From IMG/VR virus record IMGVR_UViG_3300017791_000355, positions 32,001 to 96,000 of that record: a stretch of DNA of 64,000 nt. One strand, written 5' to 3'. How positions within the stretch are numbered: the stretch's first letter is position 1; each line of letters starts with the position of its first letter. Below, piece by piece: positions 1 to 64,000 of the stretch. This DNA comes from a virus. Taxonomy: Duplodnaviria; Caudoviricetes. The translations under genes were made by a program, and so were the position numbers. The notes under the pieces were generated by a model, which did no database searches, was not told the DNA's origin, and was given only the letters and a program-made list of their open reading frames with translations.

Positions 1-67
1 TGGTCTGTTGACTCACAGTCGGAGTCGAGAAGTCAACCGCCAGACCAGGCGTTCCGACAGGTCACAT

Positions 68-140
68 AGGTCGCGCATGCTGGGCATGGCTTCGGCACCA
101 AACCGAATGCAGGTGGGTTCGATTCCTACGCGGCCTGCCA
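68..140 (+). tRNA. tRNA-Trp(CCA), non-canonical (A33, no U8)
   Basis: Acceptor AGGTCGC/GCGGCCT, anticodon stem TTCGG/CCGAA with loop CA-CCA-AA, T-loop TTCGATT, G73, encoded CCA. Confidence 0.8.
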
Positions 141-141
141 T

Positions 142-213
142 CGCAGACAGGCATGGTGTTCGACGCGGCTCATATCCGCGGTCGCGAGGGTTCGATTCTC
201 TCGTCTGCGACCA
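142..213 (+). tRNA. tRNA-Met/Ile2(CAT)
   Basis: Acceptor CGCAGAC/GTCTGCG, CGCGG-CTCATAT-CCGCG, T-loop TTCGATT, encoded CCA; reduced D arm. Confidence 0.8.
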
Positions 214-314
214 CTTTCGACTTCGCACAATGGCCGGCAGGCGCCTAAGAACTGCACGCAAACCGCGTCGCTCTCAGGCGACGATGTTAGGCGGCGGGGT
301 CGCGAGAAAAACAT

Positions 315-386
315 CAGAGCGTAGCGAAGCGGTATCGTACTCGGCCCGGAACCGAGGGATCGCAGGTTCGAATCCTGCCGCTCTGA
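315..386 (+). tRNA. tRNA-Pro(CGG)
   Basis: Acceptor CAGAGCG/CGCTCTG, CTCGG-CCCGGAA-CCGAG, GGTTCGAATCC; C33. Confidence 0.85.
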
Positions 387-392
387 CGACAT

Positions 393-461
393 GGCGAGAG
401 TCCTGGGAGACAGACGAGGCCTACACCCTTGTCTTGCTCGGTTCGATTCCGAGTCTCGCTA
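393..461 (+). tRNA. tRNA-Val(TAC), non-canonical
   Basis: Acceptor GGCGAGA/TCTCGCT, extended anticodon stem GACGAGG/CCTTGTC with loop CC-TAC-AC, GGTTCGATTCC; D stem abuts the acceptor stem. Confidence 0.75.
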
Positions 462-468
462 CTGATTC

Positions 469-540
469 CCGCCCATAGCACAACAGTAAGTGCAGTCGCT
501 TGATAAGCGATTGATCGAGGTGCAACTCCTCGTGGGCGGA
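469..540 (+). tRNA. tRNA-Ile(GAT)
   Basis: Acceptor CCGCCCA/TGGGCGG, GTCGC-TTGATAA-GCGAT; variant T-loop TGCAACT. Confidence 0.85.
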
Positions 541-542
541 CT

Positions 543-614
543 GTGGCCGTGTTCCAACGGTCAAGATGTCTGGTTGTGTCCCAGACGATCGGGGTTCGAT
601 TCCCCGCGGCCACC
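543..614 (+). tRNA. tRNA-His(GTG)
   Basis: Acceptor GTGGCCG/CGGCCAC, C73, TCTGG-TTGTGTC-CCAGA, GGTTCGATTCC; G-1 not encoded. Confidence 0.85.
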
Positions 615-641
615 CGAACACGCTAAACCAAGGAGAGGAAG

Positions 642-1175
642 ATGTCCGACGCGCAAGTACTCGTGCTCGATCAGTCGTACCGACCTCTCCAGGTCGTGCA
701 CTGGACTGCTGCAATCACGATGCTCTTTACGTCCAAGGCCGAGGTCGTCGCCGAGTACGACGGCTTCGTTCGCTCGCAGTTGCTCGTGATCAAGATGCCG
801 GCGGTGATTCGCCTGCTCAACGCGTTCCGGCGTCGGAGCAAGAAGGTCAAGTTCTCGCGCGTGAACATCTACGCTCGCGACAACTACGAGTGCCAGTACT
901 GCGGTGAGCGCAAGCGGATGGGCGAGCTCACGTACGACCACGTCGTGCCGCGCTCGCAGGGAGGCAAGACGGACTGGACGAACATTGTGTCGTGCTGCAC
1001 AGAGTGCAACGCGAAGAAGGCGAACCGGACGCCGGAGCAGGCGCGCATGCGGCTGCGCAAGCGACCTGTACAGCCGACGCAGGAGCCCGCGATCGTGCTC
1101 CAGCTCTCGCGGGACAACGTGCCGGACGCGTGGAGGGACTACCTGTACTGGACTTCGGAGTTGGAGCAGGGATGA
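642..1175 (+). CDS. HNH endonuclease (McrA/HNH_5 type)
   Basis: RDNYECQYCG...TYDHVVPRSQGG...NIVSCCTECNAKK; strong RBS AGGAGAGG. Confidence 0.9.
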   Translation: MSDAQVLVLDQSYRPLQVVHWTAAITMLFTSKAEVVAEYDGFVRSQLLVIKMPAVIRLLNAFRRRSKKVKFSRVNIYARDNYECQYCGERKRMGELTYDHVVPRSQGGKTDWTNIVSCCTECNAKKANRTPEQARMRLRKRPVQPTQEPAIVLQLSRDNVPDAWRDYLYWTSELEQG

Positions 1176-1351
1176 CCTTCGCGCAGCACCTCGAGCTCGC
1201 GCGCGGCAGCCTGACGAAGGCGCGTCGCGAGTACATCCGCGAGCGAATGTGGCGTGGTGATGAGTGGTACGAGGAGTGGCTGCGAGGCCTCGGCGACGAG
1301 GTCGAGAGCGCGGCGAGACAGTTCGGGTCGTCGAGCAGAGTGGTGAGATGA
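1172..1351 (+). CDS. small hypothetical protein
   Basis: ATGA overlap with the HNH stop; 59 aa. Confidence 0.5.
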   Translation: MTFAQHLELARGSLTKARREYIRERMWRGDEWYEEWLRGLGDEVESAARQFGSSSRVVR

Positions 1352-1354
1352 CAC

Positions 1355-1566
1355 CTAGTGGGGTGTGCGCCACGATGAAGCGAAACGACCAAGTCCCCGT
1401 CGACGATGATTTTCCAAGTTGATCGTTGGGTCGTCGACGGGGGCGGTGCACTAGTTCGTAAAGCCGAAGCCCGTCGAGGTAGCGCCTCGATAGGTGAAGG
1501 CACGGCGCCCGAGGGGGAACCTCACCGCTAAGCGGAGCCGCAAGAGCCGTTGAGTCGGCCTCGGGT
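1355..1566 (+). ncRNA. putative structured non-coding RNA in the tRNA array
   Basis: Nested stems CTAGTG/CACTAG, 13-bp CCCCGTCGACGAT/GTCGTCGACGGGG, TCGAGG/CCTCGA, CCCGAGG/CCTCGGG; no credible ORF. Confidence 0.45.
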
Positions 1567-1569
1567 ATT

Positions 1570-1643
1570 GGGTCTGTAGCTCTCTGGTTGAGGGCGCTTG
1601 ATTGTCGATCAAGATCAGGCGGGTTCGATCCCCGTTAGGCCCG
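1570..1643 (+). tRNA. tRNA-Asp(GTC)
   Basis: Acceptor GGGTCTG/TAGGCCC, CTTGA-TTGTCGA-TCAAG, GGTTCGATCCC, G73. Confidence 0.85.
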
Positions 1644-1648
1644 CGTTC

Positions 1649-1722
1649 GGGTAGGCATGTTCCAAGGAGGCGAGCTGCACTTGCAATGCGGCTGTTGGTC
1701 GGTTCGATTCCGATCCTATCCA
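1649..1722 (+). tRNA. tRNA-Ala(TGC)
   Basis: Acceptor GGGTAGG/CCTATCC with G3:U70, GCTGCA-CTTGCAA-TGCGGC, A73. Confidence 0.8.
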
Positions 1723-1820
1723 CAATGACGAGAGGTTCGACTCCTCTGAAACTTGGAGCGTCAGAAACCGTGTGCCGCATGTTCGACTCGTGCATTCGGC
1801 GGATCCGAGCACACGTCACT

Positions 1821-1890
1821 GCTCCGAGTCTGTGGTCAGCACGCAGTCCTTGGTATGGACAGCGGCGCGGTTCGATTCCGCGACGGAGCT
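1821..1890 (+). tRNA. tRNA-Thr(GGT)
   Basis: Acceptor GCTCCG/CGGAGC, GTCC-TTGGTAT-GGAC, CGCGG-TTCGATT-CCGCG. Confidence 0.75.
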
Positions 1891-1974
1891 CCGACGTAAG
1901 CACGACGTGATGGGTTTTCGGTGGTTTCCCAGAAAGCCGAGACCGGCAGGTACGTGCATACTGCCCGGCAACAT

Positions 1975-2048
1975 TCAGGCGTAGTTCAATTGGTAGAACC
2001 GGAGGCCTTGACCCTCTGTGTGCGTGGGTTCGAACCCTACCGCCTGAA
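1975..2048 (+). tRNA. tRNA-Gln(TTG)
   Basis: Acceptor TCAGGCG/CGCCTGA, canonical D arm, GGAGG-CCTTGAC-CCTCT; C33. Confidence 0.85.
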
Positions 2049-2171
2049 CTCTCCCGGGTAGCAACCGGAAGCCGACATCGATGGCAGGCCTCATGAACCT
2101 GCGGGAGAGTGTCGGCGGGACTAGGTCCGGAGTCGCGCTCCACTGGACGGAGTCATGCCCGTCCTGACGAT

Positions 2172-2247
2172 GCACTGGCGTGGCAGGACCACACGGCCGA
2201 TTGCAACCCGGCTCGGCGTTAGGGTGCGAGACCCTCCCAGTGCTCCA
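2172..2247 (+). tRNA. tRNA-Cys(GCA)
   Basis: Acceptor GCACTGG/CCAGTGC, U73, encoded CCA, loop TT-GCA-AC; variant T-loop TGCGAGA. Confidence 0.75.
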
Positions 2248-2248
2248 C

Positions 2249-2316
2249 ACCTTGCACGATGGATCGAACCCGGAGCTTCTAACTCTGGCGGCCCGGTTCA
2301 ATTCCGGGGCGAGGTA
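2249..2316 (+). tRNA. tRNA-Arg(TCT), short D arm
   Basis: Acceptor ACCTTGC/GCGAGGT, CCGGAG-CTTCTAA-CTCTGG, GGTTCAATTCC. Confidence 0.75.
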
Positions 2317-2327
2317 CTATCTCGACC

Positions 2328-2636
2328 ATGATGAGGGCCACGATGTTCTTGATCGTCCTGACCGGGTGTCCGACGAAGCAGGAAGAGGCACAGGTGAAGC
2401 GCGAACTCGAGGAGGAGACCAAGAAGGCAGAGGTTGAGTTCAACCAGAAGGTCATCGACGAGGCGATCGCACAGTACCAGATGGTTGCGCGGGCCGGACT
2501 GAAGCAGGAGATGTGTCTCCGTGCCGGCATCGTGGTTGAGGCCCACCTCCAGGCGAAGCAGGAGGAGGACTGGCGGGTGTGGAAGCAGATCCAGTACAGG
2601 GACTGTAAGAAGGCCGGCATCCCGGTCATGAAGTAG
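2328..2636 (+). CDS. putative lipoprotein
   Basis: Signal peptide with lipobox LTGC; helical body. Confidence 0.65.
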   Translation: MMRATMFLIVLTGCPTKQEEAQVKRELEEETKKAEVEFNQKVIDEAIAQYQMVARAGLKQEMCLRAGIVVEAHLQAKQEEDWRVWKQIQYRDCKKAGIPVMK

Positions 2637-2639
2637 TTC

Positions 2640-2708
2640 GCTCTTGACCGAGGACGTTGACCGGGTTTCCTAAACCTGGATCCGCAGGTTCGATTCCTGC
2701 CAGGAGCA
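2640..2708 (+). tRNA. tRNA-Arg(CCT), degenerate D arm
   Basis: Acceptor GCTCTTG/CAGGAGC, CCGGGT-TTCCTAA-ACCTGG, GCAGG-TTCGATT-CCTGC. Confidence 0.75.
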
Positions 2709-2771
2709 CGGGGGTGGCGTTGCTACAACGCAAAGCGAGCGTCGAGCGCACGATGTCTCGCCCTCCACCAA

Positions 2772-2839
2772 GTCTCCGCGCATGGACGCGACTCGGGCCT
2801 CCGAAGCTCGACGAGCGGGTTCGATCCCCGCCGGTGACA
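2772..2839 (+). tRNA. tRNA-Arg(CCG)
   Basis: Acceptor GTCTCCG/CGGTGAC (1 mismatch), TCGGGC-CTCCGAA-GCTCGA, GCGGG-TTCGATC-CCCGC. Confidence 0.7.
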
Positions 2840-2843
2840 CTTC

Positions 2844-2916
2844 GGCGTCGGTTCACTACTGGTGTGGTCGTCGGATTTTCAACCCGACCCTCGGAGTTCG
2901 ATTCTCCCCGACGTCA
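2844..2916 (+). tRNA. tRNA-Glu(TTC)
   Basis: Acceptor GGCGTCG/CGACGTC, GTCGG(A)-TTTTCAA-(C)CCGAC, GGAG-TTCGATT-CTCC. Confidence 0.7.
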
Positions 2917-3038
2917 CTAACTAGGTCGTCATCATCACTCGCTATTCAAGAAAGTGAGCGCATGCGCACGCTTTGTGAAAGCGGAGCCGGGGTCCGGAGG
3001 TTGTACCTGGACACCGTTACCTATCACAAAGGAACTGC

Positions 3039-4379
3039 ATGAAGATGTTCAAGTTGTCACTGCTCATGGTCTGCGTACTTGCTTGGCCCGTCGCTGCCGC
3101 AACACCAGACAGCGTTGGAAACAACGACAAACTCGCCAGCGGCTACGATGCAACGTGCATCATCGAGGGTACGACGCTCTATTGCTGGGGCCCGAACGCG
3201 ATGGGAGCCGTCGGTGACGGGACCACGACTGCGAGGTCGAACGCGAATCAGTATCAGCACAGTGGTTCGTGGAAGTCGGTCTCCAGTAACTGGGGACACA
3301 CGTGCGCGATCAACTCGAGCGACGAACTGTATTGCTGGGGCAAGAACGATAACGGGCAGCTCGGGCAGGGCGACTTGACCGATCGTAGCTCGCCTACCCG
3401 CGTCGGAACCGCCACCTACTATCGCGTCGCGAACGGCTCGCAACACACGTGCGCGATCCGCAAGTCACCGAACGCGAATACCGACGGCAACGGTAACTCC
3501 GACATGTATTGCTTCGGTGACAATGCATACGGTCAGGTTGGCGACGGGACGACGACCGACCGCACCACCCCGACTCTCGCCAGTGTCAAGTCGGTCTTCG
3601 TGGCCGCCGGGTGGGGGCACACGTGCATCATCACGGCGACGTCCGGAACTACTCGCATCCTCTCTTGCGTCGGACAAAACAACTACGGTCAGCTCGGGGA
3701 CAACACGACGACGAATAATTCGGCGTGGCAGGCGCCTCGAAAGTCGGATGGCACCGCCATCACGATGAACTACGTCAGCAAGCTCGCCGCCAACACCTAT
3801 CAGACGTGCGTGATTGGCGGACTGACTTCGACGAACTCCGAACTTCGCTGCTGGGGCAACAACAGTCAGAGCGCGGTCGGGGATCCGTCGGCGTCGTTCG
3901 TGAAGTACGTCCCGACGTCAGCGAAGTGCATGCCGTCAGCGGCGCACTTCGGACGCACCTCGATTGGCTGGAACATCTGCAGTGGCTTCACTGAGGTATC
4001 TGTCGGGTACCAGCACGTCGTGTCGATCTGGGACGCCACGTGGACGCAGCAGAATCCATTCTACGCGTACCACGAGGGACTGCACGTCGTAGGCATGGGC
4101 TGGGGTGCCTTCGATCAGTTTGCCCAGTACGGTAGCGGGTCCGGTTTCAACTCGACGTCAAACTTGGTCGTGTTCGATGAGCCTGACGGCTCCTGTTACA
4201 ACGATAACTGCAGCGGTGTCGCTGGTTACACGGGATATGCGCTCGGTGTCGCGGGCGGGTGGTACCGGTCCTTCGGTTACTACGCCGTGCATGCCTTCCG
4301 CGAGTACGGTACCGACACTTCGTATCCGTCACCTCCCTGGCTTCAGTCCGTCATCGACGCTCAGGGTTGGGAGTACTGA
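3039..4379 (+). CDS. secreted RCC1/BLIP-II repeat beta-propeller protein
   Basis: Signal peptide; repeated HTCA...LYCWGxNxxGQLGDG motifs. Confidence 0.85.
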   Translation: MKMFKLSLLMVCVLAWPVAAATPDSVGNNDKLASGYDATCIIEGTTLYCWGPNAMGAVGDGTTTARSNANQYQHSGSWKSVSSNWGHTCAINSSDELYCWGKNDNGQLGQGDLTDRSSPTRVGTATYYRVANGSQHTCAIRKSPNANTDGNGNSDMYCFGDNAYGQVGDGTTTDRTTPTLASVKSVFVAAGWGHTCIITATSGTTRILSCVGQNNYGQLGDNTTTNNSAWQAPRKSDGTAITMNYVSKLAANTYQTCVIGGLTSTNSELRCWGNNSQSAVGDPSASFVKYVPTSAKCMPSAAHFGRTSIGWNICSGFTEVSVGYQHVVSIWDATWTQQNPFYAYHEGLHVVGMGWGAFDQFAQYGSGSGFNSTSNLVVFDEPDGSCYNDNCSGVAGYTGYALGVAGGWYRSFGYYAVHAFREYGTDTSYPSPPWLQSVIDAQGWEY

Positions 4380-4380
4380 C

Positions 4381-4875
4381 CTATCGAGGAGCGAGTTGCA
4401 GGTCGAACTCAATCGACGCGGGCTCGTTCTCGTAAGTCACCAACGTCCACGTCATCTTCCCGCGCCAGACACCCGCATCGTCCACGACGAGCGTGGTGGG
4501 CTGGCGCGCGCCCGTAGAGTCCTGAATGACAGTACCGGGAACCTGAACCCTAAGATGTTGATCATCGACTGTAGTTGACGGGACCGAACTCTCGAATTCG
4601 TGACTGTCGGGCGCGAATCGCCACAGCGGGAGGTCCCAGTAGTTCTCCTGCTCCACCCACCCAACAGTATCTCGAGTGAAGAAGTTGCAGAGCTCCGGCG
4701 TGCAGTCGATCGGCTGTCTCGAGTCGCCGTTGACCTTGGCGATGAGTGTCGGGTGGAGCCACCGCAGCTCGTACCGCGGTGCCCACGGAAAGACCTCGAG
4801 AGGCATCGGTTCCGGCTTTGGTTCTTGAGATACGCACGCGGCGACGAAGACCGCAGAAGTCACGACTTTCAGCAC
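4381..4875 (-). CDS. putative lipoprotein
   Basis: Lipobox VAAC after a hydrophobic N-terminus. Confidence 0.6.
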   Translation of the reverse strand: MLKVVTSAVFVAACVSQEPKPEPMPLEVFPWAPRYELRWLHPTLIAKVNGDSRQPIDCTPELCNFFTRDTVGWVEQENYWDLPLWRFAPDSHEFESSVPSTTVDDQHLRVQVPGTVIQDSTGARQPTTLVVDDAGVWRGKMTWTLVTYENEPASIEFDLQLAPR

Positions 4876-5035
4876 GCACTCATCCTAGACCCTGCCTCCG
4901 ACGAAGATCAAGCTCGAACGCGTTCCCTGGACGAACCGACGAACGTCGGCTAAACAAGAGCATCGTGTTCTCCATCTCATCCCAGTCGAGTACGTCGCGC
5001 TCCGCGAGCTCCCGCTCGTCGGCGCGCTAACTCCT

Positions 5036-5123
5036 GGAGCATGAGGTGGGCGGGTGCCCACACCCGTCTCGAAAACGGGCCCACGGCCGAGAGGTCGTGC
5101 GGGTTCGAGTCCTGCTTGCTCCG
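5036..5123 (+). tRNA. tRNA-Ser(CGA), 8/4-compatible with Sec-like 6-bp D stem
   Basis: GGAGCATG/CTTGCTCC, D stem GTGGGC-GGGT-GCCCAC, CCCGT-CTCGAAA-ACGGG, long variable arm CACGGCC-GAGA-GGTCGTG, G73. Confidence 0.8.
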
Positions 5124-5129
5124 CTATCT

Positions 5130-5212
5130 GGAAGGTAAACCGGCGAGGAGCCGGCGCCGGCCGCTACCCGGTTGGGACCGACAGGTCTGGGCTTCGAGTG
5201 CTCTGCCTTCCA
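5130..5212 (+). tRNA. 8/4 tRNA-Ser(GCT), allo-tRNA-like
   Basis: 8-bp acceptor GGAAGGTA/TGCCTTCC, 4-bp T stem GGGC-TTCGAGT-GCTC, D stem CCGGC/GCCGG, GCCGG-CCGCTAC-CCGGT, variable arm GACC/GGTC. Confidence 0.8.
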
Positions 5213-5253
5213 CGAATTGAAAGTGCAGACTCGCATCAGCGGTTTCTCAACAG

Positions 5254-5658
5254 ATGCCAGAGAACAGCGATCCTCCCGGAAACCCGCTGAGCGCACTGCT
5301 CGGACGACCGTCTGAATCGGATGAGTCCAAGAAGCAGAAGGGCAAGCCGAAGGTCGAGAAACCGAAGTCGCTTGACCTGATGCACGCCGAATCAGGTTTG
5401 CCTGATCTCGACGCCGAGATCGTGAAGTCACCTGGTCCGCAGCCACCATTCCCTGTCGGAATGCAGGTCCGCTACGGCGGCTCGCGTCGACTATTCGCGG
5501 GCTGGGAGCTCAGCATGATCCTCGTCCCAGGCATGGAGTTCAAGATTGAGGAAGTCGTCGGCCGCTACAGTGTGGTCGTGACTGACGTCTACGGCGTCCG
5601 TTATGACATGCTCATCTCCGACGAGAACAAGGCCGAGTGGTCTCTGGTACAGAGGTGA
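5254..5658 (+). CDS. hypothetical protein
   Basis: ORF 134 aa. Confidence 0.55.
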   Translation: MPENSDPPGNPLSALLGRPSESDESKKQKGKPKVEKPKSLDLMHAESGLPDLDAEIVKSPGPQPPFPVGMQVRYGGSRRLFAGWELSMILVPGMEFKIEEVVGRYSVVVTDVYGVRYDMLISDENKAEWSLVQR

Positions 5659-5912
5659 AGGTCGAGGACATCTCGTGGTGCTCGGACGATTCGGAGACGC
5701 GACGCGTCGTTGCTCAGGTCGTAGGATGCGCGAAGACGTGGCGAGAGACAGAGTGCATGTTCGCGAAGACCACTCTCGGAGTCCCGGAGTGTCATCGCTG
5801 TAACGGCGAGAATCATCGCGAGAACTGTCCGGTCGAACTCACACGCCAGGACCTCATCGCCGCGCTCGACAAGTTCGACGCGCACAAGGTTCGGATACTA
5901 GACCGTTGGTAG
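5655..5912 (+). CDS. hypothetical Cys-rich protein
   Basis: GTGA overlap with the upstream stop; CxxC and HxxxC motifs. Confidence 0.5.
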   Translation: MKVEDISWCSDDSETRRVVAQVVGCAKTWRETECMFAKTTLGVPECHRCNGENHRENCPVELTRQDLIAALDKFDAHKVRILDRW

Positions 5913-5921
5913 ACGCTTAGT

Positions 5922-5953
5922 TGCAAGTATCGTGCCAGGGGCGTACCCTGGAC
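5922..5953. promoter_or_regulatory. reverse sigma54 consensus overlapping a CCAGG-N7-CCTGGAC palindrome, upstream of the head operon
   Basis: Minus strand TGGCACG-ATAC-TTGCA (5937-5922); palindrome 5933-5953 ends 1 nt before the GTG at 5955. Confidence 0.6.
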
Positions 5954-5954
5954 G

Positions 5955-7394
5955 GTGCTTCTCGACGTACATCACGATAGACTCCCCGCACTTGCGGCCC
6001 CGCTGGTCGCGCGCGTATTCCAGGGACGTGCCGCTCGCGTTCACAGTCGCGGGGACGGTCTTCGGTATCGCCTGCGAGACGGCTCCTATCGTGAGGAGTT
6101 GCGCGATCAGGCCGAGCTCGAGCGCGTGGTTCGCCAATTGGTGGGCAAGCCGGTCTGCTTGCTGCACCCGGACTCGTCCGAGCAGAATCACCGCGGAGTA
6201 ATCGCTGACGGGGCGACGGCCGACATCATTGGCCGAATCGTCGCGGCCCGACTGGTCGACGGCTACGCCGTCGTCGACATCGCCGTCACCGCGAGTCACG
6301 GGATCGACGCCGTTGAACGAGGCATCCGCGAGCTCTCGCTAACCTATCGCTGCGACCTCGACGACGCCGGTTATCAGCGAAACACCGAGGTCGACCACCT
6401 CGCGGTCCTGCCCCGCGGCCGATGCGGCGCTGGTTGCGCGGTTCGGGCGGACTGCGACGGGGCCGAGGACTGCGGTTGCGAGATCAACACCGACGGAAAC
6501 CTCAGCGCGCGCGAGCGGCGCTCCCTGGACGACTCCTTCGCCGTTCCAGAGAACGAGGGTCTACCGATCCACGATCAGGAGCATCCCGCTGGAGTCCAGG
6601 GATGTGCGTGCAAGGGTCTTGCCAAGTCCCTGGACGTCGGTCAATCTGCAATTCACATGCCAACGGCATCGGACACGGACAAGGACAAGGCGCCCATGGA
6701 CGAACTCCAGAGGAAGCTCGCCGAGGCTCAGGCCGAGGCCAACGCGCAGAAGGTTCGCGCTGACCAGGCCGAGGCGGCCCGTGACGCAGCTCGGCTCGAG
6801 GCTCTCGAGAATCGCTCCGAGGCGAAGACTGCCGAGACCGAGCGCACTCGTGCGGACCAGGCCGAACAGGGTCTGAAGGTCGCGAACGAGCAGATCAAGA
6901 CTCTCACCGCTCAGTTCGAGACCCAGAAGACCCGCGCCGACGAGGCCGAGCGTCTTCGCGCCGACGAGGCCGCCAGTGTCGACGCTCGCATCGATGCAGC
7001 TGTCGACGTGAAGGTCGCACTGATCGCCGAGGCAGCACCGATCATCGGCAAGAACGAGAAGGGCGAGGCCGTCGATCTCTCGAAGATGAGTGATCGCGCG
7101 ATCAAGTGCGCGGTCGTTCTGCGCGTCGACGGTGTCGACCTCGAGACCCTCGACCCGAAGCCCAGTGCCGACTTTGTGTCCGGCGCCTACGCAGGTGCTG
7201 TCAAGCGCCACGCTCGCGTCGCGTCCTCGCGCGCGGCAGTCGAGAAGGACGTCGCCGTCATGATCGACTCGTCCAAGGTCGAGTCGAAGGGTGACGAGGT
7301 CACGGGTTCGGAAGCCGAGAAGCGCGGCACCGACAAGATTCGCAACAGCCTGAGCTCGGCGTGGAAGAAGCCCGCGCAGAAGGACAAGGAGTAG
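5955..7394 (+). CDS. capsid maturation protease/scaffold (DUF2213-like)
   Basis: ELSLTYRC, DHLAVLPRGRCG motifs; coiled-coil scaffold with RAD repeats; position before capsid genes. Confidence 0.85.
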   Translation: MLLDVHHDRLPALAAPLVARVFQGRAARVHSRGDGLRYRLRDGSYREELRDQAELERVVRQLVGKPVCLLHPDSSEQNHRGVIADGATADIIGRIVAARLVDGYAVVDIAVTASHGIDAVERGIRELSLTYRCDLDDAGYQRNTEVDHLAVLPRGRCGAGCAVRADCDGAEDCGCEINTDGNLSARERRSLDDSFAVPENEGLPIHDQEHPAGVQGCACKGLAKSLDVGQSAIHMPTASDTDKDKAPMDELQRKLAEAQAEANAQKVRADQAEAARDAARLEALENRSEAKTAETERTRADQAEQGLKVANEQIKTLTAQFETQKTRADEAERLRADEAASVDARIDAAVDVKVALIAEAAPIIGKNEKGEAVDLSKMSDRAIKCAVVLRVDGVDLETLDPKPSADFVSGAYAGAVKRHARVASSRAAVEKDVAVMIDSSKVESKGDEVTGSEAEKRGTDKIRNSLSSAWKKPAQKDKE

Positions 7395-7398
7395 ACCC

Positions 7399-7932
7399 AT
7401 GGGTCAGCAGACCACTTACAGTACGATGCCGGCCATCGGGTACTCCGGCACCCTGGACAAGAACGCCCCGTTCAAGTGTCTGACGATGGTGAACGCCGAG
7501 GCCACCTCGGCGATCCCGTTCGGCAAGGGCGTGAAGCGCAAGTCGGGCGCGACGACCGACTTCCAGGCGACTTTTCCAGCCGCTCAGGGCGACAAGATTC
7601 TCGGCATTGTCGAGCGTCTCACGACCTACGCGCGTACCTGGACGGACGCCGACGGCAACACGCTCGGTCAGCTCAACGCGACCGGTCTCGTTCCCGGCAC
7701 GATGATGAGTGTCGCGACCGAGGGTCGCATGCTCGTGACTGTCGCGACTGGCTGCACTGCGGGTCAGGGACTTCACATCTACGCCGTCGCGAACGCCGGC
7801 AAGGTTCCCGGTGACATCGCGAACGCGGCCGACAGCACGAACACGGTCGACTGCACCACGCAGGCTCGGTTCGAGTCGTCGTGCGCTGCCGGCGGACTCG
7901 CCTGGCTCGTCTTCGACTTCGCGAACATCTAG
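7399..7932 (+). CDS. head decoration/cement protein
   Basis: Between protease and MCP; IPFGKGV...GRMLV pattern. Confidence 0.7.
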   Translation: MGQQTTYSTMPAIGYSGTLDKNAPFKCLTMVNAEATSAIPFGKGVKRKSGATTDFQATFPAAQGDKILGIVERLTTYARTWTDADGNTLGQLNATGLVPGTMMSVATEGRMLVTVATGCTAGQGLHIYAVANAGKVPGDIANAADSTNTVDCTTQARFESSCAAGGLAWLVFDFANI

Positions 7933-7957
7933 TCCGCTCACTTAGAGGAACTGACCG

Positions 7958-8647
7958 ATGCCCTATCCACCACGCAATCCCGAGCAGAATCAGGAGTTCT
8001 TCCCGATTCTGTACGATCACGGCTCGATCTCCGCGACCACCTCGGTCAAGCGGTGGAGGGTGCCGTCGGGTCGCTCGTATCGCATCGATCGGCTCCTCTA
8101 CATCAATCCGACCGGCCTCGTCGAGGACACGACCAACGCGTGTCAGCTCGAGATCAAGACCAGCGCGTCAGCTCTGGCCGACCTGACGTTCACCGTAGCG
8201 AACGCGACCGACCTCGCCACCTCTTCGGCGCACGGCCATGTCACTGGTGCGGGCCCGTTCCGTGTGTTCAACACGGGTGGCGGTCTCCCGACCGGTCTCC
8301 TCGCGTTCACGAACTACTGGCTGATCGTCGTCTCGTCCACGACGTTCAAGTTCGCCACGTCGCGCGCCAACGCGCTCGCGGGCACGGCCATCGACCTGAC
8401 GTCCGACGGCACCGGCACGCAGACTCTGATGCGAAACCTGATCACTCAGGTCTTCCACACCGACTCGGACCTGACGCCTGACATCGGGGCGACGCTCGCA
8501 GTCAACACGTTCCTCGAGTTCACCGCGGACGTCGACGTCATGAATCGCGTCGTCGCGGGCGGCGACACCATCACCCTCGTTCACACCAAGTTCGGCACCG
8601 GCACGCTGCCGGCCGGTTCGCTGATCATCGAAGGCCGTCTCCTCTAG
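7958..8647 (+). CDS. virion structural protein with inserted 'AHG..TG' beta module
   Basis: In head cluster; module shared with the tail terminator and sheath. Confidence 0.6.
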   Translation: MPYPPRNPEQNQEFFPILYDHGSISATTSVKRWRVPSGRSYRIDRLLYINPTGLVEDTTNACQLEIKTSASALADLTFTVANATDLATSSAHGHVTGAGPFRVFNTGGGLPTGLLAFTNYWLIVVSSTTFKFATSRANALAGTAIDLTSDGTGTQTLMRNLITQVFHTDSDLTPDIGATLAVNTFLEFTADVDVMNRVVAGGDTITLVHTKFGTGTLPAGSLIIEGRLL

Positions 8648-8659
8648 GAGTTCCTACAC

Positions 8660-9706
8660 ATGTCCGAGAACATCGCCACCCTCTTCCCCAAGGACCGACT
8701 CCTCGCGATGCTCGCGCACGCGAAGGAGCTCGGCCGGACCGACTACCGTTCCGACGGCTTCGACGACATCCTGAAGTCGTTCCCGTCCGGTGGCGAGTTT
8801 CGTCAGGACGGCGCCGAGGCGTACTACGTCGCGCGCCAGCTCGAGCACATCCGCCAGGGCGTGATCGACGCGGATTTCCCGCCGCTCAAGTCGTCGATGA
8901 TCGTCCCGTTCGACACGTCGCCGGATGACGGTGCCGAGAGCTACACGGTCACCTACGCGAACCGCGCAGGCCGCGCCCGTATCTCGAAGGACATGCGCGG
9001 AATCATCCCGTCGGTCGACATGGACGTCAGCCAGAAGACGTTCTCGATCTACTCGATCCTGCTCGCGTACGGCTACACGCTGCAGGAGGTTCGCGCCGCG
9101 ATGCGCGAGCGCAAGCCGCTGCAGGCGGACCGCGCGCTGCGCTGCCGTCAGCAGATCATGATGGAGATCGACGACATCGCTCTCCTCGGCTACTCGGACG
9201 CAGGCCTCAAGGGCATGTTCACGCTGAGCGGTACCGACACGTTCGCTACCCCGGTCGGCGCGGGCGCCTCGAAGTCGTGGGCTGCCAAGACTCCGACCGA
9301 GATCCTCTCCGACTGGAACGGTTCGGTGAGCCAGGTCGTCGTGAACACCCTCGAGATCGAGGTGCCGGACACCACCGTGCTCCCGACCTCCACGTTCGAG
9401 GACGTCACCACTCGTCGCGTCGGCGACGGTACCAGCGACGTGATCGCGACGTACTTCAAGAGGAACAACCCGCACATCACGATGGTCGAGTCGTCGCACA
9501 AGCTCGAGTCGAACTCGGGTTGGACCGGCAAGCGGATGGTCAACTTCAAGAAGGACCCGCTGAAGGTCGCCATGATCCTCCCGGTACCGTTCGAGCAGCT
9601 CTCGCCGAAGGTCGAGCCGACCGAGACCACGGTCGTGTGTCACGCACGCACCGCCGGCGTCGTCGCCCACCGTCCGAAGAGCGTGGTCTACACCGACGAG
9701 ATCTGA
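8660..9706 (+). CDS. major capsid protein (DUF2184/HK97 fold)
   Basis: ARQLEHI, YGYTLQE, G-MF, RTAGV...P pattern; strong RBS AGGAG; followed by a terminator. Confidence 0.9.
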   Translation: MSENIATLFPKDRLLAMLAHAKELGRTDYRSDGFDDILKSFPSGGEFRQDGAEAYYVARQLEHIRQGVIDADFPPLKSSMIVPFDTSPDDGAESYTVTYANRAGRARISKDMRGIIPSVDMDVSQKTFSIYSILLAYGYTLQEVRAAMRERKPLQADRALRCRQQIMMEIDDIALLGYSDAGLKGMFTLSGTDTFATPVGAGASKSWAAKTPTEILSDWNGSVSQVVVNTLEIEVPDTTVLPTSTFEDVTTRRVGDGTSDVIATYFKRNNPHITMVESSHKLESNSGWTGKRMVNFKKDPLKVAMILPVPFEQLSPKVEPTETTVVCHARTAGVVAHRPKSVVYTDEI

Positions 9707-9737
9707 GTCACTGGCGCGGGACGCGCGCCCCATCGAC

Positions 9738-9768
9738 GCCCCGCGCTCCCCGAGCGTCGGGGCTTTTT
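9738..9768 (+). terminator. intrinsic terminator after the MCP
   Basis: GCCCCGCGCTC-CCC-GAGCGTCGGGGC followed by TTTTT. Confidence 0.8.
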
Positions 9769-9786
9769 CGTTTCTGAGGAGCAACA

Positions 9787-10392
9787 ATGCGCCGTTACCC
9801 AGTATCAGGATCTGGTCAGTTTGCAGCTGTCTCGACGTCCGCAGTCGCGGCTGCGAGCGCCCTCGTGTCTGGCGCGGACTACGTATTCGCGTGCTCGACC
9901 AACTGCTACATGCGACAGGGAACGGCGCTGAAGATCACGTGCGTCGCGAAGGCCAACTTCGCGGACACCGACTTCATCACGATCACCGTCAACACCGTTC
10001 CCGTCACGTACGAGTTCGACACGGCCGGTAACGGCGTCACTGCCGGGCGCGTTCAGGTCAACATTTCCGGAGCGACGACCGCCGCGGACTGCGCAGCGAT
10101 TCTTCGGACCGCGATCCTGGCAAATCAGGCGTCGCTGCGCGTTGTCGACCCTACCGACGGCACACTACAGGTTGACCTCGTCGACTCTCGCGGTCTCACC
10201 ATCGACGAGACCGTCGCGAACGCTGGCTTCACGATCACCGCGGGCATCATGCAGGCCTCCGCGGTCGCCGGATCTACCTACGTACCGGCTGGCGTGATCT
10301 TTGACATCGACGGCGTCCGAGGAGCGCAGGTCGGCGCAATCCGCGACAGCGCGGACGGCCGCTCCACGGTCACTCGCTACACGACCAAGTAG
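9787..10392 (+). CDS. virion structural protein, hypothetical
   Basis: RBS GAGGAG; Thr/Ala-rich beta content. Confidence 0.65.
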   Translation: MRRYPVSGSGQFAAVSTSAVAAASALVSGADYVFACSTNCYMRQGTALKITCVAKANFADTDFITITVNTVPVTYEFDTAGNGVTAGRVQVNISGATTAADCAAILRTAILANQASLRVVDPTDGTLQVDLVDSRGLTIDETVANAGFTITAGIMQASAVAGSTYVPAGVIFDIDGVRGAQVGAIRDSADGRSTVTRYTTK

Positions 10393-10397
10393 AAGTC

Positions 10398-10766
10398 ATG
10401 ACTCCGATTGTCAAGCAGGACGTGCTCGACTTCGCGGCCGAACTCTCGACGGTTCCGGACGCCGCGTGGACCAAGATCCTCGCGCACGTCAATCAGATCA
10501 ACTTGACCTCCGACGACACTGACGAGGATCGCGTACTCGCGCGCATCTACCTCGCGGCTCACATCGGCAAGAAGATCAAGCCAGGAAGCAACACGAGCGC
10601 CGCCGGGCCGGTGACATCGGAGTCTGTAGGTGGCGTTCGACGGTCGTACGCCAGCGTGATCGCGACCTCGACCGCAAACAGTTCACTACAGACCACGCCG
10701 TACGGGCAGCTCTACCTGGAGCTCCTGACCGGAACGTTCTGCAACGGACCTCAGTTGGGTGGGTAA
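10398..10766 (+). CDS. head-tail adaptor (DUF4054-like)
   Basis: YLAAH...GPVTSESVGGVRRSY...TPYGQLYL. Confidence 0.85.
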   Translation: MTPIVKQDVLDFAAELSTVPDAAWTKILAHVNQINLTSDDTDEDRVLARIYLAAHIGKKIKPGSNTSAAGPVTSESVGGVRRSYASVIATSTANSSLQTTPYGQLYLELLTGTFCNGPQLGG

Positions 10767-10769
10767 CGA

Positions 10770-11333
10770 GTGCCGATTCAGACTAGACGAGGAGTCAAGT
10801 TCGAGTATCGCGACTTCGGTCTGAAGAAGATCCTCGACGACGTCGCACGTGCGAACCTCACCCAGCTTCGCGTCGGAGTTGTCGGCGCGAAGGCTTCCCA
10901 GCCAACTGCAGACGGACGACTGACCAACGCAGAAAACGCGGTCATTCAGCAGTACGGGCTGGCAGGTCCACCTGGTTCACCGCCTCGCGACTTCTTGAAC
11001 CAACCGTTCACGAGTGCACGCTACCAGGTCGCGAGCATCATGCGACGGGTTGTCGGGCGAATCATCCGAGGTGAGACCTCCGAACAGGCTCTCGACTGGG
11101 CAGGCTACGAACTCGAGAAGATCTCGCGAGACGCCATCATGGGTCCTCCCGGTATCTCGCCGCACAACGCACCGTTCACGATCCAGAAGAAGGGTTTCGA
11201 TCACCCGCTCATCGATCATCTCAACCTCTACGACGCCATCTCTCACAGAGTGGTTCGCGAGGGCGGGGACGTGCTCGAGGCCGGATCGTCGGTCGGCGAC
11301 TTCGAGTCGTTCGAGATCGGGGGCGGGGAGTAA
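10770..11333 (+). CDS. neck/tail completion protein
   Basis: VGV, PPRDFL, NAPFTIQKKGFDHPLID motifs. Confidence 0.8.
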   Translation: MPIQTRRGVKFEYRDFGLKKILDDVARANLTQLRVGVVGAKASQPTADGRLTNAENAVIQQYGLAGPPGSPPRDFLNQPFTSARYQVASIMRRVVGRIIRGETSEQALDWAGYELEKISRDAIMGPPGISPHNAPFTIQKKGFDHPLIDHLNLYDAISHRVVREGGDVLEAGSSVGDFESFEIGGGE

Positions 11334-11716
11334 TGTCGGTCAACGACAGCATCTCTAGTCTCGGCAACGCGACGTTGACCGTGACTCGGACCGTTGAAGG
11401 TGTGTACGTCAACGGGATCTACGTTCCAGGTTCGACGAGCACGTTCCCGATCGACGTCGTCATCCAGCCTGCGTTCAACCTGAATCGAATCATCGGTGGC
11501 GCCGACCTCGAAGGTGCGGTCGACAACCAGCGCGTTCAAGAGATCTACCAGATCCACACGACGACGTTGTTGAAGACTCGGACTCCGACAACGGACCCGG
11601 ACGTCGTCTCCTACAAGGGGGCTAACTGGACAGTCGCTCGCGTCGAGGAGTGGGACCTTGACGGTGAGGTGCACTACCACGTAGTCATTACCAAGCAGAC
11701 TAAAGGAGCTAGCTAG
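11333..11716 (+). CDS. head closure protein
   Basis: Synteny; D-V-Y-G-W-V pattern. Confidence 0.7.
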   Translation: MSVNDSISSLGNATLTVTRTVEGVYVNGIYVPGSTSTFPIDVVIQPAFNLNRIIGGADLEGAVDNQRVQEIYQIHTTTLLKTRTPTTDPDVVSYKGANWTVARVEEWDLDGEVHYHVVITKQTKGAS

Positions 11717-14064
11717 TGCCGGCGGGCGGAATCGACTGGACCACCGTTCTCGCGGCCATGCACTCGTGGGTCGTGAGCGGGAGCGGTCTATCTTCGCAGC
11801 AGGTTGTTTGGGGACAGCAGGACGCCCCGCGCCCCGAGTTCCCGGCCCTGACCCTTCGAATCTCTAACATCAGCGACATCGGCTCGACGTGGATTGACTT
11901 CGTCGACAAGCCGTTTGTGTTTGCGGACAAGTTGGTGTCGTCGATCAACCTGGGCACCGGCGCGCTCACTTCGACTGCGCACGGCCTACTTACCGGCGAC
12001 GGACCCGTTCGACTCTCGTCGACAGGTACTTACCCGAGCACTGATCCAGTCGTCGACGCAAGTACTGACCTCTGGATCATCAAGGTGGACGCGAATTCTT
12101 TCCAGCTCGCGTACACGTTTCAGAATGCGATGGCGTTGACGCCGGTACCTGTCGAGTTCACGACCGGCGGCTCGGGCATCATCACCGTCAGTGACACTCC
12201 AGCCACGGTACGGGCCGGTCAGGAGCTTCAGGCAGTAGCTCGCGGACTCATTCGAGCGACCCTGGAGATTCGGTGTCATGCCGACTTGACGATCGGCCCG
12301 AACATGGCGGTCGCGATCCTTCAAAGGATCCGAACTCGTTATCAGTGGCCGAGTCAACAAGCGCTCCTCGAGGCCGCGAACGTCACGCTTCAAGACATTG
12401 ATCGCGTCCGCGCGATCATGGGTACGCGCGACGACTTCCTGTTCGAACCTCGAGCGTATCTCGACGTGCACATGTGCATCCCAGTCGAGGAAGGCGAGAA
12501 CGCCACGATTATCGAGCGCGTAATCGCGACAAACCAGATTCCGACACCTGAGCACGTGTTCGAGATTCCCACGCCCGTGGTCCCACCGGCTGCTGTCGCA
12601 CCACCTCCGGCCGGCGAGAAGTGGTTGCTGGTGATGATCGGACAGTCCAACGACATCGGCTTCATGAGTGCGTCAGCTCAGACCTTCTACGGTACCGATC
12701 TGACGTTGTCGGACCCGCGTGGGCAGATCATCGATCGCAACGCCTCCGCATTCGCGAATCCTCCAAACTTCATCGACGAGGGACCTCGCGACTTGTCCCC
12801 ACGGTCGATCGCTCTCGGAGGTTCCTACGTCTCCGGGACCGGAGGCATCGAATTGACCGAGGCCCGCGAGATCATGAATCGCACGCCTCACACGGTCTAC
12901 GTGGGGAAGATGGGCATCGACGGCTCGTCGCTGATTACGGGCTGGGACAACCCGGCGTACCCGATCGGCGGAACTTCGCTCGCTAACTTGTTGCTCGCTC
13001 GCATCGCTACGTGGTTGACGCTCTTCGGAGTCGACGCCAACCACATCATCATCCAGTTCATCCAAGGTGAAGCTGACACCGGACAGGCCTACGCGACCAT
13101 TCTGGCAGCGCTGCAGTCCTTCCTCGTCACGAAGTTGCGCGGAACATATCCGAACGCGTATCTCGCGCTGGGTCGACTCAGCAACAAGAACGACAACATC
13201 GGCAACTACCGAACCGCGCAGGAGTCGTTCTACTCGATCACTCCAAATACTACGATCTTCTACAACGACGACCTCGGTCTGCGCGACGCCGCCCACCTCA
13301 CCGACAATGGTTATGCCCAGCACGGTGTGTACGCCGCAGACGCCGTCATCCCGATGATGATGGCAACCACTCCGACGTCGCCCCGGTACATCGCTACTGG
13401 ACCGTTTGTGATCGCGGGCTCGGGTGTAGGCGCTACCCCCGTGCTACCGAAGCACTTGGCGGGCGACATCATCATCGTTTGGGCGACGGCGCTCGGTAAC
13501 AACGCGTACACGCTCACCACCGCTAACGGATTTGTCGAGGGCACAGCGTCCCCGCAACACGACGGAACGAATTCTTTGGCGGCGCGCGCTCAGTACTGGT
13601 GGGTTCGTGCTGACCAACCGACGATGGATGCGAACGGTGGGCAGATGCCGGCACCTGTCATCGGTGACGTCGCAGGTGACGACTTCAAGATGTTCGCGGC
13701 CAGTGTTTATCGAGGCTGCGTCTCGAGTGGCAACCCGATCAACACCGCGGTCGGGTCGACGGCACCATCAGGGACCGCAGTCGTCTTCCCCGCGATCACG
13801 ACCACGGCGCCGAACTGCTTGGTCATCAACTACATCGCGTATCGAGTGGATGACCCGGCAAACGCGTCTCAGGTTTCTGGCTGGTCGAACCCGGACATCG
13901 CACCGCTAACCGAGCTTATCGACAAGGACACCAACAGCGGTCAGGGCTTCGGCATGGGGAAGGCCGTCGGGTTCAAGGCCGCGAGCGGATCCGTCCAGGC
14001 AACGACTGCGACTCTAGGCACCGCGAGCACGATGGCGCTGCTCACGGTTGCCCTCAAGGCCTGA
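11716..14064 (+). CDS. tail terminator fused to SGNH (sialate O-acetylesterase-like) domain and a C-terminal beta domain
   Basis: N-term VVWGQQDAPRPEFP; SGNH blocks GQSN, QGEAD, DAAH after a Pro-rich linker. Confidence 0.75.
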   Translation: MPAGGIDWTTVLAAMHSWVVSGSGLSSQQVVWGQQDAPRPEFPALTLRISNISDIGSTWIDFVDKPFVFADKLVSSINLGTGALTSTAHGLLTGDGPVRLSSTGTYPSTDPVVDASTDLWIIKVDANSFQLAYTFQNAMALTPVPVEFTTGGSGIITVSDTPATVRAGQELQAVARGLIRATLEIRCHADLTIGPNMAVAILQRIRTRYQWPSQQALLEAANVTLQDIDRVRAIMGTRDDFLFEPRAYLDVHMCIPVEEGENATIIERVIATNQIPTPEHVFEIPTPVVPPAAVAPPPAGEKWLLVMIGQSNDIGFMSASAQTFYGTDLTLSDPRGQIIDRNASAFANPPNFIDEGPRDLSPRSIALGGSYVSGTGGIELTEAREIMNRTPHTVYVGKMGIDGSSLITGWDNPAYPIGGTSLANLLLARIATWLTLFGVDANHIIIQFIQGEADTGQAYATILAALQSFLVTKLRGTYPNAYLALGRLSNKNDNIGNYRTAQESFYSITPNTTIFYNDDLGLRDAAHLTDNGYAQHGVYAADAVIPMMMATTPTSPRYIATGPFVIAGSGVGATPVLPKHLAGDIIIVWATALGNNAYTLTTANGFVEGTASPQHDGTNSLAARAQYWWVRADQPTMDANGGQMPAPVIGDVAGDDFKMFAASVYRGCVSSGNPINTAVGSTAPSGTAVVFPAITTTAPNCLVINYIAYRVDDPANASQVSGWSNPDIAPLTELIDKDTNSGQGFGMGKAVGFKAASGSVQATTATLGTASTMALLTVALKA

Positions 14065-14117
14065 CGAGCAGCGATCAATCAGGCACTTGCGACCCAGACG
14101 CTGTCCAGGGGACGTTA

Positions 14118-14167
14118 TGCAAGGTTCGGGCCAAGTCTGCTAGGCTGTCCAGGATTCCTTCCTGGAG
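14118..14167. promoter_or_regulatory. reverse sigma54-like site plus GTCCAGG-N7-CCTGGAG palindrome upstream of the sheath
   Basis: Minus TGGCCCG-AACC-TTGCA (14133-14118); palindrome 14147-14167. Confidence 0.55.
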
Positions 14168-14173
14168 GCCGCC

Positions 14174-15805
14174 TTGGGTTCGCTCGCCGACCACGTAACC
14201 ATCACAATCACCGCGGACACGCTCGGCGTACCACGGGCCGGGTTCGGGGTGCCGATGGTTTTGTCGGCGACCGCGACATTCCCCGAGCGCATCCGCTTCT
14301 ACGACGACCTCGCTGGCGTCGCCGCGGACTTCCCGGTGACGACCTCGGCCGAGTATCTCGCAGCCTCCGCGATCTTCAGCCAGAACCCTCACCCGGAGCA
14401 GATGGCGATCGGCCGCGCGATCGGTAAGCCGACGCAGAAGTACCGCATCGACGTCTCGTCGGTGACCGTCGGCGCGACCTACGGGATCAACGTCAAGGGC
14501 AAGGGTGTGACGGCGACCGAGTGTCGCTACACGACGCTTGCCGACATCACGTTCACGGCCGCGAACGCGACCGAGCTCTTCACGTCGGCGAGCCACGGGA
14601 TGGTGACGGGCGACGGCCCGTTCCGCGTCAGCAACTCCGGTGGCGCGCTTCCGACCGGACTCGCGGTCGACACCGACTACTGGGTGATCGCGGACGCCAC
14701 CTTGCCTGGTGGTGACGCGGTCAACACGTTCCAACTCGCGACATCGCGCGCGAACGCGCTCTCGAGCACCGAACTCACGATCACCACTGACGGTACCGGT
14801 ACGCAGACTCTGCGTCGCAACCAAAACGACGTCATCTGTGCCCAGCTTCTCCAGGACCTGAACGCGGTCGTTGGCAAGAACTACACCGCAGTTCAGCAGG
14901 TCGGTGCGGGCGAGACCGACTTCCTCGAGGTCACCGGGACCAATCCAGGTGACTGGTTCTCGCTCGAGGTCACCGACGTATCGCTGCTCAAGAACACGCA
15001 GACACACGTCGAGCCCGGAACGACGCTGGCGACTGATCTCGGAAACATCTCGAACGAGAACAACAGCTGGTACGCGCTCATCACGTTCTACAACAGTGAA
15101 CCCTGCGTCAAGGCCGCGGCTGCGTACATCGAGACCGTCAAGAAGCTGTACCTCCCGCTGATCTGCGACTCGGAAACGGTCACTCTGGCGTCGGCTGGGA
15201 CGGGTAACAGTGACTGCGTCGACGACCTGAAGTTCCTCGGCTACAAGCGCACGGCAGTCGTGTACCACCCGTCGCCGGCGTCGATGCTCGCGTCCGCGTG
15301 GTTGGGCACGCGTCTGCCCTACACTCCGGGCTCCGAGACTTGGAAGTTCGCGTCTCCAGCCGGCGTGTCCGCGTACACGCTGACGTCGACACACAAGACG
15401 AACCTTCGGGCGAAGAACGCCAACACGATCGAGTCCCTCGGCGGAACGAACCGCATGTGGGAGGGCAAGACTGCAAGTGGTCAGTTCATCGACGTGACTC
15501 GCGGCCTCGACTGGCTCGAGGACGACATGCAGGTCGCGGTCTACAACGCGCTCGCGGGTGCGCTGAAGGTCCCCTACACGGACCAGGGCATCGCGCTCAT
15601 CGAGAACGCGGTCCGCGGATCGCTCGAGCGTGCTGTCCAGAACGGACTTCTGGCTAACGACCCTGCACCCGTCGTGGTCGTGCCAAAGGCGAGCGCCGTG
15701 GCGACCACCGATAAGTCGGCGCGCACGCTGCCCGACGTGAAGTTCAGCGGAACGCTGGCCGGAGCCGTCCACAAGGTCATCGTGACCGGCGTGGTGAGCG
15801 TCTAG
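14174..15805 (+). CDS. tail sheath protein (DUF3383-like)
   Basis: PGSETWKF, GQFIDVTRGLDWL, KVPYTDQG, LAGAVHKV. Confidence 0.9.
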   Translation: MGSLADHVTITITADTLGVPRAGFGVPMVLSATATFPERIRFYDDLAGVAADFPVTTSAEYLAASAIFSQNPHPEQMAIGRAIGKPTQKYRIDVSSVTVGATYGINVKGKGVTATECRYTTLADITFTAANATELFTSASHGMVTGDGPFRVSNSGGALPTGLAVDTDYWVIADATLPGGDAVNTFQLATSRANALSSTELTITTDGTGTQTLRRNQNDVICAQLLQDLNAVVGKNYTAVQQVGAGETDFLEVTGTNPGDWFSLEVTDVSLLKNTQTHVEPGTTLATDLGNISNENNSWYALITFYNSEPCVKAAAAYIETVKKLYLPLICDSETVTLASAGTGNSDCVDDLKFLGYKRTAVVYHPSPASMLASAWLGTRLPYTPGSETWKFASPAGVSAYTLTSTHKTNLRAKNANTIESLGGTNRMWEGKTASGQFIDVTRGLDWLEDDMQVAVYNALAGALKVPYTDQGIALIENAVRGSLERAVQNGLLANDPAPVVVVPKASAVATTDKSARTLPDVKFSGTLAGAVHKVIVTGVVSV

Positions 15806-15820
15806 TCCAGGGAGTCATCG

Positions 15821-16252
15821 ATGGCATCGTTCAAGACGTACAACCCGGCACTCGTCACCGTCTCCTTCGACGGGATCAACGTCACTGGCTTCATGGACGG
15901 AACGTTCGTGGAGGCTGAGCGCGACGAGGACACCTTCACCAAGCACGTCGGCGCGACCGGCGACGTTACGCGGACGCGAAACCTGAACACGTCCGGCAAG
16001 GTCACGATCACGTTGGTCGCCGCGTCGCCGACGAACGACCTGCTCGCAATCAAGTTCGCTACCGATGAGATCCTCGGGTTCGGCTACGGATCGCTTCAGG
16101 TCAAGGACCTGAGCGGAACCATGCTCTGTCGTGCCACTCAGGCGTGGATCACGAAGCCGCCCAAGATCGAGCGTGCGAAGGAGTCTGGGTCGTGTGTGTG
16201 GGTCTTCGAGTGCGCGGATCTGAAGGTCTTCGCTGGCGGGAACGTGATCTGA
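15821..16252 (+). CDS. tail tube protein (DUF3277-like)
   Basis: TYNP...GFMDG...VGATG...SPTND; follows the sheath. Confidence 0.9.
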   Translation: MASFKTYNPALVTVSFDGINVTGFMDGTFVEAERDEDTFTKHVGATGDVTRTRNLNTSGKVTITLVAASPTNDLLAIKFATDEILGFGYGSLQVKDLSGTMLCRATQAWITKPPKIERAKESGSCVWVFECADLKVFAGGNVI

Positions 16253-16680
16253 TGATCAAGCAAGAGACACGCTTCATCGAGGACATGCAGTTCACTTGCA
16301 CGCAGTTTGCCGCGATGCGGGCATTCACGATGCTTGGAAAGCTGGCGAAGACGATCGGTCCGGTGATCACAGTGCTTAGCGGTGTCGATCCGCAGACCGA
16401 CATCGTGACCATCGCACCGCAACTCGCGGATGCGATGAAGGACCTCGATCCCGACGCAACGACTGCACTGGCCGTCGAGATGCTGTCGAATACAACGGTG
16501 ACGCTGAACGGTCAGCCGATCCCGCTCAACTCCGAGACGAACATCAACCTCGCGTTCAGCGGCAAGTTGATGGTGATGTTCCGCGTGCTCGCGTTCGCGC
16601 TGGGAGTGAACTACGGGGATTTTTTCTCCGCGATCGGTCCAGCCGCCGCCCAGCAGCCGACCGCGGTCGCGAACGCGTAG
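16252..16680 (+). CDS. tail assembly chaperone (short form)
   Basis: Between tube and tape measure; ends ...VNYGDFF. Confidence 0.8.
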   Translation: MIKQETRFIEDMQFTCTQFAAMRAFTMLGKLAKTIGPVITVLSGVDPQTDIVTIAPQLADAMKDLDPDATTALAVEMLSNTTVTLNGQPIPLNSETNINLAFSGKLMVMFRVLAFALGVNYGDFFSAIGPAAAQQPTAVANA

Positions 16681-16889
16681 CGCGACCTACTACCGAACTC
16701 CCAGAGCATATCCAGATCTGTCTGCCGTGCTTTCAGCTGGTGGAGACGCGTCGGATCACGTGGACGGAGGTCAGCACGTCGATGTCGATCACCGATGTCC
16801 TCGACGCGATCGACGCGTTGAACTTCATCATGGGGCAGAAGAACGCGGTCCGCGAGATGTCCGAGGACGAGTACGACGACCCGGAGTAG
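16252..16889 (+). CDS. tail assembly chaperone, -1 frameshift long form
   Basis: Slippery T TTT TTC at 16620-16626; -1 frame open to TAG at 16889. Confidence 0.75.
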
Positions 16890-16962
16890 TGGTCCGGACT
16901 CCTAGTTGGGTCAAACTACAGCCCTGGACGGAGAACAGTCCAGAGAAGGGAAGACGAGCTAA

Positions 16963-18576
16963 GTGAAAGTCGCAGAGCTATTTGCCGTCTTCTCCGTGCG
17001 CCCCGACCTCTCCAGTCTGCGAGAGACCAACTCCGCGATCCGCGCGATCCGGAACTCAGTCCTCGGACTCGGCACGATCTTCGGCGCAGGCGCGCTGCTG
17101 AAGTCGATGCTCGGCTTCAACATGCGCGTCGAGGACGCGAAGAACTCAATCGCGGGCATGATCGCGCTCGTTCGCGGAACCACCGTCACCGACGAACTCC
17201 AGACCGCGAGCAAGCTCTACGACGACATCCGCCAGAAGGCGGCCGAACTCCCGGGCACGACCGAGGAGTACCTGCAGGTCCTGCAGAAGCTCACTCGTCC
17301 AGTGCTCGCTGCCGGCGGTTCTCTCGAGGATCTGAAGAAGATCACCATCGCGACCGCCGTCGCGGCGAAGGCCGGCGTCGGAGGCTCGACCATCAAGACC
17401 GCGACCACCGACGTCCTGCAAGGAATCGGCGGTCGCTTCGCGGTCAACGACTTCTTCCTGCAGGCCGTGCTTGGCAAGAAGTTCAAGGGCGAGGAGGGGC
17501 GGAAGCGTTTCCGCGGACTGTCCGAGAAGGACCGCTTCAAGACGCTCCTCGCGGAGCTCAATAACCCGGTCTTCGTCGAGCTCGCGAATCGCCAGGCCGA
17601 CAGCTTCTCGGGTCGACTCGACAAGGTCAAGGAGCAGCTCCTCCAGTTCCTCGGCCGCGTCGGGATCCCACTTTTCAAGGCACTCGGTAACGCCTTCGAG
17701 CGCGCGAACGTATGGTTGACGAACAACCAGGCGGCCGTGCAGAGGTTCGCGGACACGGTCGGCGGCGCGTTCGCGACGGCCTTCGGACTGATCTCCGACA
17801 TCATCAAGTTCTTCGTCGAGAACTCGCCCGAGGCGCAGTCCCTACTCTTCGGTCTGGGGGTCGCCGCCGCGTTCTTCGCGGCACGCATTGGGGTTGCGTG
17901 GCTCGCCGTCCTCGGCCCGGTAGGACGCATCGTCGCTGCGATCGCGCTCATCCACTACACCTTCAACCAGCTCAAGGACAAGATCGGCGAGCTCGGCGCC
18001 GCCCTGGTTGCCGCGTTCTCGATCTTCGCGGCGGCGCGGGTCGTGAAAATTGTCGGGGGAATCACCCAGGTCACCAAGGCCATGCTCGGTCTGCAGGTGG
18101 CGACGAAGGGCGTGGCAGCCGCGAACGCGCTCGCGGGAATCGGCGGAACGGCAGCTACCGCGGCATCCGCTGCGGGCGCGGCCATCAACGCGGGCGCGCT
18201 CGCAGGCGGACTCGGCCCGGCCGGTGCAGGCGCTGCTGGGGCAGGCGGGTTGTTCGGCAGGCTAGGTCTAGCGCTCGGTTCCATCGGCACTGTCCCGATT
18301 ATTGGAGCGGTGATCGGCACGGCCTACGCGCTGAGCGAGGTGACCGGCGGCGCGATGGACCTCGCGAGAGCGCTCGAGGTAGTTCGCGAGCAGGAAATCA
18401 ATCGTCGCTATGAGCAGGCTAAGGCCGCCGGCATCACGGTGACGACCGACGTCCACGTCAACGTCACGGGAATGATGAGCGGGGACACGCTCGTCGAGTT
18501 CCGTCGAGTCATCGAGGAAGAGGCGGAGAATCAGCTCCGTCACATCCAGGCAGCGGTCGCAGGAGGTACGCGCTAG
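16963..18576 (+). CDS. tape measure protein
   Basis: Ala/Gly-rich helical protein with hydrophobic segments after the chaperone. Confidence 0.85.
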   Translation: MKVAELFAVFSVRPDLSSLRETNSAIRAIRNSVLGLGTIFGAGALLKSMLGFNMRVEDAKNSIAGMIALVRGTTVTDELQTASKLYDDIRQKAAELPGTTEEYLQVLQKLTRPVLAAGGSLEDLKKITIATAVAAKAGVGGSTIKTATTDVLQGIGGRFAVNDFFLQAVLGKKFKGEEGRKRFRGLSEKDRFKTLLAELNNPVFVELANRQADSFSGRLDKVKEQLLQFLGRVGIPLFKALGNAFERANVWLTNNQAAVQRFADTVGGAFATAFGLISDIIKFFVENSPEAQSLLFGLGVAAAFFAARIGVAWLAVLGPVGRIVAAIALIHYTFNQLKDKIGELGAALVAAFSIFAAARVVKIVGGITQVTKAMLGLQVATKGVAAANALAGIGGTAATAASAAGAAINAGALAGGLGPAGAGAAGAGGLFGRLGLALGSIGTVPIIGAVIGTAYALSEVTGGAMDLARALEVVREQEINRRYEQAKAAGITVTTDVHVNVTGMMSGDTLVEFRRVIEEEAENQLRHIQAAVAGGTR

Positions 18577-19484
18577 TGGCCGACCTCCCAACAGGCGCGT
18601 TCATCCCTCCCGGGACCTTCGTCATGATCGAGAAGGACGACGGGACCGCTCGTCTTCTGATCGACGTGTCGCTCACCGAGGAGCACTCGTTCGAGAGCGA
18701 GGTCACTGACTACCCTGTCGAGTCTGGCTCGACGATCAGCGACAACATTCGACCGAAGCCTATCACCGTGGGCTTCGAGGGCCTCGTCACCAACACACCC
18801 CTCGACCCGATGCGCGCGAATCGCGGGGACGATGACCAGGCAGCGAAGTCGGCGCAGACCGCGTACCAGTTCCTCCTCGACATCTACAACGGACGCGACC
18901 TCGTTACGGTCAGGACGTCGCTCGGCACCTTCAGGAAGATGGCGCTGACTTCACTGTCGCTCCCTCGCTCGAAGGACACCGGAGACGCGCTCAAGTTCAG
19001 CGCACGATTCCAGCAGCTGACGCTCGTCACGAACGCTCGGGTTCGGACCGCTCTTCGAAGCGGAGGTGGGGGGAAGAAGAACCTCGGCACGAAGCCGCTC
19101 ACTTTGAAGGACGAGAAGATCGTCGAGTGGCGCAAGGGCGTCGTCTACCTGACTCATGGCGCAGGCTTCGTGTACATCGGCGGGGCGCCGATCGTGCGCG
19201 AGTCCGAGACGGTCTACTGGATCCCGAACGTCTTCCCGTACGACTTCAAGCTACCGACGATCGGTTTCGACCCTGGTAGCCCGGACGGCATCTGGTTTCA
19301 CTCCGACAAGCAGACTCCGCTGACGCTCGAGGAGCGCCGACGCTTGATTCTCGACCTTCGCCGCGACATGCGCGGGCAACCGAGCGGTCAGATCAAGTTC
19401 GACGAGGCAGCCAAGAAGACCAAGAGCCCGATCGACGTGAACGCGACGAATCGGCGCCCTGGCTTTGAAGGATTCAAGCAGTAA
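18576..19484 (+). CDS. baseplate/distal tail (Dit-like) protein
   Basis: EEHSFESEVTDYPVESGSTISDN motif. Confidence 0.8.
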   Translation: MADLPTGAFIPPGTFVMIEKDDGTARLLIDVSLTEEHSFESEVTDYPVESGSTISDNIRPKPITVGFEGLVTNTPLDPMRANRGDDDQAAKSAQTAYQFLLDIYNGRDLVTVRTSLGTFRKMALTSLSLPRSKDTGDALKFSARFQQLTLVTNARVRTALRSGGGGKKNLGTKPLTLKDEKIVEWRKGVVYLTHGAGFVYIGGAPIVRESETVYWIPNVFPYDFKLPTIGFDPGSPDGIWFHSDKQTPLTLEERRRLILDLRRDMRGQPSGQIKFDEAAKKTKSPIDVNATNRRPGFEGFKQ

Positions 19485-19831
19485 TGGGTCCGGCCGTCAT
19501 CCCATTCATCCCGTCCGTTCCCGAGTACGACTTCGACTGCGTCATCGAAGACGACAGCTACAACTTCGACGTTCACTGGAACGAACACGACAAGGCCTGG
19601 TACTTCACGCTCTCGGAGACCGACGGCGACGTGATTGCCGAGGGACTCAAGATCACCGTCGGCTCGTACATCGGCCGGTACTCGACGCACAAGCTGTTCC
19701 AGCGAGGCGTGATCGCGACGATCGACACCTCCGGTCAGTACAAGGACCCGACGTTCGACAATCTCGGGACCACGGTCGAGGTCCGCTTCTACAAGATCGA
19801 GGACCTCATCGCCGAGAACTACGCGGTGTGA
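19484..19831 (+). CDS. baseplate protein
   Basis: Synteny; WN...WYF motif. Confidence 0.7.
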   Translation: MGPAVIPFIPSVPEYDFDCVIEDDSYNFDVHWNEHDKAWYFTLSETDGDVIAEGLKITVGSYIGRYSTHKLFQRGVIATIDTSGQYKDPTFDNLGTTVEVRFYKIEDLIAENYAV

Positions 19832-19834
19832 GTC

Positions 19835-20749
19835 GTGGCAGTTGACCCGATCACAGCTCGCATCCGAGCACTCAACCGCACCGCGGATCTGATCGTCTAT
19901 CGGGCTTCTACCCCGTCGACGGGAAACGACTTCTTCGTACAACGTCAGGGCGGTCCGGACGGCAAGACGACGAACGGCATCCAGATCACGAATCTCAGGA
20001 TGGAGTTCACCGTCCACCGGGATCTGTCGAAGCACCCGAATCGCTCGGACGTGAAGATCTACAATCTCGCCCCCGTTACTCGCGCCGCCGTCGAGACCAA
20101 GCCGCTCAGCGTCGACTTCACCGCCGGCTATGACGGGGTCAACCGACTCGTGGTCGCGGGCGACGTACTGTTCGCGATGTCTAAGCAGGAGGGTCCCAAC
20201 TGGGTGACCATGCTCCAGGTCGGCGACGGCGCGAGGGCGTTCGGTAACGCGCGCGTCACCCCGCGCTCCTATCCCGGCAGCACGAGCGTCAAGAGCATCG
20301 TTCGGGACATCGCCAAGAGCATGGGTCAGACGCTGCCGTTGAACATTGAGCAGTCTCGAACCCTCAACGCGCAGGTTCCGATCGGGTCTGTCATCTCGGG
20401 CCCGGCCCAGATCGAGCTCAGTCGCCTACTGGCCCCATATGGATTCGACTGGTCGTTCCAGAACGGTCGGCTGCAGATCTTGCGAGACACGGACGTCCGG
20501 ACCGACGTACTCCCGATCGGCGAGAAGTACGGGATGCTGGGTACCCCCGAGTTCGGGCAGCCCAAGAAGAACGGCAAGCCTCCCACGATGACGGTCAAGA
20601 ACCTCCTGTATCCCGAGCTCGTACCGGGTGGGCAGGTCGACCTCCAGACCACGACGATTCGGGGGCGCTTCAAGGTGGTCAAGGTGAAGCACAACGGCGA
20701 CACCCACGGTGATCAGTGGTTTACCGAGATCGAGATTAAGCCCTTGTAG
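19835..20749 (+). CDS. baseplate hub protein
   Basis: IYNL, AGY, WSFQNG, GDTHGDQW motifs. Confidence 0.8.
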   Translation: MAVDPITARIRALNRTADLIVYRASTPSTGNDFFVQRQGGPDGKTTNGIQITNLRMEFTVHRDLSKHPNRSDVKIYNLAPVTRAAVETKPLSVDFTAGYDGVNRLVVAGDVLFAMSKQEGPNWVTMLQVGDGARAFGNARVTPRSYPGSTSVKSIVRDIAKSMGQTLPLNIEQSRTLNAQVPIGSVISGPAQIELSRLLAPYGFDWSFQNGRLQILRDTDVRTDVLPIGEKYGMLGTPEFGQPKKNGKPPTMTVKNLLYPELVPGGQVDLQTTTIRGRFKVVKVKHNGDTHGDQWFTEIEIKPL

Positions 20750-20764
20750 GTCCTGGCCGGTTTA

Positions 20765-20833
20765 GGCCAGGGGACAGCCCTGGACAGTGTCGGCACGACT
20801 CGTCCAGCGAGGTATCCTGCAACGACCGTGCCA
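20765..20833. promoter_or_regulatory. palindrome plus reverse sigma54 consensus at the spike gene start
   Basis: GGCCAGG-N7-CCTGGAC 20765-20785; minus TGGCACG-GTCG-TTGCA 20833-20818. Confidence 0.55.
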
Positions 20834-21487
20834 CTGCAGTCACCTACCTGGGCCGATGTCATCCAGGGCGCCATCGACGCGCGCCTGGGGGACGTCCACA
20901 CCGCGCTCCCTGGCCGCGTCGAGTCGTTCAACAAGACGACCCAGCGCGCGAGCGTGCAGGCCCTCGTGCGCCGCCCGTACTACGACGAGAACGGGGATCG
21001 ACAGACTGAGCGAATCCCGGTCTTCCAGGACGTGCCGGTGATGTTTCCCGGTAGCGGCAAGAACCGGATGACGACCCCCGTCAAGTCCGGGGACCTGGTG
21101 CTCCTCGTGTTCGCGAGCGCATCGCTGGACCTCGTGCTCAGCCAGGGCGTCGAGACGGATCCGAAGGACGATCGCCGTCACTCCCTGAGCGACGCGATCG
21201 CGATCCCAGGCTTCTACACGTTCACGTCTCTGCCGACCACGGCCCCTGACGATGCCGTCGTCATCCACGCGGAGGACGAGGTCCGACTCGGTGGTCCGGG
21301 CGCCAACAAGGCGCTCACGCGAGCGACCGACGTCGAGAACGCGATCAAGGGACTATTCAGTGACACCGCCTTCCTCGCCGCACTCGCGGCGATTCCGGTC
21401 AACGGTACCGCCCCAGTAACCGCAGCTGTCAACGCGTACTTCGTCGCGCACCCTGCTAGCGGCGCACCTAAGGTGAAGGCCGAGTAG
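20828..21487 (+). CDS. baseplate spike (Gp138-like)
   Basis: HTALPGRVESF, VPVMFP, RRHSLSDAIAIPG. Confidence 0.85.
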   Translation: MPLQSPTWADVIQGAIDARLGDVHTALPGRVESFNKTTQRASVQALVRRPYYDENGDRQTERIPVFQDVPVMFPGSGKNRMTTPVKSGDLVLLVFASASLDLVLSQGVETDPKDDRRHSLSDAIAIPGFYTFTSLPTTAPDDAVVIHAEDEVRLGGPGANKALTRATDVENAIKGLFSDTAFLAALAAIPVNGTAPVTAAVNAYFVAHPASGAPKVKAE

Positions 21488-21879
21488 TGGCGCTACCTCT
21501 CGTAGACGAGCCGCGCGACTTGCTGCTCGATGCAGACGGCGACCTGGTCATCACGACGGATCTGCAATGGACGTACGGGATCGACGCGGTTGTTCAGAGC
21601 TGTCGAATCGCGCTCCAGATGTTTCAGGGCGAGTGGTTCCTCGACCTCGACGCAGGCATCCCGTACTGGGACCAAATCCTCGGGCAGAAGCCGGCGATCG
21701 CGATCGCCGTGGCGCGCGATGAGTTTCGTCGCGAGCTCCTGACAGTCAGCGGCGTCCTCGAGGTCATTCGTCTCGACGTCACGTTCAACGGCGCGACTCG
21801 AGCTCTGACCGTGGTCTGGCAGGTCAGGACCGCTCTCGGGGAGACCCCGGTCGACACGTTGGACTTGGAGGTCGCATGA
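21487..21879 (+). CDS. baseplate wedge/sheath initiator (gp25-like)
   Basis: FQGEWFLDLDAGIPY. Confidence 0.8.
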   Translation: MALPLVDEPRDLLLDADGDLVITTDLQWTYGIDAVVQSCRIALQMFQGEWFLDLDAGIPYWDQILGQKPAIAIAVARDEFRRELLTVSGVLEVIRLDVTFNGATRALTVVWQVRTALGETPVDTLDLEVA

Positions 21880-23390
21880 GCTTCGGCCTCACAGACAACG
21901 GACTCGTCATCCCCAGCCTCGACACCATTCGCGAGGCGCTCAACACGAATCTTCGAAACGTCTTCGGCACGTCGATCGATCTCGGGGACAAGAGCATCCT
22001 CGGCCAGATCACGGGAATCCTCGCCGAGAGACTCCACGCGTTGTGGGAGAAGCTCGAGGCGGTCAACTCGTCTCAGGATCCGGACAAGGCGACTGGCGCA
22101 AGTCTCGAGGCGATCAGCGCGCTCACCGGCACGTTCCGCCCTGCCTCGACTTTCTCGACCGTCGTCCTCACCTTGACCGGGACAGCGCTCACCTTGGTCG
22201 CGGCCGGGAACAAGGCGAAGACCACGAGCACCCAGAAGTCGTTCGTCACGCTCGACGACGCGACGATCACGGCGTTGACCGCATGGGCCAACACGACCGC
22301 GTACGCACTCGGCGATCGCAGGTCGAACGCTTCCCGCTCGTACCAGTGCATCACGCCTGGCACCTCGGCTGGTTCCGGCGGACCGACCACGACCGCGTCG
22401 GACATCACCGACGGTACGGTTCACTGGACGTACCTGGGTGAGGGTACCGCGGCCATCGACGTCAACGCGCGCGCCGAGGAGAGCGGTCCGGTAACGGCGT
22501 TCGCTCGCGACATCGATGCCATCGAGTCCGCCGTCGGAGGTTGGAGCTCGGTCATCAACCTCCTCGATGCTACCCCCGGTCGAGACCGTGGAGAGGACGG
22601 CGAACTGCGACTGCTTCGCGAGCAGGAACTGGCCGCAGGTGGCAACACGACCATCAACGCGATGCGCGCGGAGCTTCTCGACATTGAGGACGTCGTGTCG
22701 GTGACCATCTTCGCGAACAACACCGACGTAACTGATGCGGACGGAGTCCCGCCACACTCGGTCGAGCCGGTGATTCGCATCCCAGTCGGAGCTGACGAGG
22801 ATCAGGCCGTGTTCGACGTGCTTTTGGACGCCGCGTCCGCGGGTATCCGAACCCACGGGGTCACCGTCGGTACGGCGACCGACGACGCCGGCACGGCGCA
22901 GACCATGAAGTTCACGCGACCGACCGAGATCCCGATCTACGTGGCGCTGATGCTACTCGTCGATGCCGCGACGTATCCGTCCGACGGGAACACCGAGGTC
23001 AAGGAGGCGATCGTCGAGTGGGGCGACCTCCAGACCACCGGTAAGAACGCGGTCCCCTCCGGCGTCGCGGCGCAGGCGTTCCGAGTCACCGGAGTGCTGG
23101 AGGTCGTCGCCGTGGGAATCGATACCGCGACGCTCGCGGCGCCGACCACGTGGCTCCCGAGCACGGCCTACGTCACCGGCAACGTAGTCGCGAACGGTGA
23201 CCGCATGTACGAGTGCATCACCAACGGCACCAGCGCGAGCTCGGGAGGACCAACCACGACCGCGTCGGACATCACCGACAACACAGCGCACTGGAAGTAC
23301 GTCGGTAACACCATCCCGATCTCCCTTCGCCAACTCGCGACGTTCGACACCTCGCGCATCAACATCACGAGCACCAGCTCGACACCGTGA
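21876..23390 (+). CDS. baseplate J-like protein with two inserted CBM5/12-like repeats
   Basis: FGLTDNG, ATGASLE, PPHSVE; two W...Y..G....Y.C...G repeats. Confidence 0.85.
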   Translation: MSFGLTDNGLVIPSLDTIREALNTNLRNVFGTSIDLGDKSILGQITGILAERLHALWEKLEAVNSSQDPDKATGASLEAISALTGTFRPASTFSTVVLTLTGTALTLVAAGNKAKTTSTQKSFVTLDDATITALTAWANTTAYALGDRRSNASRSYQCITPGTSAGSGGPTTTASDITDGTVHWTYLGEGTAAIDVNARAEESGPVTAFARDIDAIESAVGGWSSVINLLDATPGRDRGEDGELRLLREQELAAGGNTTINAMRAELLDIEDVVSVTIFANNTDVTDADGVPPHSVEPVIRIPVGADEDQAVFDVLLDAASAGIRTHGVTVGTATDDAGTAQTMKFTRPTEIPIYVALMLLVDAATYPSDGNTEVKEAIVEWGDLQTTGKNAVPSGVAAQAFRVTGVLEVVAVGIDTATLAAPTTWLPSTAYVTGNVVANGDRMYECITNGTSASSGGPTTTASDITDNTAHWKYVGNTIPISLRQLATFDTSRINITSTSSTP

Positions 23391-23398
23391 GGTAGCGC

Positions 23399-23767
23399 GT
23401 GGCTCTCCCGACTCGAGCTCAGATTCGCACGACGATCTTGGCCTGGTGGCAGGCACCAGGACGGCCGCGCCTCGCGCGGTTGCGCGCGCTGTTGGCCGCG
23501 ATGATCAACACGAACGTCGATCCTGGAGTCGGGATTCAGGTCGGCATCGTCAACCTCCCCCCGCTCACGTTGGTGATTCGCGCAACGCAGACCGACGTCG
23601 ACGGGAACCAGACCGTGCTCAACACGCTGACGTACGACGCCACCGACATCCCACCCAACGCGCAGAACATCGACTTCGACGACATCATCGACGACGACAC
23701 AGGCAAGCTCACGCGTCGCCAGCGGGCCAACAACCAGAACTCGCAGAGTCAGAGGGTGGGTAACTAG
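23399..23767 (+). CDS. hypothetical protein
   Basis: ORF with RBS GAGG. Confidence 0.55.
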   Translation: MALPTRAQIRTTILAWWQAPGRPRLARLRALLAAMINTNVDPGVGIQVGIVNLPPLTLVIRATQTDVDGNQTVLNTLTYDATDIPPNAQNIDFDDIIDDDTGKLTRRQRANNQNSQSQRVGN

Positions 23768-26421
23768 TGGCGAACGACGCGCAGCGAACCACGCGGTGGG
23801 CGTTCCCAATGCGGACGAGCACGCTCGCGACGAACACGACGCTGGGGACGGCGACGCGTCACGATTTCGCCGCCGAGACGATCTACGTCCCGGAGACGAC
23901 GCGCTCGTTCGCCAAGGCGAACGGAGGTCGCGTCATGGTGCGCGTGTCCGCGCATCTCGCCCACAACGCGGCCACCGATCTCGACGGCGTACGCATCGGA
24001 ATCAAGATCAACGCGGTCGCGTTTGACGACCTCGACATCACGGTCGCGTTGGCGAACTCTGGAAACACGTGGCGTGTCGACATGACCCGCGACGTCACCG
24101 ACTACTTCGCAGCCAATGATCCCGGCACCGCGAGTTTCACGTGTCAGGTGGGAGTGGCGTTCGCCACCGGTGTCGCCGGTACGGTCACCGCGATCACCGC
24201 GGAACTCGTCACGACATACGCTTACGATTCAGCCGCGAGCACGTGGGCTGACACTGCGATCTTCCCGATCCAGTCCGGCCTGACCTCCCCGCCGAGCTCG
24301 GCCGGTTCGACGTGGACTGAGATGGGCGTCGACGGCACCGGCGCCGCGCCGACCAACCAGATTCGCAAGTTGACGGGAAGCGGAGGTGCCTTCGAGAACG
24401 TCACCGGATTTACGCTTCGAAAGCGGTTCCTGGTCGTGATGGCGAACTACAACTCGACCACCGTCAGCTTCCCGGTCGCGCTGCGCTACCAGATCGACGG
24501 CGCCGGCGCGACCGCGCTGTCGTGCTTCGGCGGCAACATCGGCGGCGCGGGCACCTCGAATCGCGTGTATGCGGTCGTGGACATCACCGCGCTCTCGGCG
24601 AGCGCAGCCCACAAACTGGAGTGGTCGGACGACATCGTGAACGGGTTCGAGCATCTCGGGTGTCTCGACGTCGTGACCTACGAGTACACCAAGCCGTCCG
24701 GGACAGACGTCTGCTTCGTGTCGATCCAGGTCCCTCTCGTGAATCACAACGGTGACAACACCGGAACCCCGGCTCGTCTCGCCACCACCGCCGACTGCGA
24801 TCGATGGTCTGCGATCTTCGACGTGCAGGAGGTGTCGCCGTCGATGGACCAATCGGGCATCGTGCTGTGGGACGGACACTTCGGCGGGGGTACCGACACG
24901 ATTCTCTCGGCTCCAAGTCAGACCGAGCGCACCTACGATCGTTCCACGGTCAGCGCGCGCGATAGCTGGAACGCCGTCGTTCACCGCTGCGATCACTCGA
25001 GTTCGAACTGGGCGGTGGCTCGTGGACGGAACGTCCTCTCAGTCGACGTCCGCACCAACTCGGTCAACACCTCGGTCGGTGAGTCGGCAGGAATCGCGTA
25101 CATCAACTACCGCTGCACGCGTCACCCGGGCGGCGCGCACAAGCACAACCGGACGCTGCTAGCCGCGCAGCTGCTCTCGTACACCGAGGGCGCGACTCCG
25201 ACCGCGACCCCGGACGAGCCCGTCATCATCCCGACCGACTACACGCTTTCTGGCGCGTACGCAGAGCAGTTGGTGTGGTTCAACCAGGCCGCCGTCGTTT
25301 GCGGTATCGGGGCCCAGCGCCAGAGCGCAGAGGACAACGGGAAGGGTTGGTACCGATCGGGGCTCGCCGGAAACAACAACATCTCCGAACTCGGCTCGAC
25401 GATCCTACCGCACCCGATGACCAAGTGGTTCCGCACTCGCACCTCGCTGGTTGACGGAGCCGATGTCGAGGTCGAGCGGAAGTGGCATCTCCACGCGAGC
25501 ACCGCGTCCGCGGGTCATCAGGCTTGGCTGTACCTCACGATGCACGCGTGTACGTTCGCGGTGTCCGGCACCGTCACCATCAACGGAGCCGCGGCCGCGA
25601 ACGGTAAGACGGTCAAGGTCTGGTCGGTCGACGCGAGCAACCGGGTCGAGTTCGTCGGTTCCACGACCACCGGCGGTGGCACCGGTGCGTTCTCGCTCAC
25701 GACCGCCCCGGACTCGGCGAAGACCTACTGGGCGTCGTACGTCGACGGGACAGACCTCGGACGTTCCGCCGACGGCACCGCCGGAACCAGTACGTTTGAC
25801 ATCGGAGTTGGCGCTGCGCCGACGCCGGACGTCATCATCACGAGCTTCCCGTCTGTGTCGACGACCTCCACGTCGGCGAGCTTCAGCTTCACTATCAGCA
25901 CCGGTTCCGCGGAGTTCAAGGTCGACGCGGGATCGTTTGCTCCGGCCACGTCCCCCATCAATCTGTCGAGTCTGTCGGTAGGCACCCACACGATCACGAT
26001 TCGCTCGACTACCGACACGTCGCACTCTCAGGCCTTCACGTGGGACGTGGTCAGCGGTTCGTCGGGTACCGACGTCATCATCACCGGCACCCCAGTGGTC
26101 AGCAGTGATAGCTCGTCCGCGACGTTCGCGTTCACGATCAGCTCTGGTTCGGCCGAGTACTCGCTCGACGGCGCCGCGTACGTCCCTGCCACGTCTCCGA
26201 TCACGCTCACGGGCCTCGCGGTCGGCGGACACAGCCTCACGATTCGCTCGACCACGACTCCGACTGCGCTGCAGTCGTTCTGGTGGACGGTCACCGGAAC
26301 CGACGTCGAGACCCTGGAACCGATCGAGGCACCCAGCAACTCCAGCGACCTGCCGCTCGTCGATCACGTGAGCGCGGGGCTCGCGCGCCTGTGTCAGCAA
26401 TTCAGAGGGGAAGATGGCTAA
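23767..26421 (+). CDS. large tail/baseplate-associated protein with two C-terminal Ig-like repeats
   Basis: Thr/Ser-rich beta protein; two DVIIT...SAE..DG...PATSPI.L..L.VG.H...IRSTT repeats. Confidence 0.75.
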   Translation: MANDAQRTTRWAFPMRTSTLATNTTLGTATRHDFAAETIYVPETTRSFAKANGGRVMVRVSAHLAHNAATDLDGVRIGIKINAVAFDDLDITVALANSGNTWRVDMTRDVTDYFAANDPGTASFTCQVGVAFATGVAGTVTAITAELVTTYAYDSAASTWADTAIFPIQSGLTSPPSSAGSTWTEMGVDGTGAAPTNQIRKLTGSGGAFENVTGFTLRKRFLVVMANYNSTTVSFPVALRYQIDGAGATALSCFGGNIGGAGTSNRVYAVVDITALSASAAHKLEWSDDIVNGFEHLGCLDVVTYEYTKPSGTDVCFVSIQVPLVNHNGDNTGTPARLATTADCDRWSAIFDVQEVSPSMDQSGIVLWDGHFGGGTDTILSAPSQTERTYDRSTVSARDSWNAVVHRCDHSSSNWAVARGRNVLSVDVRTNSVNTSVGESAGIAYINYRCTRHPGGAHKHNRTLLAAQLLSYTEGATPTATPDEPVIIPTDYTLSGAYAEQLVWFNQAAVVCGIGAQRQSAEDNGKGWYRSGLAGNNNISELGSTILPHPMTKWFRTRTSLVDGADVEVERKWHLHASTASAGHQAWLYLTMHACTFAVSGTVTINGAAAANGKTVKVWSVDASNRVEFVGSTTTGGGTGAFSLTTAPDSAKTYWASYVDGTDLGRSADGTAGTSTFDIGVGAAPTPDVIITSFPSVSTTSTSASFSFTISTGSAEFKVDAGSFAPATSPINLSSLSVGTHTITIRSTTDTSHSQAFTWDVVSGSSGTDVIITGTPVVSSDSSSATFAFTISSGSAEYSLDGAAYVPATSPITLTGLAVGGHSLTIRSTTTPTALQSFWWTVTGTDVETLEPIEAPSNSSDLPLVDHVSAGLARLCQQFRGEDG

Positions 26422-27214
26422 CAACATCCAGAAGCTCCTCACCGCCTGGCTCGCACCGTTCCAGGACATCGAGAACTGCCTGCAGCAGTTGGTCACCGAG
26501 CGCAGCGTTGATGACTCGGTTGGCGCGCAACTCGATGTTCTCGGGAAGATCGTCGGTCAGAGCCGTCTCGGACAAGACGACGACCTATATCGCCGGTACA
26601 TCCGGGCTCGCATCAGCGCAAATCGATCGAAGGGACGCATCTCCGACATCCTGCGGGTGTCCGACTTGATCGTGTACGACGATGCCGCGACGTACGTGCT
26701 CGACAACGAGGGTGCCGCCGCGTACGTGCTCCGGGTCGAGGGGACGACGGTCACGATCCCGGTACTCCAGGCTCTGGCCTACTTCCTCCGCTCGGCGACG
26801 TCCGCCGGCGTCCGCTCGATGGTTCAGGGAAATCAGAACCCGGCCACCAGTGCGTTCAACTTCTCGAACGGTCCGGGCAAGGGCTTCGGACAACTTCCGC
26901 AGCTCGACCTGGCACCGCTGACTACGAACGTGGACACCGTTGTCCGCCACCGCGACTCGCGAATCCCGACCCTCGCCCTGACCGCTGACGGCGCAGGCGC
27001 GGGGACGCTCACCAACGCGGGGGACGCGTGGACGTTCCACTTCCAGAGTGGCGTGACGACCGTCGCGCAGTTCGAGTCAGCGATCAATGCGAGTTCGGGG
27101 CTGGTAGTCCTGACGGCGGACGGCGTCGGAACGATGGGCGCCGGCGACGTCGTCGCGACGACACCGTTCACGAAGAGCGTCACCGGCGGTAAGTTCGCGT
27201 GCGTGTTCGAGTAG
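26414..27214 (+). CDS. baseplate wedge protein (DUF2612-like)
   Basis: SVGAQLDVLGKIVGQSR...DDDLYRRYIRARISAN. Confidence 0.8.
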   Translation: MANNIQKLLTAWLAPFQDIENCLQQLVTERSVDDSVGAQLDVLGKIVGQSRLGQDDDLYRRYIRARISANRSKGRISDILRVSDLIVYDDAATYVLDNEGAAAYVLRVEGTTVTIPVLQALAYFLRSATSAGVRSMVQGNQNPATSAFNFSNGPGKGFGQLPQLDLAPLTTNVDTVVRHRDSRIPTLALTADGAGAGTLTNAGDAWTFHFQSGVTTVAQFESAINASSGLVVLTADGVGTMGAGDVVATTPFTKSVTGGKFACVFE

Positions 27215-27273
27215 CGCGTCCAGGGGACAGACTGGCTAGCGAGCCCTGTTCCAGTCAGACTCCCTGGACATAG

Positions 27274-28566
27274 ATGTCGAAGCCGCTCAACTTCCCTCAA
27301 TGGTCCACTGATCAGAATTTCACCGGCGGACCCGAGAACGGCACCCCCACGAAGGTCGAGCCGAGCTCGGGAAAGAAGGGGGAGGGGTGGGAGCCGTCAG
27401 AAGAACCCGCACCTCAGAGTCTCAACTGGTGGATGAACAACGTCGGCGAGTGGCAGAAGTACTTCGGGCATCGCGTTGGGCGCGTCACCGATCTGTCCAC
27501 CAACTGGTGGTGGTTGTTCCAGCGCGTTTCGCCCGGCGCCGGAGTCATCATCCCTGGATCAGCCGCGAAATGCGACGGCGATCCTCTCGATACGGGGGCG
27601 CCCACCTACGTGAACAGTGCCTGGACGATGGGCACCTCGACCAAGGTTCTCTACTATCCGGTTCAGGTGCTGGTCGGCAGCGTGTTGACGGGGTGGAAAC
27701 TCTACCTGCGCAAGACTTCCGCGACAGGCACGCTGACGGCGCAGCTGTTTCGCAGGAACATGACCACCGGCACTGAGACCGCGATCGGTAGCACGGACAC
27801 AGACAGCACCAACAATCCCGGCTTCATCACGCTCGACCACACGCTCACGACGCCATACAAGGTCCAGAACAGCCAAGAAGAGTACTACTTGAAGTTCACG
27901 CCGTCGGGCGTGACCGGAGACTTCGCGGCCGGAGCACAAGTTCTCAACTACGTTGACTTGACGCCGTGGACTACTTTGACGGCGGGTGGCGGAACGGTCA
28001 CTACGACGGTGCTCTCGACGGTCATCGGTGGAGGTATCGCCGCCGTACTCGATGTTCCGGCGAACACTGACCTAGCGTCTGTGATTGTCAGAACCGAATT
28101 GCGCATGGCGCCGTGCGATTCGAAGACCGTGCACCTCATGGAGTGGGAGTGCGACACCACGGAGTTGGTCGGCACGCCAGGGCTCACGTTCGCTGCCGGC
28201 TTCTCCAACGGCGGGGCAGTCACCGACGCGGTCTCGGTCGAGAAGACCAGCGCGTCGGCGAACTACTTCCTGCGAACCACGAACGGCACTGGCCCGACGA
28301 CGACGAACACCAACACCAACGTCGCGGCGGCCTCGGGCGTCACGCGCTTCACGCTGCTGTGGTTCGGGTCTGCGGTCGACAGCGGCGGTCAGCGCGCGGA
28401 GCTGTACATCAACGGTGCGCTCGTCGCGACTAACACGACGAACATGCCGAGCGGCGTGATCGATTTCAGTCCGACCATCGGTCTGCTGTCTACAGGCGCC
28501 ACTACCTCGACGATGCACGTCTCACCGCTGCGCTACCTCAGCGTGCGCTACCTGTTCGGGGACTAG
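27274..28566 (+). CDS. tail fibre protein
   Basis: N-term KVEPSSGKKGEGW...PQSLNWW; last tail gene. Confidence 0.75.
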   Translation: MSKPLNFPQWSTDQNFTGGPENGTPTKVEPSSGKKGEGWEPSEEPAPQSLNWWMNNVGEWQKYFGHRVGRVTDLSTNWWWLFQRVSPGAGVIIPGSAAKCDGDPLDTGAPTYVNSAWTMGTSTKVLYYPVQVLVGSVLTGWKLYLRKTSATGTLTAQLFRRNMTTGTETAIGSTDTDSTNNPGFITLDHTLTTPYKVQNSQEEYYLKFTPSGVTGDFAAGAQVLNYVDLTPWTTLTAGGGTVTTTVLSTVIGGGIAAVLDVPANTDLASVIVRTELRMAPCDSKTVHLMEWECDTTELVGTPGLTFAAGFSNGGAVTDAVSVEKTSASANYFLRTTNGTGPTTTNTNTNVAAASGVTRFTLLWFGSAVDSGGQRAELYINGALVATNTTNMPSGVIDFSPTIGLLSTGATTSTMHVSPLRYLSVRYLFGD

Positions 28567-29075
28567 CGCGCCCCGCAGTCCAGCGAGTCGCGCGCGTCGA
28601 GCGCGTCCAGGTACGAGGGCTCGCCCGTGCTCGGGTAGGCGTTCATGACGGAGCTCTGTAGGTTCGAGTGAGGGAGGCCCATCGCGTGTCCGAGCTCGTG
28701 CACGAGCATCCCGACCATGAATCTACCGGCGTCGCCGGTGTCGTCGGTCGTGGTGCCTGGCTGACGGATCTTGATGACACCGTCGTAGTCGTACGTGCCC
28801 ATCTCCCAGGTGTCCTCGTGCCACTGTGCGTTCGGAACGAGCACCACGTTGTGTCCGTCGTCGAGCTCGGGCTGTCCAGGTAGTGCGTGTAGAAAGGCGG
28901 GCGCGTCGCAGTGGACGTCCCGCAGACGGTTGTTCCAGACGTCGGCGGCCGCGTGGACCACGCGAGGCCACCAGGTCATCGACTCGTCGGCTGCGACCGC
29001 GCGCAGCGGGGCAGGGAAGTCACTCCAAGGAGACGGGGTGCACGCGGTCAACACAGTCAGCACGAGCAGTCGCAT
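28563..29075 (-). CDS. matrixin/M10-like zinc metalloprotease lipoprotein
   Basis: Lipobox LTAC; HELGHAMGLPH and Met-turn SSVM. Confidence 0.85.
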   Translation of the reverse strand: MRLLVLTVLTACTPSPWSDFPAPLRAVAADESMTWWPRVVHAAADVWNNRLRDVHCDAPAFLHALPGQPELDDGHNVVLVPNAQWHEDTWEMGTYDYDGVIKIRQPGTTTDDTGDAGRFMVGMLVHELGHAMGLPHSNLQSSVMNAYPSTGEPSYLDALDARDSLDCGAR

Positions 29076-29167
29076 TTTTGCCCATCATGGATCCCCGCAT
29101 CCGCGTTGTCCACTGTAATTTCACGGGAATTTGATCCCTGGACTGGCGCTCCGGACGCTGGGCAGGA

Positions 29168-29183
29168 TGCAATAGGTGCGCCA
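29168..29183 (-). promoter_or_regulatory. sigma54-like -24/-12 site
   Basis: Minus TGGCGCA-CCTA-TTGCA, about 90 nt upstream of the metalloprotease gene. Confidence 0.55.
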
Positions 29184-29195
29184 TAGTCCCTGGAC

Positions 29196-29360
29196 GTGGC
29201 GGAAGACCCCGACAAGATTGCCGAGAACCGCAAGAAGTGGCGTCGCCGAGCGCTCGTCGCCGGCGTACTCCTCGGGTTTGCCTGCCACCTCCTGCCACAC
29301 GACTACCAGGCGCCGTGCAAGACGATCGCCAAGGTGTGTTCGGGTGGGCTGATCCCGTGA
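29196..29360 (+). CDS. small membrane protein (54 aa), lysis cassette
   Basis: GTG directly after CCCTGGAC; basic stretch then one TM segment; below the ORF-track cutoff. Confidence 0.55.
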   Translation: MAEDPDKIAENRKKWRRRALVAGVLLGFACHLLPHDYQAPCKTIAKVCSGGLIP

Positions 29361-29398
29361 TCTCGCGACTCCGATCGATCTCCAGAAGGAATCTACAC

Positions 29399-29998
29399 AT
29401 GAAGCGTGCGTACACAGCCCTCTCTATCCTCGGCCTCACCCTGGTCTCCTTCACCGCGACCGCGTTCGCGGCCGGCGCGGTGGCACCTGATGGTTCCTCG
29501 GCGCTCGCCGACTACTTCTCCGCGATCGTCGACGCCGTCAAGCACGGTCAGTGGGCTCTCGCGGGCTCCGTCTCGGTCGTGCTGCTGATGGCGGCCGCGA
29601 AGAAGTACCTGCCCGACAGCCTCGGCGGGCGCTTCGTCCGCGGCGACGGGCTCGGCGGCGTGCTCTCGACCTTCGTGCTCTCGTTCGCCGGCTCGCTCGC
29701 GATCGCCCTCGCGCCGACCGGCGCGACGGTCAGCATGGCGATGGTCTACGCGGCCTCGAAGTTCGCCCTGGTCGCGATTGGCGGCTACGTCGCCCTGCAC
29801 AAGCTGGCGAGCGCGCTCGTCTCGACGCACTGGTGGGCCGACCACGCGCCCGCATGGCTCAAGTCGGGTGTGTCTCTGCTCCTCGCGCTGATCGGCTCGA
29901 CCGCGGTCGCGAAGGCGGAGAAGGCCGGCGAAGAGGCCGTGAAGGCGAACCCGCCCGCGGGCGCCGCTGGCCCGGCCGGCGAACCCTCGAGCATCTAG
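29399..29998 (+). CDS. multi-TM holin-like protein
   Basis: RBS AAGGA; 4-5 hydrophobic segments; after the tail genes. Confidence 0.6.
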   Translation: MKRAYTALSILGLTLVSFTATAFAAGAVAPDGSSALADYFSAIVDAVKHGQWALAGSVSVVLLMAAAKKYLPDSLGGRFVRGDGLGGVLSTFVLSFAGSLAIALAPTGATVSMAMVYAASKFALVAIGGYVALHKLASALVSTHWWADHAPAWLKSGVSLLLALIGSTAVAKAEKAGEEAVKANPPAGAAGPAGEPSSI

Positions 29999-30004
29999 GT
30001 CGCC

Positions 30005-30376
30005 GTGACTCGCCGCTTGGCAGTCGCGCTCACCGCAGCGCTCACAATCACCGCGCCGAGCGTCGCGCTCGGCGATCCCGAGCCCCTGCCGACCGAGCAC
30101 GTTGTCGTGCGCACCGAAGGTGCAACGGTCGTCGTGCCTGGTGAGCCGAGTCCGCGCATCTTCGGCCTCCCCGTAGGCTCGCACCTCCTCACCCCGCCGT
30201 CGTGGGAGCGCCTGGACGTCGAGTTCAAGCGGCTGCAGGAAGCAGAAACGCGGTTGAGGGCGGAGAACGACTCGTTCCGCAAGACCGCCGCTTCTTGGCA
30301 GCCCGGCTGGAAGATCCTCCTGACCACGCTCGTCGTCGGCGTCGCCGGTGGCGTCTACCTGGGCACGAGATTCTAG
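30005..30376 (+). CDS. spanin-like membrane protein
   Basis: Signal peptide, coiled coil, C-terminal TM. Confidence 0.45.
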   Translation: MTRRLAVALTAALTITAPSVALGDPEPLPTEHVVVRTEGATVVVPGEPSPRIFGLPVGSHLLTPPSWERLDVEFKRLQEAETRLRAENDSFRKTAASWQPGWKILLTTLVVGVAGGVYLGTRF

Positions 30377-30416
30377 GAGCGGAAGCGCGGCGTTGAGCCC
30401 GGAGTTTTTCAGGACG

Positions 30417-31799
30417 ATGGAGCAGTCCTCAGACGCGACCTCGACCTACCTGAAGACGTGTAGCAACTGCGAGCGCACGCTTCCGGAAGACGACTTCCAA
30501 CCGCGGCGGGATTCCCCGGACGGACGTCGAGGGACGTGTCGAGAGTGCGAGCGCGAGTACCGGCGAACGAGGTCGCTGCTCGACCAGGACGAGGCGCTCC
30601 TCCGAATGATCGAGGAGGGCGGGGAGTCGATGCTGTCGTTCGCGTTGCCGCTCGAGCGCGCGAGCGCCGAGTCGCTCCTCCGACTCGGCAGCGTGGTCCA
30701 GGCCGCTCTCGAGCTCCAACTCGACCCGCGACAGCTTCGAGCGCACCTCAGCGAGCTCCAGCGCCGCGCCGCCACGCGAGGCTGGTCGCCGACGAGTGAC
30801 ATGACCAAGACGACGCCGCCCGGCTACCACGTCAAGGGCGTGTCGACGTACTACAAGATCGATCCGGACACCGGCGAGTCGCGCCCGTCGGGTCAGTGGG
30901 TGAAGACCAAGCGTGACGAGGAGAGCCGGTTCGAGGCGATGCTCGACGCGCTCTCGGCCGTCGCCGAGCCCCTCCGCGGGTTGGCGGATCCGATCACCCC
31001 TCGCGCGGTTCACGACGCGGACCTGCTCTGCGTCTACCCGATGGGCGACCCTCACGTGGGCCTGATGGCGTGGCCTGCGGAGACTGGCAACGCGTTCGAC
31101 CTGCGCATCGCCGAGGACAGTCTCTTCGCGGCCGTCGACCACTTGGTGAACCTCGCGCCTCCCGCCGCGAACGCGCTCATCATGAACCTCGGCGACTTCT
31201 TCCACGCCGATAACAAGAAGAACGAGACCACCAAAGGCACGCCCGTCGACGTCGACAGTCGCTGGCCGAAGGTGCTCGCGACCGGCATCCGCGTGATGCG
31301 CCGCCTGATCGACCGCGCGCTCGAGAAGCACGCACACGTCACCGTCATCAACGAGATCGGCAACCACGACGACCACTCGTCGATCATGCTGTCGATCGCT
31401 CTCGCGCAGTTCTACGAGCGCGAGCCTCGCGTCACGATCGACACTTCGCCCGAGCCGTTCCACTGGTACCGCTTCGGCAAGGTCCTCATCGGCGTTCACC
31501 ACGGCGACAAGACCAAGCCGATGGACCTGCTCGGCGTGATGGCCTGCGATCGCGCGCAGGACTGGGGCGAGACCGAGCACCGCTACTGGTACATCGGCCA
31601 CGTCCACCACGACACGCTCAAGGAGCTCCCCGGCGTCACCGTCGAGTCGTTCCGCACGCTCGCGGGACGCGACGCCTGGCACCACGGCCAGGGCTACCGC
31701 GCTGGTCGCGACATGAAGCTCGACGTCGTCCACCGACTCCACGGCAAGATCAATCGTCACATCGTCGGCATCGGTCAGCTGCTCGCGCTCGCTGCCTAG
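30417..31799 (+). CDS. Zn-finger plus calcineurin-like metallophosphoesterase
   Basis: CxxC..CxxC; GDPHVG, GDFFH, GNHD, HHGD, GHVHH. Confidence 0.85.
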   Translation: MEQSSDATSTYLKTCSNCERTLPEDDFQPRRDSPDGRRGTCRECEREYRRTRSLLDQDEALLRMIEEGGESMLSFALPLERASAESLLRLGSVVQAALELQLDPRQLRAHLSELQRRAATRGWSPTSDMTKTTPPGYHVKGVSTYYKIDPDTGESRPSGQWVKTKRDEESRFEAMLDALSAVAEPLRGLADPITPRAVHDADLLCVYPMGDPHVGLMAWPAETGNAFDLRIAEDSLFAAVDHLVNLAPPAANALIMNLGDFFHADNKKNETTKGTPVDVDSRWPKVLATGIRVMRRLIDRALEKHAHVTVINEIGNHDDHSSIMLSIALAQFYEREPRVTIDTSPEPFHWYRFGKVLIGVHHGDKTKPMDLLGVMACDRAQDWGETEHRYWYIGHVHHDTLKELPGVTVESFRTLAGRDAWHHGQGYRAGRDMKLDVVHRLHGKINRHIVGIGQLLALAA

Positions 31800-31819
31800 T
31801 CACGTTCTCGGAGAACAGC

Positions 31820-33574
31820 ATGTATCAGCCCACAGGGTTCGCGCTCGACATCTTCCGCGCGCGTCACGCAGCACACGAGAACGAGACCTGGGAGGAGGGC
31901 TGCGACCGTGTCGCGGTACACGTCTCGAATGCCGAGTCTGGAGAAGCTCGAGCGGAGTGGCGCGACAAGTTCGCCGACGTGCTCAAGCAGAACCTCTTCA
32001 TGCCCGGCGGTCGCATTTGGTACGGTTCGGGACGGGCGCGAGGCAATCTTCTGAACTGCTACGTCATCCCGACCGCGGACAGTCGTGAGGGTTGGGGCAA
32101 GACGGTCAGCGACACGATCATCATCTCCGGTACTGGCGGTGGCGTCGGGATCAATTTCTCGCCGTCTCGCCCGCGCGGGTCCGCGATCCGCGGGACCGGC
32201 GGTGTGTCGACGGGCGCGGTCTCAGAGATGGAGATGGTCAACTCGGTCGGCAACGTCATCAAGGCCGGCGGTGGACGCCGCGTCGCGTTGATGTTCGCGC
32301 TCTCGCTCGGCCACGGCGACGTCCTCGAGTTCCTGGACAAGAAGCTCGACCGTAACGAGCTCAACAACGCGAACGTGTCGGTAGTGTTCGACGACGATCC
32401 GGAGGACTTCTTCGAGCTCGTCCGGACCGGCGGGGACTTCCCGCTCGTACACCAAGGGCGCCAGGTCGGCTCGATCCCGGCCAGGGACCTGTGGCAACGC
32501 ATCGTCGAGAACGCGATCAAGCCTCGCGAGGGTGGGGGAGGTGGCGAGCCAGGTCTACTCAACGGGTACCTCGCGAACAAGATGTCGAACATCTGGTATG
32601 TCGAGCCCCTGACCTGCACCAATCCATGCGGCGAGATCTGGATGTCGCCGTATGACTGCTGCTGCCTCGGCGCACTCGTGCTCCCACGCTTCGTCAAGAA
32701 CGGGAAGGTTCAGTGGGAGCTCCTCCGCGACGTCGTCGCGACCGGCGTGCGGTTCCTCGACGACGTACTCACGGTGAATCAGTACCCGCTCCCGGAGATC
32801 CAGGCGAAGTGCTCGCAGCTCAGGCGCATCGGCCTGGGCATCACGGGTCTTCACCACATGCTGCTCGAGCTCGGGCTCGCGTACAACTCGCCCGAGGGTC
32901 TCGAGTTCGTCGACAAGCTGATGGGATTCATCAAGAACGAGTCGTACTCGGCCTCGGCCGACCTCGCCGAGGAGAAGGGGTCGTTCCCGGCGTTCGACGT
33001 CGAGAAGTACCTCAAGGGCGCGTTCGTGAAGTCGCTGAAGCCGACGATCCGCGCCAAGATCCGCGCGAAGGGAGTCCGCAACTGCGCGAGCAACACGATC
33101 GCGCCGACCGGCACGATCTCGATCGTGTCCGACTGCAGCTCCGGCATCGAGACCATCTTCGCGGTCGCGCACAAGCGACGGTACCGGAAGGGTGACGCGC
33201 TCGCCGAGGAGATCGTCGTCGACCCAATGTTCGCGCGGTTCGAGGCCGAGGGTAGGGACACGTCGCACTTCCTCGGCGCGCACGAGGTAACGATTCGCGA
33301 TCACCTGGAGATGCAGCGGGTCTGCCAGAGGCACATCGACAACGCGGTCAGCAAGACGATCAACGTGCCTCAGGGTGCCTCGATCGAGGAGATGAGCGAG
33401 CTCTACATGGAGTTCCTCCCGGAGTTGAAGGGCGTCACCGTGTACCCGGACGGCTCGCGCGAGGATCAGCCCCTGACCCCACTGTCGCGTGAGGAAGCGC
33501 TCGCGCTGGTCGGGGCTGCGTCTGCCGAGTCGACCGGTTCCGATCGGTGCCGGTCCGGCTCCTGCGATCTGTAG
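31820..33574 (+). CDS. nrdJ: class II (B12-dependent) ribonucleotide reductase
   Basis: PGGR, NC, TNPCGE, IAPTGTIS, VSKTIN, C-terminal CRSGSC; no beta subunit nearby. Confidence 0.9.
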   Translation: MYQPTGFALDIFRARHAAHENETWEEGCDRVAVHVSNAESGEARAEWRDKFADVLKQNLFMPGGRIWYGSGRARGNLLNCYVIPTADSREGWGKTVSDTIIISGTGGGVGINFSPSRPRGSAIRGTGGVSTGAVSEMEMVNSVGNVIKAGGGRRVALMFALSLGHGDVLEFLDKKLDRNELNNANVSVVFDDDPEDFFELVRTGGDFPLVHQGRQVGSIPARDLWQRIVENAIKPREGGGGGEPGLLNGYLANKMSNIWYVEPLTCTNPCGEIWMSPYDCCCLGALVLPRFVKNGKVQWELLRDVVATGVRFLDDVLTVNQYPLPEIQAKCSQLRRIGLGITGLHHMLLELGLAYNSPEGLEFVDKLMGFIKNESYSASADLAEEKGSFPAFDVEKYLKGAFVKSLKPTIRAKIRAKGVRNCASNTIAPTGTISIVSDCSSGIETIFAVAHKRRYRKGDALAEEIVVDPMFARFEAEGRDTSHFLGAHEVTIRDHLEMQRVCQRHIDNAVSKTINVPQGASIEEMSELYMEFLPELKGVTVYPDGSREDQPLTPLSREEALALVGAASAESTGSDRCRSGSCDL

Positions 33575-33653
33575 CGCACTGCGTCCAGGAACAATCGCTG
33601 GACACGCGTCGATTTCTGAAAGCGCGGACGTGGGCGCGGAGTTCTGGCAAGCG

Positions 33654-33839
33654 ATGAGCAAGTACGTACGCGCCGCGCTCCTCTGCGCGGCTCTCGTCGC
33701 GGGTTGCGGGGTGAATCTCCTGGGCAAGTCCGGGACCGGAACCCCGTGCCCTGTCAAGGCACCCCAGTTCACTGGACAGTCGGCCACGGACTCCGGATCG
33801 GCGCCGGGTCCGGGGCAGAAGGAGTGCGTGCAGCGATGA
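33654..33839 (+). CDS. small lipoprotein
   Basis: Lipobox VAGC. Confidence 0.5.
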   Translation: MSKYVRAALLCAALVAGCGVNLLGKSGTGTPCPVKAPQFTGQSATDSGSAPGPGQKECVQR

Positions 33840-34072
33840 TGCTCGCGCAGATCTGGCACGACGTGAAGACGAGCAAGTTCTTCATGCTCGGACTACTCGT
33901 CGGTTCGGTGATTGGAGTGTGCGCGGGACGTCCCTGGACGAGGCAGGTCGTCAATGCCGGGTACTGCATCGGGTTCTACTTTGCAGGGGTTGTCATCGCG
34001 CACCTGCTCATCCTCATCGTCGCGGGTCGCGACGAGTGGCGCGCGTGGCTCCAGAACAGGATTCGTCGATGA
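33836..34072 (+). CDS. small 2-TM membrane protein
   Basis: Overlapping start/stop chain; hydrophobic segments. Confidence 0.5.
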   Translation: MMLAQIWHDVKTSKFFMLGLLVGSVIGVCAGRPWTRQVVNAGYCIGFYFAGVVIAHLLILIVAGRDEWRAWLQNRIRR

Positions 34073-34386
34073 CCCCCGAGCTCGAGAAGCTCCTCGAGGA
34101 CCTCGTGGGCGCGGCGCCGCGCGAGTGTCCCGACGGGCCGTACTGCTGGTGCGCGCTCACGCGGGCCGAGTACTCGAAGAACGGGCGCATCGACTTCCAT
34201 ACTCCACTCGACCGATTCGCGGTGTCGCTCGGACTCACCGAAAAAGAGTCGTACGGGGTCATGAACGGGTGGGACGAGGCCGACGGACGTCGTCCCGCGT
34301 TGGAGTGTCGTGACGGCGAACCGGAGTACGACCGTGGCTACGCGCTCGGCTTCCGACTCTTCCAGAAGTACGGAGCGAAGTCGTGA
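34069..34386 (+). CDS. paralog 1 of the CWCAL/GxMxGWD family
   Basis: Aligned by eye with the three other copies. Confidence 0.75.
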   Translation: MTPELEKLLEDLVGAAPRECPDGPYCWCALTRAEYSKNGRIDFHTPLDRFAVSLGLTEKESYGVMNGWDEADGRRPALECRDGEPEYDRGYALGFRLFQKYGAKS

Positions 34387-34694
34387 CCACCGAGCTTGAG
34401 AAGTTCCTCGAGGAACTGATCGCGTCGACGCTGTCACAGTTACCTGACGACCACAGGTACTGCTGGTGCGCGCTGAGCCGAGCGGAGCACGTGCGAGGAG
34501 TGTTGGCCGACACGCTGACCGACTTCAGCCAGTCGATCGGCCTGACGTTCGCCGAGTATTGCGGGATCATGAGTGGCTGGGACCTCGAACGTGGCGCAGG
34601 AGAGTCCTGCGCTATGTACGGCATGGAATCCGGCCACACCCAGAGGGTCGAGTTCGGCCGTCGCCTCTACCAGAAGTACGGGAGGACGAAGTGA
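34383..34694 (+). CDS. paralog 2 of the CWCAL/GxMxGWD family
   Basis: As above. Confidence 0.75.
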   Translation: MTTELEKFLEELIASTLSQLPDDHRYCWCALSRAEHVRGVLADTLTDFSQSIGLTFAEYCGIMSGWDLERGAGESCAMYGMESGHTQRVEFGRRLYQKYGRTK

Positions 34695-35011
34695 CACCTG
34701 AAGTGGAGAAGCGCCTCGAGGACCTGATCGCGTACACGCCGTCGAAGCCGCCCGATAGCTACCCCTATTGCTGGTGCGCACTGACTCGTGCCCAATATGC
34801 ACTGGGTGTTCACTTCCGCAGGCTCTCTGACTTTGGCCAATCGATCGGCCTGACGTTCGGTGAGTCCTGTGGAATCATGAGTGGCTGGGACCTCGCGAGC
34901 GGCGGACAGGAATCCTGCGCCGTGAAAGACGAGGAGCCGGGCTACGACGAGGGAGTCGAGCTCGGCCGTCGCCTCTACCAGAAGTACGGCTGCACCGAGG
35001 AGTCGAAGTGA
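34691..35011 (+). CDS. paralog 3 of the CWCAL/GxMxGWD family
   Basis: As above; DNA closely similar to paralog 2. Confidence 0.75.
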   Translation: MTPEVEKRLEDLIAYTPSKPPDSYPYCWCALTRAQYALGVHFRRLSDFGQSIGLTFGESCGIMSGWDLASGGQESCAVKDEEPGYDEGVELGRRLYQKYGCTEESK

Positions 35012-38000
35012 ATACTTCCTGCCCTCAAGCGCGGACGATCGGCGAAGTCTGCGGCTGCGAGACGTGCGTCCTGACTCGCCTGATGGCGACGTCGCCGACG
35101 CGGCCGATGGACCCGGCGCAGCTGAGCGCACTCGTCGCGCAATCCCGTACGCGGGAGGACGCGAAGTGATGTCCTCGCTGTGGGTCGTTATTGCCGTCGT
35201 CGGCTACGCCCTCATGACGAGCGTCGCGCTCGCCGTCGTTCGAAGGGTGAAAGGTGTGATCGACGAGGAGGTCACGGTACTCAAGGCGCTCGCGGTGGTC
35301 TGGCCACTAGGTATCGTCATCTTCACGGTGTTCGGGTTGCTCATGCTGCTTGGTCTGTTCGGACAGTGGGTGACGCCCGCGTTTCTAGGTGTCGGCGAGT
35401 GCATCGTCTCGATACCGGGCCGCGTCTACCGCTTCGTCTTGCGTGTCGATCGCAGAGGGCATCCTCGACGAGGTGGTTCGGAGGACGGGGTGTGTGTCGT
35501 GACCTGGTCCTGCTCCCACTGCGGCGACCTCCACCCCGGCCAGGCCCCGAAGGCCGCGTACTTCGCCGGTCATCCCTTCTGCTCCGCGAACTGCGTCGAG
35601 TACTACATGGCGACTCACCCGACTCTGTCACGCGATATCGGGTGGATCAGTCGAACTGATCTCGTGGTCCGCGCAGTCGAGGTCGGGGCACTCAAACCCA
35701 GAACAAGAGGTGAGTCATGATCCGCCGCACGCTCATCACCATGCACAGGAACGCCCTGCGCCTCTTCGCGCACCGTTGGTTCCTCATCGGCTTCGAGATA
35801 TCGGGGGCCGGGTTCCACGGCGAGACCTTCCCAGTGTCGAGCCACAAGGGCGCTCGGGCACTGGTGACGGCGTACTTCAATCGGGTCTGGGACTCCAAGA
35901 CCTCACATCGCTCAGAACAACTGGAACGAAAGGCAGCGTGATGAAGTCCGAGATCGATCGAAAGCACCGCACGACGGATTATGGAAAGGTGGCAGGAGTC
36001 CTCGCTATGGGTTGCACCGTCGCAGCGTTCACCCTGATCGGGATCATGCACTGCTTCGTCGAGGAGCCCGCTCTCGAGCAGAAGCTCCAGCGAGCGCAGT
36101 CCGAGCTTCGGAAGAGCGACCTCGACCTGATCCAGGTCCGCAGCGAGCTCTCGAGGATGCGCGCCCAGCCCGAGTCCGTCTCGACGATGACGGTCCGCGC
36201 GACCGAGATGGCCGGCACCATGATGATGTGCGACGGCGAGCCAGGCGCGGTTCACTGCGCGAAGTACGGCGCAGCGTGGGCGAACTACGAGGGTCCGATC
36301 GTGACCTGCCTTCGCGGGCAGTGCAGGCTGGTGCGCGAGTGACGCCTGAGATCGTGGAGCGCGTGACGCGACTCGCGATGAAGGCGAAGGTCAAGGATCG
36401 CCATCAGTGTGCTCTCGCGAGGGTGCGCGAAAGTCTCGGTCGCGAGCACTGGAGAAAGAGTATGCAGGTGATCGGCATCCACGTCGGACTGACGCAAGTG
36501 GAGTCGTACGGAGTCATGGACGGGTGGGACCACACCGCCACCCAGCACTGTCACTTCCGTTCGATGGTAGATCGGCCAGGATACGCCGAGGGTTACGAAC
36601 TCGGCTGCGCGCTCTACGAGACGCTTGTGGAGTGGCGATGACTCTACCTCGATGCTCCTGCGGTCGCGTTCGAGGCTTCTGCGTCGTCCACCGCGGTCCG
36701 GATCCAGAGTGGCCAGAGTTCCAGGTCCTGTCGGTCGCGCGGGTCTGGGTAGTGATGTGCCTCGCGATCGCCCTCGCGGTGGTCGGAGCGAGGGTGTTGT
36801 GAGTCAGGGTGACGACATCATCTACGGCGTCAGTGTGATCGTCAACGATACCGACACCGGCGAGTTGGACGTCTACGCGTACAAAAACGGCGTCCGCTAC
36901 ACGGAGACGATTCCGCAGACCTCGTCCGACGACGAAGTTCAAGCTGCCATGCGAAGGGTCGCCAACACCGTTCTTGTGGCACCTGCGCGGACGTCGTTCG
37001 ACCGCGTGAAGGACGCGCTGAACAAGATCTACGGTTACGTCGACGACGCGGCCGTGCACGCGGTGATCGCGGCGTACGTGGGATGAGGCCTTCGTGAGTG
37101 AATGGGACTACGAATACGAGGATGAGATGAATGAACTAGCAGCCATCGATACCCTGTCGCGCATCGCGCTCGAGTGGATCGAGCTCGGGGTCCCGGACGA
37201 GGACGCGACCAACGCGAAGGGCACAGTCAACGACCTGCGCGTCGCGCACGGACTCGAGGCGCTCGAGGTCGGGCTCGGCCTCGGCGAGGTCGACGTCTGC
37301 ATGGGTTGCTCGAGCGACCGAGTCGCGGGTCAGTGCCCGAACGCGAAGTGCACGTGGGGCAAGGAAGGCCCTCGACGCGTCGCACGAAGTTACTGTCAGT
37401 ACAGTGTTCCGTTTGGACCGGGCACGCAGAAGTGCGCATGTCACGGGGTAGCGACGGGGGTCCTCGAGGTCGAGGACGAGGACCCCCGACGCGCCGCACT
37501 CAAGCGCGGGCTTCGCCAGTGCACGCGGATAGAACTCGAGCGCCTCCTTCAGTGGATCGAGGACGGCCATCCTATCCTCCTGGACCGGGACGAGGACGGC
37601 GCCGCGAACTACTCGGAGTCGTGGCACGAGTACTGCCCGCTCGCGATCGCGAGGGACCTGCCGTTCCTGTTCGAGCACTACGACGAGGGACCGTCCGATG
37701 AGCGTGTGACGGAGATGCTGAAGCGCGCCGGGCTCGAGATCTTCAACACCCGCGGCATCTCGGGCGAGTTCTACATGACAGACCGCCGACGCGACCTCGA
37801 GATCGCGGTGCGCGAGGTCCTCGAGGAGAAGAGCGCGTGAGCGACCACAAGCGAGAGAATCGTCCGCGGGAGATCGACGAGTGGTACTGCGCCGAGGAGG
37901 GCTGCGAGTTCAACGGGAAGCTCGCACAGCAGGGCGTCTGTTACAGCGCGGATCGTCAATACCAGAACTGGGAGAAGCTGTACGAGGCCTCGAAGGAACA

Positions 38001-38898
38001 CGCGGACGAGCTACTGGCGATCCGACAGTCTGAGTTCGCGGACAAACCCGAGGAGTACATCCGCTGGCTCGAGGCGATGTACGAGGCCGCGATGGTGAAT
38101 TGGGACGGTACGCTCGACGAGTGCATTCGACTGAGAGTCGAGAATCGTCGGCTCAGGGAGCGCACGTGAGCGTTTGTCGAATGGATGATAGTACGTGGTG
38201 TTTCGAGGGCACGTGCAAGGATTGTGATGCGGCGCGTGTCACCACTTCCAGAGGCTCGATGAGCCGTACAATACCGCCGCTCGACACCGCAGATCTCAAA
38301 GCGCTCCGAGACGTTCGCGACCGCCGGTTCTCCATCCGGTCCGAGCTGACCTACGAGGAGCGCCGCGCGTTCGACCGCGTCTACGAGGTCATCGACGGGT
38401 GGCTGTCGCATTTCGGGACTGGCAAGTGAGCTTGCTCGGCACCATCCGTGTGGTCCCGGCAGCGGACCTCGACAACACCGACCCGAATCCAGCCGAGCCG
38501 TGCTGGTGCGGCGACCCCGCCTACCACGCGGCGTTCGGTCGCGTGCGCGGCTCGTGGTGTCGCAAGCACGCACCGAGATGCCGGTCCGGCGCGCACTTCT
38601 TCAACAACTGTCTCTGCGTCGGTGACGCCGAGCTCGCGCGACGACGCGCTGCGGGGAAGTTGTGAACCGCCGACCGCTCGACAGTGACTGCAACGGCTGC
38701 GGCGCTATCGCGGGTCGACGCTGCGCTGGCACCGCAAGTGGTCCGTCGTGCCCGGAGCGCCTCGGCGTTCCGAAGTGCGTCTACTGCGGACTGCTGGACG
38801 TACGCGGTCACGAGAACGTGTGCCGCGAGCACCCCGACCCCGAAGCCCAGGCACAGCGCATCTGGCCTGACTTCGACCACGACTATCCTCCCCACTGA
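35012..38898 (+). other. run of small translationally coupled hypothetical genes
   Basis: Successive GTGA/ATGA overlaps (e.g. 35717-35941, 35941-36342, 37094-37840, 37837-38169, 38662-38898); many Cys-rich. Confidence 0.55.
36339..36641 (+). CDS. paralog 4 (diverged) of the CWCAL/GxMxGWD family
   Basis: MTPEI...QCALAR...GLTQVESYGVMDGWD...GYAEGYELG. Confidence 0.7.
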   Translation: MTPEIVERVTRLAMKAKVKDRHQCALARVRESLGREHWRKSMQVIGIHVGLTQVESYGVMDGWDHTATQHCHFRSMVDRPGYAEGYELGCALYETLVEWR

Positions 38899-38913
38899 AA
38901 GATCAGCATCAAA

Positions 38914-39738
38914 GTGAAACCCTACCTCGACCTCCTCAAAGAAGTCCTCGCGTTCGGCGAGAAGCGCGGTGACCGCACCGGCACCGGCACGATCTCCCTC
39001 TTCGGGACCCAGTCCCGCTACGACCTGCGCGACGGGTTCCCGCTCGTCACGACGAAGCGCGTGCCGTTCCGCAACGTCGTGAAGGAGCTCCTGTGGTTCC
39101 TGTCCGGATCCACGAACACCAGGGATCTCGGCTGCTCGATCTGGGACCCGTGGGCGGACGAGGACGGGAACCTGGGGCCGATCTACTCGCACCAGTGGCG
39201 TAACTGGGGAGGTCTCGACCAAGGACGCGCCGTCACGCAGGACGCGCCGTTCGGCATCGACCAGATCACGCAGGTCATCGAGGGCATCAAGAAGAACCCG
39301 GAGGGTCGCCGGCACATCGTCTCGGCGTGGAACGTCGAGGACCTCGACGCGATGCGTCTCCCGCCGTGCCACGTGCTGCACCAGTACTACGTGTCCGGGA
39401 CCGGGTCCGGCCGGACGCGGTTCTTGGACATGCAGTTCTATCAACGTTCCGCCGACCTCCCCGTCGGGGTGCCGTTCAACGTCGCGAGCTACGCTCTTCT
39501 GCTGATGATGGTCGCGCAGGAGTGCGACCTGACGCCGCGCTACCTCATCCACACGATCGGCGACGCGCACATCTACCTGAACCAGGTCGACGGCGTGCGC
39601 GAGCAGCTCCTGAGGGCGCCGAAGCCGCTGCCGCGAGTAGTGGTGGCGCGGAAGCCGGTACTCGAGGTCCGCCTGGAGGACGTGCAGCTCCTCGACTATG
39701 ACCCGCACCCGGCGATCAAGTACGAGGTGGCGGTCTAG
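38914..39738 (+). CDS. thyA: thymidylate synthase
   Basis: [39 protein letters not shown]. Confidence 0.97.
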
Positions 39739-39816
39739 CCGATTCTTGAAAGCTCGGACCCCTCCGCGGAGTTTGTCCAGGGAACGAACCTGGACCAGGC
39801 CGAGGACCGAAGCCAA

Positions 39817-40881
39817 ATGACTCATTTCACCGTCACTGTCAAGATCAACAGCGAGCGTCTCGCGAGACATCAAGGCAACGTGAATTCCGCGCTCGCGGAG
39901 CTGCTCGCACCGTTCTGCGAACACGAGAACGACGGCAACTCGAAGCAGTACTTCCAGTTCCTCGACGACGAGGATGAGTACTTGCGAGAGTACGAGACGG
40001 AGACGAGTAGTTGCGTGCGCCTGGCGTCCGGCGAGGTTGTCTCGAAGTACGACCCAAAGTACGGATTTCGCATCCGGTCGAGCATTGGTTGGTCGAGCAA
40101 CGACAGGTACGAGTACCCGCCCGGCGCGGTCGAGCTCGAGGTCCCGCACAAGGAGCGCTATTCGAGCTTCGAGGCGTTCGTAGGAGATTGGCACGGCACG
40201 AAGGCGCGCGACCCGGAGAAGAATCGCTACGGTCACTACGCGAATCCAAACGCGAAGTGGGACTGGTACTGCGTCGGCGGTCGCTGGACCGGGCACTTCC
40301 CGGTAGTACCCGACGCTCGTGTGAGGGTGACGCAACCGCGGGATAAGTGGGACGCTATTCCGAAGGTCGGATACTCGGACGTCGTGACTGCAGTGAATAT
40401 CGACTGGGAGAAGGTCGACTCGGACCACGCTCGAGAGATGGAGAAATACTTCGCGGAGTACGAGGAGTTGATCGCTGGTAAGGAGTTCGACGGTTTCGAC
40501 GGTCCGCGAAGTCGAGCTCTAGACATCGGACTCCTTCGCATCGAACAAGGTCCGTATCCGTCTCCGAAGGCGCACGAGGTCGTTCTGCCGTGGTCGCGAT
40601 ACGAGAATCTTCGCGGGACCGAACGTTTCGAGTGGAACGACGTCGCGACTCGCGTCTCGTACGACGAGTTCCGCGCCAAGTACGGCGCGTGCCTCCACCC
40701 GCTCAAGACCTACGCGGCGCTCGACGACGACGGCTGGCACGCGCCTGGCGCCATGGGCTGGTTCGGGTGCTCCAGTGACACGCCGAATCAGTACCTGGAG
40801 TTCGCCGAGTGGCTCCATGGCGCATTCTTCGAGCGATACCAGAGCACGGATACTCTGGTGATCGTGGACTGTCACATCTGA
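39817..40881 (+). CDS. conserved phage hypothetical protein
   Basis: NPNAKWDWY.VGGRW, GxMGWFG, VDCHI. Confidence 0.75.
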   Translation: MTHFTVTVKINSERLARHQGNVNSALAELLAPFCEHENDGNSKQYFQFLDDEDEYLREYETETSSCVRLASGEVVSKYDPKYGFRIRSSIGWSSNDRYEYPPGAVELEVPHKERYSSFEAFVGDWHGTKARDPEKNRYGHYANPNAKWDWYCVGGRWTGHFPVVPDARVRVTQPRDKWDAIPKVGYSDVVTAVNIDWEKVDSDHAREMEKYFAEYEELIAGKEFDGFDGPRSRALDIGLLRIEQGPYPSPKAHEVVLPWSRYENLRGTERFEWNDVATRVSYDEFRAKYGACLHPLKTYAALDDDGWHAPGAMGWFGCSSDTPNQYLEFAEWLHGAFFERYQSTDTLVIVDCHI

Positions 40882-41234
40882 TGAGCACGCAACACTTCAT
40901 GAACGGCATCGCAGGCCAGGAGATCAAGGGCTGTAGCTGCGGCTTCGAGTGCTCCACGGCCGAGGAGTGGCGCGAGCACTATCGACAGACGTTGAAGTCG
41001 TCGGCCTCGAGTCGCGCGAGTACCATGCGACGCTTCGTCCTCGTGCGCGCGGAGGACGTCAGTGGCACGTCCGGTACCGGCGTCGTCGCCGAGGGCGTGG
41101 AGTTCTCGAACGGCTCGGTCGCTATCCACTGGATCTCCCAGCTCGAGTCGATGGAGATCTGCGCGAACATGCACGTTGTCGATCAGATCCACGGTCACGG
41201 CGGACGGACGTCGGTTCAGTGGGTCGACGAGTAG
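40881..41234 (+). CDS. conserved phage hypothetical protein
   Basis: RRFVLVR.EDVSGTSGTGVVAEGVEFSNG...IHGHGG. Confidence 0.7.
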   Translation: MSTQHFMNGIAGQEIKGCSCGFECSTAEEWREHYRQTLKSSASSRASTMRRFVLVRAEDVSGTSGTGVVAEGVEFSNGSVAIHWISQLESMEICANMHVVDQIHGHGGRTSVQWVDE

Positions 41235-41235
41235 C

Positions 41236-44100
41236 ATGGGTTGCTACGACATCATCCGCGTCCCGTGTCCGACCTGTCAGGAAGTCGAGGACTTCCAGTC
41301 CAAGGGTGGACCTTGCAGCCTCTACACGTACGACCTCGACGACGCGCCGGCAGATGTCCTGATGGATGTGAATCGCCACAGCCCGTACACGTGTAGGAGG
41401 TGCGGGACTCAGTTCCAAGTCGCGACCCGATTCATCGCCATCGCGAAGTCAGTCGTTTACGAACCAGAGCAAGAGGACGAGTGATGCTGAAGTCGATCAT
41501 CCAGTCGGGGTTCCAGGGTCGGTACGTGTCCGAGCGGTTGCAGCGAGGGTGCATGCATAGCTGCATTCGCGAACGTCCCCGACTCGGCCGGGGCAAGACT
41601 CTGACGCTCGGTCCCATCGACGAGAGCGGGCCCTGGAGCCTCGACTAGATGAGCGACTTCTGGAAGAACGTCCGCGAGTTCGCCGCGCTGCGCGAGCACA
41701 TCCCGGCGTGCGCTCTCTGGTGTACGACGAGCACTTCGACTTGACGGAGAAGCAATGATCGACGAGACCAAGAGCAACGACACGTGGAACCGACTACTGG
41801 ACGACATCCTCGACGGGAAGCCGTTCCACGTCGTCGACTCTCGGGAGCTCCGACGCGCGCTCGAACAAAGGTCGTGGGACCGGCTCCGCGAGGCGTTTGC
41901 GAGGATTCGGGAGAACTGCAAGTGATCAACCCAAACCAGTTCCCCACTCGACTGGATGTCACCAAGGTTGAGCAGAAGGCCATCGAGGACCACATCGATC
42001 GACACCTTCAGGCCAACCGACGGAACGAGTGGCCGCTCACCATTCCCTCCGCTCGCTGTACGTGGCGACCGGAAAACCTCCAAGTCGTCCTCGACAAGTA
42101 CAAGTTGATCGGGTGGCGAGTAATCATCCCCTTCACGGGCGACCTGGCGATCTTCGATCTGCCGAAGGACCATTGATGCGCGCTGTACTTGTCTTCCTTC
42201 TCCTCGCGGCCTGCGGCAACGATGCCGTGGACTACGCGAAGTTCCTCGACCCGAAGGTCGACTGCACCGACCTCCATAACAAGGACAAGAACTTCGGCGA
42301 CGTAGCGATCTGTTTTCGCAACGTCGCGCCCAACGCGCCGTCCGAGTGGTGGCTCTGTACGAGCCGTCCTCTCGAGTGTCAGGTTCTCGGCGACAAGATC
42401 AAGCACGTCCTGGTCGTGCCCACCGTCCCGACGAAGGTCCCCGCGGAAGTCCCACCCACGGAGTCCAAGTGACGGACCGGCGCGCGGGCGGACCGCGACA
42501 CTACGGTCACCACTGGTCGTGCCGCGACAAGAAGTGCGAGGGTTGCTGCCTGGTCGTACCGATCGGCGACGACATGAAGTGCACGTGTGACCCGTCGGGA
42601 CGATGTCCGATCGAGCCGGACTGCGATGCCGGATCGTGCACCGTGTCCGAGGTCCTCGAGTCCGGACACTCGATCCGATGGCCGTCCGGCGCTATCGCGA
42701 CCACCGCCGGTCCACGCACGCTCGACCTCGAGGAAGAGCACGACGTGGTGAGGAAGTTACTGCTCGAGCGCGGGATCGACCCGTGTGCGGGGTGCGCGTC
42801 GCGCGGCGCGGAGCCGAAGACCGAGTACTGGACGGAGTGTGGTCACGCGGATGCGTCCGCGAGAGAGTGCTCGTACCAGTCGGAGATCAACGGCGTCGAT
42901 CGAACCTGTCTCTGCTGCGACTCGTGCGCGCACGAGTGCGCGATGGACGTGTGATGACCGACGAGGACAAGGACTTCTGCTTCATGATCATCATCCCGTT
43001 CGGCACGTTCGGGGTGTTCCTCTGGTGCACTCTGTACTTCAACGGAGGCTGCTGATGCCCAGGCACTCTGACTACGGACTCATCACCGACCTCGACTGCT
43101 GGATGCACGAGGCGTGGCCGTCGTTCATGGAGACGATGGAGGGACGTTTGTACGGCGAGTCGGCACTGAACGCCGCGTGGGCATTCTTCAAGGCGGGTTG
43201 GCGTGCCCGTGACAAGGACAAACGATGAACCTCGACCTCAACAACCTTCACTGGTACGGCTGGGCGCTGCTCGCGATCTCGGCTGCAGGCTTCCTCAACG
43301 AGGTCGCGGGCGCGATGCGCTACGTGCGTCGCGGCGACGTCGGCGTGAGCTTCCTCGTGCCCATCTGCGGCCTGACGATCGTGCTGTACATGCTGGTGTC
43401 AGCGTGAAGTTCTCGTACGAGGACTTGAAGGCCTGGTGTGTCCGGATCGTCGAGGGCCCCGGTGGACTCGAGGACTGGCACAAGTACGAGTGCTTCGGCA
43501 CCGAGCCCACGACCGTCGAGGTCGTCGAGTGGGTCATCCGCTGCCTGGGGAACCCGAAGTGCGAGGGCAGCTCGCAGGTCCTCGAGGCGATCGCGGACCG
43601 TCGCGAGTTCAAGCAGCGAGGTGGGAAGTGATCTGCACCCACGCGCTCGAGACCGTGTGCCCTCGGACGTCAGACGGTAGGTACGAGTTCAACGTAATTC
43701 GTCAGATTTGGGACGGCATCTGGTACCGCGTGATCGAGTTCGGTCACCCGATCAAGCACTGCATCGCGTGTGGTCTGCTGCACGGTTACCCGTTCGACCC
43801 GCAGTCTCTCCCCCAAACCGACGACGGATTGGCCGACGAACTCGCGCTTTGCGAGGAGGCTCAGTCATGACCGAACCTTTTGCCTACAGCGTCGATGCGA
43901 GTTGGTCCAGCGGAACTTCACGTCGCTGGCACGCTGCCCATCCCAACTCGCCGATTTGGAATGTACTCGTAGCTGCGTGCAACGAGTCGCTCGTGCTGAA
44001 CGAGCACGAATACTACGAGGTCCGTGGCGCACCTCTCGGGTCGCTCTGCCGCACAAAGCAGTGCACGAAGGCGTTCGGGCTCGTGAAGGTGGCCAAATGA
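41236..44100 (+). other. run of small hypothetical genes, including lipoprotein 42176-42472
   Basis: Coupled short ORFs; lipobox LAAC at 42176. Confidence 0.5.
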
Positions 44101-44870
44101 CCACCATCATCGGCACCTGCGGACCCGCCGGCTCTGGCAAGTCCACGGTCGCGTCTCATCTCGTCGAACGCTACGGCGCCGGCCGCTACGCGTTCGCGGA
44201 CCCGCTCAAGCAGCTCTGCATCCGCACCTTGGACTTCGCCCACGAGCAGCTCAACGGTACCCAGGCCCAGAAAGAGGCGGTCGATCCGCGCTACGGGTTC
44301 TCGGCGCGCTGGTTCATCCAGCGCCTGGGCACCGAGGGTGTGCGGACCGTGCTCGGGCCCGACTTCTGGTGGCGCTACGCGCTCGCCCGCATCTCCATCG
44401 ACGCTCCTGATCTCGCCGTCATAGAGGACGTGCGATTCGTCAACGAGGCCGACGGCGTTCGCGGGACGTGCGGGGACCCGGTCGACGTGGTCGAGATCAC
44501 CGATGAGCTCGTGACGGAGATTGGCTGGTACACACTGGGCGGACGACGCGCCGGCGACCTGACCATGGACGATTTCCTCGACCGCCTGGGTGCAGCATTT
44601 CGCTGCACCTTCGGGGGGGAGATCGCCCTCGGTGGTTGGGACGTCGACCTGGGTTACGTCTGGCGCCTCGAGTCGCCACGCTTCGCGCTGACGTCGGACC
44701 CGACTCACGCCTCCGAGGCCGAGTGGTCCAAGTGCGCGTACGATCTCCGGATCGCTCCGCGCGAGCACGGCCTGGACGCACTGTTCGAGCTCGTAGACCG
44801 AGCCGCACACTTCTGTGGGATCCCACGCATCGCCGAGCGTGAGGCTGCACTAGTCGACGACGCGGCGTAA
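44097..44870 (+). CDS. deoxynucleoside monophosphate kinase
   Basis: GPAGSGKST, FADPLK, QRLGTE, DVRFVNE. Confidence 0.9.
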   Translation: MTTIIGTCGPAGSGKSTVASHLVERYGAGRYAFADPLKQLCIRTLDFAHEQLNGTQAQKEAVDPRYGFSARWFIQRLGTEGVRTVLGPDFWWRYALARISIDAPDLAVIEDVRFVNEADGVRGTCGDPVDVVEITDELVTEIGWYTLGGRRAGDLTMDDFLDRLGAAFRCTFGGEIALGGWDVDLGYVWRLESPRFALTSDPTHASEAEWSKCAYDLRIAPREHGLDALFELVDRAAHFCGIPRIAEREAALVDDAA

Positions 44871-45030
44871 CGCAGCAGTCCAGTGCAGAACCCCTGGACT
44901 ACCCCATCACAGTGCATTTTTAGTATTGCCGATGAACAGCGGTCGTGGGAAGTTGGTCGGGTCGTGTCGGGGAAGCGCAGTGTGATCGGGGAGCACGCGA
45001 CGCCACATTTCCTGGTGAGAAGGAAGTTAG

Positions 45031-45765
45031 ATGACTGAGCCAGAGACCTCCGACCTCTCCCCCAATGACCTACAATTCGAAGAACACTGTCTGCCGCATC
45101 TCCAGGAGTTGACGAACTACGCGCGACGACTTGCGCGAGGAGACGTCCAGAGGGCCCACGACGTCGTCCAGGACTCCATCATCCGCGCCATGCGGGGATG
45201 GTCACACTTTGTCCTGGACCCCAGCGCGAACGTCAAGCGCGCCGTGCTGGGCTGGCTCTACCGCATCGTTCACAACACCTTCATGAGCGCTCACAAGGCG
45301 TCGAAGTGCAGGGCCGAGCACAACGCCAAGCTGATCGTCGAGAATCGCGTCGATGGTGTCAACGACCTCGTAGACGAGGTCGAGCTCGCCGGCGAGGACC
45401 CGAGAGACGCGGACGAGGGCGCTGGGGAGGAGGTGCTCGACGCGGTCGCCAGCCTCACGCCGGCCTATCGCCAGGCAATCGAGATGTACTACTTCGAGGG
45501 TCGGGCGATCGACGAGATCGCGGTCGAGTTGGGCATCCCCCGAAACACGGTCTTCACGCGCCTGCACCGGGCGCGGAAGTCGCTCAAGAAGTCCCTCTCC
45601 AAGTACGCGATCCAGAACCGCCTCGCGCTCCCGCCGCCGATGCTAGAGGACGCGCTACAGGTCGAGGGCGAAGCGCTCGAGGCGCCCGAGGAACTTGAGG
45701 CCGATGCCCGTCGCGTCGACTGCGTCGTGACTGGGCACGATCGCGGCGAGCTCCTCGTCGCGTAG
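45031..45765 (+). CDS. ECF-type sigma-70 factor
   Basis: Region 2 (AHDVVQD, WLYRIVHN) and region 4 HTH (EIAVELGIPRNTVFTRLHRAR). Confidence 0.9.
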   Translation: MTEPETSDLSPNDLQFEEHCLPHLQELTNYARRLARGDVQRAHDVVQDSIIRAMRGWSHFVLDPSANVKRAVLGWLYRIVHNTFMSAHKASKCRAEHNAKLIVENRVDGVNDLVDEVELAGEDPRDADEGAGEEVLDAVASLTPAYRQAIEMYYFEGRAIDEIAVELGIPRNTVFTRLHRARKSLKKSLSKYAIQNRLALPPPMLEDALQVEGEALEAPEELEADARRVDCVVTGHDRGELLVA

Positions 45766-46221
45766 TCGGGACCGGACGATCACACCGCGCGGCGAGGCCC
45801 ACGGGTCGCCCTTCTCGGCCTTGGGGATCCCGCCGCACCACTCTCTCGGCAGGTAGTCGAGGACCTCGGCGTCGAGCTCGCACGCGATAGCGACGTCCAC
45901 GCCGGCGAGCGGTACTAGGTCGTTCGGGTCGCCCTTGCTCTTGCCCTGGCGATACACCTGGGGCCACTCCACTCCCACGACCGAGACGTGCGCGCTAGGC
46001 GCCGCGTGCTCTCGGATCCAGGCGGCTACCAGGACACCGACGCGTCGGCATCGCTCTGCGCGGCCGAGTTCGGAAAAGTCCTTGGGGACCTTGACCCGCG
46101 ACGCGGCGACCAGGCGACCGCGATCCCAGACCGCCGCGGCGGGGTTGCGGAGTCCGGGGTCCGCGGAAGCGAACCATCCGAGGGCCAGGCGGCGAGCGAG
46201 ATCGAGGTCAGCGTAGTGCAC
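45655..46221 (-). CDS. RuvC-like Holliday junction resolvase
   Basis: ADPG, VEWPQ, PREW, HDAVDATGIG. Confidence 0.75.
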   Translation of the reverse strand: MHYADLDLARRLALGWFASADPGLRNPAAAVWDRGRLVAASRVKVPKDFSELGRAERCRRVGVLVAAWIREHAAPSAHVSVVGVEWPQVYRQGKSKGDPNDLVPLAGVDVAIACELDAEVLDYLPREWCGGIPKAEKGDPWASPRGVIVRSRLRDEELAAIVPSHDAVDATGIGLKFLGRLERFALDL

Positions 46222-46279
46222 GTCCAGGTGGAACCACTGGACGGCGGGCGGTGCTTTCGCTGAGAGATTCGACGATGTG

Positions 46280-49200
46280 TCAGCTGACGTTCCAATGAAC
46301 GTGTACTTGACCGTTCACGAGTCTTACGTCTACCTGAGGATCGTCGAAACCATGAGTCTCGAGGACGTGGCGCACCTCGTCCCTGACCCGGTTCAGTGTC
46401 TGCCGCGAAATCTCCATCCCCAATAATGGTCCAACGCCGACGCGCATGGATTCTTCTAACGCCGCGACGATGCGCTCGCGCTCGAGGACCTCGACAATGG
46501 GCGGCAGGCGCGTCGCGTTAGTCCACGGCAAGTCCTTCGAGTTGACGAGTAGAGGAGTCAGGAGCTCCTCGACTTCGCTCATCAGGGCAGCGACGACGTG
46601 CCAGGGTTGCTGGGACTCTCTCGCGTCCTTGAGGACTTCGTGAACATCCCTGACGTCGCGGAGGACCTTCAGCGGGCCGGGCATTAGAGCTTCGTAGTCG
46701 GGTCACAGGGACCCCAGTAATGCGGGTCCTGGAGACAATACTTACCTCCAAAACGAGGACCCCCGCACACGAAGAGTACGTATCGTCTCGGTTCCTCGTC
46801 GCCGTCGTCGCGGTTCTCGTAGACCCGTCGGAATCCGCTGGGCGTCACGCAGAGCTGCTCGACGAGCTCGAGCAGTGTCGGCTCGGGGAACTTGAGGTCG
46901 GTCAACGCGACGGTCACGAGTCGACCCCGTCGACCCACCACGTGTGCTGGCAGGAGAAGCACCTGAACTCGTCATCGTCCCATCCACCGCACGACGACGT
47001 GTGTGTTCGATACTTCACGTCCGCGACGTTGCAACGTCGACACTTCAAGATGTTGGCCGACTTCCACTCGTCCGGCTCGTCGAACTTCACTGGAGTCCCT
47101 GGCATGTGAGTCATCTCGCCTCCGCGTTCGCGCCGACGCACACGCGGTCGCACTCTGTAGTCGTGGTCGGGATGCAGCTCGTGATGACCATTCCGTTGCC
47201 GTAGTCGACGGTCGAGCAGATCTGGTCCTCGACCTGATGACAATTTCGACGCTCGAAGTGGCCGCCGTTGTCGACGCAACGGTGGTACTCGCGGACCGCC
47301 CCGACGATGCCGAAAACGATCAGCGTGAGCACCAAGGCGATGCCGAGCACGGCACCGATGACGGGCAGGGCGCGGGTCACGGCTCGACCTCGCTCACGAG
47401 CACCCACGGCGACTGCTCGTTCTCCAGCAACTTCGCGTGCTCGATCTCTTCAGCGAGCGTTCTCGGGATCTCCTTCTCGTTGACGACGAAGCGCCAGCGA
47501 GTGAACGGGTCCCCCGCGGCCGTGCCGTAGTAGACAGTCGCACGACGCTTCCACCACAGCATGCCGCGGTACACGTGCGCCTCCATGCGTTCGCAGTTGA
47601 GAAACTTGATCTTCATCGTTCATCCTCGTCCACGCGGAAACCTTCCCTGCGAAAGCCCTCGGCGCACTTCGCGCAGACACGAAGTCCGTACTCAGTGGTC
47701 GCGGAGGCCTCGTTCTCGCAAAGGACGTCGCGGTAGTCCTCCTCGTACTCCTTGTCTGGACCAAGCACGAGGACCGGCTTGACCTCGATCGTTTCGCACT
47801 TCATCGGTTCAATCCACCGAACAAGATGATCTTACGTCTCACTTCATTCTCTTCGCGAGCACGCCGACGAGCGGCACCTCGGCTCGCACACCGCAGTAGT
47901 CCGTCACGAAGCAGGCAAGTGACTCGTGAGCATCGTAGGAATGCCCGTGGTCGCTTACCTGAAACGAACCGGTCCGGACCTTGATGACGATGACCTCGTG
48001 CTGACCATTAGGCCACTTGACGAGGAGTTCCTCGCCGTCTCGGAGATCGACGCCATCGAGGCGATCGATCGAGCACCAGTTGCTGTAGCGCTCGATGGCG
48101 CGGAGGTCGCCGCTCATCGTTCGACCAAGAACTTCACGCCGACCGTCGGTCGGTCGCAGACCTTGAACTGGTGTCCGCAGGCCTGGCACTCGTGGATCTT
48201 GTGCGGTCGAGTCGCCCACTCACCTTCGTCGATGTGGCGCTCGAAGCAATTCGGGCATTCCAGGAGCATGCGGATGGGGAGTTCGTCCGCGGCACGCTTC
48301 TCGTCGAGCTTCCGGATCAGGTCAATGACCTGAAGACGCATCGAGCCGACCTGAGAAGTCATGGACCGGTCGCTGAAGTCGGCAGGTGCACCAGCGCCGA
48401 AGAGGTCGAGGGCCACGTATAAGTCGTGGCGGAGGGACTCGTAACTGTCCTGGAGCTCCTGGATCAACGCGGAGATCTTTGCATCGAACTGCTTACGATC
48501 AGCGAGCTCGATCAGCGCAGCGTCACGTTCCGCCGCGATCTTGTCGTAGAGTTGACTCGAGACGCCGTGGTCAATGACGTCGCTCACAGCGAGAACCTCG
48601 CCCGGAGGTTGGCCTGCTCCTCGGTCCCGAGTCCGGAGAACGAGATCGCGAACTCGAGGAGCTTCTTGTCGTCGCCGTGCTCGCAGACGTCGTGTCCGAG
48701 ACCTGGTCGCGCCGCGGCGTCGGTCCGATAGTCATCGGACGCGTAGTACGCGAGCGCGGCGTCGATCATCTGGTTCAGCGCGTCGAGGGGAGAGTCGGCC
48801 GCGAAGAGGTCGAGCGCGCCGTAGTGGTAGAACGACGCGACGAACCGCGTGTGCTCGACGTCCTCGTAGTCACCGCCCATGTACTCCGCGCGCAGGAACT
48901 CGTCCGCGTCGAGGCGGAACTGGATCTCCGAGTTCCCGCAGCTCGGCTCGTGGACCTTCACCAGGCGCTCGAGGAACGCGGCCGCGTTCGCGGTGGTCAG
49001 GCCGAGGGTGTGGATCCGCATCACGTCGCTGTACGCGTAGCAGCGACCCGTGCAGGCCTCGTACTTCATTCGGAAAAGCTTTCTCATGGCCTACTCCTTC
49101 GTCTCTACTTCGAAGAACTCCATCGCCTCGCTCGCGCTTTCAGAAATCACCACGTGACCCAGAACAGACCCAATTCGTCGACCCTCACCTTCAGCCCGAG

Positions 49201-49702
49201 CTCGGCGGCGACCTCGGCCTGGTACTTGTCGACGGCTGTCGGCAGGCGGCGCTGACCGCTAGAGGCGGCCTCGAGAACCTTCTTGTACAACGTGGACGGC
49301 TGCCCATCGTCCTCGCCGTGGGCCCACTTCCGGGCTGCCTGTCGCGCTCTCTTCTCGCCCTCCGCGAAGCGTGCCTCGCCCTCCGCGATCGCGTTCGCGA
49401 TGGTCGAGTCGAGGGGCGTTGTTGAAGCTCCGAATCGTTCGAGTGCGTCTTGTTGAGGGGTCATCTTAAGGTTCCGTGGGAAAGAGATCGCCCGACCCGT
49501 CCGAAATGACGAGCTCGATCTCCGAGTCGAGGTCCCAGTCGCGAAACACGTCGCGAGCCCCGCCGCAGTTGTTGACCACGTTCACGACGTCCAAGACGGT
49601 CGGATTGTCGGGCGCGTCGCCGTCGGGCCAAATGTCATCAACGCGCAGCTCAACGGAGCGCTCGAAGTGGAAGTACCAGGTTTTGTTCTTGGCTTCGATC
49701 AT
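46280..49702 (-). other. run of small hypothetical genes
   Basis: Coupled ORFs, e.g. 46280-46684, 48114-48587, 48584-49087, 49147-49464, 49466-49702. Confidence 0.55.
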
Positions 49703-49703
49703 G

Positions 49704-50279
49704 TCACTCCGCTTCCTTCTTCTCGGCCTCGTCGCACGCGCGTAGGAGCGACGCCGCCAGAACGCGCGCCTCGCGCACGTCGAGGAAGAACTGTTCCTCT
49801 ACGTCGAGGAACGGCGAGATACGCACGCAGATGTCGCGGTCATCGTCACAGTCGTCGATGAAGAATGCCTCGGCGTCGTCGTCGATCCAGTGCATGCGAT
49901 CGTAAGCCTTGATGCTGGACTCGCCCATGAGGATTCCGAGATTCTGATACAAGGTGGTACTCAGAATGCCCTCGTTTCGCACCACTCCGACCGCGCGGTC
50001 GTCGTAGAGGCGCTCCATCCGACCGCACTTGTGCGCCTGCACCGGGACGATCTCGCCGAGGTGCTCCTGACACCAGGCCTCGATCATCGCGCGCTGGACT
50101 TCGCGGTCGGAGTACTCCGGCGCGACGCGTGCCGTGATGATGCGGACCTCGACGTCGTCATCGAGGTAACGCTTCGCGAGCGCGACCATCTCTGGGATGG
50201 GCGCGCCGACGTGATCCACGTCCGCACCCTCCTCGTGTATCGCGAGCGTGCCATCAAGGTCGAAACCAACATACTTCAT
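49704..50279 (-). CDS. HAD-family phosphatase
   Basis: DLDGT, ITAR, YDD motifs. Confidence 0.8.
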   Translation of the reverse strand: MKYVGFDLDGTLAIHEEGADVDHVGAPIPEMVALAKRYLDDDVEVRIITARVAPEYSDREVQRAMIEAWCQEHLGEIVPVQAHKCGRMERLYDDRAVGVVRNEGILSTTLYQNLGILMGESSIKAYDRMHWIDDDAEAFFIDDCDDDRDICVRISPFLDVEEQFFLDVREARVLAASLLRACDEAEKKEAE

Positions 50280-50849
50280 GAGTGTTCCTTGCTCATTGAC
50301 TCATCGGTCAAGTACTGCGTCGTGATCTCAACGCCTAGACGATGAAGATCGTAGATGTGGAAGGACCAACCGGCGAGTCGGTCCCAGTCGCTGCCGATCT
50401 CGAACTCGTGAGAGTCGCCGAAGATGTCGAGGCAGACGTCCCGATCAGTACATCGAAGCGCTAGAGCAATCGCATTCGAGTCAGACAGTCTGACGGCGCG
50501 TCGAATCGAGTGCTCACCATTGGTTGCGGTGTAGCGAACCCAACCAGGTTCGTAGGTCACGCTGCCTCCGTCGAGGGCTCGAGCGACACCTTCAAGACGA
50601 CACGCTCGGTCCACTCGTGGGTCTTCCACCTCGTGGCGTTCGCGTCGTCCAGACCCTCCTCGAGTTCGTGCTCGAACGTGATGTTGAAGGGCTCGTTCGC
50701 GACAGGGTAAGAGAGGTAGTCCGATTCCGAGTAGTCTCGCTCGTCAACGTACCCGCAGTACGGGCAGGTCGATCTGATCTTCGCTGAAAGATGGAAGCGC
50801 TTGACCTCGAGTTCGAATGCTCGGTCGAGTTGCTCGATGACAAGTTGGC

Positions 50850-51566
50850 TCACGCGGCCTCCGACGTCGACTCGACCACCGCGAGCACCGAGAGGTAGTA
50901 GCGAAGCGAGGCCAGCGACACCTCGATGTCCTTCATCCCGCGGTGCGCGTCGTTCGCGGCGCGCGGGCGCCCCTCGTACGTGGAGGGCCAGAACCGACGC
51001 GCGACCTCGTTCAAGGTGCTGACGTCGAGATTGCGGTAGTGCAACGTGTCGAGCGTCTTCGGGAAGTGCGCGGCCAGGAACCCGCGATCGAAGGAGATGC
51101 TCGAACCCGCGAGCTGGGGCTTGTCGAGGCGGGACGTGATCTTCGGAATCGGTCCGCGCGTGTCCTTGACCTCCACGTGCTGATGCGCGTGCTCCTCGAT
51201 GAAGCGCGCGAGGTCGGCGTCCACGGTCGCGAGTGCCTGGCCGCGGCGAACCTCCTGCCACAGACCGTTGTCGGTGTGCATCTTCACCACGAACGGATCG
51301 ACGTCCTGTTTTCCGGTGTCGTGGAAGCGGTAGCACTCGACGATCAGTCCGAGGTCGATGTTGTTGTAGCCCGCGGCGAGCGCCCGCAACTTCTCGTCGA
51401 ACTCGGGCACGCGGCTCAGGACTCGGTCCGCGATCGGTGAGTAGATGACGCGCTGGAAGCACGCGCGCTCGTTCAGCGCATCGTCCGTCACGATCACGGC
51501 GACCTCGAGGACGTCCTCCTCGAGTGGGTCGAGACCGGTGGTCTCCAGGTCAAGCCAGACGAGCAT
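50850..51566 (-). CDS. orn: oligoribonuclease (DEDDh)
   Basis: LVWLDLETTGLD, MHTDNGL, LAGSSISFDRGFL, HYRNLDVST, HRGMKDI. Confidence 0.9.
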   Translation of the reverse strand: MLVWLDLETTGLDPLEEDVLEVAVIVTDDALNERACFQRVIYSPIADRVLSRVPEFDEKLRALAAGYNNIDLGLIVECYRFHDTGKQDVDPFVVKMHTDNGLWQEVRRGQALATVDADLARFIEEHAHQHVEVKDTRGPIPKITSRLDKPQLAGSSISFDRGFLAAHFPKTLDTLHYRNLDVSTLNEVARRFWPSTYEGRPRAANDAHRGMKDIEVSLASLRYYLSVLAVVESTSEAA

Positions 51567-51886
51567 CAGTTCTTCTCCTCGATCGGGGCAAGGGCAGGGA
51601 CTTCCAACACCGGCGCTGTGATCGGATCCGCGGTCGGCGCCAGGCGCTCCACGAAGCACGTGCCCCACCGACGCGACGCCCCGGTCTTGAAGCACTTGAA
51701 GATGAACTCGTAGTCGGTGCCGTCCGAGCTGACATCGAGAACGCGCGTCTCGAAGTAGTGGTGCACGGTCCAACCGGGCTTGTGGATCCCTGCCGAGACC
51801 AGCCACGCACGTGTGGTGCTTGGCTTCGGTGACTTGGAGGTGGGTGTGAGTGCTGCTTGCATTATGTTCCCTGGAAAACTCCGCGA

Positions 51887-52759
51887 CTAACCGACCGCTT
51901 CCGTCCGGATCGCGATTTTCTTCGGGTCGTAGGACGTGATGACCACCTCGTCGACGGCCCCGCGCTTGCTGCCGTTGCTGTTGATCGAGCGACCGCACTT
52001 GACGTTGTCGACGTGGAAGTCCTCGTAGAGCGACCGTACGAAGGGCGTGTCGTTGTTCGACAGCATCACGCGGACTCCGCGCTTGCTCAATTCCTGAGCG
52101 TGTTCGGCGAGCTCAGTCTGCTGCTGCTTGCCGAAGGCGTCCTTGGTGTAGGACGTGAAATTGGACGTCTTCGAGACGGGGTCGTACGGCGGATCGAAGT
52201 ACACGAAGTCGCCCTCGACCGCATCTGCAGTAGTCGCGGCGTACTCGCCGGTCACCAGTCGGGCTCTTGCCAGTACCTCGGCACTGGCGCGCAGTGACGC
52301 GGGGTCGAAGATCGTGGGATTCTTGTAGTCACCCTTCGGTACATTGAATCCGCCGTCGCGGCGGACGCGCCACAAGCCGTTGAAGCACGTCTTGTTGAGG
52401 TAGAGGAAGACCGACGCTCTGTCGATGACGTCGAGTTCACGACGACGCTTGTTCCACAAGTCACGGATCTCGTAGTAGTAGTGTCCGTCGATTCCGTGTT
52501 CGATTTTGTGAATCTCGAGCCGGTCGATCACGGCCTGCACGTTCTCCGCGACCGCCTGGTATGTCTCGATGAGAGCGTCGTTCGTGTCGCCCAGCGCCGC
52601 CTTGGACGGGTTCAACGCGAAGAACAGGGCACCGCCTCCGACGAACGGCTCGTAGTACCGACCGAAGGTTCTCGGCATTCTCGACAACAGCTGACGAAGA
52701 AGCCTCGTCTTGCCTCCCGCCCACTTCACGATAGGTCCCGCGCTCGACATCCTGGACAT
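51887..52759 (-). CDS. dam: DNA adenine methyltransferase (Dam/D12 family)
   Basis: KWAGGK, EPFVGGG, FNGLWR, DPPY. Confidence 0.92.
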   Translation of the reverse strand: MSRMSSAGPIVKWAGGKTRLLRQLLSRMPRTFGRYYEPFVGGGALFFALNPSKAALGDTNDALIETYQAVAENVQAVIDRLEIHKIEHGIDGHYYYEIRDLWNKRRRELDVIDRASVFLYLNKTCFNGLWRVRRDGGFNVPKGDYKNPTIFDPASLRASAEVLARARLVTGEYAATTADAVEGDFVYFDPPYDPVSKTSNFTSYTKDAFGKQQQTELAEHAQELSKRGVRVMLSNNDTPFVRSLYEDFHVDNVKCGRSINSNGSKRGAVDEVVITSYDPKKIAIRTEAVG

Positions 52760-52786
52760 AACTCCGCTAGACGCGTGCCGCTTCCG

Positions 52787-54793
52787 TCACGCGTAGAACG
52801 ATCCGCCGCAGGCCTCGCACATCCAGAAATCCTTCCCGTCCCTCGACCACTCGTCGGGCCACTTGATGACGCGCCCGCCACCTTCGCACCCATCGAGTCG
52901 GCAGATGGGCGTCGTGCGTTCGGGTCGAACGTGCTCGGGCACGCCGTCGCTGAACTCGCAGCGGTAGTCGCACGTGACGAAATTGTTCGTGACATGGGTC
53001 CCGGGGTGACCGCAGGGCGCTGTTCCGCGCTTACCGTTTCCCCGCTGACCGGAAACCCCGTCAAAGATCCAGTTTGAGTCGATCGCGGCCTTGTCGTCAG
53101 AACTGCTCACGACATCCCACTCGAGGACGGGAAGAGCTGCATCACTCGACGAAGAGAGTGGAGGACCTCCTCGTCGGTGCTGCCAGGAAGTTGGGCTCGC
53201 ACCTCGTCCACGACTTCCCGAATCTCGGGGTCGTCGAGTCCAACGGTCATCAGCGCCACGTAGAAGCGATCGCCGCTGGGCGTACGCTCGTAGCTGTCGG
53301 TCATCGCTCGATCTCCTCGCGCACGCGCTCCCAGTAGCGGCGCAGGTTCTTCAGAACCTGGAGCTCGCGTCCGCGCCGCCCGAGGTTCGGCGGGACAGAG
53401 AAGCCGCCCTCGCAGAGAAGTCGAACCGTGACGTCTTTCTCGGCGTGGTCGACTACGGTGTTGGCACGTTCCCCGTAACCAAACCGCCTCCGCGACGCCG
53501 CGTAGGCTTCCTGCTTGGCGTTCTCTGCGGTGTCACGCGCCTCGCGAACTAGGCACTCGCCGCAGACCTGGACGTTGGTACCGAAGACGCTGTGCACGCC
53601 GGTCACCGCGTGGACCTGGCCGCACTTCGGGCACGTCGCCTCGGTGAGGAGCGCCATCAGGCCGCCTCCTTGAGTTTTTGCGCCCGGAGCCGCAGTCGAC
53701 GCTCACGGGAGCGCTCGGTCGAGGACTTACCGCCCTCGTCGGTGACGATGTAGACGGTCCGGTGTCCGGCCTTCGTCAACTGCGCGCCGAAGACTCGGAC
53801 GTGGATCAAGTCGAGGTCGCGGTCGTAGACGAACCCAAACGACCCCACGATCGCGACCAGGACGTCGCGATCGTGGGGTGCCGTGGCCGCGGCGCGGGCG
53901 CGAGCTCGAACGAGGGCGTCCTCGACCCTCACGACGACCTCTCTGGCCGCTGATCATCGACCACGAGCAGCGCGAGCGCCGTCCGCGAGAAGTCCCAGTT
54001 GATCTTGAGGGGAGACTCCCCGCGCAGACGCGCGCCGATCACGACCTCGACCTGCAGCCCGAGCATCTGGTTCACGTCGGTGACGCCGTACTCGCTCCAC
54101 AGGCCCGCGAGGACCTGGCGCAGGACGGTGTCGCGAATGATGGTCGAGGCGCGCTGTAGGTTCTGGGACGTCGCGGCCTGGCCGGAGAGATCCTCGAGCG
54201 CGATCAGCCGCGCGTGCCGGAGGAGGGCGGTGATGCCGGGGGTCGGGGTCACCACTTCACCTCGTAGGCCCAGTAGTCGCCGAACCGAGCGCCTTCGTCG
54301 TTCCAACCTTCGACGTAGTAGGACTCCACCTTGAGTCCGAGCGTCTCGCAGGCCCTGGCCCGGAATTGATCGATCCGAAGCGACCGCTCGCCGCGGGCAG
54401 TGGCCTCGCGAATGAGTTGCGGTAGCTCGACGGCAGCCCACACCTCGGCCTTCGCGTACTGGTCGTCATACAACCTGGCGAGCTCACGCGCCTGCTCGAG
54501 CGTGCGAACACGATCGGCTTCCTTCTTCGCGAGGAGTTCCTGCTCACCCTCCGCGATCGCGTCCTGGATTGCCTTGTTCACTTGTCCCCCAGCGCGGCGC
54601 GCGCGAGTCGGCGCATGTACTTCTCGCCGTCGGTAGTTGTAGTCGACGAGCTCTCGTAGTCGCGGATCTCCAGGAGCGCACACCGTTGCAGGCGCACCGC
54701 GCTCACCAGAGCTTCGAAATCCAACTTGAGTTGTTCTGGGTCGTGCCCGAGTGCCTCGGCGAGGCGACAGTACTGATCGACTGAGGCGGTCAC
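52787..54793 (-). other. run of small hypothetical genes
   Basis: Coupled short ORFs (52787-53110 through 54578-54793). Confidence 0.5.
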
Positions 54794-55563
54794 GCTGCCC
54801 CCGATCCGTGGCAGTCACACGTGCATCCACCTGGTGTACAGCCGCAGTTCTCCTGACAGCACGCGTAGCAGCGTGGTCGATTCACCGGGGCCGCGAATTG
54901 TTGATACTTCTCCTCCGCCCGCTTTGCGCGCTCCCTTTGATCGGGTGATAGAACGGCCAGATCCAGTGCTGGCGCCGCCGGCACTGCCCCTGATACGAGC
55001 CGCTCACCCCACGGGTACTCGGGCACGATCTCGGCCAGGAGGCGCCGTGCCGCGACCGCGTTCCGCGGGTCATTCCAAAAGGGATTTCGTCCCGATGGAT
55101 GAGGCAGGGACACGAACAGAAAGTCCGCGTCGTCGACCGTCGCTCGTGCGTGCGTGAACGGGGCGATCTTCCCTCTCCCGACCGACGACGAACCACCGGC
55201 CAACTCGTTCTCGAACGCCTTGTTGAAGATCTGGGTGACCTTCGACCCGAGCAGGATCACGGTCCGCCACGGCGCCGACGACACGACCAGGTTCATGGCG
55301 CGATTGCGCGCCGCCTTCCGCGACCACTTCTCCACGCAGAGGTTCGTGCGCCAGATCGCGAGGTACGTCTGCCTGGACACCGCGAGGATGCGGTCGCAGA
55401 GCCGGTTGCCCGCGCAGCCCTCGGGGAGCGGGTACAGCGCGTGCTCGGGCGCCATGCTGATTGGGTTGTCCTCACCGAGCAGAAGTAGGCGACCAGCGCT
55501 CTCGGGTACCCCGCGGAACTTCGTTCGGCACGCGCCGGCGTACTCGAGGTGCAGGTCCGTCAC
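54790..55563 (-). CDS. uracil-DNA glycosylase-like protein
   Basis: LLLLGEDNP, TNLC, VILLG, LPHPSGRN. Confidence 0.75.
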   Translation of the reverse strand: MTDLHLEYAGACRTKFRGVPESAGRLLLLGEDNPISMAPEHALYPLPEGCAGNRLCDRILAVSRQTYLAIWRTNLCVEKWSRKAARNRAMNLVVSSAPWRTVILLGSKVTQIFNKAFENELAGGSSSVGRGKIAPFTHARATVDDADFLFVSLPHPSGRNPFWNDPRNAVAARRLLAEIVPEYPWGERLVSGAVPAAPALDLAVLSPDQRERAKRAEEKYQQFAAPVNRPRCYACCQENCGCTPGGCTCDCHGSGAA

Positions 55564-56437
55564 TTGACCCCCGTCTCGAGCTCGAGCGCGGCCTTCTCGA
55601 GTTGTCTGGCGAGCTCGCGCGCGGTCCCGGCAGTGAGCGGATAGTCGTCGCTCCAGGGTCGGGTAGGGTCGTCGGCGGACAAGACGATGACGCCCTCGCG
55701 CACTTCGACTTCGAGGAGCGTGGGGATGGTCTGGAGCGACATCAGTGATCCCCTCCACCGAAGTCCCCGCCGCCGGAGTCGCTCAACCACGAGTCGCACG
55801 ACCCGTGGTCGAGCCCGGTGTGGTTGACCTCCGCGCACGCGGCGTGAGCGCCGTGGTCATGCGATCCGGTGTCGGAGTCAGCGGGCAAGATCACGTTGGA
55901 CCACACATGATCGTCCAAGAAGGGAGTCGCAGCCGTGGTCCCGGAGAACGACCAGTCGCCATGCGGACGCCGGTACTTGCGCGGTCGCCCGGACCTGCGA
56001 CGAGAGCGAATCGACAGAGCGACCGCGATCCAGACAATCGCGGCGGCGGAGGCAACGGTGATCAGGAACCAGGTGGCATCCATGTCCAGTGTAAACACCT
56101 GGACGGTCCAGCTGCTTTCACGAAAGTGGAGGGAGGTACTCGATCCAGTCGCTCTCAAGTACGCCGGACGCCCACTGGGTCCGCAGCGCGTAGTAGGCCC
56201 ACGGTTGTCCGGCGTCCCCTGGAAATACGTCCGGCTTCTTGATTCCTGGACAGTTGCAGCGCCCCAGTTTCCACGACGGCCACCCAGCTACCGCGGCCGC
56301 CGCACGCTCGGCCGAGCGCCAGACCTTCCTCGAGTCCTCGTCCAGGTCGTCCCAAGGCTTGAACTTGATCCGAGGCTCGGGACGCTCGTTGGACCGTGGG
56401 CTCCCGATCTCGATCGGGTAGTCGCAGTCGGGGCAGG

Positions 56438-56743
56438 TCACAGAGAGTCGCCGGCCAACTGCTCGCGTACCTTACCAGCCGCGATCCAAACCACGAACCT
56501 ACAGGCAGCGACCACACCGCGCTCGAACTGGCGCGGTTTGAAGGTCACGAACCCTAGTTGTTTGGCCTGCTTGATCGCGTCCTTATCGCCAGTAATCACA
56601 ATTTCGGCATCCTCCGCGACAGCCCGATCGAGCCAGGTCTCGTCTCGTTCGGGCCCTTCAGCTGCCACTACCACCTCGTGACCAGCCACGCGCAACACAT
56701 CAATACCGCGCCTGCCAACGCACACGTCGACAGCGATCTTCAC
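56438..56743 (-). CDS. PIN-domain protein (DUF5615/Mut7-C-like)
   Basis: IAVDVCV...LRVAGHEV...RDETW...VITGDKD. Confidence 0.7.
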   Translation of the reverse strand: MKIAVDVCVGRRGIDVLRVAGHEVVVAAEGPERDETWLDRAVAEDAEIVITGDKDAIKQAKQLGFVTFKPRQFERGVVAACRFVVWIAAGKVREQLAGDSL

Positions 56744-57369
56744 GCCGCACCCGGCCCGTCGTCCTCGACCGGTCCGTCGCACTCCGCGCACGCGACCTTG
56801 GGATCGTCGTTGCACGCCGAGCACAGCGGGACGAGCTGGAGGTGACCGATCTTGCGCGGGCGGACACCCTTGACCTCGGCCTGTTTCCACGTCGCTTCTG
56901 CTTCGCTCCGTACGCTGAGGACGGCAGACCACGGAAGCGTGCATTGGAAAGGTGCGCCGCTGAACGTCAGCGCTCCAGAGATGCCGCGCTCGTCGACGAC
57001 GAGGTCAAGAACAGGGGGGTGGAGATCGTAGCCGATTCGCAGGACGAGTGCCGGGTCACTCTTGTACTTCGGAGGTACCACCACGTTGTCACACGTGGCG
57101 TTGACGGCGACGAGAACCGAGCCTCGAGACAGCATGTCCTGGAGCGGTTCAACGTACAACTTCGACCACACGTCGTCGACGGTCATCGCGATGCACGATT
57201 CCTCGGTCGAGACCCTGTCCCCGACGAGAGTGTCGAGCTCCGCCTCGAGTTCCGCGAGTTGCTTCCTGGCGACGCGCGCCATCGACTCGCCGAACGTGAC
57301 GTTGTTCCTCGCGACCACGATCGCGTGGCCGACCTCGATGATGCGTTCCTTGCTCACGATAGACTCCAA
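56740..57369 (-). CDS. sspB: ClpXP adaptor SspB-like protein
   Basis: VVVP...LVLRIGY...LVVDERGISGALTFSG...LPWSAV; tail RPRKIGHLQLV. Confidence 0.75.
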   Translation of the reverse strand: MESIVSKERIIEVGHAIVVARNNVTFGESMARVARKQLAELEAELDTLVGDRVSTEESCIAMTVDDVWSKLYVEPLQDMLSRGSVLVAVNATCDNVVVPPKYKSDPALVLRIGYDLHPPVLDLVVDERGISGALTFSGAPFQCTLPWSAVLSVRSEAEATWKQAEVKGVRPRKIGHLQLVPLCSACNDDPKVACAECDGPVEDDGPGAA

Positions 57370-58271
57370 GAAATATCAAGTTGCTGTTGTGCGAGAATGC
57401 TCTCGGCCATGTTCCAGAGTTCGACCAAGCGGTGAGCGTGAGCTTGGGCCATCACCTCGAAGAAGCTGCCAGGGCGAACGTCTTCGCCGAACGTCTCGCG
57501 GAATTGCCGGACTATCTGTTTCCTGATCTGACGCGTCGTCGGTATCCGACGCTTCCACGCAATGTCCGCCGCGGTGGTCGTCGGATTGTGGAGCGCGTTT
57601 CCGCTGGCCCCGTACCGGATCGGCGGGACGTCCTCGTGTCCGGGGGCAGGTACGTCGTGCTCACCGAACATGGACCACCACGCCTGGAGCGCCTCGCGCA
57701 CGAGGTACATTACCTGTCCGGTCGGGACCAGGTCATCGAGCATCGCGTCGTGGAGCACGACGAGTGTCTCGCGGAGAGTCCGAAGTGCCGACAGCGTGGT
57801 CACTCTTCCCCTAGAAGCGTCGTGTCGGCGATAGTCGCAATCGTCGCGCGCAGACGATGGTCCACCTGCTGCCCGACGCTGCGATTGAGCGCCTCCGATC
57901 GAATCTCGCGGAGCGCCTTCCGATATCGCTCGAGTTCGTCGAGCAGGTTCACGAGAGTTAGTTTCGTGATCGGTACGCTCTGCCCGGAAGCGTCCGACCA
58001 GTTTGGTCCGTCTCCCCAACTCGCGAGCCACTCGCGAAGGGACTCGATGTGTTGATCGTCGATCATACCACACTCCTCCAATACTCAACCCACCGTTCGT
58101 TAGGTGGTTGCCACGTCGTGAATGCGGTCTCCACGTCGTACAGCGTCCAGTGCAGCTGACGCCACGCATTCAGGTACTGGCCGGAGTCGCGACACCACTC
58201 GTTGCCGAACTGCTGGGTCTGCTGAACGGCCTGGTGGAGGACGCCGGCGACGAGTTGGAAAACGAACTCGC

Positions 58272-59525
58272 TCACGCTGCGCTCCTCGCTTTCTCCGCCG
58301 CGCATTCGGAGCACTTCTTGCTGTCGTGACTTCGTGTCCACGGGACAAGGCGCCCGTCGTGGACGACCTTCTCCGCACCCTTCTGCCAACAATCCATCAG
58401 CGTCGGGTCAACCTCAACGGCGTCCGCGACGTCCGGGCACACGCGGCGGAGGCACGCCTCCATGACCTCACTGATGCGCCACGCACCGTCACTCCCCATC
58501 GAACGTGGGTGTTCGCCGATCAACTCGTCGTGCTGGAAGACCGAGATGTGCGAGTCGAAGAGCGGCGAGTCGAGGCCCGCGTACCGAGACCGCTTGCTGT
58601 TCGGGAACAACATGTCCGGGACGCGAACTGTCCGGTCCCAGCACTCTCTCGTACAGATCCGGTGGGCCATCTTGGCCGCGTCGGCGAGCAGTCCCGAGAA
58701 GAGTGTGTTCGAGATGACGCAGAACGGGGTCTCCGCGCTCGCCCCGACCTTGCGGATGCGCCCTGAGTAGAACTGCGCGATCTGCATCGGGTCGAGTTGC
58801 TGCCACGGCTCGAAGATCTCCTGCCACCACGGCCAGAGGTCGAAGAACCTCGGCTCGATGACCATGCCGTCGTCCACGCAGCCCGACGTGTACTTGAAGT
58901 ACTGCTCCTGCTCGGGCCACTGGCGCTTCCAACCGTTCTCGAACTCGACGCCGAGTTCGAGGCACGAGGCGCACATCGGCGTGATGGGACGCTCGCGACC
59001 AGGCTTGCCCCAGGTCCTTCGCTTGTTGCGACCGTCCTTGCCACCGCAGTACTCGCCGCGCATCAGGGCGCAGAAGCGGAGTCCCTTGAACCCCGGGACG
59101 AGATTGCCGTTGCCGTCGTCGACCATCGACGGTCCCTCCGGGTGCGGCGTGTCTTCTCCCTGCTTGCGAGCCTGGAACACGAGGGTCGGAACGCCGCCGC
59201 CGCCCTGCTTGCTGAAGTTCCACGGCTTCGAGCCCTGGCGACAGTTTGCGTGCATCAGGATCTTCTTGGAGAAGTCCTTCAGGTCGATGCCCAGCATCGT
59301 GCACGCGAGCGCCGCGTGAGGGTCGATCTTCGCGAGCAGCTTCTTCGCGAGCTCAGAGTGGCCGACGATCCAGAGGCAGACCTGGGCCCAGGTCACCATC
59401 TCACCGGCCTTGTAGTCTTCCGAACTGAGGACGCAACCGTCGTCTAGCGGACGCGCGATGGTCATCATGCGCGCGGCGTTGGTTGCCGAGTCGGTGACGT
59501 CAAAGTTGGGGATGTCCTGGATCAC
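58272..59525 (-). CDS. family A DNA polymerase, C-terminal (palm/fingers) part
   Basis: Motif A SEDYKAGE, motif B RQGSKPWNF, motif C QHDEL. Confidence 0.85.
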   Translation of the reverse strand: MIQDIPNFDVTDSATNAARMMTIARPLDDGCVLSSEDYKAGEMVTWAQVCLWIVGHSELAKKLLAKIDPHAALACTMLGIDLKDFSKKILMHANCRQGSKPWNFSKQGGGGVPTLVFQARKQGEDTPHPEGPSMVDDGNGNLVPGFKGLRFCALMRGEYCGGKDGRNKRRTWGKPGRERPITPMCASCLELGVEFENGWKRQWPEQEQYFKYTSGCVDDGMVIEPRFFDLWPWWQEIFEPWQQLDPMQIAQFYSGRIRKVGASAETPFCVISNTLFSGLLADAAKMAHRICTRECWDRTVRVPDMLFPNSKRSRYAGLDSPLFDSHISVFQHDELIGEHPRSMGSDGAWRISEVMEACLRRVCPDVADAVEVDPTLMDCWQKGAEKVVHDGRLVPWTRSHDSKKCSECAAEKARSAA

Positions 59526-59812
59526 CGGAACCCTCCGTCGCTTCGCTCGGTGCGACGGTCCTCGTCACCGGGGTCATGGAGCGTGCGCTGCGCGTTGCAG
59601 CGACAGCCTCCCATCCACCGAGCGCCGCCGAAAACGCGCTCGTCCGGCTCCCAATGTCCGTCCCAGCACTTGTATCTGCCCATTGCGTAGGGGCACGCGA
59701 CGTGCTGGTCCCTGGGTTTCACGACGAACGTGGGGACCTCGTCGCAGACCGAGCAGGGCACGTCGATGCCCGCACGACCCAGTTCCACGCAGACCTGACA
59801 GGGCTCCATCAC
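59522..59812 (-). CDS. small Cys-rich hypothetical protein
   Basis: Coupled ORF; CxxC motifs. Confidence 0.5.
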   Translation of the reverse strand: MMEPCQVCVELGRAGIDVPCSVCDEVPTFVVKPRDQHVACPYAMGRYKCWDGHWEPDERVFGGARWMGGCRCNAQRTLHDPGDEDRRTERSDGGFR

Positions 59813-60300
59813 CTCAACTCCTCGTCAACCTCAATGCCGATGTGCTCGCGCACGACTCGCGCCACGCGTCGCGCGAGGCGCTCGATCTCTCTTCGGGACT
59901 TGCCGTCGTCCGCGTACTCGCGAACGAGCCTCTGTCCTAGCCCCGAGCCCCTCGACATCCCCGCCGCCGCGTATCTAATCAGGTCGTTTCGCTGCTTGTC
60001 GGACAGGTCTACCCCGAGCAGTTCAAGAGCCCGCAGTTCGATTGCCATCGCGCGGGCCTCCTCGACGTCCCTCCACGCGACTGCCATGCGGTCGAGGGAG
60101 CTCGCGATCGACGTGTACATCACGCTTCGCGGCCGTGCGCGGTGCCCGAGCGAGTACCAGTGCGCGAGTTCGTGCACCGTCGACTCGACAGTGTCGAGCG
60201 CGCCGTCGAACGCGTTCCCGAACGCGGTACCCATGTCCCACAGCGCGAACAGCGCCGTGCACGCGCCCTCGAGCTCGGTGAGTCGGACCTGGTCGATCAC
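59809..60300 (-). CDS. hypothetical protein with HExxH motif
   Basis: VHELAH; GTGA overlap with the polymerase N-part. Confidence 0.55.
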   Translation of the reverse strand: MIDQVRLTELEGACTALFALWDMGTAFGNAFDGALDTVESTVHELAHWYSLGHRARPRSVMYTSIASSLDRMAVAWRDVEEARAMAIELRALELLGVDLSDKQRNDLIRYAAAGMSRGSGLGQRLVREYADDGKSRREIERLARRVARVVREHIGIEVDEELR

Positions 60301-61970
60301 GCCGCCGCCCCCTCGACGATCCACTCGCCAGGCTGGAGCACGTAGTCGATCGGCACCTGGACGTGCTCGACGCGAGGACCGCGGGCGACGAAGCACTCGC
60401 GAAGCGACGGGATGTACTGGCCGGTCTCACGGTCGACGAAGCCTGGCGCCCTCGGAAAGAGCTGCACGTAGCCTCTGTACGAGACGCGTCCGTTCTCGAG
60501 GAGGACGTTCGACTTCAGGAAGATTCCGACGTCGCGCCACTTCTCGGGAACGCCGAGGCTCGTCACGCACGTCTCAGCGTGCGGGAACTTCTTCGTGCCG
60601 TGCTCGCCGCAGTGCACACACACGCGCCCGGTACGGAGGTACGGCACGTAGTCCTTGAGAACCTTGCCGTCTTCCCCGAAGTCACCGTACGACATCAGGA
60701 ACTCGTCGCCACTCTCGTGGCACGCGTCGGCGCCGAACGAGACGCCACCGCCCTCGGTCCGCGGCACGTCCTTCGTGAGGAGTAGCCCGGTCCCGTCGCA
60801 CGTGACCTCGCCTTCCGGTCCCTCGCAACCCTTGAGCTTCACGTTGTGATGAAGGACTCGCCCCGCGTTCTCGCACGTCGCGCAGGTCGCCACGGTGGGC
60901 TCCTTGACCTTCCCACCCGCCTTCCACGGCTGACACCGGCCCTTGCAGTCCGGGCAGCGCAGCGTGGGCTGCTCATGGTGGGGGACCTTCCCCTCGCCGG
61001 CGCAGTGAGGGCAAGGCTCGGTCGACCCGTACTCGACCGCGATCATCTTCTTCAGGATCGCCTGGCTGACTGAGCCGTCGTCCCGGATGATGCCGGCGTC
61101 GATGAACTTGCCGATTGACCCGGCACGCTTCTTCTTGAAGTACGTCTCGATGACGTCGACCTTCGACTGGTCGACCCACAGGCCGTGCGCGTCGCCGAGC
61201 GCGAGGCAGATCGCGGAGTAGGTCTGCGTCGCGACCTCGTGGAGATTCAGGTGCGGACGGCGGACGAGGCACTGGGAGGAGAAGCGCGTCGAGCCGCAGT
61301 CGAGGCACGCGCCCGCGTCGGACCAGTTGTGGCTCGAGGAGACCTTGGGTAGGACCCCGATCTGGGCGAGCGTGACCTCGTGGGTGTTCTTGCCGTCGTC
61401 GACGGGGTAGTCGCGCGCGGCCTGCGGGAGCTTCTCGAGCGGCCAGTCGTCGAACTCGCCGTAGCGCAGCTTATACTCATCGTTCGACTTCGCGTCCTGT
61501 CGGCCGAGCACGAGGTCCACGACCATGGACAACGAGTACGAGCCGGGCTTGCCGGTCTCGGGATTCTTCAGCGGTCCGCCGGTGCGCGGATCGCGGCCGA
61601 GGGTGCCCTCCGCGATCGCGCAGAGGACTTGGGTGACCAGGGGATCGAACACGCGGCCCTGCTCGAGCAGCGCGAAGACGTGCGGCCAGATGTCGATCCC
61701 GCGTCGCGCGAACTCGTCGGCGATCACCAAGACGTCGAACGCGAGGTTCGCGTTGTTGAGGATCGCGCTCGGGTCCTCGAGGACCTGCGCGAAGAGCTCG
61801 AGCACGTCGTACTTCGAGAGCAGGGCCCCGACGATGTTCCCCTGGGGATCGAGCCACCCGGCCGAGCCGAGGACGAGCTTGGGGACGGGGACGCCCTTCT
61901 TGATGGCCCAGGTCTCGGTGTCGATCGAGACGGCGGTCTGGGCGAAGGTCTGGAGGCGAGCGAGCCGCAC
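60297..61970 (-). CDS. family A DNA polymerase, N-terminal part (3'-5' exonuclease and thumb) with Zn-finger insertions
   Basis: DTET, NLAFD, YPVDD exonuclease motifs; NGRVS...LRECFVAR; CxxCxGxG repeats. Confidence 0.85.
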   Translation of the reverse strand: MRLARLQTFAQTAVSIDTETWAIKKGVPVPKLVLGSAGWLDPQGNIVGALLSKYDVLELFAQVLEDPSAILNNANLAFDVLVIADEFARRGIDIWPHVFALLEQGRVFDPLVTQVLCAIAEGTLGRDPRTGGPLKNPETGKPGSYSLSMVVDLVLGRQDAKSNDEYKLRYGEFDDWPLEKLPQAARDYPVDDGKNTHEVTLAQIGVLPKVSSSHNWSDAGACLDCGSTRFSSQCLVRRPHLNLHEVATQTYSAICLALGDAHGLWVDQSKVDVIETYFKKKRAGSIGKFIDAGIIRDDGSVSQAILKKMIAVEYGSTEPCPHCAGEGKVPHHEQPTLRCPDCKGRCQPWKAGGKVKEPTVATCATCENAGRVLHHNVKLKGCEGPEGEVTCDGTGLLLTKDVPRTEGGGVSFGADACHESGDEFLMSYGDFGEDGKVLKDYVPYLRTGRVCVHCGEHGTKKFPHAETCVTSLGVPEKWRDVGIFLKSNVLLENGRVSYRGYVQLFPRAPGFVDRETGQYIPSLRECFVARGPRVEHVQVPIDYVLQPGEWIVEGAAA

Positions 61971-61972
61971 TG

Positions 61973-62446
61973 TCCAGGAAGAACGCCTGGACCGGGGTCG
62001 GAGCTTCCGTCAGATCTCCGGGGTCGGCGCGATTTCTCGGACGTGCTCGGGGATCATGCGAAGACCCTCCTCGAGCGAATCGACGAAGGACCACGACCCG
62101 TGTCCCTCGCACGAGCACCCACCATACTCGGCGTGGATGATTCGTCCATCTGGCAGAACCGCGACCATGTTCGCGTGGTGGTGACCCCAGCCCTCGGAGT
62201 CGTCGTAGTGCTCGTAGAGCAGCGCGTAGCCGCCGTCGAGGGCGGTCTGGAGCGCCTGTTGGGAGCCGCCCAAGTCATTCGTGATGCATCCGTCGGCGCA
62301 GGTCCGGTATTCCTGGGGCATCGCAGTCACCTCGAGCACGAGCTCGCGGACGTCGCGGCCTTCCTTGAGGGCGTCCAGGAGCACGGAGATGAGGTCGTCG
62401 CGCGTCATCCAGGATAGAACGCCTGGACCTGGGTCGGAGCTTCCGT
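61973..62446. repeat. 38/39-bp direct repeat (61973-62010 and 62408-62446) flanking one gene
   Basis: TCCAGGA(T)AGAACGCCTGGACC(G/T)GGGTCGGAGCTTCCGT; one indel, one mismatch. Confidence 0.9.
62010..62408 (-). CDS. hypothetical protein
   Basis: ATG at 62408; YGGCSC motif. Confidence 0.6.
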   Translation of the reverse strand: MTRDDLISVLLDALKEGRDVRELVLEVTAMPQEYRTCADGCITNDLGGSQQALQTALDGGYALLYEHYDDSEGWGHHHANMVAVLPDGRIIHAEYGGCSCEGHGSWSFVDSLEEGLRMIPEHVREIAPTPEI

Positions 62447-62454
62447 TCAAATAT

Positions 62455-62560
62455 TGCTCACAAGAGCCCTTGTCCTACCTTGCCATGCCTAACCCGGCCT
62501 TTGCCCAACTTGTCGTGCCACGCCGTGTCACGCCTAGCCTGACCCGGCCCTTGCCCAACC
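62455..62560 (-). ncRNA. (GGY-NN)n repeat unit B with 3' hairpin, candidate guide RNA
   Basis: About 18 GGY/GAC triplets at mostly 5-nt spacing, ending GAC-AA-GG-GCTC-TTGT-GAGC. Confidence 0.7.
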
Positions 62561-62576
62561 AATTCAAATCAGAGAA

Positions 62577-62653
62577 TGCGCACAAGCGCCCTTGTCGTGC
62601 CACGCTCCGCCGCGCCGTGCCACGCCGTGCCACGCCTGGCCTGGCCGAGCCAA
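62577..62653 (-). ncRNA. (GGY-NN)n repeat unit A with 3' hairpin, candidate guide RNA
   Basis: 12 triplets in perfect 5-nt register, ending GAC-AA-GG-GCGC-TTGT-GCGC. Confidence 0.75.
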
Positions 62654-62657
62654 AACT

Positions 62658-63170
62658 CTACTTACGTGACGCAGCCACGGGCGTCGAACGCTCACGTGGT
62701 CGAGGCTCTGGAATCTTGCGCCGTAGTTCACGATTCACGGCAGACACGACGCGTCCTTGGACTTCGAGGTCGCGATCGTGCGCGACGACTTCATCGGACG
62801 CGAGTTCAGACCGTGGAACGTCCTGCTTGATGGCGAGCGCTCGACGGAGCTTCCGTCGACCGTTACGAGATGTCTTGGTGCTGTAGGCGCTGGCGCCGGA
62901 CGCAGTCAAGAGCATCACCCCGACGTCCGAGTCGATCTTGACGGCGACGTGCATTGGAGGGTCGCGTCTTAACCACTCGGCTTCGACGAGTCCCTTGAGT
63001 TGAAGGCACCTGGTGCTGTACTCAGGCGTGTCACGCGTGACTCGGAACATGCGTTCGATCTCGTGAACCGCGATATGATCACCTCGCTCGAGTCGAGCGA
63101 CCCGCTGAGCAGGAGTGATCTCCTCTTCGGTCTCAGGCGTGCTCTCGACGGTCTGCAACTCGAGATTCAT
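62658..63170 (-). CDS. unknown accessory protein coupled to the RAMP-like gene
   Basis: ATGA overlap with the RAMP-like gene stop; 170 aa, basic C-terminal half. Confidence 0.75.
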   Translation of the reverse strand: MNLELQTVESTPETEEEITPAQRVARLERGDHIAVHEIERMFRVTRDTPEYSTRCLQLKGLVEAEWLRRDPPMHVAVKIDSDVGVMLLTASGASAYSTKTSRNGRRKLRRALAIKQDVPRSELASDEVVAHDRDLEVQGRVVSAVNRELRRKIPEPRPRERSTPVAASRK

Positions 63171-63730
63171 CCGATCACCTCGAACCGACCGAACTTCGGT
63201 CGCCAGTCGCCGACCCCGGTAATGCCGGAAGTCTCGACGATGTCGACGAGCTGATCGTCGGACTTGATGATGGAAGGATCCCACTGCACGTCGAACGTGC
63301 ACTCCCACGATGGAAAGATCGGTCGCGCGCGAATGACGCGGTTTTGCTTCACCTTGACCCCAGCAAGCTTGAGGTAGTTTCCGCTATCCCAGAGTCCTTC
63401 GACGGTCTTGGGACCCGGATACTGGAGGGCCCAATCACCCTCGATGATGATCCCACCCTTGACTTGCTTGCCCAGCGTGAGCTTCCTGGCTCCCTCTTGA
63501 AGGGCTCCCTCGAGGACCTCACCGGGTAAGCAAGGCGCGCCCTTGTTGTTCACGTAGAGTCCGCCATTCCACTCGCACCGGCGAATCTCCAGCAGATCGG
63601 CGTCAGTCTTCTTCTTCTTATCGGTCAACTTCTTGAGCGCTCGCGCCATCTCATTCAGAGGGTCGGCGAGTTGCCCGTTGTGCATGATGAGAGGGGTGAG
63701 GCCGCGAATCGTGAACGTGGTGGTCTTCAT
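63167..63730 (-). CDS. stand-alone Cas7/RAMP-like RNA-binding protein
   Basis: TFTIRGLTPLIMH, PCLPGEVLEGAL, RARPIF, terminal Gly-rich loop GVGDWRPKFGRFEV. Confidence 0.8.
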   Translation of the reverse strand: MKTTTFTIRGLTPLIMHNGQLADPLNEMARALKKLTDKKKKTDADLLEIRRCEWNGGLYVNNKGAPCLPGEVLEGALQEGARKLTLGKQVKGGIIIEGDWALQYPGPKTVEGLWDSGNYLKLAGVKVKQNRVIRARPIFPSWECTFDVQWDPSIIKSDDQLVDIVETSGITGVGDWRPKFGRFEVIG

Positions 63731-63829
63731 GTAAGCCTTGGAGCGTTGACGTCTTGGCGTGATTGCCGTTGTCGTGCTCGCAAGAAGGGAACTCCCTGGA
63801 CAATGCTCCGCTTTCAAAAATCGACCCAA

Positions 63830-63896
63830 TGCTCACAAGAGCCCATGTCTTGTCCGGACCCGCCACGCCTAGCGACGTCTCGCCTAGGCCTGCCGT
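63830..63896 (-). ncRNA. degenerate (GGY-NN)n unit C with the same 3' hairpin
   Basis: 10 pentamers in register, ending GAC-AT-GG-GCTC-TTGT-GAGC. Confidence 0.6.
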
Positions 63897-64000
63897 AAAT
63901 TCGCGTAGTGCGTCAGGATCTCGGCGTGACAGCGCAACGGCGAGCACCAACACGCGAGGACCTTCCCCCGGAGCTCGGGCAGCCGAGCCATCAAATCTGC
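63884..64000 (-). CDS. DUF4326-like protein (3' end, partial)
   Basis: ELRGKVLACWCSPLRCHAEIL. Confidence 0.75.
   Translation of the reverse strand, partial: ADLMARLPELRGKVLACWCSPLRCHAEILTHYANLRQA

Follow-up and report, generated by a model that had tools for sequence, protein, structure and literature searches.

A covarying 12-nucleotide hairpin as the probable 3' tail of three vrRNAs in a phage-encoded VIPR locus

Three intergenic units of a virus genome end in the same small hairpin, which in one of them carries a compensatory base change. The locus raises the question of whether this element is an RNA structure under selection and, if so, what it does at the end of a repeat tract. The DNA analyzed here (the window) is a stretch of 64,000 nucleotides, bases 32001-96000 of a 135,661-bp IMG/VR virus record (IMGVR_UViG_3300017791_000355). 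Over 61000-64000, the part read here, the minus strand is coding, and all of the window features described below lie on it.

The hairpin was characterized by direct reading of the sequence, pattern scan, folding, covariation, and register parse. It is GCGC-TTGT-GCGC, followed by A, in unit A (62578-62589); GCTC-TTGT-GAGC, followed by A, in unit B (62456-62467); and again GCTC-TTGT-GAGC in unit C (63831-63842), where the trailing A is at 63830. The layout common to the three units is GAC-A(A/T)-GG, a 4-bp stem, a TTGT loop, the complementary arm, and A. Direct reading of the sequence thus confirms the three hairpins that the first-pass annotation had placed at these coordinates on the minus strand. 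The change of a T-A pair to a G-C pair that it had reported for unit A is also real, in that units A and B differ at only two positions of the 14-nt core and both positions belong to that one base pair. Exact matches to the 14-nt pattern GGCNCTTGTGNGCA number three, whether the window or all 135,661 bp of the record are scanned, and they are on the minus strand; they mark the 3' ends of three period-5 GGY-NN arrays and occur nowhere else in the genome, and the remaining matches in the window require two mismatches.

Folding energy by itself is poor evidence for the hairpin. Within an 18-nt context it comes out as the fold of lowest energy (-5.8 to -7.1 kcal/mol, z of -2.1 to -2.4), but in a 41-nt context the three units fold no better than shuffled sequences (z of -0.3, +0.1, and -1.3), and in unit A a rival fold that pairs ACAAG with CTTGT is there preferred over the 4-bp hairpin. 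A search of 56000-64000 against Rfam, with E values up to 5, returned no match, so this region holds no hammerhead, tRNA, or known sRNA family. Scans of 61800-64000, around the units, found neither sigma-70-like promoters nor sites resembling intrinsic (Rho-independent) terminators; such terminators need 5 bp or more in a GC-rich stem and then a U-run, and the hairpin has a 4-bp stem with no U-run directly after it. The exact 20-nt tail pattern had no match in our collection of viral contigs.

Upstream of the hairpins, the sequence repeats strictly every 5 nt, each repeat being GGY and then two bases that vary, and a periodicity scan of the whole genome found such GGY-NN arrays confined to this locus. 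The tract of unit A (62590-62651, from the register parse and the periodicity scan) has 12 clean pentamers, running from GGC-TC to GAC-AA, and a terminal GG; it starts 6 nt past the stop codon of a candidate accessory gene described below. The tract of unit B (62468-62559, from the register parse, repeat family D3, and periodicity) comprises 18 pentamers in a single register and a terminal GG, and it falls into two sub-arrays, with 8 and 6 canonical units, that both begin with GTTGG-GCAAR and close with GAC-AA-G. No hairpin follows the first sub-array, whose end reads ...GGC-AC-GAC-AA-G, so a single hairpin closes all of unit B; the claim that each unit is capped by a hairpin accordingly stands for units A and C and for unit B as a whole, but not for the first sub-array of B. 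Unit B can be read in three ways: as duplicated internally, as a long guide (16 units, with two degenerate ones), or as a remnant that has no tail and is joined to an entire vrRNA (as these RNAs are called in the system identified below). The tract of unit C (63843-63894, parsed back from its hairpin) has ten pentamers in one register and a terminal GG and is degenerate, with GGY in 4 of its ten triplets and GNC in the rest, while its tail is intact; the periodicity caller, set at 6 of 8, missed it. The upstream gene, which by eye looks DUF4326-like, has its stop codon overlapped by the first units of the tract. Unit C may be decaying or inactive; alternatively, its repeat code may be relaxed.

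The gene that sits between unit C and units A and B (63167-63730) identifies the system. It encodes a lone RAMP/Cas7-like protein of 187 amino acids, stop included, that belongs to phrog_4652, a family of unknown function (E = 8e-49). The only solved structure that it matched is PDB 36pp_D, the "SUSP1 Vipr protein," with E = 8.4e-51 for a profile of 15 homologues and E = 3.9e-24 for the window protein alone, aligned over residues 1-185. In the cryo-EM structure of SUSP1 Vipr, H17 on the RRM sheet and the G-loop contact two guanines, and an arginine of the thumb also contacts the vrRNA (10.64898/2026.04.26.720927). H17 and the G-loop GVGDWRP(K/R)FGRF of the window protein align with SUSP1 Vipr, and H17, R136, and GVGDWRPKFGRF fall on the residues that contact the vrRNA there (H17, the thumb Arg, and the D-W-R of the G-loop). 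Seven residues, H17, R136, G169, G172, P178, G181, and F183, are invariant across the 15 homologues. The AlphaFold2 model has a pLDDT of 91.8, and its best Foldseek fold matches are Csm3/Cas7 subunits. Because the gene between the units matches SUSP1 Vipr and the RNA-contact residues are kept, we take the locus to be a VIPR system and the gene to be vipr. Several other readings of the repeats had been entertained, namely, a TRAP-like or CsrA-sponge protein-binding array, two-tetrad G-quadruplexes, 10-bp DNA iterons beside replication genes, and PAM-decoy DNA, and all were dropped once the match to PDB 36pp showed the flanking gene to be Vipr.

VIPR (Viral Interference Programmable Repeat) is a CRISPR-related form of phage DNA silencing that was first described in 2026 preprints (10.64898/2026.04.26.720920, 10.64898/2026.04.26.720927, and 10.64898/2026.10.15.759431); it is known so far from preprints that are months old. 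The Vipr protein is a single-RRM RAMP. According to these, seven VIPR types exist, with accessory genes vap1-6, and the vrRNAs, ~100-nt RNAs that co-purify with Vipr, have 9-16 YNNGG repeats coated by Vipr protomers, one protomer per repeat in SUSP1. The NN dinucleotides read double-stranded DNA with one base skipped between them, and binding silences competing phages or satellites. The GGY/NN tract is reported to be "capped by a structurally conserved" 3' tail that "parallels crRNAs," and the tract "precedes an invariable 3' extension," the tail, which is a pseudoknot in the SUSP1 clade (10.64898/2026.04.26.720920). Cryo-EM shows the SUSP1 pseudoknot tail capping the 3' end of the vrRNA (10.64898/2026.04.26.720927), and a shared tail makes a solo vrRNA "competent for Vipr complex formation" (10.64898/2026.10.15.759431). 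The preprints analyze tail structure for the SUSP1 clade only, where it is a pseudoknot. The tracts in the window, with 12 repeats in A, 8+6 in B, and 10 degenerate ones in C, agree with the published 9-16 YNNGG repeats and flank vipr on the same strand. This layout is also seen elsewhere: a scan of viral contigs gave 23 loci with vipr homologues, and period-5 GG arrays flank the homologue on the same strand in 21 of them, as they do in most metagenome loci.

Comparative evidence decides that the small hairpin is real. A metagenome scan yielded four closest relatives (L027-L030), with Vipr identities of 58-68%, in which arrays were called from the GG period only. In most of them the last GG leads into a 4-bp stem, a U-rich loop of 4-5 nt, the complementary arm, and A. 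The stem-loop is GCTC-TTGT-GAGC in L027, CCTC-TAGT-GAGG in L028, with GCCC-TTGTT-GGGC in an upstream unit of the same locus, and GCCC-TAGTC-GGGC in L029, where one array has a 3-bp stem only (GCC-TAGTT-GGC); L030 has both GTGC-TTAG-GCAC and GACC-TAGTT-GGTC. The stems of the relatives are thus GCTC/GAGC, CCTC/GAGG, GCCC/GGGC, GGCC/GGCC, GTGC/GCAC, and GACC/GGTC, and their loops are TTGT, TAGT, TTAG, TAGTC, TAGTT, and TTGTT. There are seven different stem sequences, and pairing is kept in all.

In an alignment of 7 tails from 5 genomes, 100% of the cells are paired and three of the four pairs are changed on both sides. The covariation score of this alignment is 0.738, compared to 0.154 in shuffles (0 of 500 reach the observed value) and at most 0.07 in slid controls. 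With 15 distinct tails found by cmsearch and aligned to the covariance model, 98% of the cells are paired and the score is 0.805, compared to 0.19. One tail (L029_3, in alignment A3) had been chosen with a pattern that demanded pairing, and the test was for this reason redone on the arrays called by periodicity only. Seven of these nine have GG, four strict Watson-Crick pairs, and a 4-5 nt loop within 32 nt; as a control, the virus genome yields that motif at a rate of 2.8% (binomial, 5e-10). Since L027 and the three copies in the window have a stem in common by descent, these four were scored as a single event, and the independent events are the other stems. Covariation in homologues had been named beforehand as the check on this structure, and these scores bear it out; the selection on RNA structure that the first-pass annotation had proposed is supported by the complete pairing and by the pairs changed on both sides across the relatives.

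Taking these observations together, we consider it very probable that each of the three hairpins is the 3' tail of a vrRNA, and that these vrRNAs are the guides of a phage-encoded VIPR system composed of vipr, a vap-like gene, and the flanking vrRNAs. What is observed directly here is that the protein is homologous to Vipr, that pentamer tracts are present, and that the hairpin has a set position and covaries among relatives; transcription, loading by Vipr, DNA silencing, and capping by the tail are presumed from the published work on SUSP1 and P. fulva. By analogy with SUSP1, Vipr protomers would coat each transcript, one per GGY-NN pentamer, holding the GGY bases and presenting the NN dinucleotides. 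The dinucleotides would then read double-stranded DNA, with one base skipped between successive pairs, and binding to a target would silence transcription of a competing mobile element. The constant handle would consist of the 4-bp stem, which begins on the nucleotide after the last GG, and its U-W-G-U loop, along with the near-constant C-A-(A/T)-G-G before it and the trailing A; it may bound the 3' end of the Vipr filament, set its register, and protect the end. The hairpin would in that case correspond in function to the SUSP1 pseudoknot and to the crRNA repeat handle. The analogy to a crRNA 3' handle, for processing or capping and as the mark of discrete RNA genes, had already been drawn from the sequence, and it appears to be well founded, as the units flank the Vipr gene and the published VIPR layout is the same. 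That idea is a rediscovery of the published vrRNA tail and is not new; what is new here is a minimal hairpin tail in place of the pseudoknot, in a further member of the VIPR family.

The likeness to the type II VIPR systems of the SUSP1 clade is close in several respects. Both have a structured constant element directly 3' of the last GG and a GGY/NN tract of ~12 units, the tracts lie on the coding strand and flank vipr, and the Vipr proteins are homologous, with the same RNA-contact residues. In the tail of the SUSP1-clade phage wV8, a 4-bp first stem (GTAG...CTAC) likewise begins on the nucleotide after the last GG. The differences lie in the tail, in the accessory protein, which has no detectable similarity to that of the SUSP1 clade, and in the extent of Vipr identity to the SUSP1 protein, which is only ~30%. 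The SUSP1 tail is ~40 nt long and combines a hairpin with a pseudoknot in which AGTCTCA pairs with TGAGACT downstream. No ACAA that could form an H-type pseudoknot of this kind follows any of the three copies here, and folding shows no second conserved helix; since the 4-nt loop is without a downstream complement, the tail is a bare 12-nt hairpin. A pseudoknot between an upstream ACAA and the TTGT loop was also considered and rejected on geometry, as it would leave no nucleotides for the connecting loop.

Outside the VIPR family, a near parallel is the 3' handle of type I-E and I-F crRNAs, which is bound by Cas6: it too is a small 3' stem-loop on a guide bound by RAMP-fold proteins, with a constant handle joined to a variable guide. 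Unlike those systems, the locus has no CRISPR array, Cas6, or spacer acquisition genes, and its code is made of gapped pentamers rather than a contiguous spacer. The (G/U)AG-NN repeats that bind TRAP in the Bacillus trp leader are also similar, with a triplet and two spacer bases in each of ~11-12 units and one subunit per repeat. However, TRAP is a beta-wheel rather than a RAMP fold, the spacer bases of its repeats are uninformative, a 3' handle is lacking, and the outcome is attenuation, whereas VIPR targets DNA.

The hairpin is a feature of this clade and not a universal feature of VIPR. Family-wide, a hairpin directly follows the last GG in 17.5% of cases, compared to 11.3% of controls, and the folding energy of the tails does not differ from that of controls (p = 0.09). 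Given this modest enrichment and an energy at control level, the type of tail appears to be clade specific, and the role of the SUSP1 tail is not simply transferable. The unit before the hairpin is nearly constant, C-A-(A/T)-G-G, and in 206 distinct array ends (loci L004-L114) the last unit is CAAGG in 40, CAGGG in 17, CATGG in 14, and TAAGG in 10. This bias (81 of the 206 ends) makes the final NN look like part of a constant handle rather than of the guide. The triplet before it was said to be always GAC; this is so in the present genome and in L028, but L027 has AAC and L030 has GGC.

Tails vary widely from clade to clade, and other loci carry other kinds of tail and spacer. Minihelices resembling tRNA form the tails in three VIPR loci (L079:1691-1953, L012:5103-5262, and L007:4625-4688), with a 7-bp acceptor-like stem stacked on a 5-bp T stem and a GGUUCGAUUCC T-loop (z of -2.3 to -3.1). 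The Rfam tRNA model matched one of them weakly, at 23.9 bits, below threshold, and the word "tRNA" is absent from the text of the VIPR discovery paper (10.64898/2026.04.26.720920). L007 has a 5-bp mini hairpin ahead of its tRNA-like module, an order that suggests punctuation of the RNase P/Z type. The array units of L016, L017, and L078 (e.g., L017:4660-5700) are spaced by GGTCGGTGGTATATTAAGG, and because this spacer contains the extended -10-like TGGTATATT, each unit there may have a promoter of its own. Short AU-rich spacers are seen elsewhere, ACTTTAGGG in L014 and ATTAGATTCAAGG in L020.

The alternative that survives best is that the hairpin is mainly a signal for forming RNA ends, a nuclease stop or cleavage mark at which a long vipr-vap-vrRNA transcript is cut. 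We regard this as unlikely to be its main role, though it is compatible with the reading as a handle. Processing modules do occur in other VIPR loci, as the published hammerhead ribozymes that punctuate some arrays (2026 VIPR preprint) and as the tRNA-like minihelices of L079, L012, and L007; the sigma-70 scan found no promoter-like sites between the units, and an AU-rich single-stranded stretch follows each hairpin. On the other hand, the mini hairpin of L007 lies between the last GG and the tRNA-like module, so in that locus the hairpin and the processing signal appear to be separate elements, and the conserved U-W-G-U loop, the flanking GG, and the trailing A are what would be expected of recognition by a specific partner.

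It is far less probable that the palindrome acts as double-stranded DNA, as an operator for a dimeric regulator such as the vap-like protein. GCTCACAAGAGC is a DNA palindrome, and the adjoining protein has weak matches to winged-helix-type folds, but an operator would keep its half-sites, and here there are seven stems with complementarity at 100%; the element is also fixed in position and strand relative to the repeat tract. We give hardly any credence to the proposal that the functional fold is instead the overlapping hairpin ACAAG-GGCK-CTTGT, which would sequester the last repeat unit in an attenuator-like switch. That fold is the minimum-energy one for unit A in the 41-nt context, at -8.8 kcal/mol, but none of its pairs is changed on both sides, 83% of its cells pair, three of the seven tails are broken at one position, its covariation score is no higher than that of shuffles, and it would compete with Vipr for the last GGY-NN unit. 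Three recent paralogous duplicates with one chance double change and no selected structure could explain three copies in one genome, two identical and one differing in a single pair, but that reading, already disfavored, is scarcely tenable when the stems found at this position in independent genomes differ from one another and pair in full.

As tails of vrRNAs, the hairpins in this locus and its four close relatives indicate that a 12-nt element supported by covariation can fill the position of the SUSP1 pseudoknot. This narrows the requirement for a tail to a duplex stop directly after the last GG and a short U-rich loop. It also offers a compact handle for trial in reprogrammable silencing constructs and a simple annotation signature for vrRNA 3' ends in high-GC phages; the understanding of the VIPR system itself is unchanged by this locus. 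More tentatively, the 4-bp hairpin with its conserved U-W-G-U loop and the C-A-W-G-G last unit might be all that a distinct VIPR clade needs as a handle for loading and capping, with the class of tail acting as a code for which Vipr loads which vrRNA, a possibility that we consider rather unlikely. If such a compatibility code is true, the diversity of tails (mini hairpin, long hairpin, pseudoknot, and tRNA-like module) would be an axis of conflict between phages, hijacking by solo vrRNAs would be limited, and a minimal tail would be defined for engineering.

Scans for what the guides might recognize concerned the virus itself and our viral contigs. The best match of a guide read with a 1-nt skip in the virus's own genome is at the level of shuffled-guide controls, and under any skip rule this genome contains no self-target beyond a trivial 3-nt self match. 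Two pattern scans for guide A found no exact match in the viral contigs collection.

The start codon of the candidate accessory gene (vap, for vipr-accessory protein; 62658-63170, 170 amino acids) overlaps the stop codon of vipr in the sequence ATGA. It was recognized as a candidate because homologues adjoin vipr elsewhere, in six other loci; the one in L028 shares 35% identity (E = 2e-21). Members of this family are ~140-170 amino acids long (window 62658-63170, L028:3646-4125, L030:1186-1638, L025:4780-5202, L004:5003-5449, L012:4579-5031, and L031:1248-1724) and have the motifs L-KGD-I, LTD-EA-YN, and H-R-LEVQGR in common. In the AlphaFold2 model (pLDDT of 84.8), a small alpha/beta domain at the N terminus leads into a long helical hairpin. 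Searches of Pfam, PADLOC, PDB sequences, and Foldseek gave nothing significant, the matches of the model to winged-helix regulators being weak, with E above 0.2, and comparison with the accessory protein of the SUSP1 clade detected no similarity (BLAST E of 6.7; hhalign probability of 2%).

Downstream of the VIPR locus, in 58272-61970 of the window and also on the minus strand, there is an open reading frame of 557 amino acids with a weak match to a DnaJ-type CxxCxGxG zinc finger, which is followed by two more open reading frames of 417 and 195 amino acids.

Follow-up and report, generated by a model that had tools for sequence, protein, structure and literature searches.

A predicted VIPR guide RNA gene of thirteen pentamers in a large tRNA-rich phage, with a candidate target in a phage tail-module gene

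The stretch of DNA considered here, hereafter the window, is 64,000 nucleotides long and corresponds to bases 32001-96000 of a 135,661-base viral record. The phage carries some 30 tRNAs and has a G+C content of about 63% around the locus of interest, where a two-gene vipr-vap operon is accompanied by one repeat-bearing unit upstream (unit C) and two downstream (units A and B). The names vipr, vap and vrRNA are those of the system to which we assign the locus below, and its features are the following.

62456..62563, minus strand: predicted vrRNA B, a composite of two partly duplicated, register-slipped tracts with one tail hairpin (62467-62456); read directly and by the tail motif
62578..62589, minus strand: 3' tail of predicted vrRNA A, a 4-bp hairpin with a UUGU tetraloop; from the covarying third pair and the centroid fold
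62590..62654, minus strand: repeat tract of predicted vrRNA A, 13 Y-N-N-G-G pentamers with NN as the proposed guide code; read directly, with pattern enrichment and the repeat type in 82 of 88 related loci
62658..63170, minus strand: accessory gene vap (P0002), 170 aa, with a 4-base overlap with the vipr stop; from translation and positional homologues
63167..63730, minus strand: vipr gene (P0001), 187 aa, predicted Cas7/RAMP fold; from AF2 model, Foldseek, VIA, BLASTP and phrog_4652
63831..63897, minus strand: predicted vrRNA C, a degenerate tract of 11 units that precedes vipr, its tail hairpin at 63842-63831; read directly and by the tail motif

The tail motif common to units A, B and C has three occurrences in the genome and no more. 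The genes neighbouring the operon belong to no known family in Pfam or PHROGs, Tandem Repeats Finder reports no CRISPR-like array in the 64-kb window, and a scan of 61900-64000 for sigma-70 promoters and intrinsic terminators detects none around the units. A sequence of approximately 35 bases is repeated on the minus strand at 61973-62012 and 62409-62448, directly upstream of P0003 and of the next gene, and may serve both genes as a leader or regulatory site. Several sites fit the sigma-54 promoter consensus well, in the form TGGCACG-N4-TTGC, which is not usual in a phage; they lie on the minus strand at 5923-5937, 6610-6624, 6648-6662, 14119-14133 and 20819-20833, and on the plus strand at 37622-37636. 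The large tRNA cluster of the phage also includes a selenocysteine-type tRNA according to Rfam (window 5035-5123, 53.6 bits against a threshold of 47).

From 62654 down to 62590, unit A can be read directly as 13 successive pentamers in which the register is kept throughout, and the absence of any register slip, claimed in the original prediction, is thereby confirmed on the minus strand. The first pentamer is T-T-T-G-G, and the complete dinucleotide series is TT TC CA CA GT AC GT AC GC GG GT AC AA. The original prediction had the register and the dinucleotides right but counted 12 units, because it left out this first pentamer, so that a further TT precedes its series. The degenerate AG and GA that it described are present, in place of GG in units 10 and 12, respectively. 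Five GGC triplets spaced 5 bases apart are matched 8 times, with overlap and always in unit A or B, where shuffles expect 0.02, and the six-triplet version of the pattern occurs in unit A only in the whole 135,661-base record. Tandem Repeats Finder sees at unit A a weak period-10 repeat and nothing else.

Considered as RNA, unit A is predicted to have no more structure than shuffled versions of it (z 0.36), and its centroid fold retains the hairpin at 62589-62578 alone. An alternative ACAAG/CTTGT pairing can be drawn at the tail, and comparison favours the 4-bp stem with its tetraloop at 62589-62578. Among 27 unique array-adjacent tails from the window's clade the third pair of the hairpin is Watson-Crick in 26 and G-U in one, with all four pair types represented; judged from these aligned tails, the hairpin of unit A covaries across the clade. 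Rfam, at gathering as well as loose thresholds, finds no match on the window's units or on four related loci.

The architecture resembles that of VIPR, a CRISPR-like phage silencing system first described in preprints of 2026 and found mostly in phages, whose parts are a small stand-alone RAMP protein (Vipr) with an RRM core, a glycine-rich loop and a thumb, an accessory vap predicted to interact with DNA, and vrRNAs of 9-16 Y-N-N-G-G repeats followed by a structured tail (bioRxiv 10.64898/2026.04.26.720920,.720927, 2026.10.15.759431). The first paper shows, from a pangenome search together with binding competition and GFP repression, that pairing with DNA is through the NN letters, one target base being skipped per unit; the skipped base is usually the codon wobble position, the natural targets are rival mobile elements, and there is no self-targeting. 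In the cryo-EM paper each repeat is occupied by a single protomer, and the residues in contact with G1, G2, Y3 and the target backbone are identified; the third paper, among the same preprints, shows VIPR acting between a phage and its satellite. For the VIPR of Escherichia phage SUSP1, small-RNA sequencing and co-purification have been published, and a pseudoknot is described as the tail in the clade of that phage (bioRxiv 10.64898/2026.04.26.720920,.720927, 2026.10.15.759431).

The larger protein of the operon, P0001, has no family in Pfam and matches phrog_4652, a family of unknown function, at E 8e-49. Its AF2 model reaches pLDDT 93, and of the PDB matches listed by Foldseek the top ones are nearly all Cas7-family backbone subunits, with E values from 7.6e-6 to 1e-3 for Csm3, Cmr4, type III-D Cas7 and type VII Cas7. 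A wide search with VIA returns Z scores of 9.5 for Cmr4, 9.3 for Csm3, 9.0 for gRAMP and 8.4 for Cas7-11, and the fold of P0001, as modelled, is that of Cas7/RAMP proteins. By BLASTP the protein aligns end-to-end with the tested Vipr of SUSP1 (30% identity over 185 residues, E 1e-32). In this alignment P0001 keeps every contact residue named for recognition of G1, G2 and Y3 and for the target backbone: H17, K33 and E71 are the same-numbered residues of SUSP1 Vipr, and R136, D175, W176 and R177 correspond to its R138, D177, W178 and R179. Conservation among 35 P0001 relatives points to the same positions, H17 being nearly invariant and R136 and R177 invariant; in the C-terminal glycine-rich loop G172, R177, P178, G181 and R182 are invariant and D175, W176, K179 and F183 nearly so. 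Relatives are numerous: the protein collection holds 743 with E of 1e-5 or below, and phage records give 155 matches, among them Felix O1-type coliphages, mycobacteriophage LittleE, and Gordonia and Pseudomonas phages. Those in genomes are mostly from alphaproteobacterial prophages, at no more than 48% identity, with a few from Myxococcales.

The accessory protein P0002 is less easily placed. It belongs to no family in Pfam or PHROGs, a word-based homologue search gave nothing, and a comparison with SUSP1 vap1 found no significant similarity (hhalign probability 4.5%). Homologues of P0002 adjoin vipr in most of the 14 other loci that have a match. The model (pLDDT 88) predicts a small alpha/beta domain with a long helical hairpin, and fold searches with it returned weak winged-helix matches (Foldseek E above 0.1) as well as helical-hairpin matches.

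The repeat tracts were then compared across 88 loci encoding P0001 relatives, 507 kb in total. Every related locus first inspected has a pentamer tract beside the gene pair and on the gene strand, and in the full set at least one gene-strand tract is present in 82 of the 88 loci. In total 317 arrays lie on the gene strand and 8 on the other, where shuffles give about 10; tract length peaks at 11-16 units, and the repeat logo reads Y (81%), N, N, G (94%), G (90%). Applied to SUSP1, the same array finder returns the four vrRNAs where they were published, one before the genes and three after them. In the actinophage relatives tRNA-like minihelices, consisting of acceptor stem and T arm, stand between the units, and in Escherichia phage wV8 a hairpin with a T-run does so, partly annotated there as direct repeats; both arrangements imply transcription and processing. 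ARAGORN does not recognize the tRNA-like actinophage tails as tRNAs.

Several of these related loci show peculiarities of their own. In LittleE (L007:2173-2430 and 3664-3990) and in Gordonia phage MakoManhole (L008:2917-3130) each tract is followed by a small hairpin and then by a tRNA-like minihelix; neither ARAGORN nor Rfam makes a call on these minihelices, which are probably RNase P/Z punctuation between guides. The direct repeats of wV8 annotated as DR_4 (L010:2259-2316 and 3652-3709) are the terminator-like tails of VIPR guide units, and gp95/gp94 of that phage are the vipr-vap pair flanked by these units. At L013:3560-3737, beside a protein 54% identical to P0001, most units have A after the GG and read NN-GG-A, not the pyrimidine. 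The third-base pocket excludes purines according to the cryo-EM paper and NNNGG-type variants are mentioned in the first VIPR paper (both among bioRxiv 10.64898/2026.04.26.720920,.720927, 2026.10.15.759431), and this clade may have a changed third-base pocket. A 12-unit guide of a metagenomic VIPR locus, at L082:3999-4058, matches 22 of 24 letters at L081:4206-4241, in frame and with a one-base skip, with a chance of about 0.003 over all 207 guides tested; the matched ORF, in a related phage, immediately follows that phage's VIPR locus and has a nuclease-like motif by eye.

The homology of P0001, the contact residues that it keeps and the SUSP1-like layout lead us to file the locus as VIPR; its nearest published counterpart in architecture is type II, the type found in Escherichia phage SUSP1 and a Pseudomonas fulva prophage. 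It has in common with that type the two-gene vipr-vap operon, a RAMP protein of approximately 187 residues sharing the GGY-contact residues, and gene-strand guides of 9-16 Y-N-N-G-G units, of which one precedes the operon and the others follow it. It likewise has no self-target, and the candidate target described below is a rival phage gene, matched in frame with the skip on the wobble base. There are differences as well. The protein is just 30% identical to that of SUSP1, the vap lacks significant similarity to SUSP1 vap1, and the 3' tail is a 4-bp tetraloop hairpin in place of the SUSP1 clade's pseudoknot. Unlike the type II examples, this phage is approximately 136 kb long, carries its some 30 tRNAs and presumably has a high-G+C organism as host, and the candidate target is a tail-module gene whereas the published ones are a satellite recombinase and a lysis-lysogeny regulator.

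Two better-known systems are useful for comparison. With the backbone Cas7 proteins of class 1 CRISPR (Csm3, Cmr4, Csf2), P0001 shares the protein fold (lowest Foldseek E 7.6e-6, highest VIA Z 9.5), and the VIPR filament resembles that of Cas7 on crRNA in having one protomer per RNA segment, a thumb that flips bases periodically and a structured handle that caps the guide. The VIPR period is 5 and not 6, however, and in each unit three guide bases are sequestered and two pair. Unlike class 1 CRISPR, the locus has no array, no adjoining Cas6, Cas5, Cas8 or Cas11 and no adaptation genes, but a two-gene operon with hard-wired guide genes. TRAP binds the trp leader of Bacillus subtilis at 11 GAG/UAG triplets, 2-3 bases apart. 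This too is a constant triplet with a short spacer, repeated about a dozen times and bound by one subunit each, but its spacers carry no information and vary in length, the ring protein has a different fold, and it attenuates the same transcript.

On this evidence 62654-62578 on the minus strand is almost certainly the gene for a VIPR guide RNA, and the best explanation of the whole, which we hold to be highly probable, is a vrRNA gene within a VIPR system made up of vipr, vap and units A-C, with a mechanism taken from homology and a target for unit A that we infer. By analogy with its relatives, unit A would be expressed and processed. As in the published homologous system, one Vipr protomer would then bind each pentamer and sequester its G-G-Y, which presents the two N bases; these would pair with two bases of the target, and the third would be flipped out. 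With one protomer per pentamer, and two paired bases and one flipped base for each, the thirteen units would read a DNA site of 38 bases as NNx repeats; the small 3' hairpin would cap the filament, and binding of the complex to DNA would repress transcription. The original prediction had proposed, from the letters alone, that NN may specify a target, possibly with one base skipped per unit, in which case the gap could fall on wobble positions and give resistance to synonymous escape. This matches the published VIPR code, and the membership of the locus was tested by fold, SUSP1 homology, GGY-contact residues and the repeat logo. The gapped code is accordingly a supported idea, and one already in print.

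Other readings of the tract had been entertained. A TRAP-like array of RNA-binding sites, a G-quadruplex tract, a type III toxin-antitoxin repeat RNA and, prompted by the annotated direct repeats of wV8, the ends of a mobile two-gene cassette were considered before the fold search, as were sigma-54 promoter or enhancer words; all were then dropped. An array acting at the DNA level, either as sigma-54 enhancer or promoter elements or as iterons for the neighbouring DNA-binding protein, has some appeal given the TGGCACG inside the tract, the GG-N10-GC spacing that can be drawn over the tail and the several good sigma-54-like sites elsewhere in the phage. It is nevertheless very improbable: arrays are 40 times commoner on the gene strand in the 88 loci, G-G-Y recurs every 5 bases, irrespective of promoter type, in phages of E. 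coli, Mycobacterium, Gordonia and Pseudomonas, the units are punctuated by tRNA-like elements or terminators, and the SUSP1 homologue has its published small-RNA sequencing and co-purification. Still further from plausible, to the point of being negligible, is a functionless slippage microsatellite or chance G+C-rich periodicity. The high G+C of the genome and the weak period-10 repeat, all that Tandem Repeats Finder reports at this place, would agree with it, but the excess of GGC matches over shuffles speaks against it, as does the same architecture beside the same gene family in 82 of 88 loci. The letters speak against it too: as the original prediction had noted in setting the tract apart from a microsatellite, the NN positions change from unit to unit, with G-G-Y and the period retained.

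If unit A is a guide as we believe, the question is what it reads. In the phage's own genome no self-target stands above shuffled guides with 0, 1 or 2 skipped bases, the best being 17/26 as in the shuffles. The statement of the original prediction that the window holds no full match by eye therefore stands, and the result agrees with the absence of self-targeting in the papers. Under the one-skip rule, five 18-letter block patterns searched in IMG/VR gave chance-level loci alone, the exact 22-letter pattern of unit A has no match in the metagenomes, and two whole records of related phages contain no unit A target. Myxococcota, which the original prediction had named among the genomes to search, offered nothing convincing: 401 genomes at no more than 3 mismatches gave 2 matches where 0.4-1.1 would be expected, and one of the two falls in a huge surface protein with Ig repeats. 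Units 1-9 match exactly and in frame the last codons of a 113-residue gene of the head-tail region at L149:1262-1287 and in seven related IMG/VR contigs; units 10-13 do not match there (18/26), that phage shares no genes with this one, and the match is treated as chance, as are those at L096 (19/26), L157 and L158. It is, however, units 1-9 that have the canonical GG scaffold. When 207 guides were compared all against all on VIPR loci totalling 0.82 Mb, no skip rule gave an excess, since a database of that size is far too small.

One locus goes beyond these. Units 1-10, as a 20-letter seed with a one-base skip, were searched in metagenome contigs and found one locus on two contigs, with the same sequence on two more (L161, L162, L164, L165); in L162 the site occupies 1393-1430. 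Unit A matches it in 25 of 26 NN letters, the sole mismatch being the second letter of unit 11, and since the match is in frame every skipped base falls on the third codon position. The skip search proposed in the original prediction thus does yield, for a one-base skip, an in-frame match in a phage-type gene. The encoded peptide, FSQQVTVTAGATK, lies within a gene of 128 residues; the peptide that had been predicted from the wobble reading is encoded at this candidate target, with one position different. The gene family comprises 63 proteins, with relatives in the tail modules of phages of approximately 35 kb: in one (L166) the relative follows the tape measure and a Phage-tail_3 protein and precedes a Laminin_G_3 protein, and in another (L167) its place is downstream of Mu-like head genes. 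Within the 128-residue protein the match falls in a variable segment, more distant relatives lacking the match, and the exact target variant has been seen just on contigs below 2 kb with a G+C of 52-57%, against 63% around the VIPR locus.

How far this match should be trusted can be argued in both directions. It is possible, though on balance rather unlikely, that unit A is a real vrRNA and the 25/26 match a coincidence, its true target lying outside the collections searched or the guide being a decayed one or a decoy. The candidate target does rest on one independent locus, the G+C of the phage and target contigs differs, and the other seed matches of similar kind, those of L096, the L149 family, L157, L158 and the two Myxococcota included, are clearly chance. 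Nor does a second guide converge on the same element: units B and C give nothing above shuffled controls in the available sequence of the target phage family, and the guides of related VIPR loci nothing above shuffles. Against coincidence, 5 of the 6 letters beyond the 20-letter seed match (binomial 0.0046, given the seed), the skip falls on codon position 3, and the gene family belongs to phage tail modules, which fits the published targeting of rival phages by VIPR. With about seven seed loci examined, the family-wise chance of such a match is approximately 0.03, before frame and context are counted. We therefore regard the locus as a good candidate target whose match is not conclusive. Going by the letters matched and the gene that carries them, unit A is probably aimed at the 128-residue tail-module gene of a rival phage family, and we incline somewhat to the view that the guide works, and that a large, tRNA-rich phage of high G+C uses it to silence a small tail-module gene of co-infecting or resident phages of approximately 35 kb.

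VIPR is a very recently recognized way of guiding DNA binding by RNA through a code of two letters in three, possibly older than CRISPR. To its principle this locus adds nothing, the kind of system having been published in 2026, and it shows that the code could be recovered by a reader from the sequence alone. With this locus the tested family comes to include a distant clade, 30% identical and from a high-G+C phage, and what is new in the locus is the hairpin-only tail and one candidate guide-target pair, which is concrete, testable, and outside Enterobacteria and Pseudomonas. If unit A is indeed a working guide, a minimal 12-base hairpin can substitute for the published pseudoknot as its 3' cap. 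If it silences the tail-module gene, VIPR would also be used against the structural genes of unrelated phages, beyond satellites and lysogeny regulators.
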